DNA from: a virus
Taxonomy: Duplodnaviria; Caudoviricetes
Length of the DNA: 64,000 bases
Virus record (IMG/VR): IMGVR_UViG_3300020036_003099
Location: 1 to 64,000 of that record
Reading direction: 5' to 3' (one strand)
The stretch's first letter is position 1. The number at the start of each line of letters is the position of its first letter. Shown here piece after piece: positions 1 to 64,000 of this stretch. Below the pieces are notes generated by a model that did not search any database, had not been told where the DNA came from, and saw only the letters and a program-made list of their open reading frames with translations. A program made the translations under genes and the position numbers.

Positions 1-1490
1 AGTTTTCCATCAGCCCCTGTAGCGTATGGCCTATCAAAAATATCAATGTCATTCCACGCAGTTCTTACAATCGTACCGTCATACCAAACGCGATCCAGGT
101 AGTTATAAACCACATAACGGCTGTTTTCTATTTCGTTGTTAGCAGGATAAAACCACCAAACCTCGTCAAACTCCGTGTTGGCACCGGCATGTACTTTTTC
201 TTTTTGGTCAAAATTTAAAGAACCTTCGCTGTTAGGGGAAAAGATGTATTTTTGAAGGGAACAGAACAACGTTTGAACAACACCATCGTACTGGTAAAAA
301 CCTGTTGGGGACATCCAAAAAACAACACCGTTTACATCCACGGCAGCGTGTTGAGAAACAATCCCAGGGATTTTACCCAGGTTGTCGAAAGAGAAGACAA
401 AGTCTCCACCGATTCGACGCATAGAGTGTAGGGCTTCGTCTGTAAAGATAACGATTTCGCGGCGTGTCTTGAGAGCTGTAGAGATAAAAGAGCCGGATTC
501 AAGCCTAAAAGAACCCGCTTGGTTTGTCGCTGCGGCAGTCCAAACGTTATAATTTTCACTATCACTCCAACGAATCAAAAGCGGATCAAAGATACCAGAC
601 ACATTGTGCGTTCCAAAAGCCACAACGTGACGTGCGGGTTGAGCTACAAGCATAAAATTTACGACACTGGGGGCTGCTGAAGAAATTACTCTGGCCCGTG
701 TGTCTAAGCCATCAGAGGCGACCCAGGTATAGATTTTACCGCCTTTAGGGTTAGCCAAAAGGTCTTCACCCCAGTTGTCCAGGGACCATTGGCGAAGCTC
801 GGTGCCTACGCCAGAACCACCGCGAGGACGACCCCAACCGGCGCTTAAACTGGTACCCACAGAAACCCCTGGGGTTCCCCAAGTACCTGCACCCCAACCG
901 GCAGCAAACCCGTTGTCAGCGTCACCGGAGTCCAAAAGGAACTGAAAAACAGCAGCACCGCCACCTGCGGATACACAGGTTGTAGCGGAAGTCGAGGATT
1001 CGATGATGAAGTAATTCGTACCAGCAGATACAATCTGGTATTCACTTAAAAGGTTTATACCGCCTATGCTGGCTGTGGTTGCGAAAAGAACGTAGTCACC
1101 CGTGCTGCGGTTGTGACCGTCCACACAAACAGTGATAAAAGATGAGCCTGAAGTTACATGAAAGGGGTTTGAAACGGAAGCGGAGCTTTCAATCGGTGTA
1201 ACATCGGTAATCTGTCCACCGTTGTATATCTCCAGTTTTTCGTTCGTACCTACAGCAATATATTTGTCTGAAGCAAGATCAGCCCAGGTAAGCATATCTC
1301 TAGGTACTCCTATGAAAGCTTCAGGTGTTGTTTGCTCTTTGGTCCAGCCACCTATTTTTTCAGGGCGCTTGTAACGAAACCTTACGTGGTCACAATCTAC
1401 ATACTGACCCTCGGCATCATAATCGGTTGTATTGCGATTAATACCGGGAGCAATGTTTATCTTCTGAATTTGTGTGTCAGAGCTACTCAT
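1..1490 (-). CDS. Virion structural protein (tail/head-closure type), 3'-truncated by window edge
   Basis: Not in ORF track. ATG at 1490 gives MSSSDTQIQKINIAPGINRNTTDYDAEGQYVDCDHVRFRYKRPEKIGGW; the same frame is open at the window edge (AWNDIDIFDRPYATG); lies in the structural operon. Confidence 0.7.
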   Translation of the reverse strand, partial: MSSSDTQIQKINIAPGINRNTTDYDAEGQYVDCDHVRFRYKRPEKIGGWTKEQTTPEAFIGVPRDMLTWADLASDKYIAVGTNEKLEIYNGGQITDVTPIESSASVSNPFHVTSGSSFITVCVDGHNRSTGDYVLFATTASIGGINLLSEYQIVSAGTNYFIIESSTSATTCVSAGGGAAVFQFLLDSGDADNGFAAGWGAGTWGTPGVSVGTSLSAGWGRPRGGSGVGTELRQWSLDNWGEDLLANPKGGKIYTWVASDGLDTRARVISSAAPSVVNFMLVAQPARHVVAFGTHNVSGIFDPLLIRWSDSENYNVWTAAATNQAGSFRLESGSFISTALKTRREIVIFTDEALHSMRRIGGDFVFSFDNLGKIPGIVSQHAAVDVNGVVFWMSPTGFYQYDGVVQTLFCSLQKYIFSPNSEGSLNFDQKEKVHAGANTEFDEVWWFYPANNEIENSRYVVYNYLDRVWYDGTIVRTAWNDIDIFDRPYATGADGK

Positions 1491-1494
1491 GGAC

Positions 1495-2640
1495 TTAAGT
1501 TTTAATCATCCAGGTTACAACTTTATAGGGTGCTAAGGTAACCGTGTGGGTGTGCGTTCCACTTGCTGAGATAGTGTGTGAGTGACCGCCACCTGAACCT
1601 GTTGTCGCTGTTGAACCTGTAATGGAGACAGTGCTTGACGAAGCAGTTGATGTTTTTCCTAAAGTTGCACCAGGATCACTACCGGCAGAAGATTGTTTTA
1701 TTGTGTACTGCTCGTTTACGGTAGACACCGTATCGTTGTACGCAGCTGCGCGGTCTGCCGTTAAAGCAGCTCTACCTGCACCATCTGTGCTAAAAACTGT
1801 GTGGTAGTGGGCGGCGGCAGTGCCTGTGAGAGTACCAGCGGCGTGACTGTGAGATGGAATGTCAGCTTCTAAAAGTGTGTAAGAACCTGTAGAGCCACCG
1901 TGGCTGTGGTCACCGCTGGCACCTGTAACAGTCGCTCCGGCGTAAGATCCACCAGAAGCTGTCAAAGAACCTGTTATGTTTGTCTTCGGAGTACCCGAGT
2001 CGTCTTGATTGGCACCTATAACAAGAACATCCCTTAAATCAGGAACGTTGAATGTTGTGGTGCCGTTACCTGACCCATGTAAGGTACCAATAGCTGCAAA
2101 CAAAGCCGCATACGTCGAACGAGAAACAGCTTGACCATTACAAAACAACCAGCCACTAGGAATAGAAGCGATTGTACCAGCCCAAGGTTGGAGCATTCCT
2201 GGTTGAAATATTCGTGTGCTATCTGTCGTAGAAGCAACGTTAGCCACTTTTATAACGTTAGTACCATCACAAGCTACAATCATTCTGTCGCCAGCGGCGA
2301 GGTCAACGCTGCTACCCGAACCCGTTGATATTGTCACGGTATAAGACCCACTGTAATCAGAGAGTATTACATACATTTTGGATTTAGAAGGAATGAAAAC
2401 GCTTAGATCACCACTTACAGTTCCTGTTAACTGCAGAATCATGTTACGGGCTTCGTCAGAAGCACCGTTTAAAGTCGTTAAAGTGTGGTCTGCGGAGCCG
2501 GATATGTTTTCTGTGTGCATACCTGCTATAGAGTCTTCAATTAACTGAAAATTGGTGTCAGCCAGGTCCCCCCAGGTGAACTCGTTTTCCCCGTTGGCCT
2601 GGTCAATAAAACGTAGAAGGCTTGTGTATGTGCTAGGCAT
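1495..2640 (-). CDS. Tail fibre protein with phage tail-collar domain
   Basis: Collar motif GMLQPWAGTIASIPSGWLFCNGQAVSRSTYAALFAAIGTLHGSGNGTTTFNVPDLR; G/S/T/H-rich C-terminus. Confidence 0.8.
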   Translation of the reverse strand: MPSTYTSLLRFIDQANGENEFTWGDLADTNFQLIEDSIAGMHTENISGSADHTLTTLNGASDEARNMILQLTGTVSGDLSVFIPSKSKMYVILSDYSGSYTVTISTGSGSSVDLAAGDRMIVACDGTNVIKVANVASTTDSTRIFQPGMLQPWAGTIASIPSGWLFCNGQAVSRSTYAALFAAIGTLHGSGNGTTTFNVPDLRDVLVIGANQDDSGTPKTNITGSLTASGGSYAGATVTGASGDHSHGGSTGSYTLLEADIPSHSHAAGTLTGTAAAHYHTVFSTDGAGRAALTADRAAAYNDTVSTVNEQYTIKQSSAGSDPGATLGKTSTASSSTVSITGSTATTGSGGGHSHTISASGTHTHTVTLAPYKVVTWMIKT

Positions 2641-2652
2641 TTAAAATCTCGG

Positions 2653-3315
2653 CTATACTTTACCGGACAAGGTGTTTTGTTCGGGGTTTTGAGGTGTTTT
2701 CGCGCTATCACGTCTCGAACGTCTAGCTTCGTTATTCAAGCTTTCTAGAGCTCGTGCGTATTTGGTTTCCCAAACGGCGTCTCTCGTGCTGTAGTCTTTC
2801 ATAAACTCTGCCATGTTTGACATAGTAGCGTAATACAAGGCGTCAGGGCAGCGAAGAGAGAAATAATTTGTCGATGTAGAAGCGTTTAAATGTTCGACAT
2901 CTTTGACGCAGTTAATTGTGAAAACAAAGTTTTGATCTGGGGGTGGTGCCAGCATCCAGGCTGCGCTGTCCCAGTTGGAGAAATATTTAGGCTGTCCTAA
3001 AACAGAAGGGTTGGGCCAATAATCTTTCATAAAACTGGCAGTTTTCATTACGGGGAAAACAGCGCTTGAAGATACATTGTAAAACATATCTTGCACTACG
3101 CGGTACCCTTCAGGTTTGAATAAAAACTGAGATCCTGACGTAGCTGTGACAGAAACCACTTCTGAAACACCGTCCGTGTCCAGCTCTTTCATTAGTCTTT
3201 CTTCTGCTAAATAAATAGCTGTAGGAATGAAAGCTGTGAACTCAGAACTGTCGTCTTCAGCCAAAGCTGCAATCGCAGAAACCAAGCCATCATAGTTTGT
3301 AGGTAGTAAAGACAT
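2653..3315 (-). CDS. Putative head-tail adaptor / virion protein
   Basis: NYDGLVSAI...FIPTAIYLAEERL N-terminal pattern of podophage adaptor proteins; position in structural operon. Confidence 0.55.
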   Translation of the reverse strand: MSLLPTNYDGLVSAIAALAEDDSSEFTAFIPTAIYLAEERLMKELDTDGVSEVVSVTATSGSQFLFKPEGYRVVQDMFYNVSSSAVFPVMKTASFMKDYWPNPSVLGQPKYFSNWDSAAWMLAPPPDQNFVFTINCVKDVEHLNASTSTNYFSLRCPDALYYATMSNMAEFMKDYSTRDAVWETKYARALESLNNEARRSRRDSAKTPQNPEQNTLSGKV

Positions 3316-3323
3316 AAGGGTGT

Positions 3324-4832
3324 TTAAACCACGCGCATAAACATGTACGGAGCAAAGCCGCCGCCGCCGAAGGACAAGGAGCTTGCTGAAGCAGGTAAAG
3401 AAGAAACAGTAGCCGCCATATAAGCAACACCATCTTGAGCCGTTGCACCTGTAGTGCCGTTTTTCCAGCTGTCAACACCAGCGTACACAAGTGTAGGGTT
3501 ACCTGTACCACCCAAAGCGCGGCAACCTAGCCAGTAAGTACCTGGGAAAACTGTAACGGATACTGTGGCTTCTTTTATTCCAATTGTCGTGAAAGGAACT
3601 GAGCTGGACTCAAAGATTTTTGCTCCAGGAGCGCCAGCAGAGTCAGCGTAAAGACCAAAAACACCGTTACAGCCAGCAACAGCACCGTCCACGACAACAC
3701 CTACACGCGTCCAAACCTTTTTCTCTGGGCAAACCCAAGGGGCCATCCAAAGAACGCTCGAAGTCATCGGTGTGGCTGAAAACAAGGCATTAATACCTTC
3801 AATACCGTAATACCTGTTATTCGCAACTGTTAGGCGGTTTCTAGGAACTACTTGTTGTAAACCAACTTCGGCTATACCGTCCGTCCTGAAAATCCAGTCA
3901 GAGTTGGAGTTGAACCCAAAATATTTGTTCTGGTATTGACCGTGATTTGTTAAAGGAGCCATATAGAACCCTACGCCGTAGAGTGCTGTGCCTCCTGCAG
4001 AGTTTTCTGCACAAGTATCAAAAGCTGTGATAAAAGCAGAAGCTACGTTGGCTGTACCTCTGTTCACACCAACACGACCTTCAACACCGATAACCAGCGC
4101 ATCAGTGCCTAGGGCATCCTTATAACCATAACCAATAACACCACCGTAATGTCCTACACCAGATATGTCGGCAGAAACCCCTACGTGGTTCGTTTTACCA
4201 AAAACAGCAAAGCGAACTGCTTGAGTGCCAGCAGCAGGAGACCAGTTGTACTCTACGAAGTTGTACCCAACATCCGAAAAGGTGCCCATGGCAACCAAAG
4301 ACGAAGAACAAGAAACTGAAATCTTTTGACCTGTGTATTGGATTCCCAAAGTGGCTGACGTAAAAGGTATGTCTGTAAATTTAGCGAAAGCTGAAGAAGA
4401 GGTTTTTGTCAGGTAGAGTGCGTCAGCCTCTGCTGGTTTCATAAAGGCAGAGGAAGATGTCTTGGTTAAGTATAAAGCATCAGCTTCAGTCTGTTTGATA
4501 AACGCCGAAGAAGAGACCTTGGTTAAATATAAAGCGTCCGCTTCAGTTTGCTTCATGAAGGCCGAGGAAGATGTTTTGGTTAAAAACAAGGAGGCCGCTG
4601 AGGCTGAAGTTATAAATCCAGAACCGTCAACAATACCTTGGGCCAAAGCTGAGGCTTCGGCGGAAGTAACGAAAGAATCAATGTCGGCGGAAGTAATAAA
4701 ACCTAAGCCCGTAGCAACTTGAGATAGAGTAGCCCTGCGGACACCCACGTTTTGAGAAATCAAAATGGAGTCTGTTGTTGAAACTTCAGTGGCTTGGGTA
4801 AACGTGTTACCGTCGTTCTTTATAAAACTCAT
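3324..4832 (-). CDS. Tail fibre/spike-like protein with internal 19-aa repeats
   Basis: Repeats of EADALYLTKTSSSAFMKQT; Gly/Ala/Ser-rich body; structural operon. Confidence 0.55.
   Translation of the reverse strand: MSFIKNDGNTFTQATEVSTTDSILISQNVGVRRATLSQVATGLGFITSADIDSFVTSAEASALAQGIVDGSGFITSASAASLFLTKTSSSAFMKQTEADALYLTKVSSSAFIKQTEADALYLTKTSSSAFMKPAEADALYLTKTSSSAFAKFTDIPFTSATLGIQYTGQKISVSCSSSLVAMGTFSDVGYNFVEYNWSPAAGTQAVRFAVFGKTNHVGVSADISGVGHYGGVIGYGYKDALGTDALVIGVEGRVGVNRGTANVASAFITAFDTCAENSAGGTALYGVGFYMAPLTNHGQYQNKYFGFNSNSDWIFRTDGIAEVGLQQVVPRNRLTVANNRYYGIEGINALFSATPMTSSVLWMAPWVCPEKKVWTRVGVVVDGAVAGCNGVFGLYADSAGAPGAKIFESSSVPFTTIGIKEATVSVTVFPGTYWLGCRALGGTGNPTLVYAGVDSWKNGTTGATAQDGVAYMAATVSSLPASASSLSFGGGGFAPYMFMRVV
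4387..4620 (-). repeat. About four tandem 57-nt coding repeats
   Basis: Protein repeat ADALYLTK(T/V)SSSAF(M/I)K(Q/P)(T/A)E with synonymous divergence. Confidence 0.85.
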
Positions 4833-4838
4833 TAGGGT

Positions 4839-5186
4839 CTACTCCGGGTCTTCTTCAGCTAAAGCTGGTTGTGGATCTTCAGTGATAATTAGGAAAGTGC
4901 CATCTTCAAAAAAGATGTAATTGGGTTTTGGATCAGTCACGTCTCGTCTAACATTTTTAAGACCGATAGCCTCGCGGGTATCAGCAGGGAAGTTTTGGGG
5001 GTGATCTACACGGTTCCACATGCCATCAGATTCAGATTTATGAACAAACAAGTTGGTACCCGGTTCAAAGATCATCTCTCTGTAGGGAAACCTGAAACCA
5101 GAGCGGTCAGAAATAGCCCAGGCATGTTTACCTGTGGCCCATTTATGACTAGAACGTCTGTTGTTTTGTTTAGGTCTTTGCGACAC
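4839..5186 (-). CDS. Hypothetical virion-associated protein
   Basis: 115-aa ORF abutting neighbours; GKHAWAISDRSGFRFPY motif. Confidence 0.65.
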   Translation of the reverse strand: MSQRPKQNNRRSSHKWATGKHAWAISDRSGFRFPYREMIFEPGTNLFVHKSESDGMWNRVDHPQNFPADTREAIGLKNVRRDVTDPKPNYIFFEDGTFLIITEDPQPALAEEDPE

Positions 5187-5887
5187 TAGGAACCTAAAAT
5201 AGTTTTACTGGCAGGGTAAACACTGTAATCAATTCTTTCTCTGTCTTCTTCCAAAGCTAGCTGCAAAGCCTCTAGATACTCACTCTTGTAGTAAAGAACA
5301 GTTTGAAGATCTGCTTGTCTAATTTCAGACATTTTCCAACGCAACCCGTTAACAATCGCCTGTAGGTACCTGGTAGAAAAGTCCACCAGCTGGTAGCTTT
5401 TGGTTATATCGGCTACTTTCACACAACTCCAAGTAATAAACTTATAAGTTTGTGCGTTTGGTACCGGCCAAAAGTTGACGGTTAATTCATCTCTTTGACG
5501 ATCCACCATAAATTGTGTGGGGCGACCCACAGTATCTTTAATCGGGATCTCTAACCAGTCAGCTAAAGATATTCTTTGTATGGGTATGTCTAAAACTTGT
5601 GTAGAAGAAGACGTGCGAATAATAGCATCAAAGACATTCAAAGTGGAAGACCCCAAGGAATATCCTAAAGAACTAGCCGAAGTCAAAGGAACGACAACTT
5701 GCTCCATTGAAGCAAGAGGAACCATCCCTCTATTTTGCATGTCTATGAAAAGAAGGTTTAAAGCTCTACGCGCCAATCTGGATTCGAACTGCGTGACGTG
5801 TTCACCACCTAAGCCCTCCAGGGCTTGCTCGATGATTTCATCTACAGGTAAATCAAAAGTTTTTGTCGTTCCTACCGTTTCAACCAT
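5186..5887 (-). CDS. Putative tail tubular / head-tail connector protein
   Basis: GTTKTFDLPVDEIIEQALE N-terminus and GRPTQF..R....T..FWPVP motif typical of podophage connector proteins. Confidence 0.55.
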   Translation of the reverse strand: MVETVGTTKTFDLPVDEIIEQALEGLGGEHVTQFESRLARRALNLLFIDMQNRGMVPLASMEQVVVPLTSASSLGYSLGSSTLNVFDAIIRTSSSTQVLDIPIQRISLADWLEIPIKDTVGRPTQFMVDRQRDELTVNFWPVPNAQTYKFITWSCVKVADITKSYQLVDFSTRYLQAIVNGLRWKMSEIRQADLQTVLYYKSEYLEALQLALEEDRERIDYSVYPASKTILGS

Positions 5888-5890
5888 GTG

Positions 5891-8029
5891 CTATCTCTTA
5901 AATATACCTGCTTTAGTTATTTTAGTTGTCAAGCTAGAGGAGGTCGTGCTGTCAGCTATTGATACCAAACGCCACTCAAGAGACATTCCTGAGCCGGATG
6001 AAATAGCCAAATCAGGAGTAAATATTGTATACACACCGGGTGTGGAGTAGGTTTCAGCCAACAGCAGGTTAGATCCTGAGTTACCGCTACCATCAAAACC
6101 CCTGGTGGTTACTTTTGTGGGTACACCTGTGCCGGTTAAGCGTAGCTCCAATCTGAATTCAAAAACGTTAGAAGGTGTAGAAGGTATTTCAACTTCAGCC
6201 AAACCGTACACAGTATCACCCACTGAGAAACCAGAAGACGTTGTTTGAGACAATCGCATTTCATCAGTTGCCCCACCAGAAGTTATGTTTTGTACCAGCT
6301 GTTGGACATCACCTGTCGCTTTCGATCCTGTGCGGTTCTGCGCTGTATTGACGCCTGTAAGCGTATAACCAGTCGCAACAGAACCTGTAGCGTTAGACCC
6401 TGCTGTACCCCCTGTACCCGACAAAGTTGGATTCGACAAAAGGTTACCTGTAGTGTAATTCACAGTGTTGTTACCGTAGTACGAAACCAAAGTGTCTTTA
6501 ATCTTTTTACCAACAGCGTAGGCACCATAAGGACCAAAGTGAAGATCGTCGTAAGCCATGTTTGCTACTATTCCTCCTGCTCCATCAGTCGTAGCGGCGT
6601 AGGCGTCAACGCAAACACAGCGGCCCAATCTGGTTCCGTGTTGAGCCATAATCCAGGCGTTTACAGTGTCCATAGTCGCTTTCGCTGTCACAATCTGAGG
6701 GGCTGTGAGGGTTGACCAGTTAGACCTGGCGGTGATCGTGCTCCAAATTAAACGCTTACCTAAAACAAGACAGTTGTAATCCGCGATTTGGTTCAAAGAG
6801 CTTATAATAGCCGAAGGTGAGGCTGTAAGGGCCACAATGTCATTTGTACCACCCATAAAGAAAAGAGTGTCGTAAGTAATCGCTGGAAGATCTGTAGTCA
6901 TACGGGAAACCATCTGGACAGTTGTGTTTCCTGCTATACCCAGGTTGTTTGCCGGTAAAGGAAATTTCATACGGTTTCCAGCTAAGGCGTTATACCAAGT
7001 GTAAGCTCCAACATTCTCCAGGTTTTCGTCTGTTGTGCTTCCGCCGATATCCATGTAGGCCGTGATGGAATCACCTAAAGCTGCTGCGGTGATGTTTCCG
7101 GTTAGCAAAGGAACGGCCACAGGTCCATTTGCAGCAGTCGGTGGCGTGGATTTGTAAGGGTGCCAAGAGGGTAGGTTGGAAGTTAAGCCGTGTTTCCAAG
7201 CCAAGTAACCTTCCATCTCGTAAGCGTAAGTGTCGTCGGTGCAAATGATAATTTCGTATATATCACCTGTCATAAAAGCACCTGCGGAGGTTCTCAGTAA
7301 ACAGCCTACCGCAAATCTGTTTAGAGTCAAACTGCCGGATCGTGTAATACCTACAATGGTTGTTCCTGCCGTTCCATCCAAATAGCCAGCCATAGCCAAG
7401 CCGCTGTCCACAAGACGCACCAGATTTTTTGTACCGTCATAGGCTGTTATCGTATTTCCGGTAACGTTCGAAGACAGAACGCCAGCTGCGTCATTTCTTA
7501 AAAAAAGAATGTTGTCTGAAGAAGCTGCTGTAGCCTTTACACCAAATTGGTAAACAGGGCTACCCGAAGACGAGCTACCCTCAGCTATGATCCCTGTGCC
7601 GTTCTGCGTGGGAATGTTACAAACCATGTAAATGGCGACTTTACCGTTTGCGTACATCCAGGGGGATGAATTGAACAGGTAGTCACCACCGTCAAAAGAC
7701 ATTTTTGTTCCATCCCAAGTGGGTCTCAAGGTGGAAGCCCCTGCCTGTGCCAAGTGTCTTGCGTTGGTCGATTTGTCGTTCCAAGCAGAGCAAACTCCTG
7801 CGGGGGCTGTGATGGTAGCTGCGTCAGTTGCATCGTACCAAGCGCCTAGTTTTGAGCCAGCGTTTGTTGGAGAAAAGGGTACGGCAGATTCACCACCAAC
7901 ACCTGATAAGTTGGAGGAAACATTAGACAAAAGAGTGCTGAGAAGGTTGGACGAAATAGAGCGCAAAACAGGGAGAGCCCTAAAGGATACCCACAACAGT
8001 TGCTGTGCCAGAAGCACCGACTTTTTCAA
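5891..8029 (-). CDS. Virion protein with LamG/concanavalin-like domain and SGNH/GDSL hydrolase domain (start uncertain)
   Basis: LGDSIT block I, GIAGNTT block II, GGTND block III and DDLHF block V; N-terminal WYDATDA..WNDKS LamG-like motif. Confidence 0.75.
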   Translation of the reverse strand: MKKSVLLAQQLLWVSFRALPVLRSISSNLLSTLLSNVSSNLSGVGGESAVPFSPTNAGSKLGAWYDATDAATITAPAGVCSAWNDKSTNARHLAQAGASTLRPTWDGTKMSFDGGDYLFNSSPWMYANGKVAIYMVCNIPTQNGTGIIAEGSSSSGSPVYQFGVKATAASSDNILFLRNDAAGVLSSNVTGNTITAYDGTKNLVRLVDSGLAMAGYLDGTAGTTIVGITRSGSLTLNRFAVGCLLRTSAGAFMTGDIYEIIICTDDTYAYEMEGYLAWKHGLTSNLPSWHPYKSTPPTAANGPVAVPLLTGNITAAALGDSITAYMDIGGSTTDENLENVGAYTWYNALAGNRMKFPLPANNLGIAGNTTVQMVSRMTTDLPAITYDTLFFMGGTNDIVALTASPSAIISSLNQIADYNCLVLGKRLIWSTITARSNWSTLTAPQIVTAKATMDTVNAWIMAQHGTRLGRCVCVDAYAATTDGAGGIVANMAYDDLHFGPYGAYAVGKKIKDTLVSYYGNNTVNYTTGNLLSNPTLSGTGGTAGSNATGSVATGYTLTGVNTAQNRTGSKATGDVQQLVQNITSGGATDEMRLSQTTSSGFSVGDTVYGLAEVEIPSTPSNVFEFRLELRLTGTGVPTKVTTRGFDGSGNSGSNLLLAETYSTPGVYTIFTPDLAISSGSGMSLEWRLVSIADSTTSSSLTTKITKAGIFKR

Positions 8030-8318
8030 TGCGGATGGCTTCTACAGGACCGTTGACCACGGTTGCAAAAGAGTTTGTTGCTGTCGTGTATGAAGAGGAA
8101 CCTGCTGAAACCGTGTCCTCTAAATGCGAGAAAAGAAGGGTTTTTGTATCTGGATCATAAAAATTCGTGTAGATGTTGATTTCAGCACCTGAAGTCAAGT
8201 ATCCGTAAAGATTGCGCTGGAGTCCACCAGAATCAAAGCGATAGTCGCAAGGGTAAGTTCCCGACGAAGAGGCCGTTGTCGCAGCATTTAAAAAGATGTG
8301 TTTTGTTCTTGTTTGCAT
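7980..8318 (-). CDS. Hypothetical protein
   Basis: 112-aa ORF downstream of capsid gene. Confidence 0.6.
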   Translation of the reverse strand: MQTRTKHIFLNAATTASSSGTYPCDYRFDSGGLQRNLYGYLTSGAEINIYTNFYDPDTKTLLFSHLEDTVSAGSSSYTTATNSFATVVNGPVEAIRIEKVGASGTATVVGIL

Positions 8319-8332
8319 GGTCTTGGATTAGG

Positions 8333-8361
8333 TTTACTAGGGGAATCCTAAGGGGTATAAT
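8333..8361 (+). promoter_or_regulatory. sigma70-like promoter, antisense to late operon
   Basis: TTTACT(8333-38)-17 nt-TATAAT(8356-61). Confidence 0.5.
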
Positions 8362-8395
8362 TCGTGGAGTTAAGTTTAACAGATTTGGTTGTGAA

Positions 8396-8430
8396 AGGAA
8401 AAGAAAAGAGGACCACTTAGGGTCCCCTTT
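8396..8430 (-). terminator. Rho-independent terminator after major capsid gene (possibly bidirectional)
   Basis: GGACC(8410-14)/GGTCC(8421-25) stem; long U tract on minus strand, short CCTTTT on plus. Confidence 0.6.
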
Positions 8431-8469
8431 AGAAAGTTATTTAGTGTGGTTGCAATGGTACGCCTAGGA

Positions 8470-9402
8470 TCATGCCCCAGTGCTTCCGTACCACTGTCTC
8501 CAATCACTCCAACCAAGTGAGTATCTTTCACGGGCTTTGTAGCGCATGTTACCGGTATCAAAGTCTCCCTCTTGGCCTTGCGAAAGGGCAACGCGTTCGA
8601 AGTATTTGGTACCGTTAGGAGCATCCGTACGGATAAACCAAGCGTCAGGATCGGTAAAGCGGTTGTTAACGTAGCCACCTTTACGGAACATTCCCATGTT
8701 TTTCAGTGCATTGATGTCGTTGACGTTCGTTACACCGGTTGTCGAGTTGGTAGCCGTGGTCGTAGACAAGCTAGATTTAAGGATACGTTCCAAGATGAAC
8801 ATGTTGAAAGGCGCGATGTGAATGGACTCGGCTTTGGTGTTAATCAAAACACCTCTTTCATCTTTGAAAGCAGCGATGTCAATAATAGCTGTCTCAAGAG
8901 ACGTTTCAGAGATATCCGCGTGGTTCACAGGGCGGTTCGTTTGGTTACCCGTAAGAGTTGGGTGAACATCCGTGATCAAACAAGCACCATCACCACCCAA
9001 ATAGGAAGTAGAAAAGGCGTTGTTAAAGATATCCGCAGCGCGTTGTTGTTTGGTAACAGCCAAGGCACGACCCAAAGCTTTCGCTTTCATACGGGAGGTT
9101 TCAGCGTAAAGGTTATCCTCTACGGCTTCTTCGGTGATCGAAAACCCTAGAGCAATCGTCGTGTGAGTATACGTTGCCGTGTAGGTTTCTTTCATGTCGT
9201 CGTAGAAAATGCTTTGACCTTCGAATTTCTCAGGGGCAGTTCCCAGACCGGTAAACATCACTTCTTGTTCAAAAGATCTGTTAGATTTTTCTTTGTCAAA
9301 AAGAACAGTGTGCTGATTTTCAATGCTTCCGTAGGCTGTCCCGAAGATAGCGTTTAGACCAGGAATCAGCTGCTTGCTTATCTGACCGCGTGTAATAGTC
9401 AT
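8470..9402 (-). CDS. Major capsid protein
   Basis: MTITRGQISKQLIPGLNAIFG..., GFSITEEAVEDNLY, C-terminal GDFDTGNMRYKARERYSLGWSDWR motif; follows portal and scaffold. Confidence 0.9.
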   Translation of the reverse strand: MTITRGQISKQLIPGLNAIFGTAYGSIENQHTVLFDKEKSNRSFEQEVMFTGLGTAPEKFEGQSIFYDDMKETYTATYTHTTIALGFSITEEAVEDNLYAETSRMKAKALGRALAVTKQQRAADIFNNAFSTSYLGGDGACLITDVHPTLTGNQTNRPVNHADISETSLETAIIDIAAFKDERGVLINTKAESIHIAPFNMFILERILKSSLSTTTATNSTTGVTNVNDINALKNMGMFRKGGYVNNRFTDPDAWFIRTDAPNGTKYFERVALSQGQEGDFDTGNMRYKARERYSLGWSDWRQWYGSTGA

Positions 9403-9425
9403 AGTAGTTTATTTTCCGCTAGATA

Positions 9426-10019
9426 CTAAAGTTCTTGAACTGAGCCGAAACGGGCCAGTTTAACTTCAACAGCAATAGGGCCTTGACCCCAAGCTACGTT
9501 TTGAGTGCCGTACAGTCCGAGAACCGTAACCATGTAACCACCGGAAGTACCAGCCGAAGCCACACCGTCGATAACACATTGAGAGCGTCCGTTAACGACA
9601 GAGCCGATAGCCGACATTTTATACGTACGACCTACAGCGGAGACCTGAAGGACAGCTGAGGTAGCAGTACGGACAATGTAAGTGTTGTCTTCGTCGTCGT
9701 AAACTTTACCGTAAACGCGGGCTTCACCGTTAAGAACGGGAACTCCACCTTTAGAAGATGTACCGGCTACGAAGTCTTTCGTGAACTGAAGTTGACCCGT
9801 AACTGGGTCTACGTACTGGCAACCACCGAAAACGCCGTAGCAGTTTTTTGCGTTCGTGGCGATTACAATGTAACCTGCGGATAGTGCAACTGGATCACCT
9901 TCACCAATAGCTGTGGCGTATCCATTACGAATCGGGTAGGTGTTAAATCCACACGAGTTGTACTGGCTTCCGAGCTTACGGGCGGGGGTGAATCCTTTTT
10001 GAATGTCTATGAAAGGCAT
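9426..10019 (-). CDS. Putative capsid decoration / minor head protein
   Basis: Gly/Ala/Val-rich 197-aa protein directly upstream of MCP. Confidence 0.5.
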   Translation of the reverse strand: MPFIDIQKGFTPARKLGSQYNSCGFNTYPIRNGYATAIGEGDPVALSAGYIVIATNAKNCYGVFGGCQYVDPVTGQLQFTKDFVAGTSSKGGVPVLNGEARVYGKVYDDEDNTYIVRTATSAVLQVSAVGRTYKMSAIGSVVNGRSQCVIDGVASAGTSGGYMVTVLGLYGTQNVAWGQGPIAVEVKLARFGSVQEL

Positions 10020-10084
10020 AGTTTAAAGTTTCCCTTTTTATTTTATTTAAAGTACAAAAAGGCAAACATTCGCCTCTTTAGTTA

Positions 10085-10624
10085 CTAATCTCCGAAATCT
10101 ATTTCTCGGGTCTTAGTTGGTTGATCGCGGGTGGTTTTATAGTCACCTTTGAAATTGTGTTTACGAAGGTCGTCAACCAAAGCACGGCTGCGGTTCCTCG
10201 TTTCATTTTCCAGGTAAGCCCTTTTCTTAGCTTTATGCGAAAGGGAGACCTTGGCTAAAACCAGATCCCCTACGGAGATTAGGTCTTTATGCTTATCGAC
10301 TTCACTGGCGAAAAATCCCGCTAGGGATGTGTTCATCTCAGGAACGTCTTCTTTAACCAGAAACGTATATTTGTCTGCCTCTTTTCGTTTGATGTTGTTA
10401 ACATCCAACTCGCCGTTATTCACGTAAACGCGAACCCATTGGAGATCATAACCCTGTCTTTTAAACCTATCGATGGCTGTCTGTGGAATATCCAAAGAAC
10501 CAGGCGGTTTGTAAGTTTCATCCAGATCTTCTGGAACGGGTGACTCTAGGGCCAATTCGGCTTCAATAGCAGGACTAATATCTTTAATCCTCATTTCTTG
10601 TTTCGGTTTGTAGTCTTTGGTCAT
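10085..10624 (-). CDS. Hypothetical head-module protein
   Basis: 179-aa ORF between scaffold and capsid genes. Confidence 0.65.
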   Translation of the reverse strand: MTKDYKPKQEMRIKDISPAIEAELALESPVPEDLDETYKPPGSLDIPQTAIDRFKRQGYDLQWVRVYVNNGELDVNNIKRKEADKYTFLVKEDVPEMNTSLAGFFASEVDKHKDLISVGDLVLAKVSLSHKAKKRAYLENETRNRSRALVDDLRKHNFKGDYKTTRDQPTKTREIDFGD

Positions 10625-10631
10625 TTTGCTT

Positions 10632-11714
10632 TTAATCCTTAAATATCTTTACGTAAGAGGAGCCTTGCTTTTCAGCGATTTCCAATTTTCTTTTTTCTTT
10701 TGCGTAGTCCAAATACGAAACTCCCATGAGGTCCGCTAAGGATTTTTCTTCAGCACTAAGTGTGATTTTATTGGAAGGTGGGGCTTTACGAGAAGAGGAT
10801 CGGCTGGTGCCTAAGACTTTCTGCGAAATCTTTTTCTTTTGAGTGTTTTTAACGTCACCGCTCTTTGACGAAGTTTCTTCTTCTTCGGAGTCTAGATCAT
10901 CTTCCTTGTCTTTCGCAAGTCCTAGCTTAATTAATCTTTTGTCTATCAAATCATAAAACTCTTTTGACTCTGGGTCGTAGCCTTTACGGATCAAACTTTC
11001 GTTGTAAATTTTAACTTCTTGGATACGCTCTATGTCGTCACGACCTTCAGGGTCTAAAAACCAGGAGTTGTTTTTAATCCAGGTTTGCGTAGCTTTTGGG
11101 GCATTTTCAAGTTTAGGTTGCTTTTGAACAACAACCTCTTCCTCTTCTTCCTCTTCAGGTTCCAGAATAGGATCTGGTTTCCAGCTGTCGAGGGCTTTCA
11201 AAGCCAACTGAGCGTCACCCAGTTTGGCAGTAAGTTCAACAATCGCTTCAGAGTTGTCTTCTTCGTGAGCCTTTGTTAGTTGCTTTTTGGTAGCCTCTAG
11301 GATTGCCGCATAGGAGACCTTCTGGGATTCCACGGTGTTCTTAAGGGTTTCCTGTTTGTCTTTTTTAGCTTTAAAGAGTTCTTGTTTCTGATCTTTTAAA
11401 GCTTTAACCAAAGCTGCCCGCGCTTTTTCAGCCTCTTCGGCTCTACGCTCAGCCTCTTTTGCTTTGGCGTTTAACTCCCGTATGCGCTCGTTGGCGCGGG
11501 ATTTTTTAGGAACGGCGGGTTCTTCGTCCTCTTCTTCATCGTTCGTGCTGAAACTGATTTCGTCATCGGTTTTACCGGTGTCTTCTTGGTCAGTATCTTC
11601 GTCCTCATCATCTTCTTCTTCGAGACCTTCAAGTTCAAGATCTTCGTCGTCTTCCAAATCGTCTGTTTTTAAGTTTTTATAGTCGTCTGGGTTAATAGGT
11701 GTCCATTTAGTCAT
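10632..11714 (-). CDS. Putative scaffolding protein
   Basis: Very acidic N-terminus, coiled coil, C-terminal ITLSAEEKSLADLMGVSYLDYAKEK; located between portal and MCP. Confidence 0.65.
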   Translation of the reverse strand: MTKWTPINPDDYKNLKTDDLEDDEDLELEGLEEEDDEDEDTDQEDTGKTDDEISFSTNDEEEDEEPAVPKKSRANERIRELNAKAKEAERRAEEAEKARAALVKALKDQKQELFKAKKDKQETLKNTVESQKVSYAAILEATKKQLTKAHEEDNSEAIVELTAKLGDAQLALKALDSWKPDPILEPEEEEEEEVVVQKQPKLENAPKATQTWIKNNSWFLDPEGRDDIERIQEVKIYNESLIRKGYDPESKEFYDLIDKRLIKLGLAKDKEDDLDSEEEETSSKSGDVKNTQKKKISQKVLGTSRSSSRKAPPSNKITLSAEEKSLADLMGVSYLDYAKEKRKLEIAEKQGSSYVKIFKD

Positions 11715-11751
11715 TTTTCGCTGTTAACGCTGTACAGTGGCGGGGTAGTGT

Positions 11752-12165
11752 TTAGGAGTTCGGAACCACTCCTATGTTGAATTTGGGGTCAATAGTCGCA
11801 GGATCGTCAATGACTGCCAGGACCCGATCACAGGCAATCAAAAGAACCGGAACACCCCGTAGGAGTATTTTGGTTCCAGAATTTTTAGGGAGTAAAACGT
11901 AGTCGCCAGGTTTACACCAAGCAACACCCTTAAAGGCTTCTTGTGTGTAAGCCATGGGGCCCACAGCTAAAACCAAAGCTACGTTATTCAAATAAGCCAC
12001 GTCATCTCTGGCTTCGTCCGGCAAGATAATGCCACCTTTGGTTTTTTCGTCTACTTTCGTAGGTTGAACCAAAATGTTCCAACCCTGTAGGTTAAACCCC
12101 GAGAAATCTACAGGGCCTTCACTCATTTTCGTTTTAGTTTCGTCTAGAATTGTTAAAGTCTTCAT
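11752..12165 (-). CDS. groES: Co-chaperonin GroES (Cpn10) family protein
   Basis: ILVQP....EKTKGGIILPD, VLAVGP, WCKPGDYVL motifs. Confidence 0.85.
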   Translation of the reverse strand: MKTLTILDETKTKMSEGPVDFSGFNLQGWNILVQPTKVDEKTKGGIILPDEARDDVAYLNNVALVLAVGPMAYTQEAFKGVAWCKPGDYVLLPKNSGTKILLRGVPVLLIACDRVLAVIDDPATIDPKFNIGVVPNS

Positions 12166-12361
12166 CGGCTTCGTCTTCGTTACGATACAACTTGTCGTAG
12201 ATCTCGTTGAAAATCTCCAAAGATTCCTCTAGGGTCACCACGTAGACACAAGCTTTTTTATAAGCCAACTCATCAAAGTGACCTTTGCAAATAAGGTCTT
12301 TGTGATCGTTGATCCTCGTGGTCAGTTCTTTGATAAAAATCTTTTTTAGTTGTTCATTCAT
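12134..12361 (-). CDS. Hypothetical protein (ATG 12361 preferred over TTG 12400)
   Basis: The 12400 TTG is the -35 box of a promoter; ATG at 12361 gives 75 aa. Confidence 0.65.
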   Translation of the reverse strand: MNEQLKKIFIKELTTRINDHKDLICKGHFDELAYKKACVYVVTLEESLEIFNEIYDKLYRNEDEADEDFNNSRRN

Positions 12362-12371
12362 CCAGCTGAAT

Positions 12372-12400
12372 AGTTTATTCGCTTTAATATGTAAAGTCAA
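12372..12400 (-). promoter_or_regulatory. sigma70-like promoter for head assembly genes
   Basis: TTGACT-17 nt-TAAACT on minus strand; GACTTTACATATT also occurs upstream of terL (~16674-16686). Confidence 0.6.
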
Positions 12401-12405
12401 AACTT

Positions 12406-14835
12406 TTATTCTTTAGTTTTTGGTTTCTCGGTTTTGGCTTTAGCAGTTCTGTCTTTCTCCTTAGACGCAACATCGATAGCTTTTGAAACAAAGTCAGACA
12501 TCTGTTTCATTTGAGCTTGCGTTTGCTGGGTTTCCGCTTGCATAGCCGCAACAACCAATTTGTTTTCTTCGGCTTGCTGCTTGAGAGCCAGCTCCATGGA
12601 TTTCAAGGTGCGCTCGAAAAGACTTTCTTGCATTTCAAGTTGTAGCTTTCTACCTTCGTTTTGAGCCCGCATGACTTCAGCATCAGCCAGTTTATTCTTG
12701 GCACCGTCCACACCTTGGGCTTCCAGCTCGGCCAGTCTTTGGTTTGTTTGAGCGATCTTCTGAGCGGCTTGACCGACAATTTGTTCGTTCATTTGCTGGT
12801 TAGGATCGCCGCCAGCGATGGTGCCGCTAATGCTTTCTTGGAACTTCAAGATAACGTGCTCTTGAATGTTCGCTTGGATTATCGGAATAATAGCTTGCAT
12901 AAAAGGTGAGCCACCGCTTTGGGGATCTTGTAAGAAAGCCGACTTCACTTGGATGTGACTGTCGTGATCCTGTCCAGGGAAAGCCTTTATAGGTTTACCT
13001 TGCTGGGCCGCTAAAAGATCTGAAATAGGATCTTGCTCTTGAGGTTGCTCGGGGTCAGGTAGGAAAAGAGTTATCTTTTGTGTATCTACACCCAAGGACT
13101 CGTAGTATTCCTTTGTCACGGCCCTGATGTCGTGGATCTGCGGGGTTTGCATAGCCGCCGTGTAGATGGCTTGTGCCTGTGTCATACGCTGCGCCTGAGA
13201 CGAGATGTTGGGGTCTGACTGTGGAACCACGTCAACTCTACCGTCATAGTCACTCTTTTGGATCTCAAAAGTGTCACCTACAACGTCAAACTCTTCGACT
13301 TCACCCAGATACTCGTAGTTGATACGTGCCAGGATCTTGAACTCTTCCTTTTGGGCTTTGTGAAGACGCTTGTGAACCCCGGAGAAAAACTTGGAAGAAG
13401 CCTCTAAAAGAGCCATCGTGGTTCCTACAGGGCCGTAGTTCGTAGAGTCGGCAATCATTTGCTCGGCTGTATCAGCAAACTTCTGGGCGCGTTCTTCGAC
13501 AAACTGGTACATCTGCAAAAGTGTAACCGAGGGTTCTTTGAAAGGCATAAGCTTGAAAGCTTTGTCCAGATCCAGACCACCACACTCAACTTCTTTAAAC
13601 TGTCCAGGTCCTAAAGGTCCATCGTCACGAAGTCTGAGGCGTTTGTCTACAAACCCTGCGTTTAGGTTGGCAAACATACCAGAATCAATAAGGGCCCTCA
13701 TGGTCGAAGTTAGGGTCATCTGCAGGTTTCCCAAGAGGTGAATGTACCCGAGCCCATAGAAGCCCATACCAGGAACAAATTTATAGTGCGTGAAAACTTG
13801 CAACCTTTCTTTTTTCAGGTCTTCCTCAGCCCAGCCTCGGCGGATGGCCAGAACTGTTTGCGTTTCTCTTTCAAAAGTCAAAATGTAAGGTAAGGCTAAA
13901 CCGTCAGGATCTGCAAATCTACCGGGGAGATCCAGATATGTGTGCTGTTCCACAAGTGTGTAAACCCTGTCGGCATCCGAGGGGTTGAAGCCCATGATGT
14001 CGTCAACCGCTTGGGTCAAATCACCTTCATCTCCGTAGCCCACGGGGGCTCCCAGATCGACATCTTTGTAGACACCTTGTACTTTCAACTTTTTAAGCTC
14101 GTCACCGTTGACAGACATCACATGTGAAAATGTGTGTGCGCTTTCCAGGTTTGTCGTCGTATAAGGAACGATCAGACTATCCACCGAAACATATTCCGAA
14201 GCTGGGCGCTTAAGAGCCGAGTCGTAGTAAGTCTTTTTAAAACAAGAACCGATAATAGGCAAAAAGAACAAAAGCGTTTCCTGTTCGTCAAAAAACTCCT
14301 TTATTTGCTCCATAACCTGGTAGTTCATGTGGGCTCTGACCCTTTGGGCCTGACTTTCTTTTTCAGGCGTGACTTTCCCTAGAACCTGTGTTTTCACGGG
14401 TCCTTTAGGGTTAAAGAGCTCTGTTGAAGCCTTTGCCTGGAACTTAACCGCAGACTCAAGGATGAGCGGGTGATGGGCGCTGCAAGCGCCAGGAAAGGGG
14501 TCGTTTGTTTCTTCGATACGGGTTCCTAAAAGGGATAAACCACCTTTGATGCCATCCAACCACTGCTTCCGAGAGCTCTCCGCATCGACCAGCTGCTCGT
14601 AACCATTAGCGGCGATGGCTTGGAGCTCTTGTTCATCCAGGAACTCCGCGATGTTCTCGTCAAAGTCAAAGTCACCTTCGGTGAAGGGGTCCTCACCTTC
14701 CTCGGTGTCCTGGGGTTCAAAGTCAAACTCCGTAGAGCCATCGTCAAACTCCGTAACTCCCACCGATTCATCAGGGGCATCAAAAGGTGTTTGCTCTGCC
14801 AAGGCAGAACCTAAAGGGTTTTTAGTCGTTATCAA
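12406..14835 (-). CDS. Portal protein
   Basis: 809 aa directly downstream of terL; HPLILESAVKFQA, FLPIIGSCFKK, GFYGLGYIHL, PVGTTMALLE, YDGRVDVVPQSDPN motifs. Confidence 0.9.
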   Translation of the reverse strand: MITTKNPLGSALAEQTPFDAPDESVGVTEFDDGSTEFDFEPQDTEEGEDPFTEGDFDFDENIAEFLDEQELQAIAANGYEQLVDAESSRKQWLDGIKGGLSLLGTRIEETNDPFPGACSAHHPLILESAVKFQAKASTELFNPKGPVKTQVLGKVTPEKESQAQRVRAHMNYQVMEQIKEFFDEQETLLFFLPIIGSCFKKTYYDSALKRPASEYVSVDSLIVPYTTTNLESAHTFSHVMSVNGDELKKLKVQGVYKDVDLGAPVGYGDEGDLTQAVDDIMGFNPSDADRVYTLVEQHTYLDLPGRFADPDGLALPYILTFERETQTVLAIRRGWAEEDLKKERLQVFTHYKFVPGMGFYGLGYIHLLGNLQMTLTSTMRALIDSGMFANLNAGFVDKRLRLRDDGPLGPGQFKEVECGGLDLDKAFKLMPFKEPSVTLLQMYQFVEERAQKFADTAEQMIADSTNYGPVGTTMALLEASSKFFSGVHKRLHKAQKEEFKILARINYEYLGEVEEFDVVGDTFEIQKSDYDGRVDVVPQSDPNISSQAQRMTQAQAIYTAAMQTPQIHDIRAVTKEYYESLGVDTQKITLFLPDPEQPQEQDPISDLLAAQQGKPIKAFPGQDHDSHIQVKSAFLQDPQSGGSPFMQAIIPIIQANIQEHVILKFQESISGTIAGGDPNQQMNEQIVGQAAQKIAQTNQRLAELEAQGVDGAKNKLADAEVMRAQNEGRKLQLEMQESLFERTLKSMELALKQQAEENKLVVAAMQAETQQTQAQMKQMSDFVSKAIDVASKEKDRTAKAKTEKPKTKE

Positions 14836-14855
14836 AGGAATTTGTGTCCGCGTGT

Positions 14856-16634
14856 TTATAAACGGCCCGCTAAGGCAGACCAGTAAGTGCTTTGAGGTTT
14901 GGCGTTATTGTCTCGATCTTCGTCTTCTGGATCGGTGTAGTCGTATTTTTCGTGTCTGATTATACCGTTATCGCGCATCCAGATAACAGCCATCGATACG
15001 GTGTCGGTAAAGTCGTCATTTGCAGCGCTGGGAAAAGAACAAACTTCTTCCACCACGTCCACGGCCCAGTCCTTGTCCACAGGAACCCAGACCCTACCAG
15101 CCCGCATAAGGATACTTGCAGCTTGCAACCGCTCCTCTTTCTTTGCGCGGGGATCGTAAGGAATGCAAGGGAACCCTCGATTATACAACTCAGCCAAAAG
15201 CCCGATCCCTGACTGCTTCTTCTCTACAACAAAATAATCTGGGTTAAACCTGGCCCGTAAGTTTTCACATTTCTGACACAGCTCGTGAAAGTCCCACTTT
15301 CCCTTTTCGGCGTCCAAAAGAAGCAAACTGGGGACCCAGATGGTTCCTTCCGTCGTTTCCTTCGCAACGTGAAAAACTCCCCAGACTGTAACCGCTGAAA
15401 AGTCAGATCTCTCTGTCTCCTGATACGCGGTGTCCATCGAGACGATTATCTGGGAGACCTTAGGTTTTCCCTTGATCTCTTCGTCCCACCACTGCCAGTC
15501 CGTATGTTTGACAATGTTCCCATCTTGAGGGATGGGATTTTGCATATACAACGCCCACCACTTGTAAGGCTCGGTGGACATGTAGTTCGACTTTAACTCC
15601 TCAAGCTCTTCAATAGGCTTCCATTCGGGCCAATAGGATGTTCCCATCTCATACCAGCCTTCAGGATCTCCTGGACGCTTCAGCAGCTTTGACCCTGCCT
15701 CGTCCAAAATAGCTGGGACACAAACGATCTTCCAGGGCCGCTTGCTCTTGGCGTCCACCTTCAGGAGGAATCCTGAGGGGTCGTCCAGAACCCATCGTGT
15801 GTTAACCATCAGCTCGGCAGCTCCTGGTTGGCTCCGTGAGCGGATACCTGGGATGTAGTTGTTGTTGATCTTCGTACGCTCTGTCTTGGAGAAAGCCGTT
15901 TGTTCGGAAAGCATATCGTCGCAAATTATAAAATCCCCACCTCGACCAGCAATCCCTGTTCCGGCACCGGCGCAGAAGTAACCGCCACCGAGGGTCGTAA
16001 AGAACCGCTGGGCTGCTGAAGCCTTGGGGTCCAGCTGGGTTCTGGGGAAAATCGATTGGTATTCTTCGGTTGCCAAGAAGTTCTTTAAAGGTCTGCCAAA
16101 CACATCGATGGCTGTTTGCACCGATCCGCCAATCAGCAGTACGCGGAACCGAGGGTTTCGCCCTAGGACCCACGCAGGGAACAGGATAGAACACAGGACG
16201 CTCTTCATCGATCTTGGGGGCAGGAAGACCTGTAGGCGCTCTGTACGCCTCTTGGGGTCCACGTAGCTCTCGTAAAGGCTCTGAAGATGATCACAGATGA
16301 TCTCTATGTGTCGCCCTGTCTTAAACTTGTTGGGGATCACAACCTCAGCTGTGAGCTTTACAAACGTGTAGAAGTCAAACCTGGCCTCGTTGATTACCAG
16401 GTTTAAAAGAAAGTCACGAACCCTTTCCCTGATTATGGGCGGTACAGAGGATGTTTGCTCGGTCAAGAAGGACACGATCTTCGAACGCAAGCTCTTGAGC
16501 CTGAGGAGCTCCTCTGGTAGGGTTATGAGGTAATCAGCTACGTGGATACGCTCACCTTCGGTTAAAGAACTGTATTCGCTCTTTAAAAGGGATTCGACCA
16601 GCTGCTTTTGGGATGTTATAGTTTCCTGTGACAA
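14856..16634 (-). CDS. terL: Terminase large subunit
   Basis: PPRSMKS Walker A, IICDD Walker B, YMQNP, MDTA nuclease motif, DDFTD; TTG start with SD-like GGTGATC. Confidence 0.95.
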   Translation of the reverse strand: MSQETITSQKQLVESLLKSEYSSLTEGERIHVADYLITLPEELLRLKSLRSKIVSFLTEQTSSVPPIIRERVRDFLLNLVINEARFDFYTFVKLTAEVVIPNKFKTGRHIEIICDHLQSLYESYVDPKRRTERLQVFLPPRSMKSVLCSILFPAWVLGRNPRFRVLLIGGSVQTAIDVFGRPLKNFLATEEYQSIFPRTQLDPKASAAQRFFTTLGGGYFCAGAGTGIAGRGGDFIICDDMLSEQTAFSKTERTKINNNYIPGIRSRSQPGAAELMVNTRWVLDDPSGFLLKVDAKSKRPWKIVCVPAILDEAGSKLLKRPGDPEGWYEMGTSYWPEWKPIEELEELKSNYMSTEPYKWWALYMQNPIPQDGNIVKHTDWQWWDEEIKGKPKVSQIIVSMDTAYQETERSDFSAVTVWGVFHVAKETTEGTIWVPSLLLLDAEKGKWDFHELCQKCENLRARFNPDYFVVEKKQSGIGLLAELYNRGFPCIPYDPRAKKEERLQAASILMRAGRVWVPVDKDWAVDVVEEVCSFPSAANDDFTDTVSMAVIWMRDNGIIRHEKYDYTDPEDEDRDNNAKPQSTYWSALAGRL

Positions 16635-16900
16635 AAAAAAGGGATCACCCTTAAAACAAGGGCTTCATTTACAATATGTAAAGTCTAAAGGGTTTTTTGT
16701 TCAAAAACAAGACAAAGTTAAAATCTTGTCAATAGGTAAACGAAAAAATATTTTTAACCCTTTCCTACCTCATGGGTTAATCTTAAGGGTAAACAGGTCC
16801 TTAAGTGAAAACAATGAGTTATCTACCTTTTAGGGTTTTCTTTAGATTTCTAAAGTGTGTTAAAAAGATCACTTACAAGAGTTTAAAGAAAATATTTTTC

Positions 16901-16928
16901 TTGACTTAAAGAGATCATAGTTTATACT
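16901..16928 (+). promoter_or_regulatory. sigma70-like promoter in terS-terL spacer, antisense to late operon
   Basis: TTGACT(16901-06)-16 nt-TATACT(16923-28). Confidence 0.5.
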
Positions 16929-17492
16929 AATATTTAGATCTCTCTCCCTTATGGTTTACCCTTATGAATTCTCAAAGGTAAAAAGGGTCAATAATAAGTT
17001 TAAACAATATGAGTTTTATCTCTCTTATGTTAATCCTTTTATGATTAAATCATTAATGATTAAACAATAACAGTTGTAGCCGCAAAAGATGACCTTTAAA
17101 GTTAATAACTGTTATAGATTATCCTTTTATCTTTTCCTTAAAAATAAAAGCTATTATTGATTATACCCTTTATCATTAATCAATGTTATCTTACTCTTAA
17201 GGGTTAAGATCAGCGATAGGGTTGGTCCCTGAGGGTTAATCTTAAGGAAGGGTAAATACCAGTTTTAATTTATGTTGATTAGTTAATAAGGAGAGCTAAA
17301 GCTCAGGAGTACGCCTCTACGAGGCTAGTGCCGCGATCTTAGTAACTTGAGAATATATTAAGTTAGATACTTATAAAGTAAAACCCCCTAGGGATTCCTA
17401 AGGGGTTCGTTGCACTCAACGTACTAGCGTAGCGTTGTTTAGTTATAAGTGGCTGATAATAAAAGAGTAAACTGTCTCTTCTTCAAAGAAAC

Positions 17493-17987
17493 TTAATTGA
17501 TTATAGTATCTTCAGGGACCTCTACAGCTTCCCCTTTAGATTTTCCTAAGACGTTGGCAAATCTATCCAGGTCTTTTTGCAAATCTCCACTCTTATCAGT
17601 CAAGCCTTCTCCTTTCGTTATCTTCGTCACCTCAGACTTCTTCACTTCAAAGCCGCCTATGGCATCCAGCCTTTCCAAAGCTTTAATAGCTCCAGCAGCC
17701 TGTCCCTTAGACATGCAAAGCTGGTAGATCTCGTGGTATTTCCGTATTTGTTCCTGGACATCCAAACCATACGTCTCAGCACGATCTTCTTTCAGCTCTT
17801 CAATCCTACGGATAATCCTAGGGTCCTTCTCCAGACCATGCCCTTGTTTCCCTGGGTAGTTCGAATTAGGATACGCCATCCTAGCAGCCATCGTCTTCGT
17901 TTTACCCGAAGCTCTTTGTTCGCAATAGATCTCCATGGCCGGTGAAAGGTCACCCCCAGGGAAATCAAAGTCAGATTCATTACTCAT
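17493..17987 (-). CDS. terS: Terminase small subunit
   Basis: HTH-like N-terminus (YCEQRASGKTKTMAARMAY...PRIIRRIEELK), AIKALERL motif; upstream of terL. Confidence 0.7.
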   Translation of the reverse strand: MSNESDFDFPGGDLSPAMEIYCEQRASGKTKTMAARMAYPNSNYPGKQGHGLEKDPRIIRRIEELKEDRAETYGLDVQEQIRKYHEIYQLCMSKGQAAGAIKALERLDAIGGFEVKKSEVTKITKGEGLTDKSGDLQKDLDRFANVLGKSKGEAVEVPEDTIIN

Positions 17988-17999
17988 TGGTCAATCGTC

Positions 18000-18860
18000 T
18001 CATTCAGTATACTTCCTCAAAATCCTACGGATTTATGAAGATCACTTTTTCCAAATTTTGAAAAAAAAAAAAGATACCTCTTCTTCTTTTACGTTTCCCC
18101 TGAAGAGGCCCGCCGGTGCTTCTGCACTTGGCACTTTTCTCCTACAGAAAAAAGATACCCCAGGTGGCTCTCAGGAGGTTCCCTGATGCCCTCAGAAAAA
18201 GCTCGTGTGGGTGGGTACCTGAGACATCATAGGGGTTTTCTAGGGGTTCCACAAGGGAACCTACGGGGTTCTAGTCGAGCCAAAAATTTCCAAAAATATT
18301 AGACACGCTTAGTACACATTTAAGGGGACCCCCTAGATTTTCCTTGGGGGGTTGCCATAATCCGTTTACATATATCAGAGGGTTTCCATACTATATATTA
18401 TCACATTAGGATTGTTAGGGATATCAATGGGTTAACCTAGAGGGGACCTTAGGGGTCTGTACTATGTCTATTCATCATACGTTTGTTCTACTGTTATGTC
18501 AATCATATTCAGGAAATTAGTCATATTATATCTTATCGATACCTAACACGTTGCGATGAATACAACCTATGGTTTTAAGGTATTATAATACCGCATGACA
18601 CTCATGAACCCCTTAGGGTTTCTTATGGTAAACCCTTAAGGTATCCATCGAGGTTATGTCTATTCATGTTATGTTAAGTATTCAAGCGCTACGCTTGCGT
18701 ACATTGTCAACCAATATTATCTATTGACTTACTCATTAGGGTATGTCTTGAGGGTTTACTTATGCGTTTATTGCATAACAGGGTTGCAAACATATCATAA
18801 ACACTCAAGTGAAATACGTGTTAGTCTGGTCTTAGTTAAATAGATAACGTCAAAGATTGA
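18000..18860. other. Non-coding divergent control region between late and early arms (candidate genome terminus/origin)
   Basis: No credible ORF; transcription direction switches here; TATGTC x4 and CCCTTAGGG-type repeats. Confidence 0.5.
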
Positions 18861-18874
18861 AAGGGGATAAAGAG

Positions 18875-19057
18875 ATGAATGCAATACAAACTGTTAAGCT
18901 ACCTAACGTTTACTCAAATGCAGGCAAGCGGGATAAAACCTTAAACAAATATTTTAATATGCCCGAATTCGTTATGAGGAACGGGGTTATGATTAACATA
19001 AGAGACCATAACAAAACGTTAGGGATCAACGGTTCGCGTAAAGCTATTAAGGGCTAG
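18875..19057 (+). CDS. Early hypothetical protein
   Basis: ATG 18875 preceded by AAAGGGG. Confidence 0.45.
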   Translation: MNAIQTVKLPNVYSNAGKRDKTLNKYFNMPEFVMRNGVMINIRDHNKTLGINGSRKAIKG

Positions 19058-19391
19058 GCTTAACAGAAACCCTTAAGGGTATCCAAAGGGGTTTCGATTA
19101 AGACTATCTAAAGGTTTTAGGTTCTCAATGACCAGATATTGGGGGAATGAATGACAAGGAACATTCGCGCATACAAATCCTTGTTATCTACACGGGACCG
19201 ACCTGTTATTGATTAGACCATCTTAGGGAGAATAGACGCGATAGGTTCGCGCTTGTCCTAGGAAAGGGAGTTTAAAAGCACTCGCAAGCGGTAAGTGAGA
19301 ATTTGTCTCACAAATTGGAACGTAAAACAAATAATCCTGTCTAATAAAACCCTTTGGGATAATCTAGGGGCTTTATCTGAAAGGATTTTAA

Positions 19392-19568
19392 ATGAATATT
19401 GTAGACCATACAAACAAAGCTTTAACAGGTAAACAAAAAGAAGTTATGTTAACTCACATTGAACAAGGTTTTGTAGGTAGGTGTATTCACTGTGATATGA
19501 CTTTTATTGTGACTAAACACTGCACTATTGACAAAGAAACAAGCGGCTTTGAATGCGGCTGTCTTTAA
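19392..19568 (+). CDS. Small Cys-rich early protein (58 aa)
   Basis: Below ORF-track cutoff; AAGGA RBS; CIHC...C...CGC. Confidence 0.55.
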   Translation: MNIVDHTNKALTGKQKEVMLTHIEQGFVGRCIHCDMTFIVTKHCTIDKETSGFECGCL

Positions 19569-19834
19569 CGAAAAGAACCTCAACGTGTTGGGGAAAGTAA
19601 GGAATGTAATGACAAACCTAGCAATAACGGAACTAAAAAACCCTGATTCTCAATATTAAGTGGACGATATTGTAAAAGCAATTATCTTGTACAATGAAAC
19701 AAAGAGTGAAAGGAAAACTAACACATGCTAACGATATGGGAATTCAACACTTTCAAAGTGTACAAAGCTTTAGGGTTTACCCTTTGGAATACCCAAGAGG
19801 GAATCTTTCTGTACTTTAGGGGGGTAAAGATACT

Positions 19835-20014
19835 ATGAAAGTCAAAGTAGAGCAGTGTTTTAACGGTCATAACCTTTATTACAGGTTAACTTTACCGGAT
19901 GGATCAAGGGAATTTATAACAAGTGATACATGGAAAAGAGAACAATCCATCGCCGCTAAAAACTTAATCGAAACCTTGTACAAAATACCTAGAAACAAAA
20001 TAAGGTTTATTTAA
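19835..20014 (+). CDS. Small early hypothetical protein (59 aa)
   Basis: MKVKVEQCFNGHNLYYRLTLPDG...; ends just before ardC RBS. Confidence 0.55.
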   Translation: MKVKVEQCFNGHNLYYRLTLPDGSREFITSDTWKREQSIAAKNLIETLYKIPRNKIRFI

Positions 20015-20032
20015 ACGAAAGGAATAATTCCT

Positions 20033-20920
20033 ATGGCTAATGTATATGAGCTAGTAACAAACGCAATCATTGAACAATTAGAAAACGTTAACCCGAACGA
20101 CTACAAAAAACCTTGGTTTAACATAGGATCGTCGCCAATGAATGCCTTAACAAAGACAAGTTATCGGGGTATTAATACCATCATGTTATCCAATAAACCC
20201 TATCAATCCAATCTGTATGCCTCTTACAAACAATGGGCGGAGAAGGGATGCCAAGTTAACAAAGGGGAAAAAGGACACTGTGTAGTCTTTTGGAAGTTCT
20301 CAAAGTTTGAAGACGTTAACACAGGGGATGAAAAGTCATCAGTTCTTTGTAAACACTATTATGTTTTCAATTCGGAGCAAGTGACCGGAGATTATGCACG
20401 ATTTGTGGAATCTGAAAAGCCTGCTTTAAACCCTTTGGACATTCATAAGGACGCTCAACGGATAACCGATTACTACCTTTTGAACGAGCGTATCGGTTTA
20501 GAGTTTACAGATCGGGCTTGCTATTCACCCTCTTTGGACAGGATACAAATGCCACAACTAGGGCAATTCAAAACCCCTGAGGAATACTATTCGGTTTTCT
20601 TTCATGAAATGGGACATAGTACAGGCAAGGATACACGCCTTGAACGTGACTTAACCGGAGGATTCGGATCAACCAAGTACGCAGAGGAAGAGCTAGTTGC
20701 AGAGTTTACGGCAGCTATGCTTTGTGGTTCTATAGGGTTATCTCAAACACCAAGGCTAGACCATGCAATGTACATTAAAAGCTGGCTATCCGCCCTTAAG
20801 AACGACAAGAGATTCGCTATACAATCAGCATCAAAAGCACAAAAAGCCTGTGACTTTGTACTGGCTAGTGTAGAGAATTATACGGAACACCTTGAAAAGG
20901 TGGAACGTATAAGAGCGTAG
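20033..20920 (+). CDS. ardC: ArdC-like antirestriction ssDNA-binding protein
   Basis: KKPW, YRGIN, YKQW...G.QV.KGEKG N-domain; HEMGHSTG...RL.R and YAEEELVAE zincin-like domain. Confidence 0.88.
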   Translation: MANVYELVTNAIIEQLENVNPNDYKKPWFNIGSSPMNALTKTSYRGINTIMLSNKPYQSNLYASYKQWAEKGCQVNKGEKGHCVVFWKFSKFEDVNTGDEKSSVLCKHYYVFNSEQVTGDYARFVESEKPALNPLDIHKDAQRITDYYLLNERIGLEFTDRACYSPSLDRIQMPQLGQFKTPEEYYSVFFHEMGHSTGKDTRLERDLTGGFGSTKYAEEELVAEFTAAMLCGSIGLSQTPRLDHAMYIKSWLSALKNDKRFAIQSASKAQKACDFVLASVENYTEHLEKVERIRA

Positions 20921-20996
20921 CGGTGATGCCTCAACAATCGCTTGCGATTTTGGGGGAAGTGAACGCAATTTTACCTTTTCCTTAAAAGTAAAAACC

Positions 20997-21164
20997 ATGA
21001 AATGGAGTGAACGAATGATTATTGGACAAATAGCATTTTTACTTATAGCCTTTTTAGGGTTATCGGGCCTATTCGCTATCACGCGAGGAAACCCTTTAGC
21101 GATGTGCGTAGGCTTGTGCTGCGTAGCCTTCTGGTGGGTAGTTATCTTTAAACTAATTTTTTGA
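20997..21164 (+). CDS. Small two-TM membrane protein (55 aa)
   Basis: Below cutoff; MKWSERMIIGQIAFLLIAFLGLSGLFAITRGNPLAMCVGLCCVAFWWVVIFKLIF. Confidence 0.55.
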   Translation: MKWSERMIIGQIAFLLIAFLGLSGLFAITRGNPLAMCVGLCCVAFWWVVIFKLIF

Positions 21165-21178
21165 AAGGAATCTTTAAC

Positions 21179-21832
21179 ATGAGAGACGATTCAGTACATA
21201 CAGAGGATTACAAAGGCTTTAAAATTAAAGTCTATCAAGACGAACTCGCGGAGAATCCTTACGACGACTGGAATATGCTAGGTAAGTTTTACCACTGGCA
21301 TAAAAGAGGGTTCTTTGGTGAAAGCCTAGTCTATCAAAGAACAAACGGTATGACCCCTGAGGACATCATTAAGGAAAAAGGTTGGGAAAGCGCTATCATC
21401 GTCCCTGTATACCTATACGAACACTCAGGGCAAACAATCAGCACTGGCCCCTTTGGTTGCCCTTGGGATTCCGGTTGTGTAGGTTTATGGGTAGTTACTA
21501 GAGAGGAGGCTTTAAAAGAGTTTGGCGGGAAAATCCTAACGAAAGCCTTAAAAGAAAAGGTTAACAAACTAATCGAAAGCCAAGTTAAATCTATAGACAG
21601 GTATTTAACAGGGCAGGTTTACGGCTTTGTTGCAGAAGATAAAGACGGAGAACAAATTGATTCTTGTTGGGGTTTCTATAACGATTATGACGACGAGTAC
21701 ATGATCGGTGAAGCTAAATCGTCTATAGATTACCACTTGAAAGAAAAGGGAAAAGAGAGGATAAACAAACTTAAAACACTGATTAAAAATAGAGTACCAC
21801 TGGACAAACGCAGCCAAATGCTGGCGGCTTAA
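21179..21832 (+). CDS. Early hypothetical protein ending in LAA
   Basis: AAGGA RBS before ATG 21179; LYEHSG...CPWDSG.VG and DSCWGFY motifs. Confidence 0.75.
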   Translation: MRDDSVHTEDYKGFKIKVYQDELAENPYDDWNMLGKFYHWHKRGFFGESLVYQRTNGMTPEDIIKEKGWESAIIVPVYLYEHSGQTISTGPFGCPWDSGCVGLWVVTREEALKEFGGKILTKALKEKVNKLIESQVKSIDRYLTGQVYGFVAEDKDGEQIDSCWGFYNDYDDEYMIGEAKSSIDYHLKEKGKERINKLKTLIKNRVPLDKRSQMLAA

Positions 21833-21848
21833 AAGAAAAAGGGGTAAA

Positions 21849-22274
21849 ATGCAAAACATATTTCACAATCCAGATGGGGCTAACTACCAAGCGCAAGCGG
21901 TTTTAGCTTGTTTACGTAGGTGGGACGGTATCGAAGAATCTTATTCAAAGGATCGGGGTAAATACCTAGCCGAGCCTATGGCTAGTCGCTGGCATAACTG
22001 CAGGGAGCAAGGGTACATAATAACCTTAACGAACCACCGCCACTCTAACCAAATAAACATAGTCTTTTATGAACACAGAAATCACGATGGTATTTGCATC
22101 CTTCAATGGGAATCTCAGTGTACGATTAACCCGCCAACCCTGAGGGATTTACCCGCAGATACCTATAAAGATAAGTACGACTACGCTAAAGACTTTGACT
22201 TTATGCAAATAAAAGAAGCCTCTGACTATATTTACCAAGAGTTAACTAAGTTTTGGATTGCTAACAACGAATAG
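21849..22274 (+). CDS. Hypothetical protein
   Basis: ORF with GGGG RBS in early operon. Confidence 0.7.
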   Translation: MQNIFHNPDGANYQAQAVLACLRRWDGIEESYSKDRGKYLAEPMASRWHNCREQGYIITLTNHRHSNQINIVFYEHRNHDGICILQWESQCTINPPTLRDLPADTYKDKYDYAKDFDFMQIKEASDYIYQELTKFWIANNE

Positions 22275-22291
22275 AAAGGATTGCTATCATC

Positions 22292-22504
22292 ATGGCTATA
22301 CGTGAAACTGTTAAGGAAGCTGGTTACCGATATGTATCTTTCGATAAAGACCTTGGCGGTCACGTTTTAGGTTATAGTGATCCTAGAAACGTAGAAGAAA
22401 AGTTTGAATTGTGGGTAGCTAACAAAAACCACGCTTCATACGGTATCAAGTTTAAGAATACAGACCTAGAGTTCGCTTGTTCACTGCCTTATTACAACGT
22501 TTAA
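22292..22504 (+). CDS. Hypothetical protein
   Basis: AAGGA RBS. Confidence 0.65.
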   Translation: MAIRETVKEAGYRYVSFDKDLGGHVLGYSDPRNVEEKFELWVANKNHASYGIKFKNTDLEFACSLPYYNV

Positions 22505-22534
22505 CGTTCAACAAACCAAGAGGAGACTAAAACT

Positions 22535-23212
22535 ATGGGACAACGCTTTCAAATCTACATTAGAACACCTAAGAAATTCTACAACGAGGGCAACGCTAAC
22601 AATCAACCAGCTTTAACTATCACCTTTCACCACCAATGGCTATACGGAGCAAGCGCCGTTGAAATGATGGATTGGATACTTAGGGTAGTCGATAAAAACA
22701 GGGCTGATAAGTATTCACCCCTTTGGACCCCTCAGGAATCCGTTAAATTCCTAGAGTCAACCTGTGGACTTTTGAACGGGTGGAAAGCCGAACGCGTACA
22801 CGTTATGAACGAACAAATCAAAGGTAAATACAGCACTGAGTATAAAACCTTTGATAATCCCGATATGGGTGACAACAACGATGGTTTTATGGTCATAGAC
22901 TTGGAAGACCCTGAGAACGTGTGTGCATCCTTTGGCTCTTTAGGAAGTACAGAAGGGGAAGTTTCGCTATCACGCGGCCTATACACCCCCCTTCAATATC
23001 TACAAAGCTACTACCCCTTATCTAAGCTCTTAAAAGAAGATAACAGGGAAGACGCTACATACGAAGATGTCTTGCTTAAAATGGAGCCTAGAGGCGGTTC
23101 GGATATGACGGAAGTAATGGATCGTCTATCTAAAGTGCCTATGGTATCCGTGGAGAGACTTAAGAAGATATTTCCTAAGTTTAACCTTTCGGTGGATAAA
23201 GAGGTAGCTTGA
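22535..23212 (+). CDS. Hypothetical protein
   Basis: GAGGAG RBS; MGQRFQIY...HHQWLYG N-terminus. Confidence 0.75.
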   Translation: MGQRFQIYIRTPKKFYNEGNANNQPALTITFHHQWLYGASAVEMMDWILRVVDKNRADKYSPLWTPQESVKFLESTCGLLNGWKAERVHVMNEQIKGKYSTEYKTFDNPDMGDNNDGFMVIDLEDPENVCASFGSLGSTEGEVSLSRGLYTPLQYLQSYYPLSKLLKEDNREDATYEDVLLKMEPRGGSDMTEVMDRLSKVPMVSVERLKKIFPKFNLSVDKEVA

Positions 23213-23277
23213 AATGCGAGGTATACCACGACCTAGAATAATCCGACCACCACCGCCACCTACAAGGATAAGATAAA

Positions 23278-23487
23278 ATGACAAAAGATGAAGAAAAAGA
23301 GTTTAAAAAAGAACTTAAAGCTTTACTACTAAAATACCAAGTACAGATCGGACTTGACTCAGACGCGAGTTCTGACTGGCACGGTATTACAGGTGAAAAA
23401 ATGGTGGCCAGTCCTAACAGTGGTTTCAACAAAGACATTGTTTTAAGTTGGGGTAACTGGTTAGGAGCATCTGACATAGAAGAGTAA
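23278..23487 (+). CDS. Hypothetical protein
   Basis: AAGGA upstream. Confidence 0.6.
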   Translation: MTKDEEKEFKKELKALLLKYQVQIGLDSDASSDWHGITGEKMVASPNSGFNKDIVLSWGNWLGASDIEE

Positions 23488-23702
23488 AGAGGAGAAAGAT
23501 GCTAAACAGTTACAGACTAGCCCTGCACTATAAAGAGCTTGGCTATTCCAAAGGAGTAGCCTACATTCTCATGTGTTTACTGAGTCCCTTTAAACCCAAA
23601 AAGATAAGAAAGTCTCTTAAATACGTTTATGAGACGAGTGAGTGAACAACGAACGAAAGGCTTTGAAATATGTGCATAACAGCGACACAGGAGGCTATTA
23701 AT

Positions 23703-24050
23703 ATGCTAGACAAAACATTCTACGATTATGGTCACGTAGAAAACGCTATAGCGATAAGCTGTGACTTTCACACAAGCAAGTTCTACGATCAGTTCTATGA
23801 CCGGTTTAAAGACCAACTCGGTGGCTTTACAGGTATCTACGACTTTATCCATAAGATGGCCCTTGAGGTTACCCAGTGGGAAGACAATAGAAACGCTGTA
23901 CTAGGTGAGAATAAAGCTTGGGTCGATACAGACATTATATGGATCGAGGCTATTGAACACTTTGTAGAAGTAGTGCAGACTCAGGCACTCCTAAATGGAG
24001 AAATACCTGACATAAGCAAAGTATGGTTGGAAGTAGTTAGAGATATTTAG
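23703..24050 (+). CDS. Hypothetical protein
   Basis: GGAGG RBS before ATG 23703. Confidence 0.65.
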   Translation: MLDKTFYDYGHVENAIAISCDFHTSKFYDQFYDRFKDQLGGFTGIYDFIHKMALEVTQWEDNRNAVLGENKAWVDTDIIWIEAIEHFVEVVQTQALLNGEIPDISKVWLEVVRDI

Positions 24051-24065
24051 AAAAGGAACGAACGT

Positions 24066-24281
24066 ATGACTAGGCTAATCTTATTAACCACCCTATTGGT
24101 TCTCAGTGGGTGTTCCCCTGAGGCCGCTAGAGCGATCCAAGCTATGAACGCTCAGTACCAGTACAACCAAGCGATGGAAGCGGCTTCAACCCCCGCCTTT
24201 GCCCCTGTAGCACCTATGCAAGTACCTATGCAAACGAGGTGTTATCAAATAGGTAACCAAGTAAACTGCAGTCAATTTTAA
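24066..24281 (+). CDS. Putative lipoprotein
   Basis: Signal peptide with lipobox MTRLILLTTLLVLSGC; C-terminal TRCYQIGNQVNC. Confidence 0.7.
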   Translation: MTRLILLTTLLVLSGCSPEAARAIQAMNAQYQYNQAMEAASTPAFAPVAPMQVPMQTRCYQIGNQVNCSQF

Positions 24282-24296
24282 CAAAGGAAAAACACT

Positions 24297-24548
24297 GTGA
24301 CCACCTACATCATTCAAAACAAAACTAACCCTAGACTTTTCTGGAACAAAGAAACCAACGAGTGGGGGAATCGCTATCATTGTTCCAAATATCCCCCTTT
24401 AGAACGCCTTAAGGCCAACATCCCTCTGGACGGTATCTTTATCAACGCCGAGCTTAGGTTAGAGGAAGCCTATACACCTCCTGAGGAATCCCCCAGAGCC
24501 AAGCGATACAACAAAGTAAATAGATCGGAGATATTGAAGCATCGGTGA
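24297..24548 (+). CDS. Hypothetical protein
   Basis: AAGGA RBS, GTG start. Confidence 0.55.
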   Translation: MTTYIIQNKTNPRLFWNKETNEWGNRYHCSKYPPLERLKANIPLDGIFINAELRLEEAYTPPEESPRAKRYNKVNRSEILKHR

Positions 24549-24568
24549 CGAGCGAGTGAAACGAGTGA

Positions 24569-24597
24569 TTGACTTTAAGGGTTTCCTTGTGTATAAA
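24569..24597 (+). promoter_or_regulatory. sigma70 promoter (extended -10)
   Basis: TTGACT-17 nt-(TG)TATAAA. Confidence 0.7.
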
Positions 24598-24643
24598 CAA
24601 AGGGTAACGCCTGGGAAACCCTTATTACTCCCCTTATACCAAA

Positions 24644-24838
24644 ATGATTACGATAAAACTGACACAGACAACCAAGTCTATTTGGAACAAACCCCCTAAA
24701 GAGCTTTGTTTGACTTTAAAAGACCACTGGAACGAGAAAGTGGATCAACACAACATAGCCTCTAAGTTGTCCTCAAAGAAAGCCTTAAGATTTAAAGAGG
24801 AAGTTAAAGGCAACTACAAAATCGAGATTTATTTTTAA
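24644..24838 (+). CDS. Hypothetical protein
   Basis: First ORF after 24569 promoter. Confidence 0.5.
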   Translation: MITIKLTQTTKSIWNKPPKELCLTLKDHWNEKVDQHNIASKLSSKKALRFKEEVKGNYKIEIYF

Positions 24839-24853
24839 ATTAGGAGACCCCCG

Positions 24854-25657
24854 ATGACCGAGAATGAGAAGACTGATATGCCGGATTTACTGCCATGCCC
24901 GTTTTGTGGGCATTCCGCACACAAAGAAGAAGAAACGGGCAATTATGAACATTGCGTCATTATTTGTGGGAATATGAACAAAGAAAATTGTCTTATGAAC
25001 CCCATAATCAGAACTGTTAGCGAAATTGGCAAAACCCCTTCCGCGCGAGAAAAGGCGGTCAATATATGGAACACCCGCGCCGCGCCGGACGGGGGGAAGG
25101 ATACCGTAGCAGCTATCAAGCAATCCTTAAAATTGTGTTCCTACATTCACCCTAATAACCATGATGCGATTATGCGGCTCGTGAAATCCGCCCTTACCCG
25201 CCCCCATGTCGCGGGGGTGGATTTGGAGGCTTTGAAGCGGGAGATTATTACCGCGATTGATGATGCGGATCAGAAGTTTGATCAGAATGACGAACGGTTT
25301 TTGTTTAACTATATGGCCGATCATATCATTGAAGCGTTACGCAAGACAGGCCACCTCGCGCCGAAGCCGAGTGATGCGTCAGCATCCGAGGCCATGCAGG
25401 GGGTGAGTGTGCCGGATGGGTTGGAAGAGGCTTTAAATGCATTTGAATCCTTTAAAAAAGACCCGTTACAATATCACCCGCCTAAAGCACAAGAATATTC
25501 CATGATAATTGAACAAGCAGCCCGCGAACTTTTGCGGATCAAGAAGGGAGAAATAGGGATGGATAAAGAACGTTTATTCGTAGTAGTAACAATTTTAGCG
25601 TTCGTATTTGGTATGACTTTTGGAGCATTAAGGGTCTTGATAGAGGTGACATCATGA
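24854..25657 (+). CDS. Protein with N-terminal Lar (restriction alleviation)-type zinc finger
   Basis: DLLPCPFCG...C...C...AVNIWNTRA; AGGAG RBS. Confidence 0.7.
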   Translation: MTENEKTDMPDLLPCPFCGHSAHKEEETGNYEHCVIICGNMNKENCLMNPIIRTVSEIGKTPSAREKAVNIWNTRAAPDGGKDTVAAIKQSLKLCSYIHPNNHDAIMRLVKSALTRPHVAGVDLEALKREIITAIDDADQKFDQNDERFLFNYMADHIIEALRKTGHLAPKPSDASASEAMQGVSVPDGLEEALNAFESFKKDPLQYHPPKAQEYSMIIEQAARELLRIKKGEIGMDKERLFVVVTILAFVFGMTFGALRVLIEVTS

Positions 25658-25809
25658 CCCAGAAGACCAACCGAAAACACGGAAAAACTAACGATGTTGC
25701 ACGGGAAGTATGGGATAAAATCATGAAAGCAAAAGACGGTGAAATTTTTGTATTCTGTCGAAACGAAATAACTATTCAATTTACCGCTAAAATCTTGAAG
25801 GATAAGTAA
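25654..25809 (+). CDS. Small hypothetical protein (51 aa)
   Basis: GAGGTG RBS; start nearly identical to next gene. Confidence 0.5.
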   Translation: MTQKTNRKHGKTNDVAREVWDKIMKAKDGEIFVFCRNEITIQFTAKILKDK

Positions 25810-26103
25810 ATGACCAAGAAGACCAACCGAGAACAGGCTTTGGAAGCTTTGGATGATCTATATGACAATCAAGGATATTTCCACCCTGTTGATGGTACTA
25901 ACGCGAAGATTGCCAAGTTTGTAGAAGTGTGGGGAATGACCATCCGCGCAGCCCTTATCCAAGAGCCGGTGGATTTGTCGGTGGAGTGGCAAGAGTGGTG
26001 TGGGGTAGCTTGGTTATGCCCGGTGTCTTGGAAACTCGGCTGGAACGCCTGCCTCGATCATTTGGCCCAGCGTTACCCTGATATGTTCAAGGGAGGGGTG
26101 TGA
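25810..26103 (+). CDS. Hypothetical protein
   Basis: Coupled to upstream ORF; C-terminal GWNACLD motif. Confidence 0.6.
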   Translation: MTKKTNREQALEALDDLYDNQGYFHPVDGTNAKIAKFVEVWGMTIRAALIQEPVDLSVEWQEWCGVAWLCPVSWKLGWNACLDHLAQRYPDMFKGGV

Positions 26104-26334
26104 TGCACGCGTTTGTACAAGGAGTATTCTGTGCCACATGCTGGATATTTATTTTTTACCTAACAACACATTGGTGACATCATGACCCTAACCGAACAAC
26201 AAAGGCTGACCGTTTTAAAGGCGTTGGAGAGCTGTTGTTGTAATGGTGATCCAGAATGGTCATATGAGATGATGTATGACCCTGCCTTGGTAAATGAAGC
26301 AATCTCGATCATGAAACGCGTAGGGGTGGAGTAG

Positions 26335-26709
26335 ATGATTAAACTGGATCAAGCAATGCCTTTTGGGAAACATAAAGGGAAGATCGTCAGAGAACTTGCG
26401 CAGACAAACTATAATTACATCTTGTGGTGCAAGCGCGAATTGGGAACGGAGTTTTCTGATGGGGTTATCTATATCGCAAAATACGAAAGCCGTGCATCTG
26501 CCAGTCGCCAATTAGCTTGGGCATACGGTCAGTCCTGCAAAAGAAAGTGGCGCGATTGGTCTAAAATAAAAGACAAAAATCCTGTGCAAAAAGCAGAGCC
26601 TGATAAAATAGACGCTGCTGATTTCTACGAACCAGAAGAGCAAAACTCGCACGAGCCAGATTACGACGAATACGCAGGAATGACGTATTCGGATTTCGGA
26701 AACAATTAA
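26335..26709 (+). CDS. Protein with MPFGKHKG (DUF3820/ExoX C-terminal-like) domain
   Basis: MPFGKHKG...V.E....NYILW motif. Confidence 0.65.
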   Translation: MIKLDQAMPFGKHKGKIVRELAQTNYNYILWCKRELGTEFSDGVIYIAKYESRASASRQLAWAYGQSCKRKWRDWSKIKDKNPVQKAEPDKIDAADFYEPEEQNSHEPDYDEYAGMTYSDFGNN

Positions 26710-26722
26710 AGAGGAGAATAAA

Positions 26723-27103
26723 GTGACCGACTCCACAAAGATCAAGGCGGCTCTGGAGGCTATCATTGCCGTAAATCAATATTTTTACGAACACAACAGC
26801 GATGAAAATAATCCGCGCCAACTTTCTCATGCTGATTATTTTGCAAGTATGTTTCCGGTGGTTGAACAGGCCCGTTCCGCGCTTGCCCCGAAGACCGGAG
26901 AGGGGGATATTGAGACGATAGTAAAACATCTGGAAGAATGGTCTTCTGGTAACGCTGACAAAGAATTCCTGCGAGATGTTGTTCATGAAATAGCATCCCA
27001 AGGCTACCTTCAACCGAAACGAGGCGGGGGAGAGGATAAACCTCTAGGCCTGCAAGGCGGCATGGTCGAGGGCATTCCACCAGATGGCTGCAAGGAGGAA
27101 TGA
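26723..27103 (+). CDS. Hypothetical protein
   Basis: GAGGAG RBS, GTG start. Confidence 0.55.
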   Translation: MTDSTKIKAALEAIIAVNQYFYEHNSDENNPRQLSHADYFASMFPVVEQARSALAPKTGEGDIETIVKHLEEWSSGNADKEFLRDVVHEIASQGYLQPKRGGGEDKPLGLQGGMVEGIPPDGCKEE

Positions 27104-27222
27104 GATGCTAAATGGATTACAACTAATGAAGTATTTCTTTTTTGTTTTGACTTTGTTACTAATTGCAGGTATGTTCGATTAACAGTTAACGTTCTAACCC
27201 CTCCTGAAAGGAGATAACACAA

Positions 27223-27564
27223 ATGAAAAAATCTAAAAAGAGATTTGATTATTCCTCTAAGCACAGAGCTTTAGGTCTCACTATCACCTCTTTGGTTTAC
27301 CAGGCGGTTAAACGCTGTGGGTCCCCTAAGGGCCTCACGGTGGACGACATAAAGAAAACCGTATGGAAAGCCCACCGCATCAGCCTTAAGCACACACAGA
27401 TATACGCTGCCGTACAGAATTTGAGTTTGCAAGGTATCTTTGAGGCTTTCGATCCCCACAAAAGACACGCGCCCAAGAACCAACAGAAAGTTAGAAGACC
27501 TGTAGGCAGACCACGCGGTTCATCCTCTAACGTGGTGCCTTTCTTTAAACGAAAAGCAGCTTAA
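27223..27564 (+). CDS. Putative winged-HTH DNA-binding protein with AT-hook
   Basis: Basic; GLTVDDIKK...LKHTQIYAAVQNL wHTH-like; RRPVGRPRG AT-hook; AAGGAG RBS. Confidence 0.6.
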   Translation: MKKSKKRFDYSSKHRALGLTITSLVYQAVKRCGSPKGLTVDDIKKTVWKAHRISLKHTQIYAAVQNLSLQGIFEAFDPHKRHAPKNQQKVRRPVGRPRGSSSNVVPFFKRKAA

Positions 27565-27607
27565 TCCAAAGAATACACACGACCCGTTAAATGCGGACCT
27601 AAAGATC

Positions 27608-29809
27608 TTGAAAATCAACTCTGACGAACACAAGTTGGAGACTGACGGATTCGATCAGTTCCAACAAAAAGGTTTTTCTATCAAACAATCTGCTAGAGCC
27701 TTTGAAGTCCTTTCCTCTAACCTCTACTCAAACAAAGTTAAAGCCATCGTGCGCGAACTGGGTTGCAATGCCTGGGACGCTCACGTTGAGCGAGAGAAGC
27801 TAAGGAAAAGAAATCCTAAACACCCTCACTTGGCACCGTCTAACCAAGCGTTTGAGATCACCCTGCCTAATACGTGGTCCCCTATGTTTGTCATTAGGGA
27901 CTACGGTATAGGTTTGTCTAACGAAGATGTTTTGGGTTTGTACACAACTTACTTTGGATCAACAAAAGAGCAAAGCAATGACACAATCGGAGCCTTTGGA
28001 CTCGGTTCTAAATCTCCGTTTTGTTATACCGATCAGTTCACTGTTACATCTTTCTTCAACGGTACTAAGTCAACTTACCAAGCTTTTATCGGTGAAGATG
28101 GTGCCCCCGCCATCGCTTTGCTATCATCAGAGCCAACAAGTGAAAAGAATGGTATACAGATCTCTCTTTCAGCCAAAGCCTCTGATTTCAACTCTTTTAA
28201 AGATAACACTCAAGAGGTTTTCAAGTGGTTCACCACTGACAAGCCTTTGGTAAAGGGTCAAAACCCCTTTTGGTTATCCGAGCCTGAAGCTTTTAACGGT
28301 AAGAAATGGTCACATTTCTACAGAACCACCAACACCGTCTCTTTTTTTGTTAGGCAAGGGAACGTGGTTTATCTTGTAGATGTCGATTCGTTTTCTACGA
28401 CTTCGCTATCACAAACGCACAAATCACTTTTAAAGTATAGTTTTGTCGTGGATGTTCCTATAGGTTCCGTAAATGTCACGGCTTCCAGGGAGCGTTTGAA
28501 CTATGACCGCAATACAGAGGCGTATCTCGTGAAGATGCTGGACGGTATGCACAAAGAAATAGTTGATGATTTAAAAACCGAAATTAGTGATACAGACACA
28601 CAATGGAAAGCTGTAGATTTTTTCAACAAAAGAATTAGACAAGACTCTTTTTATAGTCCCTTGGTTCAAGGCTTGTCTCTGAAAAACGGTTTAAAACTGG
28701 AGCACTGCTTGTTTTTTGATCTACGCAAAGAAACAAAGAATGTCGTGCCAGACCCAAAAGATCCCACAAAAACCTTAACAGTCACCACCAAAGAACCCGT
28801 TTTAACAATCTATTTTAAAAGCTACCACAGACAAGACTCAATCACTTATGGTTCTTTTTCCCCTGGAGATTACACTTTAGTCTTCGATGATCTACACGTA
28901 AGCAGTTTCTGGCAAAAGTACGATTTAAACAGGGTTGTAGACGGTAAAAAAGTTTGGTTAATCCGCAGAGTAGACAAAAACATGTCCACCACAGACGCTT
29001 TAACCCTAATCTGTAAACAGTTCGGAGATGTTGACCCTAAAGAAATCCTTAAGTTCTCTTCTCTACCAGACCCCGTAAAAGCACCTAAACGCACGACTCA
29101 AACAAGAAAGCTTTTAAAGTTAAACCCTAGCAAGTCTGCTCAAAGAAGCTTCTGTTTTTGGGAGGACGCCACGCACGATATGTCTAAAGGTGGTTATTTT
29201 GTCTACACCTACGCAGGATCACCCGAAGGTTTCCCTTCAATAGGGACAGCTATAAACGAAGCCTACAGTTTAAATCTTTTAAACTCAGTGGAAGTCTTCG
29301 GGGTTCCCAGGGGCTCCAGAGATATGTTCAATAAAGACGTAGCCGCAAATGCTACAAAGTGGGAACCCTTTAAAACCTATTTAAAGGATCAAGTTTTGGC
29401 TTTTTCCAAAAAATACGACTTTGAAAAAACCGCTGTTTTAAAAAGGGCTTTGTCACTTTTACCTTTAAAGTGGAGGGCAATTTATGGATTCATAACTTTA
29501 CACAATTTAACTTGCTCAAAACAGATAATGTCAGCAGTTCAAGCTTACAATTTGTATCTAAAACTGGTTGAACCTGTCGTTTCCGCCTCGTTAACTATTA
29601 ACAAGTACATCGCTTTAGGTCACGCAGTTGGTGTAGATGTTCAAGATGTTTTCTCCAGCGAACCTGAAAAAACTGAAAGTGACTACAAATTAGGGTTGAC
29701 AAAAGAGACACAAAGCCTTAAAACAAAGTATCCGCTGGTGGATCTCCTTGATTTACCCGAGAAACCTACCCAGGAAGACCTGACCAACATCCAAGCCTAT
29801 TTAAGCTGA
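27608..29809 (+). CDS. rIIA: RIIA-like protein (GHKL/Hsp90-type ATPase N-domain)
   Basis: LSSNLYSNK..AIVRELGCNAWDAH, IRDYGIGLS, STKE..N..IGAFGLGSKSPFCYTDQFTV; adjacent to rIIB. Confidence 0.85.
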   Translation: MKINSDEHKLETDGFDQFQQKGFSIKQSARAFEVLSSNLYSNKVKAIVRELGCNAWDAHVEREKLRKRNPKHPHLAPSNQAFEITLPNTWSPMFVIRDYGIGLSNEDVLGLYTTYFGSTKEQSNDTIGAFGLGSKSPFCYTDQFTVTSFFNGTKSTYQAFIGEDGAPAIALLSSEPTSEKNGIQISLSAKASDFNSFKDNTQEVFKWFTTDKPLVKGQNPFWLSEPEAFNGKKWSHFYRTTNTVSFFVRQGNVVYLVDVDSFSTTSLSQTHKSLLKYSFVVDVPIGSVNVTASRERLNYDRNTEAYLVKMLDGMHKEIVDDLKTEISDTDTQWKAVDFFNKRIRQDSFYSPLVQGLSLKNGLKLEHCLFFDLRKETKNVVPDPKDPTKTLTVTTKEPVLTIYFKSYHRQDSITYGSFSPGDYTLVFDDLHVSSFWQKYDLNRVVDGKKVWLIRRVDKNMSTTDALTLICKQFGDVDPKEILKFSSLPDPVKAPKRTTQTRKLLKLNPSKSAQRSFCFWEDATHDMSKGGYFVYTYAGSPEGFPSIGTAINEAYSLNLLNSVEVFGVPRGSRDMFNKDVAANATKWEPFKTYLKDQVLAFSKKYDFEKTAVLKRALSLLPLKWRAIYGFITLHNLTCSKQIMSAVQAYNLYLKLVEPVVSASLTINKYIALGHAVGVDVQDVFSSEPEKTESDYKLGLTKETQSLKTKYPLVDLLDLPEKPTQEDLTNIQAYLS

Positions 29810-29832
29810 GACCAGCTTTCCCTGTAAATCAA

Positions 29833-30780
29833 GTGTACCAAATACCCATGATGACCAAAATTCCTTACCTTTTAACCAACAAAGGTTTAACCCTCGTAAT
29901 CGAAGGTAGGCCACACAACGTATCTTCCGACAACAAACGTTTTAACGACATCATAGATGTCTTGAGAGAGCGTGACTACGAAGAAGCCAAAAGACTGGTT
30001 GATCTAGCTTCACAAGTTGTTGCCAAATCCAAAGGTAGAATCACGATTAAAGACGGTGTTGTCTACGGCTCTAACGGCCAAGCCATCCACAACGCCTTGA
30101 CTTCCCGTATGCTTCAAATGCTGGAGCTGGGCCTTGAAGTAGACCCCCTAATGCTCTTCATGGAACGCTTAGAGAAAAACCCTTCGTTTCGTTCAAGGGA
30201 ACAACTCTTTGAGTTCCTGGAAGCTTGCGACCTACCTATCCTAGAAGATGGGCGGTTCCTGGCCTATCGCTCTGTTAAATCAGACTACTGGGACAAACAC
30301 ACAGGACGCTCTGCTTATTCCAAACCTTACAAAGACATGGACTTCTACGAGCGGGCTAAACTACCCCTTACACGCGGTAACGTGACAAGCGCTATCATTA
30401 ACTTTGAAACTGTTGTCTCCATGGAGCGTACTGCTGTGGACGACGACCCTAATCGTACTTGCTCACACGGCCTCCATGTGTGCTCCCAAGGCTACGGTAT
30501 GTACGGTGATCTTCTTTTGCACGTGGCTGTAGATCCTGCGGACGTTGTGTCTGTTCCTACGGATTATAACAACGCCAAAATGCGCGTCTGTAAATACGCA
30601 GTCCTAGAAGAGGCCCCACAAAACGCTTTTAAAACCTGGGATGTCCCCGTTTATACTTACAACGAGTACGTTGAAGACTTCTTTGGTGACGACGATACCG
30701 CTGAAGACTTCTACGGAGATGAGGCCCCCGACAATACCGACTTCAAAGCCAAACTTCAGGCTTGGTTAGATTCCCAGTAA
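29833..30780 (+). CDS. rIIB: RIIB-like protein
   Basis: FMERLEKNPSFRSREQLFEFL..LPILEDGRFLAYRSV, CSHGLHVCS, DVVSVPTDYNNAKMRVCKY. Confidence 0.85.
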   Translation: MYQIPMMTKIPYLLTNKGLTLVIEGRPHNVSSDNKRFNDIIDVLRERDYEEAKRLVDLASQVVAKSKGRITIKDGVVYGSNGQAIHNALTSRMLQMLELGLEVDPLMLFMERLEKNPSFRSREQLFEFLEACDLPILEDGRFLAYRSVKSDYWDKHTGRSAYSKPYKDMDFYERAKLPLTRGNVTSAIINFETVVSMERTAVDDDPNRTCSHGLHVCSQGYGMYGDLLLHVAVDPADVVSVPTDYNNAKMRVCKYAVLEEAPQNAFKTWDVPVYTYNEYVEDFFGDDDTAEDFYGDEAPDNTDFKAKLQAWLDSQ

Positions 30781-30790
30781 GGTTACTCTT

Positions 30791-31180
30791 TTGCCTATAC
30801 GATCAGCTGACTTTGTTTACAAAATATGGGACAAACAGAAAAAGAAGTACTGTGCGTCCACCAACCAAAGCGGGGAACACATGAACAACATGTGGACCTC
30901 GGTTGGCGCGGTAAAAAACCTTACCACCAAATGGTATCGGTGGTACTGTGAGTGGTACGTCAAAGAGTGCGACAGGTACATGCAAGGTTTAACCAAGCAG
31001 CACCCAGGAGACTTTGCAGCTACCAAAGGGGACAAATATGACGTTCACAGGTTTAAGTTAACCCACAAACTGGTTATTCCTTGGGATGCCAACGGTGTTC
31101 TCGATCCGCCTCCCGACGAAAGAAAGATGAGACGGAAAAGGAATGTCACAAAAACAAAGAAAAAAGCCACCAGGTTCTAG
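30791..31180 (+). CDS. Hypothetical protein
   Basis: ORF in plus-strand operon. Confidence 0.5.
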   Translation: MPIRSADFVYKIWDKQKKKYCASTNQSGEHMNNMWTSVGAVKNLTTKWYRWYCEWYVKECDRYMQGLTKQHPGDFAATKGDKYDVHRFKLTHKLVIPWDANGVLDPPPDERKMRRKRNVTKTKKKATRF

Positions 31181-31397
31181 CGAACATTCAAAATATTCCT
31201 GGAAAGCCAATAAAAACTATACAGCTTGTATCTTCTTTGAGAACGAAGAGCTGGATGATTTCACCAAAACCCGACGAATAACCAAACGAAGGGATATTGC
31301 TATAGAGAAACTGGCTGATAGATTTATGGACGAATTAGAGTCTCACTTAGAAGAATTACCTGTGGATATCTATTTTAACTTGAAAGGTTTAAAATGA
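31143..31397 (+). CDS. Hypothetical protein
   Basis: Overlapping operon ORF. Confidence 0.5.
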   Translation: MSQKQRKKPPGSSEHSKYSWKANKNYTACIFFENEELDDFTKTRRITKRRDIAIEKLADRFMDELESHLEELPVDIYFNLKGLK

Positions 31398-31669
31398 CAG
31401 ATCTAGAATTACAAGACAAACTTTATGCGTTGGTTAACAATCACCTTCAAACCAACAGCCCTGAAGCCCCTAGAGAAAGCGTCTTTGCCCTTTTTGCGGT
31501 TGTCATCCGACACTGTTCTTTACTATCTCTTTTTGGTACCGACGAAACTATCTTAGCGGCTATTTTTGATGAATCTAAAAAAGAGTTCCTGCGTATCACT
31601 GCCGAAGCCAAACGACAATTCACAGATTTAATAGAAGGAGAAACAGATGAAAATAAAACGACACACTAG
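31394..31669 (+). CDS. Hypothetical protein
   Basis: ATGA-coupled ORF. Confidence 0.6.
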   Translation: MTDLELQDKLYALVNNHLQTNSPEAPRESVFALFAVVIRHCSLLSLFGTDETILAAIFDESKKEFLRITAEAKRQFTDLIEGETDENKTTH

Positions 31670-31955
31670 CGGCAACGTTATTCATGCTCCGTTTGCCTTT
31701 CTAGATAACGAAAGTTTGATCCGGTATTATCGTGAGCGTATGGAAGAGCTGGCACTACTCCCCGAAGCGGGACCACCAGACAGCGCCTTAAACTACACGC
31801 TGGACTGGTTAGAGCGGGAAATAGACGACAGGTATAACACGCAACGCCTGACTTCTTTTGACATATATCGCCTGGGACAAACAACAATAAACAAAGCTGA
31901 AAAAAGTTCCAAAAAAATAAATTTAGGTGTTGACGAAGGACCCTCAGCGGCGTAG
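31647..31955 (+). CDS. Hypothetical protein ending in AA
   Basis: AAGGAG RBS; 3' end overlaps the promoter of the RNA array. Confidence 0.6.
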   Translation: MKIKRHTSGNVIHAPFAFLDNESLIRYYRERMEELALLPEAGPPDSALNYTLDWLEREIDDRYNTQRLTSFDIYRLGQTTINKAEKSSKKINLGVDEGPSAA

Positions 31956-31958
31956 AAA
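31930..31958 (+). promoter_or_regulatory. sigma70 promoter for ncRNA array and TROVE-like gene
   Basis: TTGACG(31930-35)-17 nt-TAGAAA(31953-58). Confidence 0.7.
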
Positions 31959-31968
31959 TAAACCTAAC

Positions 31969-32030
31969 GATTGACTGCAGCAAACAACCGCCGAAAGGCA
32001 CTTGCATCAGGAGCAAACCAAAGTTCAATC
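31969..32030 (+). ncRNA. Y-RNA-like unit 1 (Leu-CAG-like anticodon loop)
   Basis: GATTGA/TCAATC closing stem, CTGCAGCAAAC motif, GCC-GAAA-GGC hairpin, TTGC-ATCAGGA-GCAA stem-loop. Confidence 0.6.
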
Positions 32031-32053
32031 CGTATCTAAAAGATTCAAATTAA

Positions 32054-32112
32054 GGGTTCTCTACAGCAAACTAAATAATTTTCACTTTCAATGAAAACCA
32101 AAAGTAGAACCT
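32054..32112 (+). ncRNA. Y-RNA-like unit 2 (Glu-UUC anticodon stem-loop)
   Basis: Bulged GGTT-CT-CTAC/GTAG-AACC stem, CTACAGCAAAC motif, TTTTCA-CTTTCAA-TGAAAA with canonical CU-UUC-AA loop. Confidence 0.7.
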
Positions 32113-32146
32113 GTCACCTATCTGGTAAAAAGTACACTATACCTAA

Positions 32147-32295
32147 ATATTTGAAACGCTAAAGGGCTAGTTCCAGCATATAATTTGCTCTTGTAAAGCA
32201 GAGGTTGTTGGTTCGAGTCCAACCAGAGGGCGAAAGCCTGATGTAGCTCAATTGGTCGAGCGCTAAAAAAACTAGCCCGTTAGGGTTTCAAATAT
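32147..32295 (+). ncRNA. Y-RNA-like unit 3: circularly permuted tRNA-Thr(UGU) mimic
   Basis: ATATTTGAAAC/GTTTCAAATAT and GGGCTAGTT/AACTAGCCC stems enclose anticodon arm (CTTGTAA), T-arm (GTTGG-TTCGAGT-CCAAC), GAAA-capped acceptor-like stem, then D-arm (GCTC-AATTGGTC-GAGC). Confidence 0.8.
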
Positions 32296-32299
32296 AAAA

Positions 32300-32444
32300 C
32301 GTATGTCTACAGCAACGGCCCTTTTCCTTTTGGAAAAGACGCCAACTAATTTCCTCGCCTGAGGATGTAGCTCAGCTGGTTAGAGCGCCTGGTCAAAAGC
32401 TTGGAGGACGTTGGTTCGAATCCAACCATTAAAACAACATACCG
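32300..32444 (+). ncRNA. Y-RNA-like unit 4 with embedded tRNA core (D- and T-arms, truncated acceptor, no CCA)
   Basis: GTATGT/ACATAC closing stem, CTACAGCAAC motif, CTTTTCC-TTTT-GGAAAAG hairpin, TAGCTCAGCTGGTTAGAGC D-arm, GTTGG-TTCGAAT-CCAAC T-arm. Confidence 0.7.
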
Positions 32445-32479
32445 TATATTACCTAACAAATTAAAAAAGGGGACCAATT

Positions 32480-33937
32480 ATGACGAACTCACCTATCTTC
32501 AAAAACGCAATCAGAAACACACCAGTTAAAGCTTTAACAGCCAACGGCGCTATCACAAACGCGTCTTCTTTGGACCCCTTGGTAGACCTCTTCTTTGTTA
32601 TCGGCTCTGCTAGAAACATGTCCGATGCACAACTCTTCCCTATGTTTGAAAAGGCTCTCGCAGAGGACAAGGTTAACACCCTTAAGATGCTCTTTTGGGC
32701 CCGTGACATACGTGGCGGCTCAGGTGAAAGAAAAACCTTTGTCAGGCTTTTCAACTATCTATATAAGCATTACGACTACGAAATGGATGCTATTAGCTTA
32801 ATCGGTCTTATCCCCACGTTCGGTAGATTTAAAGATCTTATTGAGTCTTTGCCCCCTGAGGTCGCCGCTGCGTTCCTCTTAAAAGGTATCTCTGCGAAGA
32901 ACGGCTTGGCTGCTAAATGGTCCCCGCGTAAAGGTCCTGTGTTCAACGACATGAGAAAGATCCTTAATGTTACCCCTAAAGCCCTCCGTAAAGCCCTTGT
33001 GGAGCTCACCAAGGTGGTTGAAACACAAATGTGTGCGAAACAGTGGGATCAGATTATCTTTGACCACGTGCCTTCTGTGGCTGCTGCTAGATACCAAAAG
33101 GCTTTCTCGAAGCACCAGCCCGAGCGCTACAAAGCCTACAGGGATGCCCTTAACTCCAAAGACCCTGCTGTAAAGGCTACCGCTAAGATCAACGCTAGCG
33201 CTATCTTTCCCCACGATGTCCTTAAAAGTCTTCATTTGGGTGATGCAGGGGTTGCTACGGCTCAATGGGAAGCTTTACCCGATTACCTAGGGGACAACAA
33301 GATCATCCCTGTTTGTGACGTATCCGGCTCCATGACTTGCCAAGTTGGTGGTAACCCTAATCTGCGGTGTATCGATATTTGCGTCTCTTTAGGTCTCTAC
33401 ATAGCCGATAAGCAAAAGGGAGCCTTTAAAGACATTTTCTGCACGTTCTCTTCGAAACCTTCTTTGGAGGTTCTTAAGGGCAACATCGCGCAAAAAGTAC
33501 GTCAACTAAACGCCGCCCACTGGGAGATGTCCACCAACGTCGAAGGAGCCTTTAGAGCTATCCTTAAAATGGCTGTGGAGAACAAGGTACCTGCCTCGGA
33601 CATGCCTAAAATGCTGCTAATCTTCTCAGATATGGAGTTTAACCCCTCAACAGTGTCTGGATTGACCAATCAGCAAGTCGCTGAAGGATACTTCAAGGCT
33701 GCTGGATACAAATTACCTAAAATTGTTTACTGGAATCTAAACGCTAGACCAGGCAACAACCCCGTAACGATCCGCGAAGATGGTGTTTGTCTGGTCTCAG
33801 GGTTTTCCCCTTCGATCCTTAAAGCTATCCTGGCTGGTTCTGAAGCCATAGAAGACGACTTTTCACCTAGGGCTATCATGATGAAAACCCTTAATGACCC
33901 GCGTTACGCGGTGGTGGAGGAACTCTTGAAAAAATGA
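32480..33937 (+). CDS. TROVE/Ro60-like protein with C-terminal vWA domain (DUF2828-type)
   Basis: ARDIRGGSGER, FGRFKDL, LAAKWSPRK, HVPSVA, QWEALP; MIDAS CDVSGSM, STN, IFSDMEF, IVYWNL, VSGFSPS. Confidence 0.85.
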   Translation: MTNSPIFKNAIRNTPVKALTANGAITNASSLDPLVDLFFVIGSARNMSDAQLFPMFEKALAEDKVNTLKMLFWARDIRGGSGERKTFVRLFNYLYKHYDYEMDAISLIGLIPTFGRFKDLIESLPPEVAAAFLLKGISAKNGLAAKWSPRKGPVFNDMRKILNVTPKALRKALVELTKVVETQMCAKQWDQIIFDHVPSVAAARYQKAFSKHQPERYKAYRDALNSKDPAVKATAKINASAIFPHDVLKSLHLGDAGVATAQWEALPDYLGDNKIIPVCDVSGSMTCQVGGNPNLRCIDICVSLGLYIADKQKGAFKDIFCTFSSKPSLEVLKGNIAQKVRQLNAAHWEMSTNVEGAFRAILKMAVENKVPASDMPKMLLIFSDMEFNPSTVSGLTNQQVAEGYFKAAGYKLPKIVYWNLNARPGNNPVTIREDGVCLVSGFSPSILKAILAGSEAIEDDFSPRAIMMKTLNDPRYAVVEELLKK

Positions 33938-34017
33938 AATCTACTCAAAACTAAACCACACTACAAACGATAAAAACTAAAAAAATCAAGTCTAAGTAAA
34001 AGAGAACTTAGGCGTAC

Positions 34018-34350
34018 ATGTACGTGCGGAATTTTCGCGTAATGACAAGTATTAAAGTCTACAACCATAAAATCCGTCTAGAAGATAACGGAGCCTTTAA
34101 ATACGAAAGGGAAACAATCGAATCCAACGCCCTCTTTTTGGAAGAGACCTTAGAAAAACTTCTTTTGGCAGAGAAGCGTTGGCAGTATAAAAGATACACC
34201 AAAAAAGGTAAAACCTCTGAAGCTGATATCTTGGCTTTCAAAGCAGCTGACGAGAAACTAAGGGATATCCAAAGGGGTATCAACGAAGTAAACGAAAAGG
34301 CCAACATTATCTGGAAAGATATTGCAGCTGGTAAAAGATTGGAAACTTAA
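34018..34350 (+). CDS. Hypothetical coiled-coil protein
   Basis: Operon ORF. Confidence 0.55.
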   Translation: MYVRNFRVMTSIKVYNHKIRLEDNGAFKYERETIESNALFLEETLEKLLLAEKRWQYKRYTKKGKTSEADILAFKAADEKLRDIQRGINEVNEKANIIWKDIAAGKRLET

Positions 34351-34351
34351 A

Positions 34352-34609
34352 ATGGGAGTAAACACCTTGAACACAGAAAACCTACCTAACACTGCGGACG
34401 CTATCATAAAAAAGCTTTTGGTTGATTTGCGTGAAATGGAATCTCTCAACGAGAAGCTGCGCTGGCGGTGTAAAAATCAAAAGCGTGAAATCCGTAACTT
34501 GAACAAAACTGTTTTGGCTCAGAAATACCTAGTGCTAACCGCACAGTCTGACGCTAAAGAAGCTTCTGTTGAAAAACTGAAAGGTTTACGTAGTTTAGTT
34601 AAAGGATAG
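34352..34609 (+). CDS. Hypothetical coiled-coil protein
   Basis: ATG 34352 right after upstream stop. Confidence 0.55.
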   Translation: MGVNTLNTENLPNTADAIIKKLLVDLREMESLNEKLRWRCKNQKREIRNLNKTVLAQKYLVLTAQSDAKEASVEKLKGLRSLVKG

Positions 34610-34611
34610 AA

Positions 34612-34806
34612 GTGACACCAGAGTTTACTGCCCTATTGACTTTTAAAGCTGCTCTTATAAAGTTGAAATGGGAATGGCGAAAAAAGTTTGAACATCTTTT
34701 TACTGAGTATTTAGAAGACACTGTTAAAGAAGCACAACAAGACGTGGATGATCGAATAGCAACCCTAAAGGAAACCTTAAGCGATGGAAACGAAAACGAT
34801 ACTTAA
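34612..34806 (+). CDS. Hypothetical protein
   Basis: AAGGA RBS, GTG start. Confidence 0.5.
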   Translation: MTPEFTALLTFKAALIKLKWEWRKKFEHLFTEYLEDTVKEAQQDVDDRIATLKETLSDGNENDT

Positions 34807-34966
34807 AGAAGTCTACTCTAAAACTATTCACAATTTATTTTGGGTAGGTGTGGGAATTCTCTTGACTATATTCGTGTTACCAAGTAAAACATTTCCACCA
34901 CTAGACGAAAGACTAGAGCTGTCCTGGAATAAAGACGGTTCGCCTAACAAAAACCCAGTTAACTAA
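34784..34966 (+). CDS. Small membrane protein
   Basis: One hydrophobic segment LFWVGVGILLTIFVL. Confidence 0.5.
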   Translation: METKTILKEVYSKTIHNLFWVGVGILLTIFVLPSKTFPPLDERLELSWNKDGSPNKNPVN

Positions 34967-34980
34967 AAAGGAAATAAATA

Positions 34981-35601
34981 ATGAACAACCCACAATACGC
35001 ACACAAAAACGTTATCACTGTTGACCAAGCAAAAGAATACGATCACTACATTTTGATTGATCAATCCGGTTCCATGGGTTCGCCCTCAACTAAAATGCAA
35101 GGCAAATCCCGCTGGCAAGAAGCCCAAGAGTTCACAGAAGGCTACGCTCGTTTTGCCGAACAAGTTGACGATGATGGTTTGACGGTTATCACCTTTAACT
35201 CTTCTTGTAAGGTTTACGATGGTGTCAAAGCTGATAAAGTAACGTCTATCTTCGCAAACTCCCCTATGGGTTCCACCAACTTGGCGGCTGCTTTGGAAGC
35301 GGCTTTCAAGAAGAAGTTTTCTGGGTCTAAAAAAGCAATCATGATGGTTTTGACGGATGGCTCACCTGATGACCGTCAAGCCGTTATCCAGTCCATTGAA
35401 CGGGCCTCTAACAAACTTGACCGAGACGAAGAGCTGGCTATTCAGTTTATTCAAATTGGCGATGATTCAGGCGCTAAGCAATTCCTGGCAAAACTTGATG
35501 ACGACCTAAAAGGCAAGTTTGACATTGTTAACTCTTTGACGCGTGAAGAAGCCGAGAGCCTGACGATTGAAGAACTTCTCTGGCAAGCTCTCAACGATTA
35601 G
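34981..35601 (+). CDS. vWA domain protein (Ter-associated type)
   Basis: MIDAS motifs IDQSGSM, STNLAAAL, VLTDG; IQFIQIGDD. Confidence 0.85.
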   Translation: MNNPQYAHKNVITVDQAKEYDHYILIDQSGSMGSPSTKMQGKSRWQEAQEFTEGYARFAEQVDDDGLTVITFNSSCKVYDGVKADKVTSIFANSPMGSTNLAAALEAAFKKKFSGSKKAIMMVLTDGSPDDRQAVIQSIERASNKLDRDEELAIQFIQIGDDSGAKQFLAKLDDDLKGKFDIVNSLTREEAESLTIEELLWQALND

Positions 35602-35715
35602 TCGTTTCTAAGATTCCGCTAACACCGGAAAAGCTAAGGGTACCGGACAAGAGTACCCAGCGGGTCCTGCTAAAGTGCCAACTGTTACTTTCACAACTAA
35701 AAAGGAGATTAAACT

Positions 35716-36312
35716 ATGAATAACCCCGCTCAAGCAGCTGCCCCTTTGACTTTCGACATTGTACCCAAAGGCGTAACTGTAGAAGTTAAAGACAAAGCCG
35801 GTCAAACTTTCTCTAAACTGTACGTAGGTGCAGGTTGGGATATGGCTGGATCTGCCTCTGTAGACCTTGACCTTGTTGGTGCTTGCCTCGTGAACGGTAA
35901 ACTGACAGCTCAAACACGTTTGGTTTACTTTGGTGATAAAACAGAGCCAGGTGTTACGTTGTCTGCTGATAACACAACAGGAGCCGGTGACGGTGACGAT
36001 GAATCCATGGTTATCGATCTGGATAAAGTTGAAGCTGAAATCACGTCTATTGCCATCGGTATCATTGCCTACGCTGGCGCTGATATTTCAACGGCTAAGA
36101 ACGTTCACTTTAGAGTTTGCAACGGCTCTACCACAAGTGATCCACAAGTTTTCGATGTACCTATGAACCAAGCAACTGCAGGTGACACCGTGCTTCACGC
36201 GGCTAACCTTGTCAGAGGCGCTGGTGGCTGGTCTATCGAGAATGTCTCCAGTTTCTATCAAAAAGGTAACGGGACAGCTGCGGTACAAGGTTTTGCGGGA
36301 CTATTCGCATAA
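35716..36312 (+). CDS. terD: TerD-family stress protein
   Basis: VGAGWD, DLDLVGACL, VYFG, LSADNTTGAGDGDDESMVIDL motifs. Confidence 0.85.
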   Translation: MNNPAQAAAPLTFDIVPKGVTVEVKDKAGQTFSKLYVGAGWDMAGSASVDLDLVGACLVNGKLTAQTRLVYFGDKTEPGVTLSADNTTGAGDGDDESMVIDLDKVEAEITSIAIGIIAYAGADISTAKNVHFRVCNGSTTSDPQVFDVPMNQATAGDTVLHAANLVRGAGGWSIENVSSFYQKGNGTAAVQGFAGLFA

Positions 36313-36431
36313 CAAAGTATGGTGTGTGTCTAGACGTTGATCGAGAGCAACCTTTCACGGTTTCTATCTCTCCAGATTGTTTGTGAGAGGTTGCTTATGG
36401 GTCAATTAAAACGTAAAAAGGAAAATATAGA

Positions 36432-36641
36432 ATGAACTGGTTAAAGAAACAACTGACTGAAGTCTCTGCTTGGATCTGCTTTATCATCATCGTAACCGCA
36501 CTGGTAGCGCGTACAGATCTCCCTGTGATCGTTGTTTGTTTGGTGGGTATTTGGTTAGACGAAGGTTGGATTAAACAACAGATTGATAGTTACGCGCCTA
36601 GCTTGGGTAGGTGGTTGGATGATGTGGCTAAGGGTCTGTAG
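36432..36641 (+). CDS. Small two-TM membrane protein
   Basis: Two hydrophobic segments; AAGGA RBS. Confidence 0.6.
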   Translation: MNWLKKQLTEVSAWICFIIIVTALVARTDLPVIVVCLVGIWLDEGWIKQQIDSYAPSLGRWLDDVAKGL

Positions 36642-36644
36642 GCT

Positions 36645-36854
36645 ATGAATCACCCTTACGTTTATATCGTCGTTGCGGTGGTTTTACTTGCCTTGGGTGC
36701 CTACGGGACTTTCTCCCTGGGTTCCGGTGGGTTTAAGCGCCTCACGACAATCTCAGGGGTTTACACCGTGGAGAACCCAGGTAACTTCCCCGTGGTTTGT
36801 TTCGTGGAGAAATCCTCGGGATCTATGCAATGTCTCACACGCAAGAGCATGTGA
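36645..36854 (+). CDS. Small membrane-anchored protein
   Basis: N-terminal TM; C-terminal CFVE....MQC. Confidence 0.55.
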   Translation: MNHPYVYIVVAVVLLALGAYGTFSLGSGGFKRLTTISGVYTVENPGNFPVVCFVEKSSGSMQCLTRKSM

Positions 36855-36892
36855 CGCCTACCCATAAGGGTACGTAAAAAGGGTTGAAGAGA

Positions 36893-37438
36893 ATGTCAGA
36901 TAAACTGAAATTGTTAAAAAACCAAATAAAAGATCTATACAAAGCTTTAGCGGTTGCTGAAAAAGCTGTCGTTGAAGAAGAGGATAAAATCCTTAAAGAG
37001 ACTCGAGAGATTAACAGTGAGAAAGCCAAAGTTTTCAACGAAAGCAAACGCAGTTTTATCTTTTACAAAAAAGTTTACAAGAACTCTAAAGAAAAAGACA
37101 CTCTCAGGTACGGAGAAACCACAGCTATCGTTAAGTTGAAGGTACCAGCAGGTGCTTTGCGCTCCATGAACCCGGATCTTTGGCATAAAAACTGGGGTGT
37201 TTTTCCTTTTAATGCGGCTAAATTACGCGTAAACGAGGCTGAAGTTTTGGAAATTTGGGAAACTGAAAATCCCGACAAAAAACTAAATAAAGGCTACTCT
37301 ATGCGAGACAGATCCTTTGTTTATCAAGTTGGGAAAACTGTAAAGCCTGTGGACACCTTTGACACAAACCACAAGAACGACTGCTCAAGTGGCATACACG
37401 GGTACTTGTCAAAAAAAGCTGCACAAAACCACTTTTAA
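36893..37438 (+). CDS. Hypothetical protein (DUF5758-like C-terminal domain)
   Basis: IVKLKVPAGA, KLRVNEAEVLEI, FVYQVGKTV, CSSGIHGYL. Confidence 0.65.
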   Translation: MSDKLKLLKNQIKDLYKALAVAEKAVVEEEDKILKETREINSEKAKVFNESKRSFIFYKKVYKNSKEKDTLRYGETTAIVKLKVPAGALRSMNPDLWHKNWGVFPFNAAKLRVNEAEVLEIWETENPDKKLNKGYSMRDRSFVYQVGKTVKPVDTFDTNHKNDCSSGIHGYLSKKAAQNHF

Positions 37439-37599
37439 ACTGTAAATAAGGATTTATATTCATGCACCATTTAGACCACCAAACAATCGTTTTACTGGGT
37501 GTTGTTATCCCAGCCATCATTTTTTTCGTAGCTGCCTTCTTTTTACTAGACACTAAAAAAGATAAACACTAAGCTCAACCAACAAAAGGATTTTTAACC

Positions 37600-38487
37600 A
37601 TGTCGAACTTCAAGCCGTTAATCAAAATCAACGATGAGGTTATCCAATATAAAACCTGGAGGTTCCCTAGCGGGGAACTGGGGTTGGAGTTGGAACAAGA
37701 CTACGATTTCAGGGGTGACATGCACTGGTACGCCGAAATTGTCACCAGTGAAGACCTGTTTATTCTGGAGTTGATCAGGACCATTATACCGACTGACGTA
37801 AAATCAGTCCAATCTCTGCGCTTACCTTATCTCCCACACGGTAGACAGGATCGTAATACTACACCTAGAGCACCGTTCTCTCTAGACATCATTACTGACA
37901 GGCTCCAACGTTTGTATTTTGATCAGATAATTTTGACAACACCACACAGCAATGTTTCTGAATTGTCAATCACACACCCTGTCTCGGTCATCGTGCTAGA
38001 TGTAGAAGAATGGGTCGCAGAACAGCTGTGCGATTTTAGCGGTAATGAAATAACCAACCAAACTTTGTTTGTAGCTCCTGATGCTGGCGCTGAGAAGCGT
38101 GTGTACGCTATGGCTAAACACTGCGGGGTACCAAATGTGATGACCTGTTTTAAGAAGAGAGATCCTGCTACAGGGGAAATTAAAGGTCTTTACGTCCCTG
38201 ATGACTTTGAATACTTTGGTAAGCACGTAGTCGTGATCGATGACATCTGTGATGGCGGAGCTACCTTCATTCATCTGGCAGAAGCCCTGAAGAAAAAGGG
38301 AATAGTGAGCGAAGCGAACGATAAGTCGTTATCTTTATTCGTGACCCACGGGATCTTCTCGAACGGTGCCAGGGATAAGCTTAAAGCTGCGGGTTATGAT
38401 CGCGTGGAAGCTAGATACACGTTTATAGAGCAGAGGTTGGCTGCGTTGAGCGTAGCGAATGAAGAAAGGTTGAAGAACAATGGATAA
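37600..38487 (+). CDS. Ribose-phosphate pyrophosphokinase family protein (probable Adps of NARP1)
   Basis: FPSGE, PYLPHGRQDR, VAPDAGAEKR, KKRDPATGEI, VIDDICDGGATF, VTHGIFS. Confidence 0.9.
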   Translation: MSNFKPLIKINDEVIQYKTWRFPSGELGLELEQDYDFRGDMHWYAEIVTSEDLFILELIRTIIPTDVKSVQSLRLPYLPHGRQDRNTTPRAPFSLDIITDRLQRLYFDQIILTTPHSNVSELSITHPVSVIVLDVEEWVAEQLCDFSGNEITNQTLFVAPDAGAEKRVYAMAKHCGVPNVMTCFKKRDPATGEIKGLYVPDDFEYFGKHVVVIDDICDGGATFIHLAEALKKKGIVSEANDKSLSLFVTHGIFSNGARDKLKAAGYDRVEARYTFIEQRLAALSVANEERLKNNG

Positions 38488-38716
38488 TTGGTGGTTACTA
38501 ATCTCATACCTTGCAGTCGGTATTTTTTGGGTGTTATTTAGAGTTACGTCAAAAAGAAGTCAAGAAGGCTTGGTTGAGTTCAGGAAAACCACGGATCGCA
38601 CAGAACAACAAGTGAACGAATTACTTGGTTTTGTGGTTATTCTTGGTATTCTGACTTGGCCTTTATCAATTATTACTTTTCTTTATAGAAATTTATTCAC
38701 AGAAGATAAGGGATAA
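38480..38716 (+). CDS. Small two-TM membrane protein
   Basis: Two hydrophobic segments. Confidence 0.55.
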   Translation: MDNWWLLISYLAVGIFWVLFRVTSKRSQEGLVEFRKTTDRTEQQVNELLGFVVILGILTWPLSIITFLYRNLFTEDKG

Positions 38717-38801
38717 GCTTAAAGATGATGTATATATTTTGAAATCCGAATTTAAATGTGCTACCAACAAAGAATTACCTGAAGGGTACGACGAGTAACT
38801 T

Positions 38802-39437
38802 ATGGGCTACATATCTTCCATTCACGGATCGGGTCAATGGGTTACCTGTACCAACTGTCGAGGTAAGGGGTATACACAAGAAACAGACTACAATTTCGAA
38901 AAATGCGAAGTCTGTAACGGATACGGACGCGTTAAAAAAGCAGAAACAAAACCAACTTTAAAAGAGGAGACTATAACTATGAGCGGTACAAACTATTCCA
39001 CAGCAGTCATGCTTTTCAATGAAGATATTAAAGCTATCAGTATCGTTTACGAACCTGACGTTGACGGTAAACCTAAACAACAAAGGTACACCTTTAAGAC
39101 TCTCAATAAGGATCTAAAGAAAGGTGATCTCGTGGTTATCCCCACAGATACCCGACACGGCTACACCGTGGTCCTCGTGGATGCTGTTGACGTGGAAGTT
39201 GACTTTGAGTCATCTGTCCAACTCAAATGGATCGTGGATAAAGTCCACGTTGAAGGTTACCAAGAGATCCTGGCAAACGAAGCCAAGCTGGTGGATGTCA
39301 TGAAGAAATCCGAAGTGCGTCATAAGAAAGAAGAGATCAAAGGAAAAGTCTTCAGCTTTGTTAAAGAGGAAGAAATTAAAGCTTTTGCTATCACACACGC
39401 CCCTGTAGTAACAGCGCTAGAATCTAAAGAGGAATAA
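38802..39437 (+). CDS. Hypothetical protein with N-terminal DnaJ-type zinc finger; second in-frame start at 38980
   Basis: CTNCRGKG and CEVCNGYG; GAGGAG RBS before ATG 38980. Confidence 0.65.
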   Translation: MGYISSIHGSGQWVTCTNCRGKGYTQETDYNFEKCEVCNGYGRVKKAETKPTLKEETITMSGTNYSTAVMLFNEDIKAISIVYEPDVDGKPKQQRYTFKTLNKDLKKGDLVVIPTDTRHGYTVVLVDAVDVEVDFESSVQLKWIVDKVHVEGYQEILANEAKLVDVMKKSEVRHKKEEIKGKVFSFVKEEEIKAFAITHAPVVTALESKEE

Positions 39438-39763
39438 AGTTTACCGAGGCGATGCTGTGATCTGGTGCCTGAGACCTCACAGAAGCAGCACCCAACAAAG
39501 GCTACTCGCATTCGCTCCTAGCCTTTCTTCGCTTCGCTCAGAAAGAAGATCCAAGGATAAGTTTATCGTGAGGTTTAAAGGGCGTAGAGCCGCTTATCCC
39601 GAAATCTTCCTAACCGAAAGTAACGCGTAAATGCCTATTTGTTCACGCTGCTGCAATAAACTGGTAAAGCGTAAATCTGATAAGTCTTACTATTGTCGTA
39701 GACATGGTTGGATAAAAGAAATTAAACCGGAACCACTAACGTATTTAACGGAAGGCCAGACTT

Positions 39764-41221
39764 ATGACACACAACCTCCTCTTGATGACAGACGTATACA
39801 AGTTCGACCATGCAGCGCAATACCCAAAAGGCACCAACAAAATCTACTCTTATTTCTGCGCGAGAAAGGCGAGTGAAGAATATGGCTCTGAAACAGTTTT
39901 CTTTGGTCTTCAATACTACCTTAAGAAATACCTCTCTAAACCTGTAACAAAGGAAAACGTAGATGAATTCAAAGATGTATGTGATTCTATCCTTGGCCCT
40001 GGTGCTGTCGATTATAACCGCTTCTATGCTTTGGCTGAACTTGGCTACTTGCCACTTAAAATTAAAGCCGTACGAGAAGGCGAAATCGTTGGTATCAAAA
40101 ACGCTCTTTTCACATTAACCAACACTCACCCAGATTTCTACTGGCTCGTTAACTACATCGAAACCTTGCTTTTAAAAGTTTGGTACCCGATGACGGTAGC
40201 GACTATCTCTCACTCTTACAGAAAGCTGTGCTCGGACTATGCTGATAGAACCTGTGATGATAAAACACAACTACCTTTTCAAATACACGACTTCGGCTAC
40301 AGAGCTGTTTCGTCTGAAGAATCAGCAGGGCTTGGCGGTGCTGCACACTTGCTCAATTTCATGGGGACAGACACTACCGCAGGAATTACCTTTTTGCGTG
40401 ACTACTATTCTGGACAATATCCAATTGGGTTGTCCGTTCCGGCCAGCGAACACTCCGTGATGTGTGCTCACAGCCCTGACAGTCACGATTACCTGGCTAT
40501 TGAGAACATGCTCAAGCAATACCCCAAAGGCATCGTGTCGATTGTCTCTGATACGTTTGATCTTTGGAGAGCTGTGGACTGGTACTGCAACGAATTGAAA
40601 GATGACATCCTAGCCAGGGAAGGTAAAGTCGTTATCCGCCCTGACTCAGGCGACCCCGAGAAGATCTTTCTAGGCAACCCTGAAGCCGGTAACGAAATGG
40701 AACGTGACGGTCTCATAGAAACCCTTTGGAAACATTTTGGAGGTACCACAAATGCAAAAGGCTTTAAAGTCCTCGATCAAAGGATCGGTGCGATTTACGG
40801 AGATGCTATTTACTTTGCGAGAGCTAGAAGAATCTTTGCAGGTCTTGCAGAAAAAGGCTTTGCTTCTTCAAACGTTGTCTTCGGTATTGGGGGTATCCTT
40901 TTACAGTGCTGCACGAGGGATACCTATGGGTGTTCTCTTAAAGCGACTTACGCAGAGGTCGAAGGCGTTCCACGAGCGATTATGAAGGCCCCTAAAACGG
41001 ATGCTGCCAAGAATAGCCATAAGGGGCCCCTAAGGCTCAATATGAGCTATACAATGGACCCAGATAAAGACGGAGCTATCCCTGGTTCTGTTGATTACAT
41101 CACGCAGCAAGAACAAACTTGGGGGCAAGAATCTACAGGGTTTTTACAAACCGTTTACGAAGACGGTAAGTTAATTGAAGATATAACTTTAGAGGAACTC
41201 CGTAAAAAGCTTATGGTTTAA
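39764..41221 (+). CDS. Nicotinamide phosphoribosyltransferase family protein (probable Namat of NARP1)
   Basis: TDVYKFDH..QYP, FFGLQYYLK, HDFGYR, GTDT, VPASEHSVM, SIVSDTFD, IRPDSGDP, IYGDAI, KKNSHKG-type motif AKNSHKG. Confidence 0.92.
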   Translation: MTHNLLLMTDVYKFDHAAQYPKGTNKIYSYFCARKASEEYGSETVFFGLQYYLKKYLSKPVTKENVDEFKDVCDSILGPGAVDYNRFYALAELGYLPLKIKAVREGEIVGIKNALFTLTNTHPDFYWLVNYIETLLLKVWYPMTVATISHSYRKLCSDYADRTCDDKTQLPFQIHDFGYRAVSSEESAGLGGAAHLLNFMGTDTTAGITFLRDYYSGQYPIGLSVPASEHSVMCAHSPDSHDYLAIENMLKQYPKGIVSIVSDTFDLWRAVDWYCNELKDDILAREGKVVIRPDSGDPEKIFLGNPEAGNEMERDGLIETLWKHFGGTTNAKGFKVLDQRIGAIYGDAIYFARARRIFAGLAEKGFASSNVVFGIGGILLQCCTRDTYGCSLKATYAEVEGVPRAIMKAPKTDAAKNSHKGPLRLNMSYTMDPDKDGAIPGSVDYITQQEQTWGQESTGFLQTVYEDGKLIEDITLEELRKKLMV

Positions 41222-41238
41222 ACAAGGTTAATTTTAGA

Positions 41239-41745
41239 ATGGGTAAAATTTGAACAAAACGTAGCAACGCCAGGAAGAAATTACTCAAAATCAGAGATGC
41301 AAAAGTGTTAGAACAAGGCAACCGTTGCTACTGGTGTACGATAGATTTCGACACTGATAACCCACCTACTACAGAGCATCTTTCACCTTTAGGTCAAGGT
41401 GGAAGTGTAAAACATCCCGATAACATCGTAGCGGCCTGTCTTTACTGCAACTCTATGCGAAATACTGTCGGCTGCTACAACTGGAAAAGGCACATACACG
41501 AATGGCGAAAAACACTTGGTTCATCTCAGACACTCACTTCAGCCACGCCAACATCATTGTCTTTGAGCATGAAGGCAAGCGTATCCGTCCTTTTCAAACG
41601 ATTGAGGAACACGATGAATTACTTGTGGAAAATTGGAACAAACTTATTAAGCCCTCAGACCGCGTATATCATCTCGGAGATGTCGTCATCAACAGAAAAG
41701 CCCTACCCATCCTCAACAGACTTAACGGGAAAAAGAAACTCATAA
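41239..41745 (+). pseudogene. HNH endonuclease with in-frame TGA at codon 5 (alternatively GTG start at 41305)
   Basis: ATG GGT AAA ATT TGA, then open frame to CYWC...EHLSP..GG...NIVAACLYCN. Confidence 0.55.
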
Positions 41746-42050
41746 AGGGAAATCATGATATATTCAAGCTGGCAGACTACGCACCTTACTTTGAAGACAT
41801 ACTTGCTTATCGCATTTATCCAAGCCATGGTGTCATTTGTAGTCACATACCTATACATCCTTGTCATTTAAAATCCCGTTGGAGGCGAAATGTCCATGGA
41901 CATCTGCACCAGAATCTGGTAAACCTAGATTACATTGGGCCTGAATACGGTGACTTCGACAATTCGCCAGACTTTAGGTACGTTAACATTTGCGTAGAAC
42001 ACACTAACTGGAAACCGGTACATTTTGACGAGGTTATAAGTAATGGTTGA
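41502..42050 (+). CDS. Calcineurin-like metallophosphoesterase
   Basis: ISDTHFSH, HLGDV, KGNHD, SHIP, NVHGHLH. Confidence 0.9.
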   Translation: MAKNTWFISDTHFSHANIIVFEHEGKRIRPFQTIEEHDELLVENWNKLIKPSDRVYHLGDVVINRKALPILNRLNGKKKLIKGNHDIFKLADYAPYFEDILAYRIYPSHGVICSHIPIHPCHLKSRWRRNVHGHLHQNLVNLDYIGPEYGDFDNSPDFRYVNICVEHTNWKPVHFDEVISNG

Positions 42051-42182
42051 AAGACAAACTGTAGTTACGAAAGACGGTTACGAACTTTGGCAAGCCGATC
42101 CTGGCTGTGAACATGTGATTATAGATCAGTTTTATTCAGGTGGCGGGTACGCTTGTAAACTCTGTGGAGGATGGCTTTGTCT

Positions 42183-42584
42183 ATGAAAAAACTGATCTAT
42201 AACGCCATAAGAACCCCTGATGGTACCGTGCTGGAATCCAGGCACGTTCACGATTACAGAACTCATGTGGATGCCAACGGAGAAACCTACATGGTTGACG
42301 GTGGTCTAAATTACACGCGCAGGATTATTAACAAGGTACCTTACGAGGAGCTGTCGCTTTATGACGATGCTCCGCATGAAGTCCAACGCGAAGTGATGAC
42401 TTGGGGAACGTATGGTATTGACGGTAAACAACCTATTCGTTACGTCAAAATAAAAAATATGTCCACGGCACACATTGAAAATGTTTTAAAGAATTGCACC
42501 CCCATTGCTCACGTTTACCTTTTTGCGTTTCACAAGGAATTAAAGTTAAGAGATTCAGGAGAATACCCACATGTTAATGATTAA
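42183..42584 (+). CDS. Conserved phage hypothetical protein
   Basis: NAIRTPDG..LES.HVHDY, VDGGL.Y.RR, WGTYG.DG motifs. Confidence 0.7.
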   Translation: MKKLIYNAIRTPDGTVLESRHVHDYRTHVDANGETYMVDGGLNYTRRIINKVPYEELSLYDDAPHEVQREVMTWGTYGIDGKQPIRYVKIKNMSTAHIENVLKNCTPIAHVYLFAFHKELKLRDSGEYPHVND

Positions 42585-42960
42585 ACAGCATCGTATCTAC
42601 CGTGTAGACTTGAAGAACAACCCTAATGTTCTGTACCTCTTTGGCGATAACCTGGCTAGGACTGGCTTTGGAGGTCAAGCCGCTGAAATGCGCGGGGAGC
42701 CCAATGCCCACGGGTTTGCCACAAAGGTTTCCCCTGGTCACAACGTTGAAGACCTCGTTTTTGACGGTAACATTTTACATAAAGCTGTTATAGATGCAGA
42801 GCTATTTTCGTTAAAGAAAAGACTTGACGAGTGCGCTTGGGATGCTGTAGTTTGGCCCCTAGACGGTATCGGTACAGGCTTGGCCGCTATGCAAGATAAC
42901 GCACCTATCCTCCTTAAATACCTTACAGATCAAATCTTCAACCTCATTGCTGAGGCGTAA
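42571..42960 (+). CDS. Conserved phage hypothetical protein
   Basis: NPNVLYLFGDN...G.GGQA..MRGEPNA.G..TK, DGIGTGLA. Confidence 0.7.
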   Translation: MLMIKQHRIYRVDLKNNPNVLYLFGDNLARTGFGGQAAEMRGEPNAHGFATKVSPGHNVEDLVFDGNILHKAVIDAELFSLKKRLDECAWDAVVWPLDGIGTGLAAMQDNAPILLKYLTDQIFNLIAEA

Positions 42961-42977
42961 AAAAGACCCCTTTCAGT

Positions 42978-44768
42978 TTGTCTAATTACGTAGCCCAAAG
43001 ACTACCCTGTGATGCCTGTGGGTCCTCAGATGGTCGTGTTCTCAATCTGGACAACACACAGCATTGTTTCGTCTGCAACAAAACCTTTTTCCCTGATAAC
43101 AAATCAGGATCTGTAAAAGAGTCTCATACACAATTGACGAAAGAACAAAAAGCCCTGGAAATAGGCGGCTATCATACATCTTTAAATTTAACCGGACACC
43201 CTTTAGCTGACCGTAAGATATCTAAAAAAACTTGCGAATTCTTTGATGTGAAGGTACGCGATGGTTTGGATGACGAATCCAATAAAGTGCCGGTTACTTC
43301 CATCGTACTTCCCTATTACAACGATAAGAAAGAGCTGGTTGCTCAAAAGATACGCACCGTAGACTCCCCTAAGGGCTACTGGGTGGGTGACGCTCAAGGT
43401 TGTACTTTATTCGGTATGAACAAGTTTCCTAACGGGGATAAGATCACGATCTGTGAAGGGGAACTTGACGCGTTGGCCTACAGGGACCTTATGGGGGATT
43501 ATCCCGTAGTTTCCATTAAGAATGGTGCTGGGGCAGCTGCCAGGGACATCCGTAAGAATCTCGATTACTTCGAGAAATTTAATCACATCTATATTTGTTT
43601 TGATGCTGATCAACCTGGACGCGAAGCTGCTAAACAGGTGGCTGAGATCTTCCCAGCAGGAAAAACAAAGATCGTCAACCTTAGGCACGCTAAGGACGCT
43701 AACGAGTACCTTCAAAAGGGTTTGTACAACGAGTTTAAGAAATCCTGGTGGGATGCAGAACCCTTTAAGCCCGAAGGTATTGTCTTTGGGACGCAGCTCC
43801 TAGAGCGTATTAAACGTAAGCTGGATGACCGTAAAGCACAGAACGGTGTTGTTTATCCCTTTAAGCTTCTCAACAAGTATACCTACGGGATTCGTACGGG
43901 AGAGATGGTTACGCTCGTCTCCGGCACCGGTATGGGAAAAAGTTCTATCCTAGCCGAAGTTATGTTCCACATTCTAAAAACCGTTGATAACTCAAAGATC
44001 GGCGTGATGATGCTCGAAGAGTCGGTAGAGATGGCAAACCTGCGGCTTATGTCCATACAAGCCAACAAACCTCTTCACCTTCCCGACACAGTGTACTCAG
44101 ACAGAGAGTTGGAACAATATGCGGCTCAAACCATCCACCTTCTCGACGATGACAATGATCCCCGCGTTATCTCTTTTGACCACTTCGGGTCTAACTCCGT
44201 TGACACTATTATTTCCAAAGTCGATTACATGGCAGCGCTTGGATGTAAATACATTTTCCTTGACCACATTTCCATACTTGTTTCTGATCAATCTAACGGG
44301 GACGAACGTAAAGCTCTTGATGAAATCGCTACAAAGTTACGCACAAAGATCCAAGAACGCGACATTTGTCTTTTCCTTGTGTCGCACCTTAGAAGACCTG
44401 GGGGCAAACCGCACGAGGAAGGTGGAGAAACTTCTTTGGCCGACATTAGGGGTACTGCTGGGATTGGACAACTTTCTGACATTGTGCTCGGATTTGAACG
44501 AAACCAACAGCACCCTAACGAATATCTTCGGGCCATCACCAAAATTCGCGTGCTCAAGAATCGGTTTTGCGGACTTACCGGCCTCACTTCCTATGTGGCC
44601 TACGACAAAGTAACAGGTCGTATCGAAGAAGTTGATCCTCTAGAAGTCGAAGCCTTAGAGCAATCTGGCGGCACTGTGAGTGAATTTCAAACAGAAGAGA
44701 ACGTGTTTGATACCCCCATCTTTGACACTACTGCCTTTGCTACCGATAAACTATCGCAGGTGGCCTAA
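42978..44768 (+). CDS. T7 gp4-like DNA primase/helicase
   Basis: CDAC..CFVC zinc finger, ICEGELDA TOPRIM, SGTGMGKS Walker A, IFLDHI, HLRRP, RGTAGIGQLSD, KNRF.G.TG. Confidence 0.95.
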   Translation: MSNYVAQRLPCDACGSSDGRVLNLDNTQHCFVCNKTFFPDNKSGSVKESHTQLTKEQKALEIGGYHTSLNLTGHPLADRKISKKTCEFFDVKVRDGLDDESNKVPVTSIVLPYYNDKKELVAQKIRTVDSPKGYWVGDAQGCTLFGMNKFPNGDKITICEGELDALAYRDLMGDYPVVSIKNGAGAAARDIRKNLDYFEKFNHIYICFDADQPGREAAKQVAEIFPAGKTKIVNLRHAKDANEYLQKGLYNEFKKSWWDAEPFKPEGIVFGTQLLERIKRKLDDRKAQNGVVYPFKLLNKYTYGIRTGEMVTLVSGTGMGKSSILAEVMFHILKTVDNSKIGVMMLEESVEMANLRLMSIQANKPLHLPDTVYSDRELEQYAAQTIHLLDDDNDPRVISFDHFGSNSVDTIISKVDYMAALGCKYIFLDHISILVSDQSNGDERKALDEIATKLRTKIQERDICLFLVSHLRRPGGKPHEEGGETSLADIRGTAGIGQLSDIVLGFERNQQHPNEYLRAITKIRVLKNRFCGLTGLTSYVAYDKVTGRIEEVDPLEVEALEQSGGTVSEFQTEENVFDTPIFDTTAFATDKLSQVA

Positions 44769-46852
44769 TGAGAGATTATGGGCGTATCGTCGTATTAGAC
44801 ACAGAGTACGATAATATCAACGCGTATAACGCCACGAAAATGTGGTGTGCGACTGCTATTGATTACCGTATAGGGCAACAATTCAAGTTTCACCCCGAGA
44901 AAGAAGGCGGTGATCAGTTCCACGATCAGTTCGGGGATAAACTTGTAGAGTTCCTTAAGGGTTACGATACGTATGTAGGTCATAACCTACACGGTGCCGA
45001 AGCGGTTGTCCTTAGGAAACTCCTAGGCTTCGAGCTGGACCCTGATAAATGTATAGATACTTTGGTTTGGTCCCGCTTGCTTCGTCCTGTGAGCCCCTTT
45101 GGGGAACTCTACGATGATTTCAAACGGAACGGCTGGGATAACCGCCATGGAGGTCACTCGTTACGTGCCTGGGGTAACCGTTTGGGTTTTCCCAAGTTGG
45201 AGTTCGACAACTTCTCTGAGTTCACCTTTGAGCAGTTGGAATACTGTATGAATGACAGCTTTGTAAACGTCAAGATCCTGGATGAATTGTTTAAAGAGAA
45301 ACGCTGCTTCGGTTTTAGTGACGAATGTTTTGACACAGAGAACTGGGCGCACCACTGGTTTATGCAGCAAGTGGAAAACGGTTTTACGTTGAACGTAGAC
45401 CGCGCCACAAAGCTGGCTAAGGAAACCGATGTTCTTTTAGAGCATTACACACACGAACTCCAAAAGGTTTTCCCTGAGCAAAAGGTTTTTGTCAAGGAAT
45501 ACACCGGAAAGAAACTTAAAGGTACTGAAGAATTAAACGCTACATCCAAAAAGTATTTACTTTCTCACTTACACGAAGAACACCCAGAGAAACCGGGGGT
45601 GTACAACATCTATCGCATGGAGACGTTTAATCCCGATAGTCCCGCGCAGGTAGCCCAAAGGCTTATCCAGGCTGGTTGGAAGCCTCGTAAGTACACCGAG
45701 ACAGGACAAGCTTCTACAGCCAAAGATGTCATAGGTGAAGCCATTGAACAGCTTGCTGATGAAATCCCTGAAGTGGCTGTACTGCATAAATACAATATTG
45801 TTGTGGATAAAAATCAAAAAGCAAAAAAATGGTTGACTCTAATTGACGAAAACAATAAGGTACATGGAGGCATTTCACACATAGGTCCTTGGACCCACAG
45901 ATGCTCACACTACCAAGAAAACATGGCAAATGTAACGAAAGTTCGTTTGGACAATCTAGGAAAACCCATAGAGGGCCTAGAGGGTAACTTTGGTTGGGAC
46001 AGCAGACACTGTTGGGTCCCCCGTAAAGGTTGGAAATTAGTTGGTTATGACGCTTCCGGTATTCAACTCCGCGCTTTATCCCATTACATGGCTGATCAAG
46101 ACTACATTCACCAGGTTTGTGAAGGTGATGTGCATACCGTTAACCAGCTTGCTGCTGGTATTAAGGATCGTCCCACGGCTAAGACCTTTATCTACGCCTG
46201 GTTACTGGGAGCAGGTGACGAGAAGATTGGTCAAGTCGTTGGTTGTGAAGAGAGTGAATACGAAGATCTCTTTAACAAAGCCAGAGTAACAGCTAGATTT
46301 AATCGCTTTAGACCCCACCAAAGGGGTCACGGTAACAAGCAGATCATGGATAAGTATGATACCCTTCTATTCTATACTGCTGATAAGCTTCGTAATGAAG
46401 GTCGCTCTGCTGATCGTGATATTGTTGCGAGAATCCTTAAGGGGCATTACGTTAAAGCCAAGTTCCTTGATGCACTACCAGCTCTTCGTCGTTTTAAAGA
46501 TGAAGACATTAAGAAAGCTGCAAGAGATGGTTTCATGATTGGTTTGGATGGTCGCAAGATTTGGGTTCCTTCTGAGCATCTTGCTATGGGCGCGTACTTA
46601 CAGGGTTTCGAAGCGGTTGTCATGAAGAAAGCCATGGATATCTCTTCTAAAGAACTAAAAGCTAAAGGCATACCATTTGGTCAATGCGCTCATATTCATG
46701 ACGAAGCCCAAATGGAAACCCCTGAGGAATGCGCTGAGGAACTCGGTAAAACCTGTGTTTGGGGAATTCAAGAAGCCGGTAAGATACTTGGATCACTTTG
46801 TCCCCTTACAGGGGAGTATCGCGTGGGGGATTCATGGGGACTGACGCATTAA
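44768..46852 (+). CDS. Family A DNA polymerase with 3'-5' exonuclease
   Basis: LDTE, GHN, DTL exo motifs; YDASGIQLR motif A, RPTAKTFIY motif B, HIHDE motif C. Confidence 0.95.
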   Translation: MRDYGRIVVLDTEYDNINAYNATKMWCATAIDYRIGQQFKFHPEKEGGDQFHDQFGDKLVEFLKGYDTYVGHNLHGAEAVVLRKLLGFELDPDKCIDTLVWSRLLRPVSPFGELYDDFKRNGWDNRHGGHSLRAWGNRLGFPKLEFDNFSEFTFEQLEYCMNDSFVNVKILDELFKEKRCFGFSDECFDTENWAHHWFMQQVENGFTLNVDRATKLAKETDVLLEHYTHELQKVFPEQKVFVKEYTGKKLKGTEELNATSKKYLLSHLHEEHPEKPGVYNIYRMETFNPDSPAQVAQRLIQAGWKPRKYTETGQASTAKDVIGEAIEQLADEIPEVAVLHKYNIVVDKNQKAKKWLTLIDENNKVHGGISHIGPWTHRCSHYQENMANVTKVRLDNLGKPIEGLEGNFGWDSRHCWVPRKGWKLVGYDASGIQLRALSHYMADQDYIHQVCEGDVHTVNQLAAGIKDRPTAKTFIYAWLLGAGDEKIGQVVGCEESEYEDLFNKARVTARFNRFRPHQRGHGNKQIMDKYDTLLFYTADKLRNEGRSADRDIVARILKGHYVKAKFLDALPALRRFKDEDIKKAARDGFMIGLDGRKIWVPSEHLAMGAYLQGFEAVVMKKAMDISSKELKAKGIPFGQCAHIHDEAQMETPEECAEELGKTCVWGIQEAGKILGSLCPLTGEYRVGDSWGLTH

Positions 46853-47094
46853 AAATTAAGTTAGCTAAAAAGCTTTTAGAATTTAACTTTTTTATCAGAC
46901 GTTTAGCTTATGTGCTCGACCCAGAACAGACGCAATCAGTGTTTAGTTTTTATTTCGACCCAGAAAAAGACAAAGTTAGATTTGTGCATAAAGCTTTGAA
47001 CGACTCTGTGTACGATAACTTTGGCATTCATTGGGCTGATTGGGTAGAAATTATTGCAGAAATGCAAAGTAGAAGAGATAACAAAATTGTTTAA
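46798..47094 (+). CDS. Hypothetical protein (start uncertain)
   Basis: Fills gap between polymerase and RNA ligase. Confidence 0.45.
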   Translation: MSPYRGVSRGGFMGTDALKIKLAKKLLEFNFFIRRLAYVLDPEQTQSVFSFYFDPEKDKVRFVHKALNDSVYDNFGIHWADWVEIIAEMQSRRDNKIV

Positions 47095-47620
47095 CGACCC
47101 TATCTTTGAAACCTTTAAACCTTTTGATAAAATATCCCGATTATTCGAACAACCCATTTGTGTCACCGAAAAAATCGACGGTACCAACGCAGTGGTTGTC
47201 ATCTCTGCAGACTGCACCGAGATCCGCGCTGGCAGCAGAACCAGATGGATTAGTCCTGAGGATGATAACTACGGGTTTGCCAAATGGGTAGAAGCCAACA
47301 AGGAAGACTTAAAGCTACTTGGGCCTGGCTATCATTTCGGTGAATGGTGGGGACAAGGTATCCAACGAGGCTACGGGATGACTAAAAAAGTCTTCTCTCT
47401 TTTCAACGTCAACAGGTGGGATAACGAATCAAGGCCAGCTTGCTGTGACGTGGTTCCAACAGTTTTCAAGGGGAAAGATTGGCCTGAAGATCCTATCCAC
47501 AAGAAACTTCCACATTCCCTCGCAGCAGCCAAATACGGCGTAACCTTTGAGGCCACCGAGGGGCTAGTCTATTGGTTCGCTAACGCTAAAATGTATTTCA
47601 AAGTTATTTGGGATAAATAA
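47054..47620 (+). CDS. RNA ligase family nucleotidyltransferase
   Basis: TEKIDGTNA motif I, AGSRTRWI, DNYGFAKWV, FGEWWGQGIQ, EGLV, KVIW. Confidence 0.8.
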   Translation: MQKCKVEEITKLFNDPIFETFKPFDKISRLFEQPICVTEKIDGTNAVVVISADCTEIRAGSRTRWISPEDDNYGFAKWVEANKEDLKLLGPGYHFGEWWGQGIQRGYGMTKKVFSLFNVNRWDNESRPACCDVVPTVFKGKDWPEDPIHKKLPHSLAAAKYGVTFEATEGLVYWFANAKMYFKVIWDK

Positions 47621-47631
47621 AAAACTTACAC

Positions 47632-47659
47632 TTGACTAACCTCGCTACTCCTGTAGAGT
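47632..47659 (+). promoter_or_regulatory. sigma70-like promoter upstream of SSB
   Basis: TTGACT-16 nt-TAGAGT; shares TCCTGTAGRGTA with the 56394 promoter. Confidence 0.6.
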
Positions 47660-47686
47660 AGCTTTTGTAAACAGAGCACGAAAACA

Positions 47687-48268
47687 TTGTCTGATTTAAA
47701 CATACAAAAACTAAAGGGCTTGGCTATGTACCCTAAAATACAAGCCGGAAACTACGACACAAAATACAAAGACACTTGGACTATTGATCTCCTTTTGGAC
47801 AAAGAAGGTTTGAAAGTAGCCAAAGCTGAAAAGCTCCGTATCAAGAAGAGTAGCATCAAAGACGGTGAAGCCGTTACAAAATACGCAGGTTTGTTTGATG
47901 GTTATGATGGGTCTTATCTCCGTCTTCAGCGCTCTGTTGTGGACGCGAACGGTGATAACCGTGAACCCCCTAAGCTCATCGATTCAAAGCTCAACCCAAT
48001 TCCCCCTTCTGTCAAAATCGGTAACGGTTCTGAAGTAAAAGTGCAGTTCATCGTTAAAGATGACGATGCCGAAACTATTAAAAAGTTCGGTGGTAAAGGT
48101 ACTTTCCTTTTGGGCGTTCAAGTTCTTAAACTGGTGGCTTACGAAGGCCGTGCAGGAGATCCTGAGAAAGACTTTGTAGAAGAAGATGGGGAATCACTCG
48201 TTTCAAGTTCCGATTTCAGTTTCGAACAAGGCGATGCTTTGGACGAAGTATTCGGAGCTCCTGCCTAA
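47687..48268 (+). CDS. T7 gp2.5-like single-stranded DNA-binding protein
   Basis: G.A.YPK, IGNGSEVKV, LLGVQVLKLVAY, acidic C-terminus. Confidence 0.8.
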   Translation: MSDLNIQKLKGLAMYPKIQAGNYDTKYKDTWTIDLLLDKEGLKVAKAEKLRIKKSSIKDGEAVTKYAGLFDGYDGSYLRLQRSVVDANGDNREPPKLIDSKLNPIPPSVKIGNGSEVKVQFIVKDDDAETIKKFGGKGTFLLGVQVLKLVAYEGRAGDPEKDFVEEDGESLVSSSDFSFEQGDALDEVFGAPA

Positions 48269-48281
48269 AGGTTCTACACAG

Positions 48282-48325
48282 AGAAACCCCAGGGGATTTT
48301 CTCCTTGGCCCCTGGGGTTTTCTTT
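48282..48325 (+). terminator. Rho-independent terminator
   Basis: AAACCCCAGGGG/CCCCTGGGGTTT stem followed by TCTTT. Confidence 0.7.
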
Positions 48326-48476
48326 AGATGTCTCGTCCTTGGCCTACTATTGTTTCCTCGCGGCCCACTTACCTAGACGAACATCTGCCTTTAATCCTCA
48401 CCTGTAGCTCGTGTGTAGATTGGGCTACAGGCTTTATTTAAAATTAACGCGTCACCCGTAACTTGAGTTCCAAGAT

Positions 48477-49451
48477 TTGTCAAATAAAAAGTGCATAGAT
48501 ACGTTGGTTAAGGATATTTATAACCTGTTTTCGCCAGATAACCAAGAACTTTCTCAAGAGTTACTTGATATTTTCGGTGATTCAGTCAAAGACGTGGTAA
48601 AAAAGTCGATAGAAGAGGCTAGAAATGGGTGGGCTAATGAACATGGAGGGCTCAGGCTCTCGTCAATTGGTAAGCCAGACAGACAGCTGTGGTTCGATAA
48701 CAACCCAGTATCACAAACAGGAGATACTTCTGGAGCATCGCAGGCGGTTGCAGAATGCGAACTCACTAAACCTTCAGATCTCCTTAAGTTCCTCTACGGA
48801 CACATCCTTGAGGCGTTACTCGTCTACCTTATCAGACAATCAGGGCACACCCTGGACCACGCCCAAGAAGATCTGGAGCTGTGCGGTGTTCCTGGTCACC
48901 CTGATGGGGTACTTGATGGACTTCCAGCAGATATTAAGTCAGCTTCAAACTTTGCTTTCAAAATGAAATTCGCCAATCGGGCGCTCATCAAACCTGGTCC
49001 TGAGAATGATTCTTTCGGTTACGGGTACCAATTAAAGGCTTACAGAGAAGCCCTTCTCGATAAGTACCCACACGAAGATATAGACAAAGAAAACATAGCT
49101 TGGGTTGTGTTCAACAAAGAAACTGGTGAGATCTGCCTCCTTAAAGCAGATGTCCTAGAGCTACCCCACGGCTCAGCGTCATCTCGTGTAGAGACCGTTA
49201 AAAGACTTGTGCAGCAACCTCAACCTCCTAAAGAGAAATGCTACCCTGATGTTCCTGACGGTAAATCCGGTAACAGAGTTTTAAACAAACTTTGTGGCTG
49301 GTGTAAACATAAAGATCGCTGCTGGGCTGACGCTAACGGCGGTCAAGGGTTAAGAACTTTTGAGTATTCCAGTGGGCCTAAATGGTTCACACAAGTGGTG
49401 AAGCAACCACGTGTAAATGAGTCGAGAGATTATGAGTTTGTCGAAGAGTAA
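48477..49451 (+). CDS. PD-(D/E)XK (Cas4-like) exonuclease
   Basis: LRLSSIGKP.RQLW, FLYGHILE, GHPDG, DIKSAS, GYQL..Y, CGWC.HK..CW. Confidence 0.8.
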   Translation: MSNKKCIDTLVKDIYNLFSPDNQELSQELLDIFGDSVKDVVKKSIEEARNGWANEHGGLRLSSIGKPDRQLWFDNNPVSQTGDTSGASQAVAECELTKPSDLLKFLYGHILEALLVYLIRQSGHTLDHAQEDLELCGVPGHPDGVLDGLPADIKSASNFAFKMKFANRALIKPGPENDSFGYGYQLKAYREALLDKYPHEDIDKENIAWVVFNKETGEICLLKADVLELPHGSASSRVETVKRLVQQPQPPKEKCYPDVPDGKSGNRVLNKLCGWCKHKDRCWADANGGQGLRTFEYSSGPKWFTQVVKQPRVNESRDYEFVEE

Positions 49452-49956
49452 AAAGAAGCCAGGGCGTAACAGTTTCGAACAAAAAGTTATTCAACAATTA
49501 ACTGATTACAGGGTTTCTTTTGCGTACGAACCCATAAAGATCCCTTATGTTACCGAGGCCATGTACCTACCGGATTTTATAGTTAATGGGACGATTATCG
49601 TTGAAACAAAAGGTCACTTTGATAAAGATGATCGTCGGAAAATGCGGGATGTCAAAAGATGCAATCCGAAATTGGATATCCGTTTGGTTTTCCAAAAAGA
49701 CAATAAAATAAGTAAAGCAAAAAGAAGTAAAACGTATTCCCAGTGGGCCGCACATCACGGATTCTTATGGGCTATAGGAGAAATACCGGATGAATGGATT
49801 GTGGAGTTCAATAACGCACCTGCTAAAGCTGCGAAGCTACGTCGTAATGGTTCACGAGATGGCGTTTTCCAACCAGGTAAGGTTCGTAGAGTTGCAGGAC
49901 CAGGTAAAAAGCTTGGAAGACCGTTTAAAAATAAAGACCAGGGACCTGGAGTTTGA
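49417..49956 (+). CDS. T7 endonuclease I-like resolvase
   Basis: RNSFEQKV, YEP.KIPY, YLPDF, IVETKG, DRRKM, LDIRLVFQ, YSQWA..HGF.WA. Confidence 0.88.
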   Translation: MSREIMSLSKSKKKPGRNSFEQKVIQQLTDYRVSFAYEPIKIPYVTEAMYLPDFIVNGTIIVETKGHFDKDDRRKMRDVKRCNPKLDIRLVFQKDNKISKAKRSKTYSQWAAHHGFLWAIGEIPDEWIVEFNNAPAKAAKLRRNGSRDGVFQPGKVRRVAGPGKKLGRPFKNKDQGPGV

Positions 49957-49994
49957 CTGTAGCCAGTTGAAGTTAAAGTTGGAAAAACTAGAGA

Positions 49995-51125
49995 ATGAAA
50001 GAAAATAAAAGAACTATTCTAATCACAGGCGGTGCGGGATTTGTGGGCCATCACGTTGTGGAGCACTTTATGAAGAACACGCTCGATGACATTTTAATTG
50101 TTGATTCTTTGAACTATTCCGGTACCTTGGATCGCCTAAGGGATATCCGTATGCCCGATGGTCTACCTATTTACCCGTATAATGACCGTATCAAAGTTTT
50201 CACTTACGACTTTACAAATCCTTGTGAGCCTAACCTGATAAAAGAGTTTAAAGATGTCACTCATATCCTTCACCTTGGGGCTGAAAGTCACGTGGATGGA
50301 AGTATCGAAGACCCAATGCGATTCGTTCGTTCAAATGTTGTCGGTACCGTTAACATGCTTCAGTTGGCCCGCAAACTCGACAATCTTGAGCTTTTCGTCT
50401 ACTTCTCGACTGACGAGGTATTTGGACCCGCCCCTTTAGATTACTACGAAGATAACTTTGACATTTCACGCGGCACAGAGCGCGTAAAGATTTCTTTTAA
50501 AGGTTACAAAGAAGACGATGTACACAACCCTAAGAACCCCTACGCGGCTACCAAGTCAGCTGGCGAACAGATGGTCATCGCGTTCGCTAACACTTACGGT
50601 ATCCCGTGTATTATCACAAGGACCATGAATGTATTTGGCGAACGACAACACCCCGAGAAGTTTATCCCTAAGGTCATCAAAGCGGTCCTTGAGGGTTCTA
50701 CCGTTCCCATCCATGGAACGCCAGATAAGAAACAAGCTGGACTTCGCCATTATATACACGGACGTAATGTAGGTAGTGCACTCCTATTCCTCCTTAATAA
50801 ACGACCTTATCTTGCGAAATCGTTTAGAGAAGTATGTGCGTATCACATCGTGGGGGAGATAGAGTTAAATAACATGGAACTGTCCTGTGACATTAACGAA
50901 ATAATCGAAACTTTTGATATTCGTAACGATACAAATTATATGAACAACGAGTATAAATCCGAAATGGTTGACTTTCACAGCTCTCGCCCTGGTCACGATT
51001 TAAGATACGCCTTGGACGGATCTAAAATGAAGGGCCTTGGTTGGGAGCCGCCTAAGACTTTTTATCAATCCCTTACGAAAACTGTAGAATGGTATTTGGA
51101 GAACCCTAGATGGCTGACACAATAA
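49995..51125 (+). CDS. rmlB: dTDP-glucose 4,6-dehydratase family (NAD-dependent SDR)
   Basis: TGGAGFVG, HLGAESHVD, NVVGT, STDEVFG, YAATK, QHPEKFIP, RPGHDLRYA. Confidence 0.9.
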   Translation: MKENKRTILITGGAGFVGHHVVEHFMKNTLDDILIVDSLNYSGTLDRLRDIRMPDGLPIYPYNDRIKVFTYDFTNPCEPNLIKEFKDVTHILHLGAESHVDGSIEDPMRFVRSNVVGTVNMLQLARKLDNLELFVYFSTDEVFGPAPLDYYEDNFDISRGTERVKISFKGYKEDDVHNPKNPYAATKSAGEQMVIAFANTYGIPCIITRTMNVFGERQHPEKFIPKVIKAVLEGSTVPIHGTPDKKQAGLRHYIHGRNVGSALLFLLNKRPYLAKSFREVCAYHIVGEIELNNMELSCDINEIIETFDIRNDTNYMNNEYKSEMVDFHSSRPGHDLRYALDGSKMKGLGWEPPKTFYQSLTKTVEWYLENPRWLTQ

Positions 51126-51239
51126 AAGATCTAATCATTGAAAAAGGTATCGAACATATTTTAGCGGCACATTACGAAAACGGCTTGTACGAAGCGCAAC
51201 TAAAAGAAGTGCTATTGAAGGAAATTCAAAAAGGATCTG

Positions 51240-51503
51240 ATGCACATAACAATTGACATAAGTCAAAATCCTTGGGACAATAGACAGGTCTTTCTCACAG
51301 TGAGTGAAGACACACGTCTAGCCCTTAAGGATCTCTACGGGATAACCCTGGAAGACCTCATTCACAGTTCCATAACCAAAGAGCTGGGCTATCTGTACGA
51401 AGTCTATTTACGTGGCCAAGAAGAGGCGCTTAGGGACCCCCCTGAGCCGACACATAGCCAGGAACGGTTTATTCACCCGAATACCGATACCCCTGGAACT
51501 TAA
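51240..51503 (+). CDS. Hypothetical protein
   Basis: AAGGA RBS. Confidence 0.5.
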   Translation: MHITIDISQNPWDNRQVFLTVSEDTRLALKDLYGITLEDLIHSSITKELGYLYEVYLRGQEEALRDPPEPTHSQERFIHPNTDTPGT

Positions 51504-51747
51504 AAGCTTAGAGCCTGAGATAATGCTCGGGAGACATGTTATAGACAGAGCTGTACTGGATACCCCTAGGGACCCTGAGGCGCTATCATGGTTTAGCTTA
51601 GAAGACGAAGATTTTTTAACCTTATGCGAAATATCTTACCTGAATCCAGAGGAAGTCATTGAAAAACAAAAAGAAGTTACCCTTAAGCTTATCCGGGGAG
51701 CTACCCTAGGAACTCTTGTAGAGACCCTTGAACCTCCTTTAAACTAA
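51412..51747 (+). CDS. Hypothetical protein (start uncertain)
   Basis: LGRHVIDRAVLD...WF...DF..LC motif. Confidence 0.5.
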   Translation: MAKKRRLGTPLSRHIARNGLFTRIPIPLELKSLEPEIMLGRHVIDRAVLDTPRDPEALSWFSLEDEDFLTLCEISYLNPEEVIEKQKEVTLKLIRGATLGTLVETLEPPLN

Positions 51748-51804
51748 GTCTCTCACACATCGCTCACTAGCTTTGTGAAACCCCATCTCCCCTCCTAAAG
51801 GCAA

Positions 51805-51842
51805 ACCCCAACAGACATTCGCTCTTGTTGGGGTCCCTTTTT
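51805..51842 (+). terminator. Rho-independent terminator with CATTCGCTC loop
   Basis: ACCCCAACA/TGTTGGGGT stem followed by CCCTTTTT. Confidence 0.6.
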
Positions 51843-51867
51843 CTCGACCTGTACGCAGCTAATACCA

Positions 51868-53688
51868 ATGAAACAACTTTCTCTCTTTCCCGACCTTCTT
51901 TACCAACCCTTTCAAGCCGACTATACCGGTTTCTCTCAATTCAACGGTGAGCCCCGTAGAATCCTCATAAACTTCGAAAGAGATAAGCTTTTAAGCGAAG
52001 CCGGTATCGCAACTATGAAGGACCGTTATTTGGTCCCTGGAGAGGAATACCCTCAGGAAGCCTTTGCAAGAGCCGCTTGCGCCTTTTCCAGCAGCAACGC
52101 TCATGCACAGCGCCTGTATGACTACGTATCCAAATGCTGGTTTATGTTCGCGACTCCCTTGCTTTCCAACGGGGGAACCGACAGGGGCTTACCTATCAGC
52201 TGCTTTTTGAACCAAACAGATGACTCTATCGTAGGGCTGGGTAACCATTACGCCGAGAACCTGCTTCTAAGCACCTCTGGAGGCGGTATAGGCACTGACT
52301 GGAGCCTTGTACGCTCGGTTAACACAGCGACCTCAAAGGGCAATAAAACGACTGGTATCGTTCCTTTTATCAAAACAGCGGACAGTTTGATCCAAGCCTC
52401 CTGGCAAGGGTCTACCCGCAGGGGTGCCTTGGCGGTAAACCTTCGTATTGACCACCCAGAGATCGAGGAGTTCATTGAAATCAGGAAGCCTACAGGGGAT
52501 GCCAACAGACGCTCCCTCAACGTAAACAACGCTGTGGCCGTTACAGATGTCTTTATGGAGGCTGTGGAGAAGGGTGAGAGATGGGACCTTATAGACCCCC
52601 ACACGAAGCTTAAAGTCAAGGACGTGGACGCCAGAGACCTGTGGATGAAGATCCTGGCTACGCGGGTGGCCACAGGGGAGCCTTACATCTTCTTTATCGA
52701 CGCTGCAAACAGAGCTTTAAACCCTTCTTTAAAAGTCAAGGGTCACCTAATCAACACAACCAATCTTTGCACCGAGATTATGTTACCTACAAATCCAGAC
52801 CGTACAGCTGTTTGTTGTTTATCTTCTGTGAACCTTGAGTATTACGATGACTGGAAAGACCACCCTTACTTCATTCACGACCTGATGGAGATGCTGGATA
52901 ACGCTTTGGAGGTTTTCATTAAGAAAGCCCCTGAGGGTATGTGGAGAGCCGTGGAGAGCGCCCGTAACGAGAGATCTGTGGGTTTAGGAGCCATGGGCTT
53001 CCATTTGTACCTGCAGAAAAAAGGCATACCTTTCGAGAGTGGTTTAGCGTCTTCCCGTAACAGGGTTATCTTCTTTGATTTGCAAAGTAAATGTATCTCC
53101 GCAAATATAACCCTAGGAGACCTTAGGGGTAACGCTCCAGATATCGAAGGAACAGGCATGCGCTTTAGCCACATGAACGCTCTAGCACCTAACGCCTCTT
53201 CGTCGGTTATCTGCGCCAACACATCTCCTTCGATTGAACCCTACGCAGCCAACGCGTATACCCTAAAGACATCCTCAGGGGTTTTTCTAATCAAGAACAA
53301 AGCTTTTGATAAGCTGCTAAAAGAAAAATACAAAAAGTCGGAAAAAGAAGTTGACGAAATTTGGAACTCTGTTATTGTCAACGAAGGCTCAGTCCAGCAC
53401 TTGGATTTTCTTGAACCTGCAGACAAAGACGTATTTAAAACAGCTAGAGAGATAGACCAACACTGGATTATTGATCACGCTGCATCCAGGCAACCGTATA
53501 TCGACCAGGGACAGTCAGTAAACTTATTCTTGTCCCCAACCATCTCCAAATCTGATCTGAGAGCTTTACACAAAGCTGCTTGGACTAAAGGTTTAAAGTC
53601 CCTTTACTACGTACGTTCGTCCTCGTCCCTAAAAACGGAAACGATCAGTCGCGTTAAAGAAGGTGGTTGCTTATCCTGCGAGGGTTAA
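51868..53688 (+). CDS. nrdA: Ribonucleotide reductase class I alpha subunit (no ATP cone evident)
   Basis: ATPLLSNGG, PISCF, GGGIG, STRRGA, TNLCTEI, CCLSSVNL, APNASSS, QGQSVNL, KSLYY, CLSCEG. Confidence 0.95.
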   Translation: MKQLSLFPDLLYQPFQADYTGFSQFNGEPRRILINFERDKLLSEAGIATMKDRYLVPGEEYPQEAFARAACAFSSSNAHAQRLYDYVSKCWFMFATPLLSNGGTDRGLPISCFLNQTDDSIVGLGNHYAENLLLSTSGGGIGTDWSLVRSVNTATSKGNKTTGIVPFIKTADSLIQASWQGSTRRGALAVNLRIDHPEIEEFIEIRKPTGDANRRSLNVNNAVAVTDVFMEAVEKGERWDLIDPHTKLKVKDVDARDLWMKILATRVATGEPYIFFIDAANRALNPSLKVKGHLINTTNLCTEIMLPTNPDRTAVCCLSSVNLEYYDDWKDHPYFIHDLMEMLDNALEVFIKKAPEGMWRAVESARNERSVGLGAMGFHLYLQKKGIPFESGLASSRNRVIFFDLQSKCISANITLGDLRGNAPDIEGTGMRFSHMNALAPNASSSVICANTSPSIEPYAANAYTLKTSSGVFLIKNKAFDKLLKEKYKKSEKEVDEIWNSVIVNEGSVQHLDFLEPADKDVFKTAREIDQHWIIDHAASRQPYIDQGQSVNLFLSPTISKSDLRALHKAAWTKGLKSLYYVRSSSSLKTETISRVKEGGCLSCEG

Positions 53689-53808
53689 TGTCTCCAATCG
53701 TAATCACGCTTCTAATCTTGCTGGCGCTAGCCATCTTAATCGCTTTAACTATTGTAACCAAGGGGGCCATCTGGTCTTGCCTTGCTGATATCCTAGGGTG
53801 TTTCTTCA

Positions 53809-54189
53809 GTGACTAAACCTTTCAACCTACAGCATGAAGCTTGCGGTAACTTTGTTTACGTAGAGAGAACTTACTGCTCTGTCCTGCACGGGATGCGTGA
53901 AATCATCGCCACTTCTTTTTCAGACAAAGCTTTGGCGCAAGATAGACTAGGTCACTATGAAGTTCCTGTTAATGTTCCTCTTATCCTCTCTTCTTTAATC
54001 GAAGAGTTGCAGGTTTATGGGTCCCGTATGGAAGCCCATTTAAGCGACCAAAGATCTTTTGAGCAAATGAAGAAAGAAGCTAAAGAACTGAAAGAAGAAA
54101 TTGAGAAGCTGAAGAAAGAGAAATCAGAAATAACAGGAGAGCCTGAAAGCAAAAGAAGAGGGGGAATATCCGAAGCATGTCTTTATTAG
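53809..54189 (+). CDS. Hypothetical coiled-coil protein
   Basis: ORF between nrdA and nrdB. Confidence 0.5.
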   Translation: MTKPFNLQHEACGNFVYVERTYCSVLHGMREIIATSFSDKALAQDRLGHYEVPVNVPLILSSLIEELQVYGSRMEAHLSDQRSFEQMKKEAKELKEEIEKLKKEKSEITGEPESKRRGGISEACLY

Positions 54190-55154
54190 AACAAAGATCT
54201 TACTACAAACCCTTTAGTTATCCTTGGGCCTACGACCTGTACAAAAAACACGAAGCCGCTCACTGGTTAGCTGCTGAAGTAGAAATGAGGGAAGATATTA
54301 ATGACTGGAACCACAAGCTGAGTCCAGGTGAAAGACATCTCCTTACCCAACTCTTTCGTTTCTTCACTCAAGCTGACGTAGACGTTGCTGGTGGCTACAG
54401 GAAACTCTTTGGGCCTACCTTAGGGGGACACCCCGAAGTTGCCATGATGATGTCCTCATTCGGTAACAGAGAGACCGTCCATATAGACGCTTACTCTTTG
54501 CTTATTGAAACGGTAGGGATGCCTGAGGATACGTACCAGGCTTTTACGCTCTTTAAAGAGATGCGAGACAAGCATGAATACGCACACACATTTAACTGCA
54601 ACACCGTTTACAACACCTTAAAGAGCTTGGCTGTTTACGCTGCTTTTACAGAAGGTATGCAGTTGTTCGCTTCCTTCGCTATCCTGATGAACTTTGAAAG
54701 GTTCAACAAGATGAAAGGGATGTGTAACATCGTTCGTTGGTCCATCAAAGATGAATCGATGCACGTAGAAGGCATGACAAAGCTTTTCCAGGAACTCTTA
54801 AGGGAACACCCTGAGATCTCCACGTATGACCTGAAGGAAGACATAAGGGAAATAGCTTTTAAAATGATTGAGATGGAAGATGTCTTTATCGACCTTTGTT
54901 TCAAATACGGCGAGCCTGTTGGTTTAACAGCAGATCAAGTTAAAAAGTACATTCGCTTTATTGCCCAAAAACGCTGGAATCAATTGGGTTTCACTGACAT
55001 GTTAGGATATTACAAGTATAAATCTGAAGGTAACCCCCTTCCTTGGCTTGACTGGGTAGTGAACGGAACCGAACACACAAGTTTCTTTGAGGCTAGACCT
55101 ACTGATTATTCTAAGGGGTCCCTAACGGATGACGGAGAAGATTCAGGATGGTAG
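54177..55154 (+). CDS. nrdB: Ribonucleotide reductase class I beta subunit
   Basis: YKPFSYPWA, FFTQAD, RETVHIDAY, TEGMQLFASF, DESMH, NPLPW, FFEAR. Confidence 0.95.
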   Translation: MSLLEQRSYYKPFSYPWAYDLYKKHEAAHWLAAEVEMREDINDWNHKLSPGERHLLTQLFRFFTQADVDVAGGYRKLFGPTLGGHPEVAMMMSSFGNRETVHIDAYSLLIETVGMPEDTYQAFTLFKEMRDKHEYAHTFNCNTVYNTLKSLAVYAAFTEGMQLFASFAILMNFERFNKMKGMCNIVRWSIKDESMHVEGMTKLFQELLREHPEISTYDLKEDIREIAFKMIEMEDVFIDLCFKYGEPVGLTADQVKKYIRFIAQKRWNQLGFTDMLGYYKYKSEGNPLPWLDWVVNGTEHTSFFEARPTDYSKGSLTDDGEDSGW

Positions 55155-55326
55155 ACGAATTTGAAAAACTCGTTTCTATGTCTAAGAAATGGTGTGAAGA
55201 TCACCTGTACAGTTATAGAGGAATAGTTAATCACGCGCTTACAGGAACGTCTTGTTGGTACGTGAATGAGCACGGAGAAGAGCGGTACACAAACATTGCG
55301 TTTGGTGTTCGTGTGGGTAAGAAATA

Positions 55327-55698
55327 ATGGTAGGACCTCACTGTGATAAGTGCCAGAAACGATACTGGGACTGTAAATGCGAAAAGAAAAATATGATGGA
55401 CGACGAATACCCTGTAGACAGACATTTCTACCAGCAAGCTTTAGAGCTTGAAGCGGCTATGAAGGCAGAGACCCCTGACTATATAAATAAACCCCCGCAC
55501 TACACGAACGAAGATGGCTTTCCGCAGGTCATAGACATTCTTGAAAGGTGGTTTCCCAAAGAGCCTCTTCTTTGGCAAGTGGGGAAGTATATAGCCAGAT
55601 GGGATCGTAAAGATACAGCTCTTGAAAATTTGAAAAAAGCCAGGTACTATTTAAACCGTAAAATTAAACAACTGGACCCTAAGGACACTGGACAATGA
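55327..55698 (+). CDS. DUF3310 (SaV-like) domain protein
   Basis: DYINKPPHY, QVGKYIARWDRK...ENLKKARYYL. Confidence 0.75.
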   Translation: MVGPHCDKCQKRYWDCKCEKKNMMDDEYPVDRHFYQQALELEAAMKAETPDYINKPPHYTNEDGFPQVIDILERWFPKEPLLWQVGKYIARWDRKDTALENLKKARYYLNRKIKQLDPKDTGQ

Positions 55699-56093
55699 CT
55701 TTAAACGTACGCAACAGAATGGCTGTGACCACAAACCCTTTTCAAGGTGACTACAAGAAAGTCCTGTGTGTTTGCTCTGCAGGTCTTCTCAGGTCGCCTA
55801 CAGCAGCCTTTGTTCTTTCCAATCCCCCTTTTAATTTCAACACAAGATCTGTAGGAATAACCACAGAGTTTGCTCTCATACCCCTAGATGAAGCCTTGCT
55901 TTTCTGGAGTCAAGAGATTGTTTGTATGGAGAATTGGCAAAAAGAAAGAATTGAGACCCTGTTAAGAGAAGCAAATTTAAAGCGTCCCGTTATCAACTTA
56001 AGTATCGATGATCGTCACAGTTACAGAGATCCTGAGCTGATGCGCTTGGTTCGAGAACAATACGTACTATTAAAAGGCTTACCCAATGAATAA
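55695..56093 (+). CDS. Low-molecular-weight protein tyrosine phosphatase-like protein
   Basis: VLCVCSAGLLRSPTA CX5R P-loop; I.D...Y.DP. Confidence 0.8.
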   Translation: MTLNVRNRMAVTTNPFQGDYKKVLCVCSAGLLRSPTAAFVLSNPPFNFNTRSVGITTEFALIPLDEALLFWSQEIVCMENWQKERIETLLREANLKRPVINLSIDDRHSYRDPELMRLVREQYVLLKGLPNE

Positions 56094-56325
56094 AAACAAT
56101 TTAAACGCAGAAGAAAAAGAACTCCTAACGACACCCATTAGGGTTCTCCTGTCACAAGAAACAGATAACGGAGAAAGAGATCTATCTTTCTTTCACAGAG
56201 CCCTACGTATTTGGGACCGTCTAGCACAAGCCAATTGGGATACCCCTAGGGCTCCCCGTGAAGATTGGCTTTATGAAAGAAATGGGGATGAAACAGGTTC
56301 GACCACAGCACCATCTAAGCTGTGA
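56086..56325 (+). CDS. Hypothetical protein; 3' end overlaps the tmRNA tRNA-like domain
   Basis: Coupled ORF. Confidence 0.5.
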   Translation: MNKNNLNAEEKELLTTPIRVLLSQETDNGERDLSFFHRALRIWDRLAQANWDTPRAPREDWLYERNGDETGSTTAPSKL

Positions 56326-56356
56326 CACCACGGGGCAGTGCCGTGCATCTCCACCA
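56284..56356 (+). ncRNA. ssrA: tmRNA tRNA-like domain only (73 nt, alanyl identity)
   Basis: GGGGATG/CATCTCC acceptor with G3-U70, A73, CCA; stemless D-loop AAACAGGTTCGAC; CACAGC/GCTGTG helix closed by 9-nt loop; T-arm CACGG-GGCAGTG-CCGTG. Confidence 0.88.
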
Positions 56357-56366
56357 AACTTTATAG

Positions 56367-56382
56367 TTAATAAAAGGTTAAC
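56367..56382. promoter_or_regulatory. CtrA-type box TTAA-N7-TTAAC
   Basis: TTAA TAAAAGG TTAAC, 11 nt upstream of a -35 box. Confidence 0.4.
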
Positions 56383-56393
56383 AAAAAATACTG

Positions 56394-56423
56394 TTGACAA
56401 ACCCTCTGAGAATCCTGTAGGGT
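56394..56423 (+). promoter_or_regulatory. sigma70-like promoter for tag RNA and tRNA cluster
   Basis: TTGACA-18 nt-(TG)TAGGGT. Confidence 0.6.
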
Positions 56424-56429
56424 ACTCTT

Positions 56430-56549
56430 AGAAGCAAACGATAACTCTTTTACTGAAGTTCGCCTTGCGGCCTAATTCAGTTACCTAATCTTCCTCACAC
56501 GAAGTATCTACCGAGAAAGCCCTCTTAATCCCCACTAGAGGGCTTTCTC
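56430..56549 (+). ncRNA. tmRNA mRNA-like domain: tag frame ANDNSFTEVRLAA* (56434-56475) plus hairpins
   Basis: GCA AAC GAT AAC TCT TTT ACT GAA GTT CGC CTT GCG GCC TAA; no in-frame start after upstream TGA at 56407; stop enclosed by ACTGAA/TTCAGT helix; 13-bp hairpin 56513-56549. Confidence 0.8.
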
Positions 56550-56564
56550 ACCCCTTTCATACAT

Positions 56565-56644
56565 AGCAGGGTAGCTTAGTCCGGTCTAAAGCACAGCGTT
56601 CATACCGCTGATAACGTGGGTTCAAATCCCACCCGCTGCAACCA
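56565..56644 (+). tRNA. tRNA with CAT anticodon (Met/fMet/Ile2 identity unresolved)
   Basis: Anticodon arm CAGCG-TTCATAC-CGCTG, T-arm GTGGG-TTCAAAT-CCCAC, encoded CCA; 1:72 mismatch and a bulge in the acceptor stem. Confidence 0.85.
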
Positions 56645-56659
56645 ATCAATACATGTATA

Positions 56660-56735
56660 GACCAGGTGGCAGAATGACGATGCGCTAGATTGCAGATCTG
56701 GTTTAACGCGGGTTTGATTCCCGTCCTGGTCTCCA
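56660..56735 (+). tRNA. tRNA-Cys(GCA)
   Basis: GACCAGG/CCTGGTC acceptor, U73, CCA; loop TTGCAGA. Confidence 0.9.
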
Positions 56736-56765
56736 TGTATACAAAGTAAAAACAAATAAACATAG

Positions 56766-57116
56766 GTGCAACATCTTACCCCGCGCCAAAGAAGGCGCTA
56801 TCTAAAGAAACAAAACTACCGCTCATTCCTTGACTCATTAGTTTGTCAGATCTGCGGTCACGATAAACCCCATCACATAGAGCTTCATCACTTAGATCCA
56901 ACTTCTAAGGAAGCCAACGTATCCAGACGAATTAACCAGTGCCAATCAGATGTCGCTATCATAACTGAGATTGAAAAGTGCGCTGCTTTGTGTTCTTATT
57001 GCCACAAGGATGTTCATAAGGGATTGCACAGCGATAAAATATTAGAACCGTTAAACTATATCGGTGTAGCACAGGGACAGTGCGCGGGTCTCCAAAACCT
57101 TGAGACGTTGGTTTGA
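56766..57116 (+). CDS. HNH homing endonuclease in tRNA cluster
   Basis: CQICG...IELHHLDP..KEANVS...EIEKCAALCSYCHKDVH. Confidence 0.85.
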   Translation: MQHLTPRQRRRYLKKQNYRSFLDSLVCQICGHDKPHHIELHHLDPTSKEANVSRRINQCQSDVAIITEIEKCAALCSYCHKDVHKGLHSDKILEPLNYIGVAQGQCAGLQNLETLV

Positions 57117-57134
57117 ATCCAGCCGCCGGTGCCA
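57060..57134 (+). tRNA. tRNA-Trp(CCA)
   Basis: ATCGGTG/CGCCGGT acceptor, loop CTCCAAA, G73, CCA; overlaps 3' end of HNH ORF. Confidence 0.85.
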
Positions 57135-57139
57135 ATTAT

Positions 57140-57216
57140 TCTCACTAGCCGAACAAGGCGGACGGAGCTGACTGTTAATCAGCGTATGCAAGGTTCGATT
57201 CCTTGAGTGAGAACCA
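57140..57216 (+). tRNA. tRNA-Asn(GTT)
   Basis: TCTCACT/AGTGAGA acceptor, GCTGA-CTGTTAA-TCAGC, CAAGG-TTCGATT-CCTTG, CCA. Confidence 0.88.
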
Positions 57217-57221
57217 ACTAC

Positions 57222-57295
57222 GACTACATCGTTCAGTGACAGGACCTGGGATTGTCTATCCTAAGACCGGAGTTTGATTCTCCGTGTAGTCGCCA
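57222..57295 (+). tRNA. tRNA-Asp(GTC)
   Basis: GACTACA/TGTAGTC acceptor, G73, CCA; loop TTGTCTA. Confidence 0.85.
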
Positions 57296-57383
57296 ATTAA
57301 TTAGGGAACCCCTTAGGACCTTCTTAAGTTAGTCCTAACGAGTCCTCTAAACTCACACACACCCTTCGACTCGAAACTTAAAC

Positions 57384-57453
57384 CCCCGTAGGTTCCTCAA
57401 CGCCCACAATGCCTAAGCATTCTGAGCAAAAGGTTGCCTACGGGGATTTTTTT
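57384..57453 (+). terminator. Terminator-like hairpin after tRNA cluster
   Basis: CCCCGTAGG/CCTACGGGG stem with large loop, followed by ATTTTTTT. Confidence 0.55.
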
Positions 57454-57477
57454 AGGTAAGCTTAAGGGGTACGCAGA

Positions 57478-58248
57478 GTGCTTCATCTCTTGGCAAAACA
57501 AAAGAACAAACCTTCCCGCAAAGCCGTTACCGGCAAAACTCTCAACCAAGCCCAACTCATTGCTTGTATTAACAAATACCCTACTACTGTCGTAACTGGA
57601 CCAGCTGGCTCAGGTAAAACCTTTATCACCGCTTCAAGGGCTGCAGAAATGCTCCTGGAAGGTAAGGTGACTAAGATTGTAGTGACACGACCCACAGTCC
57701 CCACAGGGCGCTCCTTAGGGTACTTCCCTGGGTCACTTGAGGAAAAGATGGCCCCTTGGACAATCCCCATCATGGAGGTCTTACAAAGCGTCCTAGGCGG
57801 TGCTTTTGAATGTCAGTTAAAACTAGGAAACATCGAGGTGGTCCCCTTTGAGACCATCAGGGGTCGATCCTTTAAGGATACCTTCGTTATTCTAGATGAA
57901 GGTCAAAACGCTACGTACGACGAGCTGAAGGCCCTTCTTACACGGTCTGGCGAGAACTGCACCACGGTGATCAACGGGGACATCTCACAGAGTGACCTAA
58001 GGGGGACCAATGGACTCTACGAAGTCAGTCGTATAATCGCCAAGCAGCCGTGTTTAGCCGAGATGTGCGCGACTGTACAATTCACCAAAGATGACATTGT
58101 GAGATCGAAGATCTGTCGTTTGTTTGTGGAAGCGTTTGAGGACTACGAGAAAGAGTTGGATGAGTTACAGAATATATTCGATAACCAAGAATCCTTACCG
58201 GCGTTCCTCGTAGATGCGCAGTTAAACACCGGCGTTAAAATTAAGTAG
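57478..58248 (+). CDS. phoH: PhoH family ATPase
   Basis: GPAGSGKT, LGYFPGSLEEK, RGRSF, ILDEGQN, GDISQSDL, DIVRS. Confidence 0.92.
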   Translation: MLHLLAKQKNKPSRKAVTGKTLNQAQLIACINKYPTTVVTGPAGSGKTFITASRAAEMLLEGKVTKIVVTRPTVPTGRSLGYFPGSLEEKMAPWTIPIMEVLQSVLGGAFECQLKLGNIEVVPFETIRGRSFKDTFVILDEGQNATYDELKALLTRSGENCTTVINGDISQSDLRGTNGLYEVSRIIAKQPCLAEMCATVQFTKDDIVRSKICRLFVEAFEDYEKELDELQNIFDNQESLPAFLVDAQLNTGVKIK

Positions 58249-58422
58249 GTAAAACAATGAAGTCTATCGTAAAAACCCCAGCCACCATAAGGGAAGTCCG
58301 CTATGTGCTTAAACCAGCTTTTGACCGGTTCGCGTTTCAAAAGGGGAAAGCGGGAGCAAACAGTCTTTGTAAGGCTTGGTCTACCGCCGTTTCCAAAAAC
58401 AAAAGAGCTCAGCAAGAGACAC

Positions 58423-58662
58423 CTACCTTACGAAATCATTACTGTCCTTAACTTGACGTAAAGTCTTATCGGTTAATATATCACACCCCTCGAAATTCTC
58501 AAGGGGCTTCTTGGCGTTTCCGTTAGCTTTTGCTACAGCCCAGGTGAATGTACAAGGGGAAACAAGGATACGCTTAGGGCTCCTTGCGGGCATCGTCACG
58601 GAGCAACTCGCTAAGAATATCATCAGTAGACTTGGCAAGATTATCTTTTTCAATTTGTTCAA
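58423..58662 (-). CDS. Putative outer-membrane spanin (Rz1-like lipoprotein)
   Basis: Lipobox LLMIFLASC; overlaps upstream membrane ORF; lysis module. Confidence 0.55.
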   Translation of the reverse strand: MNKLKKIILPSLLMIFLASCSVTMPARSPKRILVSPCTFTWAVAKANGNAKKPLENFEGCDILTDKTLRQVKDSNDFVR

Positions 58663-58795
58663 AATCTTTAGCGTCCTTTAACGCCTTATCTTTTAGGTCG
58701 TTAACAACTTTGTTTTTACCAGCAAAATAAGCCATCAGGGGTACTGACAGCTTATCGAGTAGAATCTTTAACACTTCTAAAAGGAAGCTTAGCAA
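58574..58795 (-). CDS. Putative inner-membrane spanin (Rz-like)
   Basis: N-terminal hydrophobic segment then charged coil; lysis module. Confidence 0.5.
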   Translation of the reverse strand: MLSFLLEVLKILLDKLSVPLMAYFAGKNKVVNDLKDKALKDAKDFEQIEKDNLAKSTDDILSELLRDDARKEP

Positions 58796-58800
58796 AGGAG

Positions 58801-58977
58801 CTATGCTTTCGGTTTAGTGTCGGCTATCGCCTGGAGAATGGCCTCAAGAACTTTATCGTCTATTTTATTTTCTGTTTTAGCTACCAGATCTTTGATTTTA
58901 CCCAAAGCCAGTGTTACGACAGAGCCCAAAGCTGCAGCGATGGCCGCAACGATTTCTACGGAGAGATTATCCAGCAT
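58801..58977 (-). CDS. Putative holin (58 aa)
   Basis: Below cutoff; MLDNLSVEIVAAIAAALGSVVTLALGKIKDLVAKTENKIDDKVL; follows endolysin. Confidence 0.5.
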   Translation of the reverse strand: MLDNLSVEIVAAIAAALGSVVTLALGKIKDLVAKTENKIDDKVLEAILQAIADTKPKA

Positions 58978-59662
58978 TTATATTGTTTTCCTTTTCTATC
59001 GAGGTTAGACGATTCATCCAACCTTTGAGGGAACCCCCGTGGGTCTTAGGGTCTTTCTTAGCGAGATCCTTAAGGAATTCCTTTCTTTCGTTTAAGTAGG
59101 CTTTCTTCAACTCTGAAGAACCAAACTTTTTAATGTACAAATTAACTTTACCTAAAGTCTCGGGTCCGAGGGAACCATCTACGGGGGCTCCAACGATTTT
59201 CTGCAAACCCTTTACGGCTTTCACAGGGCCTGAGTTCACACTGTAGTCAAAAGCCAAATGTTGGATATCTTCTGGGAGAGCGTTCAAACCAGGCTTTTCG
59301 TAGTATTTGACTTTATACAGCTTCTTAGCGTCTTCAGGCGTGAGATCCTTAAGGGTTTCCTCAGTATAACCCAGTTGGCGCAACTCTTTTTTGTTGTCTC
59401 GCCAAGTCACACCACGCATAGTGGGGCCACCTTGATCTACAGTAAAGCCACCTTCCAAACCTAAAGTTTTGTCTGCAAAATCATCGAAAGTCAAAGACGT
59501 AGGGTTTCCCAGATACTTGTTTAAAATAGAACGGTAATCAATAGAGCCTGTGTCGGAATCCTGAAGGGTTTGAGAGGGGGCCTTAGGGGTTTCTGTTTGA
59601 GCTTTGTCGAAATAAGCTTTAAAAATATCCTGAAGCACAGGGTCGTCTATTTTATTCGTCAT
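58967..59662 (-). CDS. Endolysin, glycoside hydrolase family 108 with peptidoglycan-binding domain
   Basis: LEGGF..DQGGPTMRGVT, FDYSVNSGP, LQKIVGAPVDGSLGPETL, GWMNRL; ATG 59662. Confidence 0.88.
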   Translation of the reverse strand: MTNKIDDPVLQDIFKAYFDKAQTETPKAPSQTLQDSDTGSIDYRSILNKYLGNPTSLTFDDFADKTLGLEGGFTVDQGGPTMRGVTWRDNKKELRQLGYTEETLKDLTPEDAKKLYKVKYYEKPGLNALPEDIQHLAFDYSVNSGPVKAVKGLQKIVGAPVDGSLGPETLGKVNLYIKKFGSSELKKAYLNERKEFLKDLAKKDPKTHGGSLKGWMNRLTSIEKENNINAG

Positions 59663-59855
59663 TATCTGTTTCTTCCAAGTCGAAAGTAAGCTCCAGAATT
59701 TCTTCAACACCGGCATTATCATTGGCTTGTTCAACTACTAAACGGATCTCAAAACTGTCGTCTTGAATGAAAGCAGAGACCAGGTGTTGGATGTAAAGGT
59801 CGAAGTCAACAACGTTTGTATCTAGATAATAAGAGGGGTACTTTTTAATGAACAC
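59652..59855 (-). CDS. Hypothetical acidic protein
   Basis: Operon ORF. Confidence 0.5.
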   Translation of the reverse strand: MFIKKYPSYYLDTNVVDFDLYIQHLVSAFIQDDSFEIRLVVEQANDNAGVEEILELTFDLEETDNDE

Positions 59856-59885
59856 TTTAGAGCCTCCTAGGATACGTTGTAGAGG

Positions 59886-60044
59886 TTACTTACAGACTTT
59901 ACCGCCCTTCCTGTAACCACCGTTAGTGGGTACCTTAGCGCCTTTAGGGACTTTCTTTTTAGAGGCTTCCCCATCTTTAATCATCTTGTCTGAAGGGATG
60001 TTAACGGGTTTTTCTTTAGGCTTCTCAGGGGTTTTCTTAGCCAT
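59886..60044 (-). CDS. Small Lys-rich protein (52 aa)
   Basis: Below cutoff; MAKKTPEKPKEK...GYRKGGKVCK. Confidence 0.55.
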   Translation of the reverse strand: MAKKTPEKPKEKPVNIPSDKMIKDGEASKKKVPKGAKVPTNGGYRKGGKVCK

Positions 60045-60048
60045 GTAT

Positions 60049-60252
60049 CTATTTCTTCTTTTTATTAAAGGCTGCTACGCCTTTCTTATCTGCGGCCATA
60101 TCTTTCTTAGAGCCTTCTTTCCCGTGGGCACCCTTGGCGTCTGCCTTAGCGTCCTTAGGGGAGTTTTCCCATTTGTTTAAAGTCATTTTTTTCTTTTTAG
60201 CCATTGAGGGTGTACCTACTTGTTTACCTATGGAAGACCTAGAGATTGTCAT
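60049..60252 (-). CDS. Small basic protein with capsid-like N-terminus
   Basis: MTISRSSIGKQ start; very Lys-rich. Confidence 0.6.
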   Translation of the reverse strand: MTISRSSIGKQVGTPSMAKKKKMTLNKWENSPKDAKADAKGAHGKEGSKKDMAADKKGVAAFNKKKK

Positions 60253-60506
60253 TAGATGGTCTTGCCTGATTTGTTTCGTTTGCCTCTGTTGGCTTTTTTA
60301 GTTTCCATTTTGAGGTTTGATTTTGAGTTATTTCTAGGATTAGAATCCTGGTGTCCGACATCTTTACCGTCACCCTTGTGGGCTTTACCGGCTTTGACCA
60401 TTTCGGCACGAGCCTTGTTCCTAGCCGCTCGGTTTTTAATTTGCTCAGGCTTACCTTGGTACTCTTTATAGTGCTTTTTCAGCTGTTCTTTAGTTCTATT
60501 AGGCAT
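60252..60506 (-). CDS. Basic HNH-like protein
   Basis: GDGKDVGH.D.NPRNNSKSNL......NR degenerate HNH motif. Confidence 0.6.
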   Translation of the reverse strand: MPNRTKEQLKKHYKEYQGKPEQIKNRAARNKARAEMVKAGKAHKGDGKDVGHQDSNPRNNSKSNLKMETKKANRGKRNKSGKTI

Positions 60507-60514
60507 CTTGACGA

Positions 60515-61558
60515 CTATTCTACAGGGTCAGGATCTACTGAAGGAAGGGTTACAGATCTCTTTTGGACCTCCCCTAGGGTTTCCTTTTTGGGCACTTTGG
60601 TTTTGAAAAAGCTGGTAAAACTAAAGTCCCTTTGGGGTCTTGTCATGTTGGAAAACAAATGTCCTACTAATCCATCATCGTACACCTGGTACTTGATATC
60701 AAAATGTGGGGAAGAGAAAAGATTTTCAAAATCCTGGGCTTGAGCCATAAGCTCCCCTGTGGTGTAGAACTTTTTAAAAGCGGCAATTTTGATAACAGTG
60801 TTTTCAGGCATAGCCTCAGAAGTTTCTTGGACTTTGTCTTCCAGGAAAGCCTTGTCAGCCTCCGATAACTGCGTTAAAGGAAGCTCTACGGGAATGTACT
60901 TCTTTCTGTCTTTTTTGTCTCTCTCCAGCAACTGTGCTGGTGTAGGGTTATGGATACAGGAGTCAAAACCCACCAAGGTGATGTCGCGTATGCCCAAGGC
61001 GTGAGCTATGGCTACACAGCGAGTCCCACTGGAAGTTCCCCCTGAGATAATAGGTTCTTTAATCATGTGTGCGAATTCTTTTATGGCTTCCACTTCAGTG
61101 TGCCAGCCCATAACCCTAGCACCGTTATCCATCAAGTATTTCGCGTAGCCTGGGTTAGCCATTGAGGCAACCAGGAAGATGGTTTTAGGGGGAATGGTTT
61201 CAAACAAAGAAGCGCGGTTAACCCCGTGGGTGCTTTCACCGTTAAAGTCACGACCATCCAGAATGACACAGAAATCTGGCTCGATACCCATAGCTACCAA
61301 CCTAGGCAGTGAGTGCTTGACGCAAAAAAGAATGAAAGGACGACTGGGGTTGGCCATTCGCTCCTTTAGATTCAACTCTGTTGCGTACTTCTCTAAAGAA
61401 GGACCTGCAGAACAGATGATGGCTTCGTAGCCGTTAGGGTAAAACATACGATCAAACCAGGTGGGAATAGTTTGCAGGTTCTCTTTAATGTTGTTCACGG
61501 TGTCTTCTTTGGAGACAGCTAAAACAGCGTTGACTTTAACAGGTAGAAAATTAGTCAT
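60515..61558 (-). CDS. Maf/DUF115 (MptE-like) putative glycosyltransferase-related protein
   Basis: AIICSAGPSL, GIEPDFCVILD, FLVASMANP, GGTSSGTR, LGIRDITLVGFDS. Confidence 0.7.
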   Translation of the reverse strand: MTNFLPVKVNAVLAVSKEDTVNNIKENLQTIPTWFDRMFYPNGYEAIICSAGPSLEKYATELNLKERMANPSRPFILFCVKHSLPRLVAMGIEPDFCVILDGRDFNGESTHGVNRASLFETIPPKTIFLVASMANPGYAKYLMDNGARVMGWHTEVEAIKEFAHMIKEPIISGGTSSGTRCVAIAHALGIRDITLVGFDSCIHNPTPAQLLERDKKDRKKYIPVELPLTQLSEADKAFLEDKVQETSEAMPENTVIKIAAFKKFYTTGELMAQAQDFENLFSSPHFDIKYQVYDDGLVGHLFSNMTRPQRDFSFTSFFKTKVPKKETLGEVQKRSVTLPSVDPDPVE

Positions 61559-62174
61559 GTGGGTTAATTACCGATGTGTCGTATCTGGTATCGGGTTTAA
61601 TGGCCTCGATACGGAAGTCCCTAGAGGGACCCATGTGGGTTACCGGTGCAGCTTCTCGTATACGTGTAAAGCCACAACGTTCTAGAACAGGTGCCAAGGT
61701 TTGGAAAGTCCAACCCCAGCGGTGAATCATGTAAGGTCTATTTTCAAATTGCTCACCGTAGAGACCCATGAGACCCAAACGGTCAATCATCTTTAAGTCC
61801 CTGGAAGTGTGAAGTTGTAGAATGTTAATAGCGCATTTAACAACATCTGGCATTTCAAAGGCCACCGAACCTCCTGGCTTTAAGATCCTAAGCCACTCTT
61901 TAAGGGTTTTGTCTAAATCATAAACCGGTATGTGCTCTATGACATGCGAGGAAAATATGTGATCAGCGTAGTCGTCAGGTAAGTCAATAGCTCTTAAATC
62001 CGACTCTAGAAAATAAGGGTATTTGTGGGCTTGTTTATTAGGGATATCTTCAACGGTGCGTGGGTCAACAAGTTTAAGGTTAACCTCAGGGGCTACAATG
62101 TCTACGTTGATCCATTGCTGCATGATGTCGGAACCTTTAATTTTGTTTCCACAGCCGAGGTTTAGGTTAAGCAT
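61551..62174 (-). CDS. Class I SAM-dependent methyltransferase
   Basis: LNLGCG, WINVD, D.I.SSHVIEH, WLRILKPGG. Confidence 0.88.
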   Translation of the reverse strand: MLNLNLGCGNKIKGSDIMQQWINVDIVAPEVNLKLVDPRTVEDIPNKQAHKYPYFLESDLRAIDLPDDYADHIFSSHVIEHIPVYDLDKTLKEWLRILKPGGSVAFEMPDVVKCAINILQLHTSRDLKMIDRLGLMGLYGEQFENRPYMIHRWGWTFQTLAPVLERCGFTRIREAAPVTHMGPSRDFRIEAIKPDTRYDTSVINPHD

Positions 62175-63081
62175 AATCTTTAATTTTTCCTAGTTGTTTA
62201 AATACGTCGAGCCATTTGTCGAGAATAATTTGGTCAGAGTGATGTCTGTCTATGTATGAGTAAGATAAGTTTGTGCAAGACACGTCAGCCAACGAGGTCA
62301 CTGTATAGTCAAGGCAATCTTTAAAGTCTTTTCCTATGACGCCTACAGTGTTTACGAACAAGTGTAAGTGTCCATAGATATCAGTGTTGTCTACAATAAC
62401 CTTGCAACCAGCATTCAACGCGTCCAAGGCTCTGTTGGGTGATTTACACTTGGATTTTTCGTCTAGCTTGGTGGGAATAAGCACGATGTTAAAGTCAGCT
62501 ATCATGGATTCAACTACACCTACACCCCACTTTACATAGTCGATGTTCGGATGGTTTAGTTGTGCATCACAAACAGCCGTAATACGGTAAGGGCACTCAT
62601 TGGCCCATTTCAATAAAGGTAAAGCGTTCGATTGGTGCCCGAACCAAAGGATTTTAGGCTCACTGTAATCTTTGTTCTCAGGTTTAATCCTGGGGAAAGT
62701 CACAGGGTCAGGGATGATGACTGCTAGTTTTCCCGTTTGTTCGTAAATCCTTGTTTGCATGTTTTCAGTGTTACAAACAATAACATCAACCCTTTCACAC
62801 ATATCCCGGTAATAATCCCCTTCCGGTCTATCGAAGTAATCGTCACAAATATCAAAAACAGTGGAATAGCCAAAATCTTCGGCAGAAGCAACAGAAAGAA
62901 AATTACCACTGCGGTCAAAGTGCTTAGAAAAGATGTTAACGTCACTGTCTGGATTTGCCTTTCTATCGGTTGTTGCCGCGATGTTATCAGTGTATTTGTT
63001 TAAAAGCTCTACTGGTTTCAAGCAGCGGTATCTATGAGACGCTAAATGGGAGCCCGCTTGGGAGACAAAAGTGACTTTCAT
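62167..63081 (-). CDS. Putative GT-B glycosyltransferase
   Basis: ASHRYR, VFDICDDYF, ILWFGH.SN, IVLIP...KSPNR..DA..AG..VI. Confidence 0.7.
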   Translation of the reverse strand: MKVTFVSQAGSHLASHRYRCLKPVELLNKYTDNIAATTDRKANPDSDVNIFSKHFDRSGNFLSVASAEDFGYSTVFDICDDYFDRPEGDYYRDMCERVDVIVCNTENMQTRIYEQTGKLAVIIPDPVTFPRIKPENKDYSEPKILWFGHQSNALPLLKWANECPYRITAVCDAQLNHPNIDYVKWGVGVVESMIADFNIVLIPTKLDEKSKCKSPNRALDALNAGCKVIVDNTDIYGHLHLFVNTVGVIGKDFKDCLDYTVTSLADVSCTNLSYSYIDRHHSDQIILDKWLDVFKQLGKIKDYA

Positions 63082-63890
63082 TAAAACTCGCTGTCTATCA
63101 GTTTACAGGCGTCAAAGCGAATGTTGTAAACAACGGAGCGTAGGAAATCTTCGTATTCGCTTAACCACATTTCTGCGTGTAGGCAATCCCGCATGTGGGG
63201 GAACCAGGGACCTCCGTTTGTGTAGTGCAAAGCTTTAATCCTTTCTTTAGCCAGGTGATTCTCAGAGTGACCCGCCACAAAGTGCCAATCCTCAGGCAAC
63301 CCTTCAACTTCTGTGGGTTTTAACCAAGAAAACTGATGGAGGTTTCGCCCAGTTTCAAAACGGACCAAATCAACAAAATCTACACTCTTATTCGAATCAG
63401 AAGTCATTTCTAAAACAAACATAGCTGACCAAAGCTTCTTGTTGTATTGCTCCTGTTTCATACCATCCATTTTAATGGTGTTCTCGGGTTTGTAATCGTG
63501 TTTTACGCACCAAAGAGCGGAGGTGGAAGTTCTGTGCTGTTCAATATACTCGAACATCTTCCCTATGTCGGTAGTCCAAATAAAGTCACAGTCAACAAAC
63601 ATTACCAAGTCGCTCTTTGTAGGATCTTCTAGACGTTTCCAAAGCTCGCCGATTAAGAACCTGGTGTGGGAGAATTGCGTAGAGAAAGGTCTACCGTCTA
63701 CCAGATCAACGTACTGACCGTTGGCTTCTATTTTCCACTCTCGCGTAAACAAGCCTTGTGAACGAAGATCCCTGTGACAAAGCTTGTGGACTTTAATAGG
63801 AACTTTAGCGTATTTCTGAAGGGTAAATTTGGCGACTTGGTAAGCGGTAGGTTCGCGCTCATCAAATCCTACGTATATGTGATAAGTCAT
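63081..63890 (-). CDS. GT-A (GT8-like) glycosyltransferase
   Basis: IYVGFDERE, STQFSHTRFL, FVDCDF (DxD), VKHDY.P, KKLWSA, LHQFSWL, LHYTNGGPWF. Confidence 0.8.
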   Translation of the reverse strand: MTYHIYVGFDEREPTAYQVAKFTLQKYAKVPIKVHKLCHRDLRSQGLFTREWKIEANGQYVDLVDGRPFSTQFSHTRFLIGELWKRLEDPTKSDLVMFVDCDFIWTTDIGKMFEYIEQHRTSTSALWCVKHDYKPENTIKMDGMKQEQYNKKLWSAMFVLEMTSDSNKSVDFVDLVRFETGRNLHQFSWLKPTEVEGLPEDWHFVAGHSENHLAKERIKALHYTNGGPWFPHMRDCLHAEMWLSEYEDFLRSVVYNIRFDACKLIDSEF

Positions 63891-64000
63891 TTTAGATTGA
63901 GGTTTACAGACAGCGGGGAGCTATCGAGAGTCGTAAACCAAAGTATGCGGGGTAGGCGCTAAGAAGTCAAGGAATTCTTGGTTAAAATCTTCTGTTTAAA

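Follow-up and report, generated by a model that had tools for sequence, protein, structure and literature searches.

A phage locus with a closed tmRNA tRNA-like domain and a separate tag RNA: a candidate for trans-translation with an unlinked template

To our knowledge, every model of trans-translation has the template delivered because it is tied to the tRNA-like domain (TLD), either covalently or, in two-piece tmRNA, via the acceptor stem and helix 2. The phage locus analysed here appears to encode the two parts as separate RNAs, which raises the question of what such a pair could do. The window, that is, the whole stretch of 64,000 nucleotides under analysis, covers the greater part of a phage genome that is complete at 73.6 kb and has direct terminal repeats. 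Its genes from about 20 kb to 58 kb lie on the + strand and include a T7-type primase-helicase, a family A DNA polymerase, a ribonucleotide reductase, NAMPT, PhoH and an RNA-ligase-domain protein.

The original prediction had placed a complete 73-nt TLD in this genome, with a G3-U70 pair, A73, CCA, a stemless D loop and a GGCAGTG T loop, and the RNA folds exactly as claimed (Table 1). That helix 2 is closed by a 9-nt loop and holds no mRNA domain inside was confirmed by the sequence and by the alignment to the tmRNA model RF00023, in which a relaxed-threshold Rfam search matched just the two ends and deleted the middle 328 or more model positions. This match has a score of 20 bits (E 4e-6) and does not reach the gathering score of 47; TLDs of the rumen-type relatives described below (set B) score 47.5–49.5 bits against the same model and threshold. 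With a covariance model made from relatives, the window TLD scores 54 bits (E 2.6e-11). Its folding energy is unremarkable by itself (z −1.1), and the support for the TLD thus comes from family covariation, not from folding energy. At the sequence level, the window TLD reads ACAC where all relatives carry a conserved GGAC, and its T loop resembles the GGCRGUA loops of about 70 permuted phage tmRNAs.

Table 1. Features of the split locus and of selected phage genes, in window coordinates.
Feature	Position	Strand	Details and evidence
Stand-alone tmRNA TLD, 73 nt	56284-56356	+	sequence, fold, covariance models
TLD acceptor stem with G3-U70	56284-90/56346-52	+	GGGGAUG...CAUCUCC
TLD D loop, 13 nt, stemless	56291-56303	+	3' end UUCGAC
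TLD helix 2, 6 bp	56304-09/56319-24	+	capped by 9-nt loop
TLD T arm, 5-bp stem	56329-33/56341-45	+	loop GGCAGUG
ACCA end (A73 + CCA) of TLD	56353-56	+	
Spacer/leader with AU-rich hairpin	56357-56433	+	
-35-like TTGACA	56395-56400	+	within spacer
Weak -10-like TAGGGT	56419-56424	+	within spacer
Tag reading frame	56434-56475	+	resume codon GCA, ANDNSFTEVRLAA, stop TAA; sequence, RF04321
Helix-5-like hairpin ACUGAA/UUCAGU around tag end and stop codon	56452-56481	+	arms 56452-57/56476-81; folding
Tag RNA 3' domain	56490-56549	+	small hairpin 56490-93/56501-04 and 13-bp hairpin 56513-25/56537-49
Five tRNA genes (Met, Cys, Trp, Asn, Asp)	56564-57295	+	ARAGORN, Rfam
RNA_ligase-domain protein, short	47054-47620		PF09414, E 7e-11; PHROG 548
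Phosphoesterase	41502-42050		
NAD salvage genes (NAMPT, PRPP-synthetase-like)	37600-41221		

Standard annotation overlooks the locus. ARAGORN called five tRNAs just downstream and neither the TLD nor the tag RNA as tmRNA, Rfam at gathering scores reported tRNAs alone in the window, and no Rfam mt-tmRNA match was found at the locus. Running the ARAGORN and Rfam tmRNA models, as had been suggested, yielded matches to RF00023 and RF04321 below threshold, but nothing at curated thresholds. A 79-codon ORF with no family match (window 56086-56325, + strand) overlaps the first 42 nt of the TLD; it may be a genuine gene that shares this sequence with the RNA.

Pattern scans of viral contigs for similar contiguous TLDs (mini-TLDs) returned many, with lengths of 59–90 nt. 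A covariance model built from 17 of these sequences and searched in 100 sources gave 99 matches, 83 of them distinct, so that the phage family has at least 83 members. Pairing is seen in 96.7% of the cells of the 83-sequence alignment, whereas shuffled versions reach 71% and versions with slid partners about 50%; this alignment was fitted to the model, which favours pairing, and the margin is still large. All nine helix-2 and T-stem pairs covary. The helix-2 loops of the relatives are shorter than in the window, with 3–5 nt, and a subclass of 80–82 nt carries a conserved AAGCCNAAGUG-like motif at the helix-2 tip. About 98 of 101 distinct mini-TLD loci in viral contigs have no tag nearby, and L027 and L028 alone carry a frame within the fetched flanks, as scored by a detector that required ANDN and would count strongly diverged tags as absent. 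Given this rarity, the split form is a minority beside tag-less TLDs, and a TLD can evidently be useful alone. At least 100 distinct tag-less mini-TLD genes of 59–90 nt were collected from viral contigs (L004-L029, L150-L250).

The start-less tag frame predicted beyond the CCA, with its stop inside a hairpin, was likewise found in place, 77 nt after the CCA. Reading back in frame from the tag, a TGA is reached at 56407 with no ATG, GTG or TTG on the way; the stop codon of the tag sits in the inner loop of the helix-5-like hairpin. The permuted tmRNA model RF04321 aligns to positions 56423-56475 at 23.5 bits, below its gathering score of 47, and the tag RNA region (56428-56552) has a folding z of −5.2. 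In the window, the tag itself is the sole part that still matches an alpha-type coding piece. A clear pseudoknot motif is absent, the 3' domain is degenerate compared with set B, and no close relative of the window's own tag RNA was found. The layout is neither one-piece nor permuted, as originally described, given the capped helix 2 and the missing 5' acceptor strand before the tag.

Two other readings of the region were rejected. A hidden permuted gene would need a second 5' acceptor strand, and none was seen downstream, nor was any GGGG..UCGAC present between the CCA and the tag. An ordinary small ORF is contradicted by the lack of an in-frame start codon in the window, L027 or L028. Set B does show an in-frame TTG or ATG upstream of the tag, with no visible ribosome-binding site, and its tag frames may be translated in the ordinary way.

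The original prediction had also proposed a search of other phages for a TLD followed by an ANDN..AA frame. The layout, with an intact TLD and then a separate tag RNA on the same strand, recurs: about 12 further loci, viral or metagenomic and representing at least four lineages, share it, and their TLD-to-tag gap of 55 to about 700 nt can contain tRNA genes, a protein gene or other inserts. We grouped as set A the window, L027 and L028/L259, the members other than the window having been found through the TLD alone. The L027 tag reads ANDNSFDSTYLMAA and then a stop, 64 nt past the CCA, while L028 and L259 carry ANDNVSQFQARVAA and a stop 147 nt past the CCA, with a tRNA gene between. Set B comes from rumen-type metagenomes and is counted as ten loci: L252, L256, L257, L258, L262, L263 (the same as L267), L265, L266 and L436, the last from a metagenome-assembled genome (MAG). 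Its tags read ANDNYKLSAIAA and a stop, or close variants, 55 to about 700 nt downstream of the TLD, and both modules are present in every set-B contig long enough.

Two loci present additional features. L436 (G001 contig C6) is a 245-kb contig binned into a rumen Bacilli MAG, and it carries TLD, tag RNA and 18 tRNA genes; the same MAG has its own one-piece tmRNA (tag ANNNQTLAFAA) beside smpB on another contig, with L438 noted alongside. The L436 contig may be a phage binned with its host. In L348, the 100 nt after a TLD at 3612-3682 with an alpha-type T loop hold a very short, degenerate frame as well as a pseudoknot motif, GUAACAGAA; this locus may stand midway between the split form and the tag-less one.

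Searches through the genomic neighbourhood were less productive. None of the loci around homologues of the neighbouring 132-aa protein and of PhoH (at most 59% identical to the queries) has a TLD or tag, blastn of the locus against cultured phages returned nothing or the intervening tRNA alone, and no conserved neighbouring protein was found. A common phage lineage for L027 and this phage was considered and rejected, as this phage's DNA polymerase finds no counterpart in the L027 record.

The nine set-B tag RNAs share 95% identity over 118 nt, between flanks that cannot be aligned. The structure that we propose for these RNAs combines a hairpin in the leader, a long one at the tag and an H-type pseudoknot. 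Its pairing reaches 99.4%, and at three pairs both bases have been exchanged, where shuffles give 0.4. From lineage to lineage, the codons for ANDN vary at their third positions (GCA/GCG, AAC/AAT, GAT/GAC, AAC/AAT), with L266 as the sole exception: its GCG to GUG change alters the residue and also preserves an RNA pair. Apart from this codon change, all five tag frames begin with ANDN, and every tag closes with a hydrophobic residue, then AA or AV, then the stop. With mostly synonymous change in ANDN and conserved tag ends, the tag RNA looks like a translated template.

The origin of both RNAs can be traced by comparison with permuted tmRNAs. When viral sequences were scanned for a CCA with ANDN after it, most of the matches were genuine permuted tmRNAs of phages, with GGCRGUA T loops, a short helix 2, no PK1 and a post-tag pseudoknot with the loop motif GCAACAGAA. 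The alpha_tmRNA model RF01849 matched the tag modules of L258 (46.7 bits), L263 (39.5), L265 (36.2) and L028 (25.4), all under its gathering score of 50; in these four the alignment opens about 13 nt upstream of the resume codon, continues as far as the coding piece's 3' end and takes in the terminal GGCAACAGAA pseudoknot, which L028/L259 keep via two pair-preserving changes. These matches, pseudoknot included, indicate that the tag RNA is an alpha-type coding piece minus its TLD strands. The comparison indicates that both RNAs descend from a two-piece (permuted) tmRNA of alphaproteobacterial type. Specifically, the coding piece would have given up its 5' acceptor strand, D loop and helix-2 strand to the acceptor piece, the fusion being the TLD, and what was left of the coding piece would stand alone.

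The locus has much in common with the permuted two-piece tmRNAs (RF01849, RF04321; Caulobacter, phage Melnitz, PMC9004378): the GGCRGUA T loop type, an ANDN...AA tag, the stop in a hairpin, two mature RNAs, here predicted, and a site beside phage tRNA genes, to which relatives of the window tag RNA add the terminal pseudoknot. In the permuted form, however, the CCA piece comes first, the coding piece holds the 5' acceptor strand and the RNAs are held by the acceptor stem and helix 2, whereas the window TLD is one closed RNA and its tag RNA has no TLD strand. The standard one-piece tmRNA (RF00023) shares the G3-U70 acceptor stem, the UUCGAC end of the D loop and a start-less tag frame, but it is a single RNA whose helix 2 encloses the tag along with four pseudoknots, in contrast to the capped helix 2 and the tag past the CCA seen here. 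Jakobid mitochondrial tmRNA has lost the internal mRNA-like domain, as has the window TLD; it differs in having permuted genes and no tag RNA. The mycobacteriophage DS6A likewise has a contiguous mini-TLD and a loop-closed helix 2 (class 'Standard, no CDS'; SmpB titration proposed; PMC4131195, PMC11915505). DS6A was reported without any tag frame, whereas the window TLD is accompanied by a tag RNA gene, an arrangement conserved in set B. Tag-less phage TLDs being already published, only the added separate tag RNA is new. Our full-text literature search found permuted phage tmRNAs, tag-less TLDs and a 2025 tmRNA database paper, and it did not find a TLD with an unlinked tag RNA.

The 6-bp TCTAAG/CTTAGA match that the original prediction had pointed to, with the caution that it might be chance, does exist, but the TLD-tag duplex energy is at the level of shuffled sequences and the match is missing in relatives, so it was discarded as a tether. 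RNAduplex energies between TLD and tag RNA equal those of dinucleotide shuffles at six loci, and when the tag RNA was compared by hand with helix 2 and the D loop of the TLD, no covariation was found. L258 and L266 have the same helix 2 and different leader hairpins, and in L257 the D loop is altered with no compensating change in the tag RNA. Taken together with the 3–5-nt helix-2 loops of the relatives, these results make the 6-bp match a product of chance. The L436 tag RNA was also compared with the one-piece tmRNA of the same MAG, a host assignment that is uncertain, and their pairing was no better than in shuffles. As far as the sequences can tell, there is no base-pairing tether between TLD and tag RNA.

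How the tag RNA is made can be partly predicted. The claim of a separate TTGACA/TAGGGT promoter was not supported: both hexamers are present, but the consensus promoter scan of the locus called none and the -10 hexamer matches only 3 of 6 positions, although the -35 position is common to set A. The -35-like hexamer (TTGACA, TTGAAA or TTGATT) begins 39–40 nt 5' of the resume codon in the window, L027 and L028/L259, and 17–18 nt after it a TAnnnT-type hexamer occurs in the window and L027, and TAnnnA in L028/L259. On this basis, the tag RNA is predicted to start 2–4 nt before GCA in the window and 2–6 nt before the resume codon across set A. At the other end, the terminator scan of the locus called none, and the 13-bp hairpin (56513-56549) is probably no terminator, since no U tract follows it. 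The 3' end is probably made by RNase P cutting at tRNA-Met (56564), and the tRNA cluster is probably co-transcribed and processed with the TLD and tag RNA.

Within this cluster, an HNH endonuclease ORF (window 56766-57116, + strand; PHROG 2255, E 6e-17) lies between tRNA-Cys and tRNA-Trp and overlaps the first 57 nt or so of tRNA-Trp; it is a possible homing endonuclease. Far from the cluster, an isolated Rfam tRNA match (window 32365-32429, + strand, 39.9 bits, model positions 5-66 only) with no ARAGORN call may be a truncated or odd tRNA-like element. In set B, the tag leaders of L258, L263, L265 and L252 contain an 8–9-bp hairpin just 5' of the conserved AUUGACUGG of the tag RNA, whose sequence varies by locus while the pairing is always kept. 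This hairpin could act in processing, as an operator, or to terminate transcripts that arrive from upstream.

The phage would depend on its host for the remaining components. No smpB was found in the phage, and host factors are therefore needed. The DNA polymerase is at most 31% identical to those of Pelagibacter, Rhizobium and Roseobacter podophages, a similarity that hints at an alphaproteobacterial host.

With these elements, we propose that the TLD, working with host SmpB, AlaRS and EF-Tu, carries out rescue and that the free tag RNA serves these factors as template, a proposal to which we give slightly less than an even chance. Both RNAs would be cut out of a long + strand transcript with its tRNA array by RNase P and 3' processing, the tag RNA possibly coming from its own weak promoter. 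Once charged by host AlaRS, the TLD would be delivered by host SmpB and EF-Tu to ribosomes that have stalled on broken mRNA. When alanine has been transferred and translocation has taken place, the mRNA channel, now empty, would accept the free tag RNA, maybe positioned by SmpB contacts with a few bases 5' of the resume codon. The ribosome would then add ANDNSFTEVRLAA and terminate at the tag stop, so that rescued peptides would end in AANDNSFTEVRLAA. We know of no mechanism that loads an untethered template. The absence of a duplex and of covariation, together with the oddities of the window (ACAC, the poor -10 and no close relative), weakens the proposal. The fuller reading, a three-component trans-translation in which rescue by alanyl-TLD and SmpB is followed by loading of a free, unlinked and unpaired RNA as tag and termination template, is in our estimate slightly less likely still.

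The principal competitor is that the TLD acts alone, as proposed for DS6A, by titrating SmpB or rescuing ribosomes without tagging, and that the tag RNA does something else, such as regulation or serving as a decoy that binds SmpB, S1 or RNase R. Among phages, mini-TLDs without a tag are the most frequent form, SmpB titration is already in the literature (PMC4131195, PMC11915505), and the failure to find a TLD-tag tether fits this explanation as well. A decoy, however, needs no open frame with a resume codon, synonymous ANDN change and AA-stop in every lineage, and independent jobs do not account for the strict co-occurrence of both modules in set B; we regard this competitor as less likely than the pair in trans. 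The tag RNA could instead be what is left of a permuted tmRNA after its TLD was joined up again, now decaying, with only the TLD under selection. L348, with its TLD, degenerate short frame and pseudoknot motif, looks like a step on that path, and the degenerate 3' domain of the window's tag RNA, compared with set B, fits it too. Yet tag modules are intact in at least four divergent lineages, and the set-B RNAs keep their 95% identity over 118 nt, with compensatory changes, between unalignable flanks, which makes simple decay improbable. Of the options originally listed, the pair acting in trans is favoured over a decoy, and also over a relic, by co-occurrence, open AA-stop frames and synonymous ANDN codons, as a candidate function and not a settled one.

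It is also conceivable that the RNAs are joined or tethered after transcription, by ligation, by a bridging phage protein or by pairing too subtle to detect, to give something like an ordinary tmRNA. The phage does encode the RNA_ligase-domain protein and the phosphoesterase, which with the NAD salvage genes may form an RNA repair set. Co-occurrence of an RNA ligase with the split layout was nevertheless unsupported: no ligase was found in the L027 fragment, and the L436 contig gave a below-threshold match alone. Moreover, no conserved neighbouring protein was found that could act as a bridge, and the CCA end must stay free for charging. This is, in our view, the least probable of the explanations considered, a shade below the remnant.

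Since ARAGORN and Rfam at curated thresholds miss both genes, such loci, plus the at least 100 tag-less mini-TLD genes, go unannotated. For phages, trans action of the pair would explain how they could alternate between untagged rescue by the TLD alone and tagged rescue by TLD and tag RNA together. With the tie absent and both parts apparently under selection, these loci offer a natural test of the linkage assumption, namely of whether SmpB and the ribosome can capture a free template. If the three-component reading is true, physical linkage of the tRNA and mRNA functions would not be required for trans-translation.
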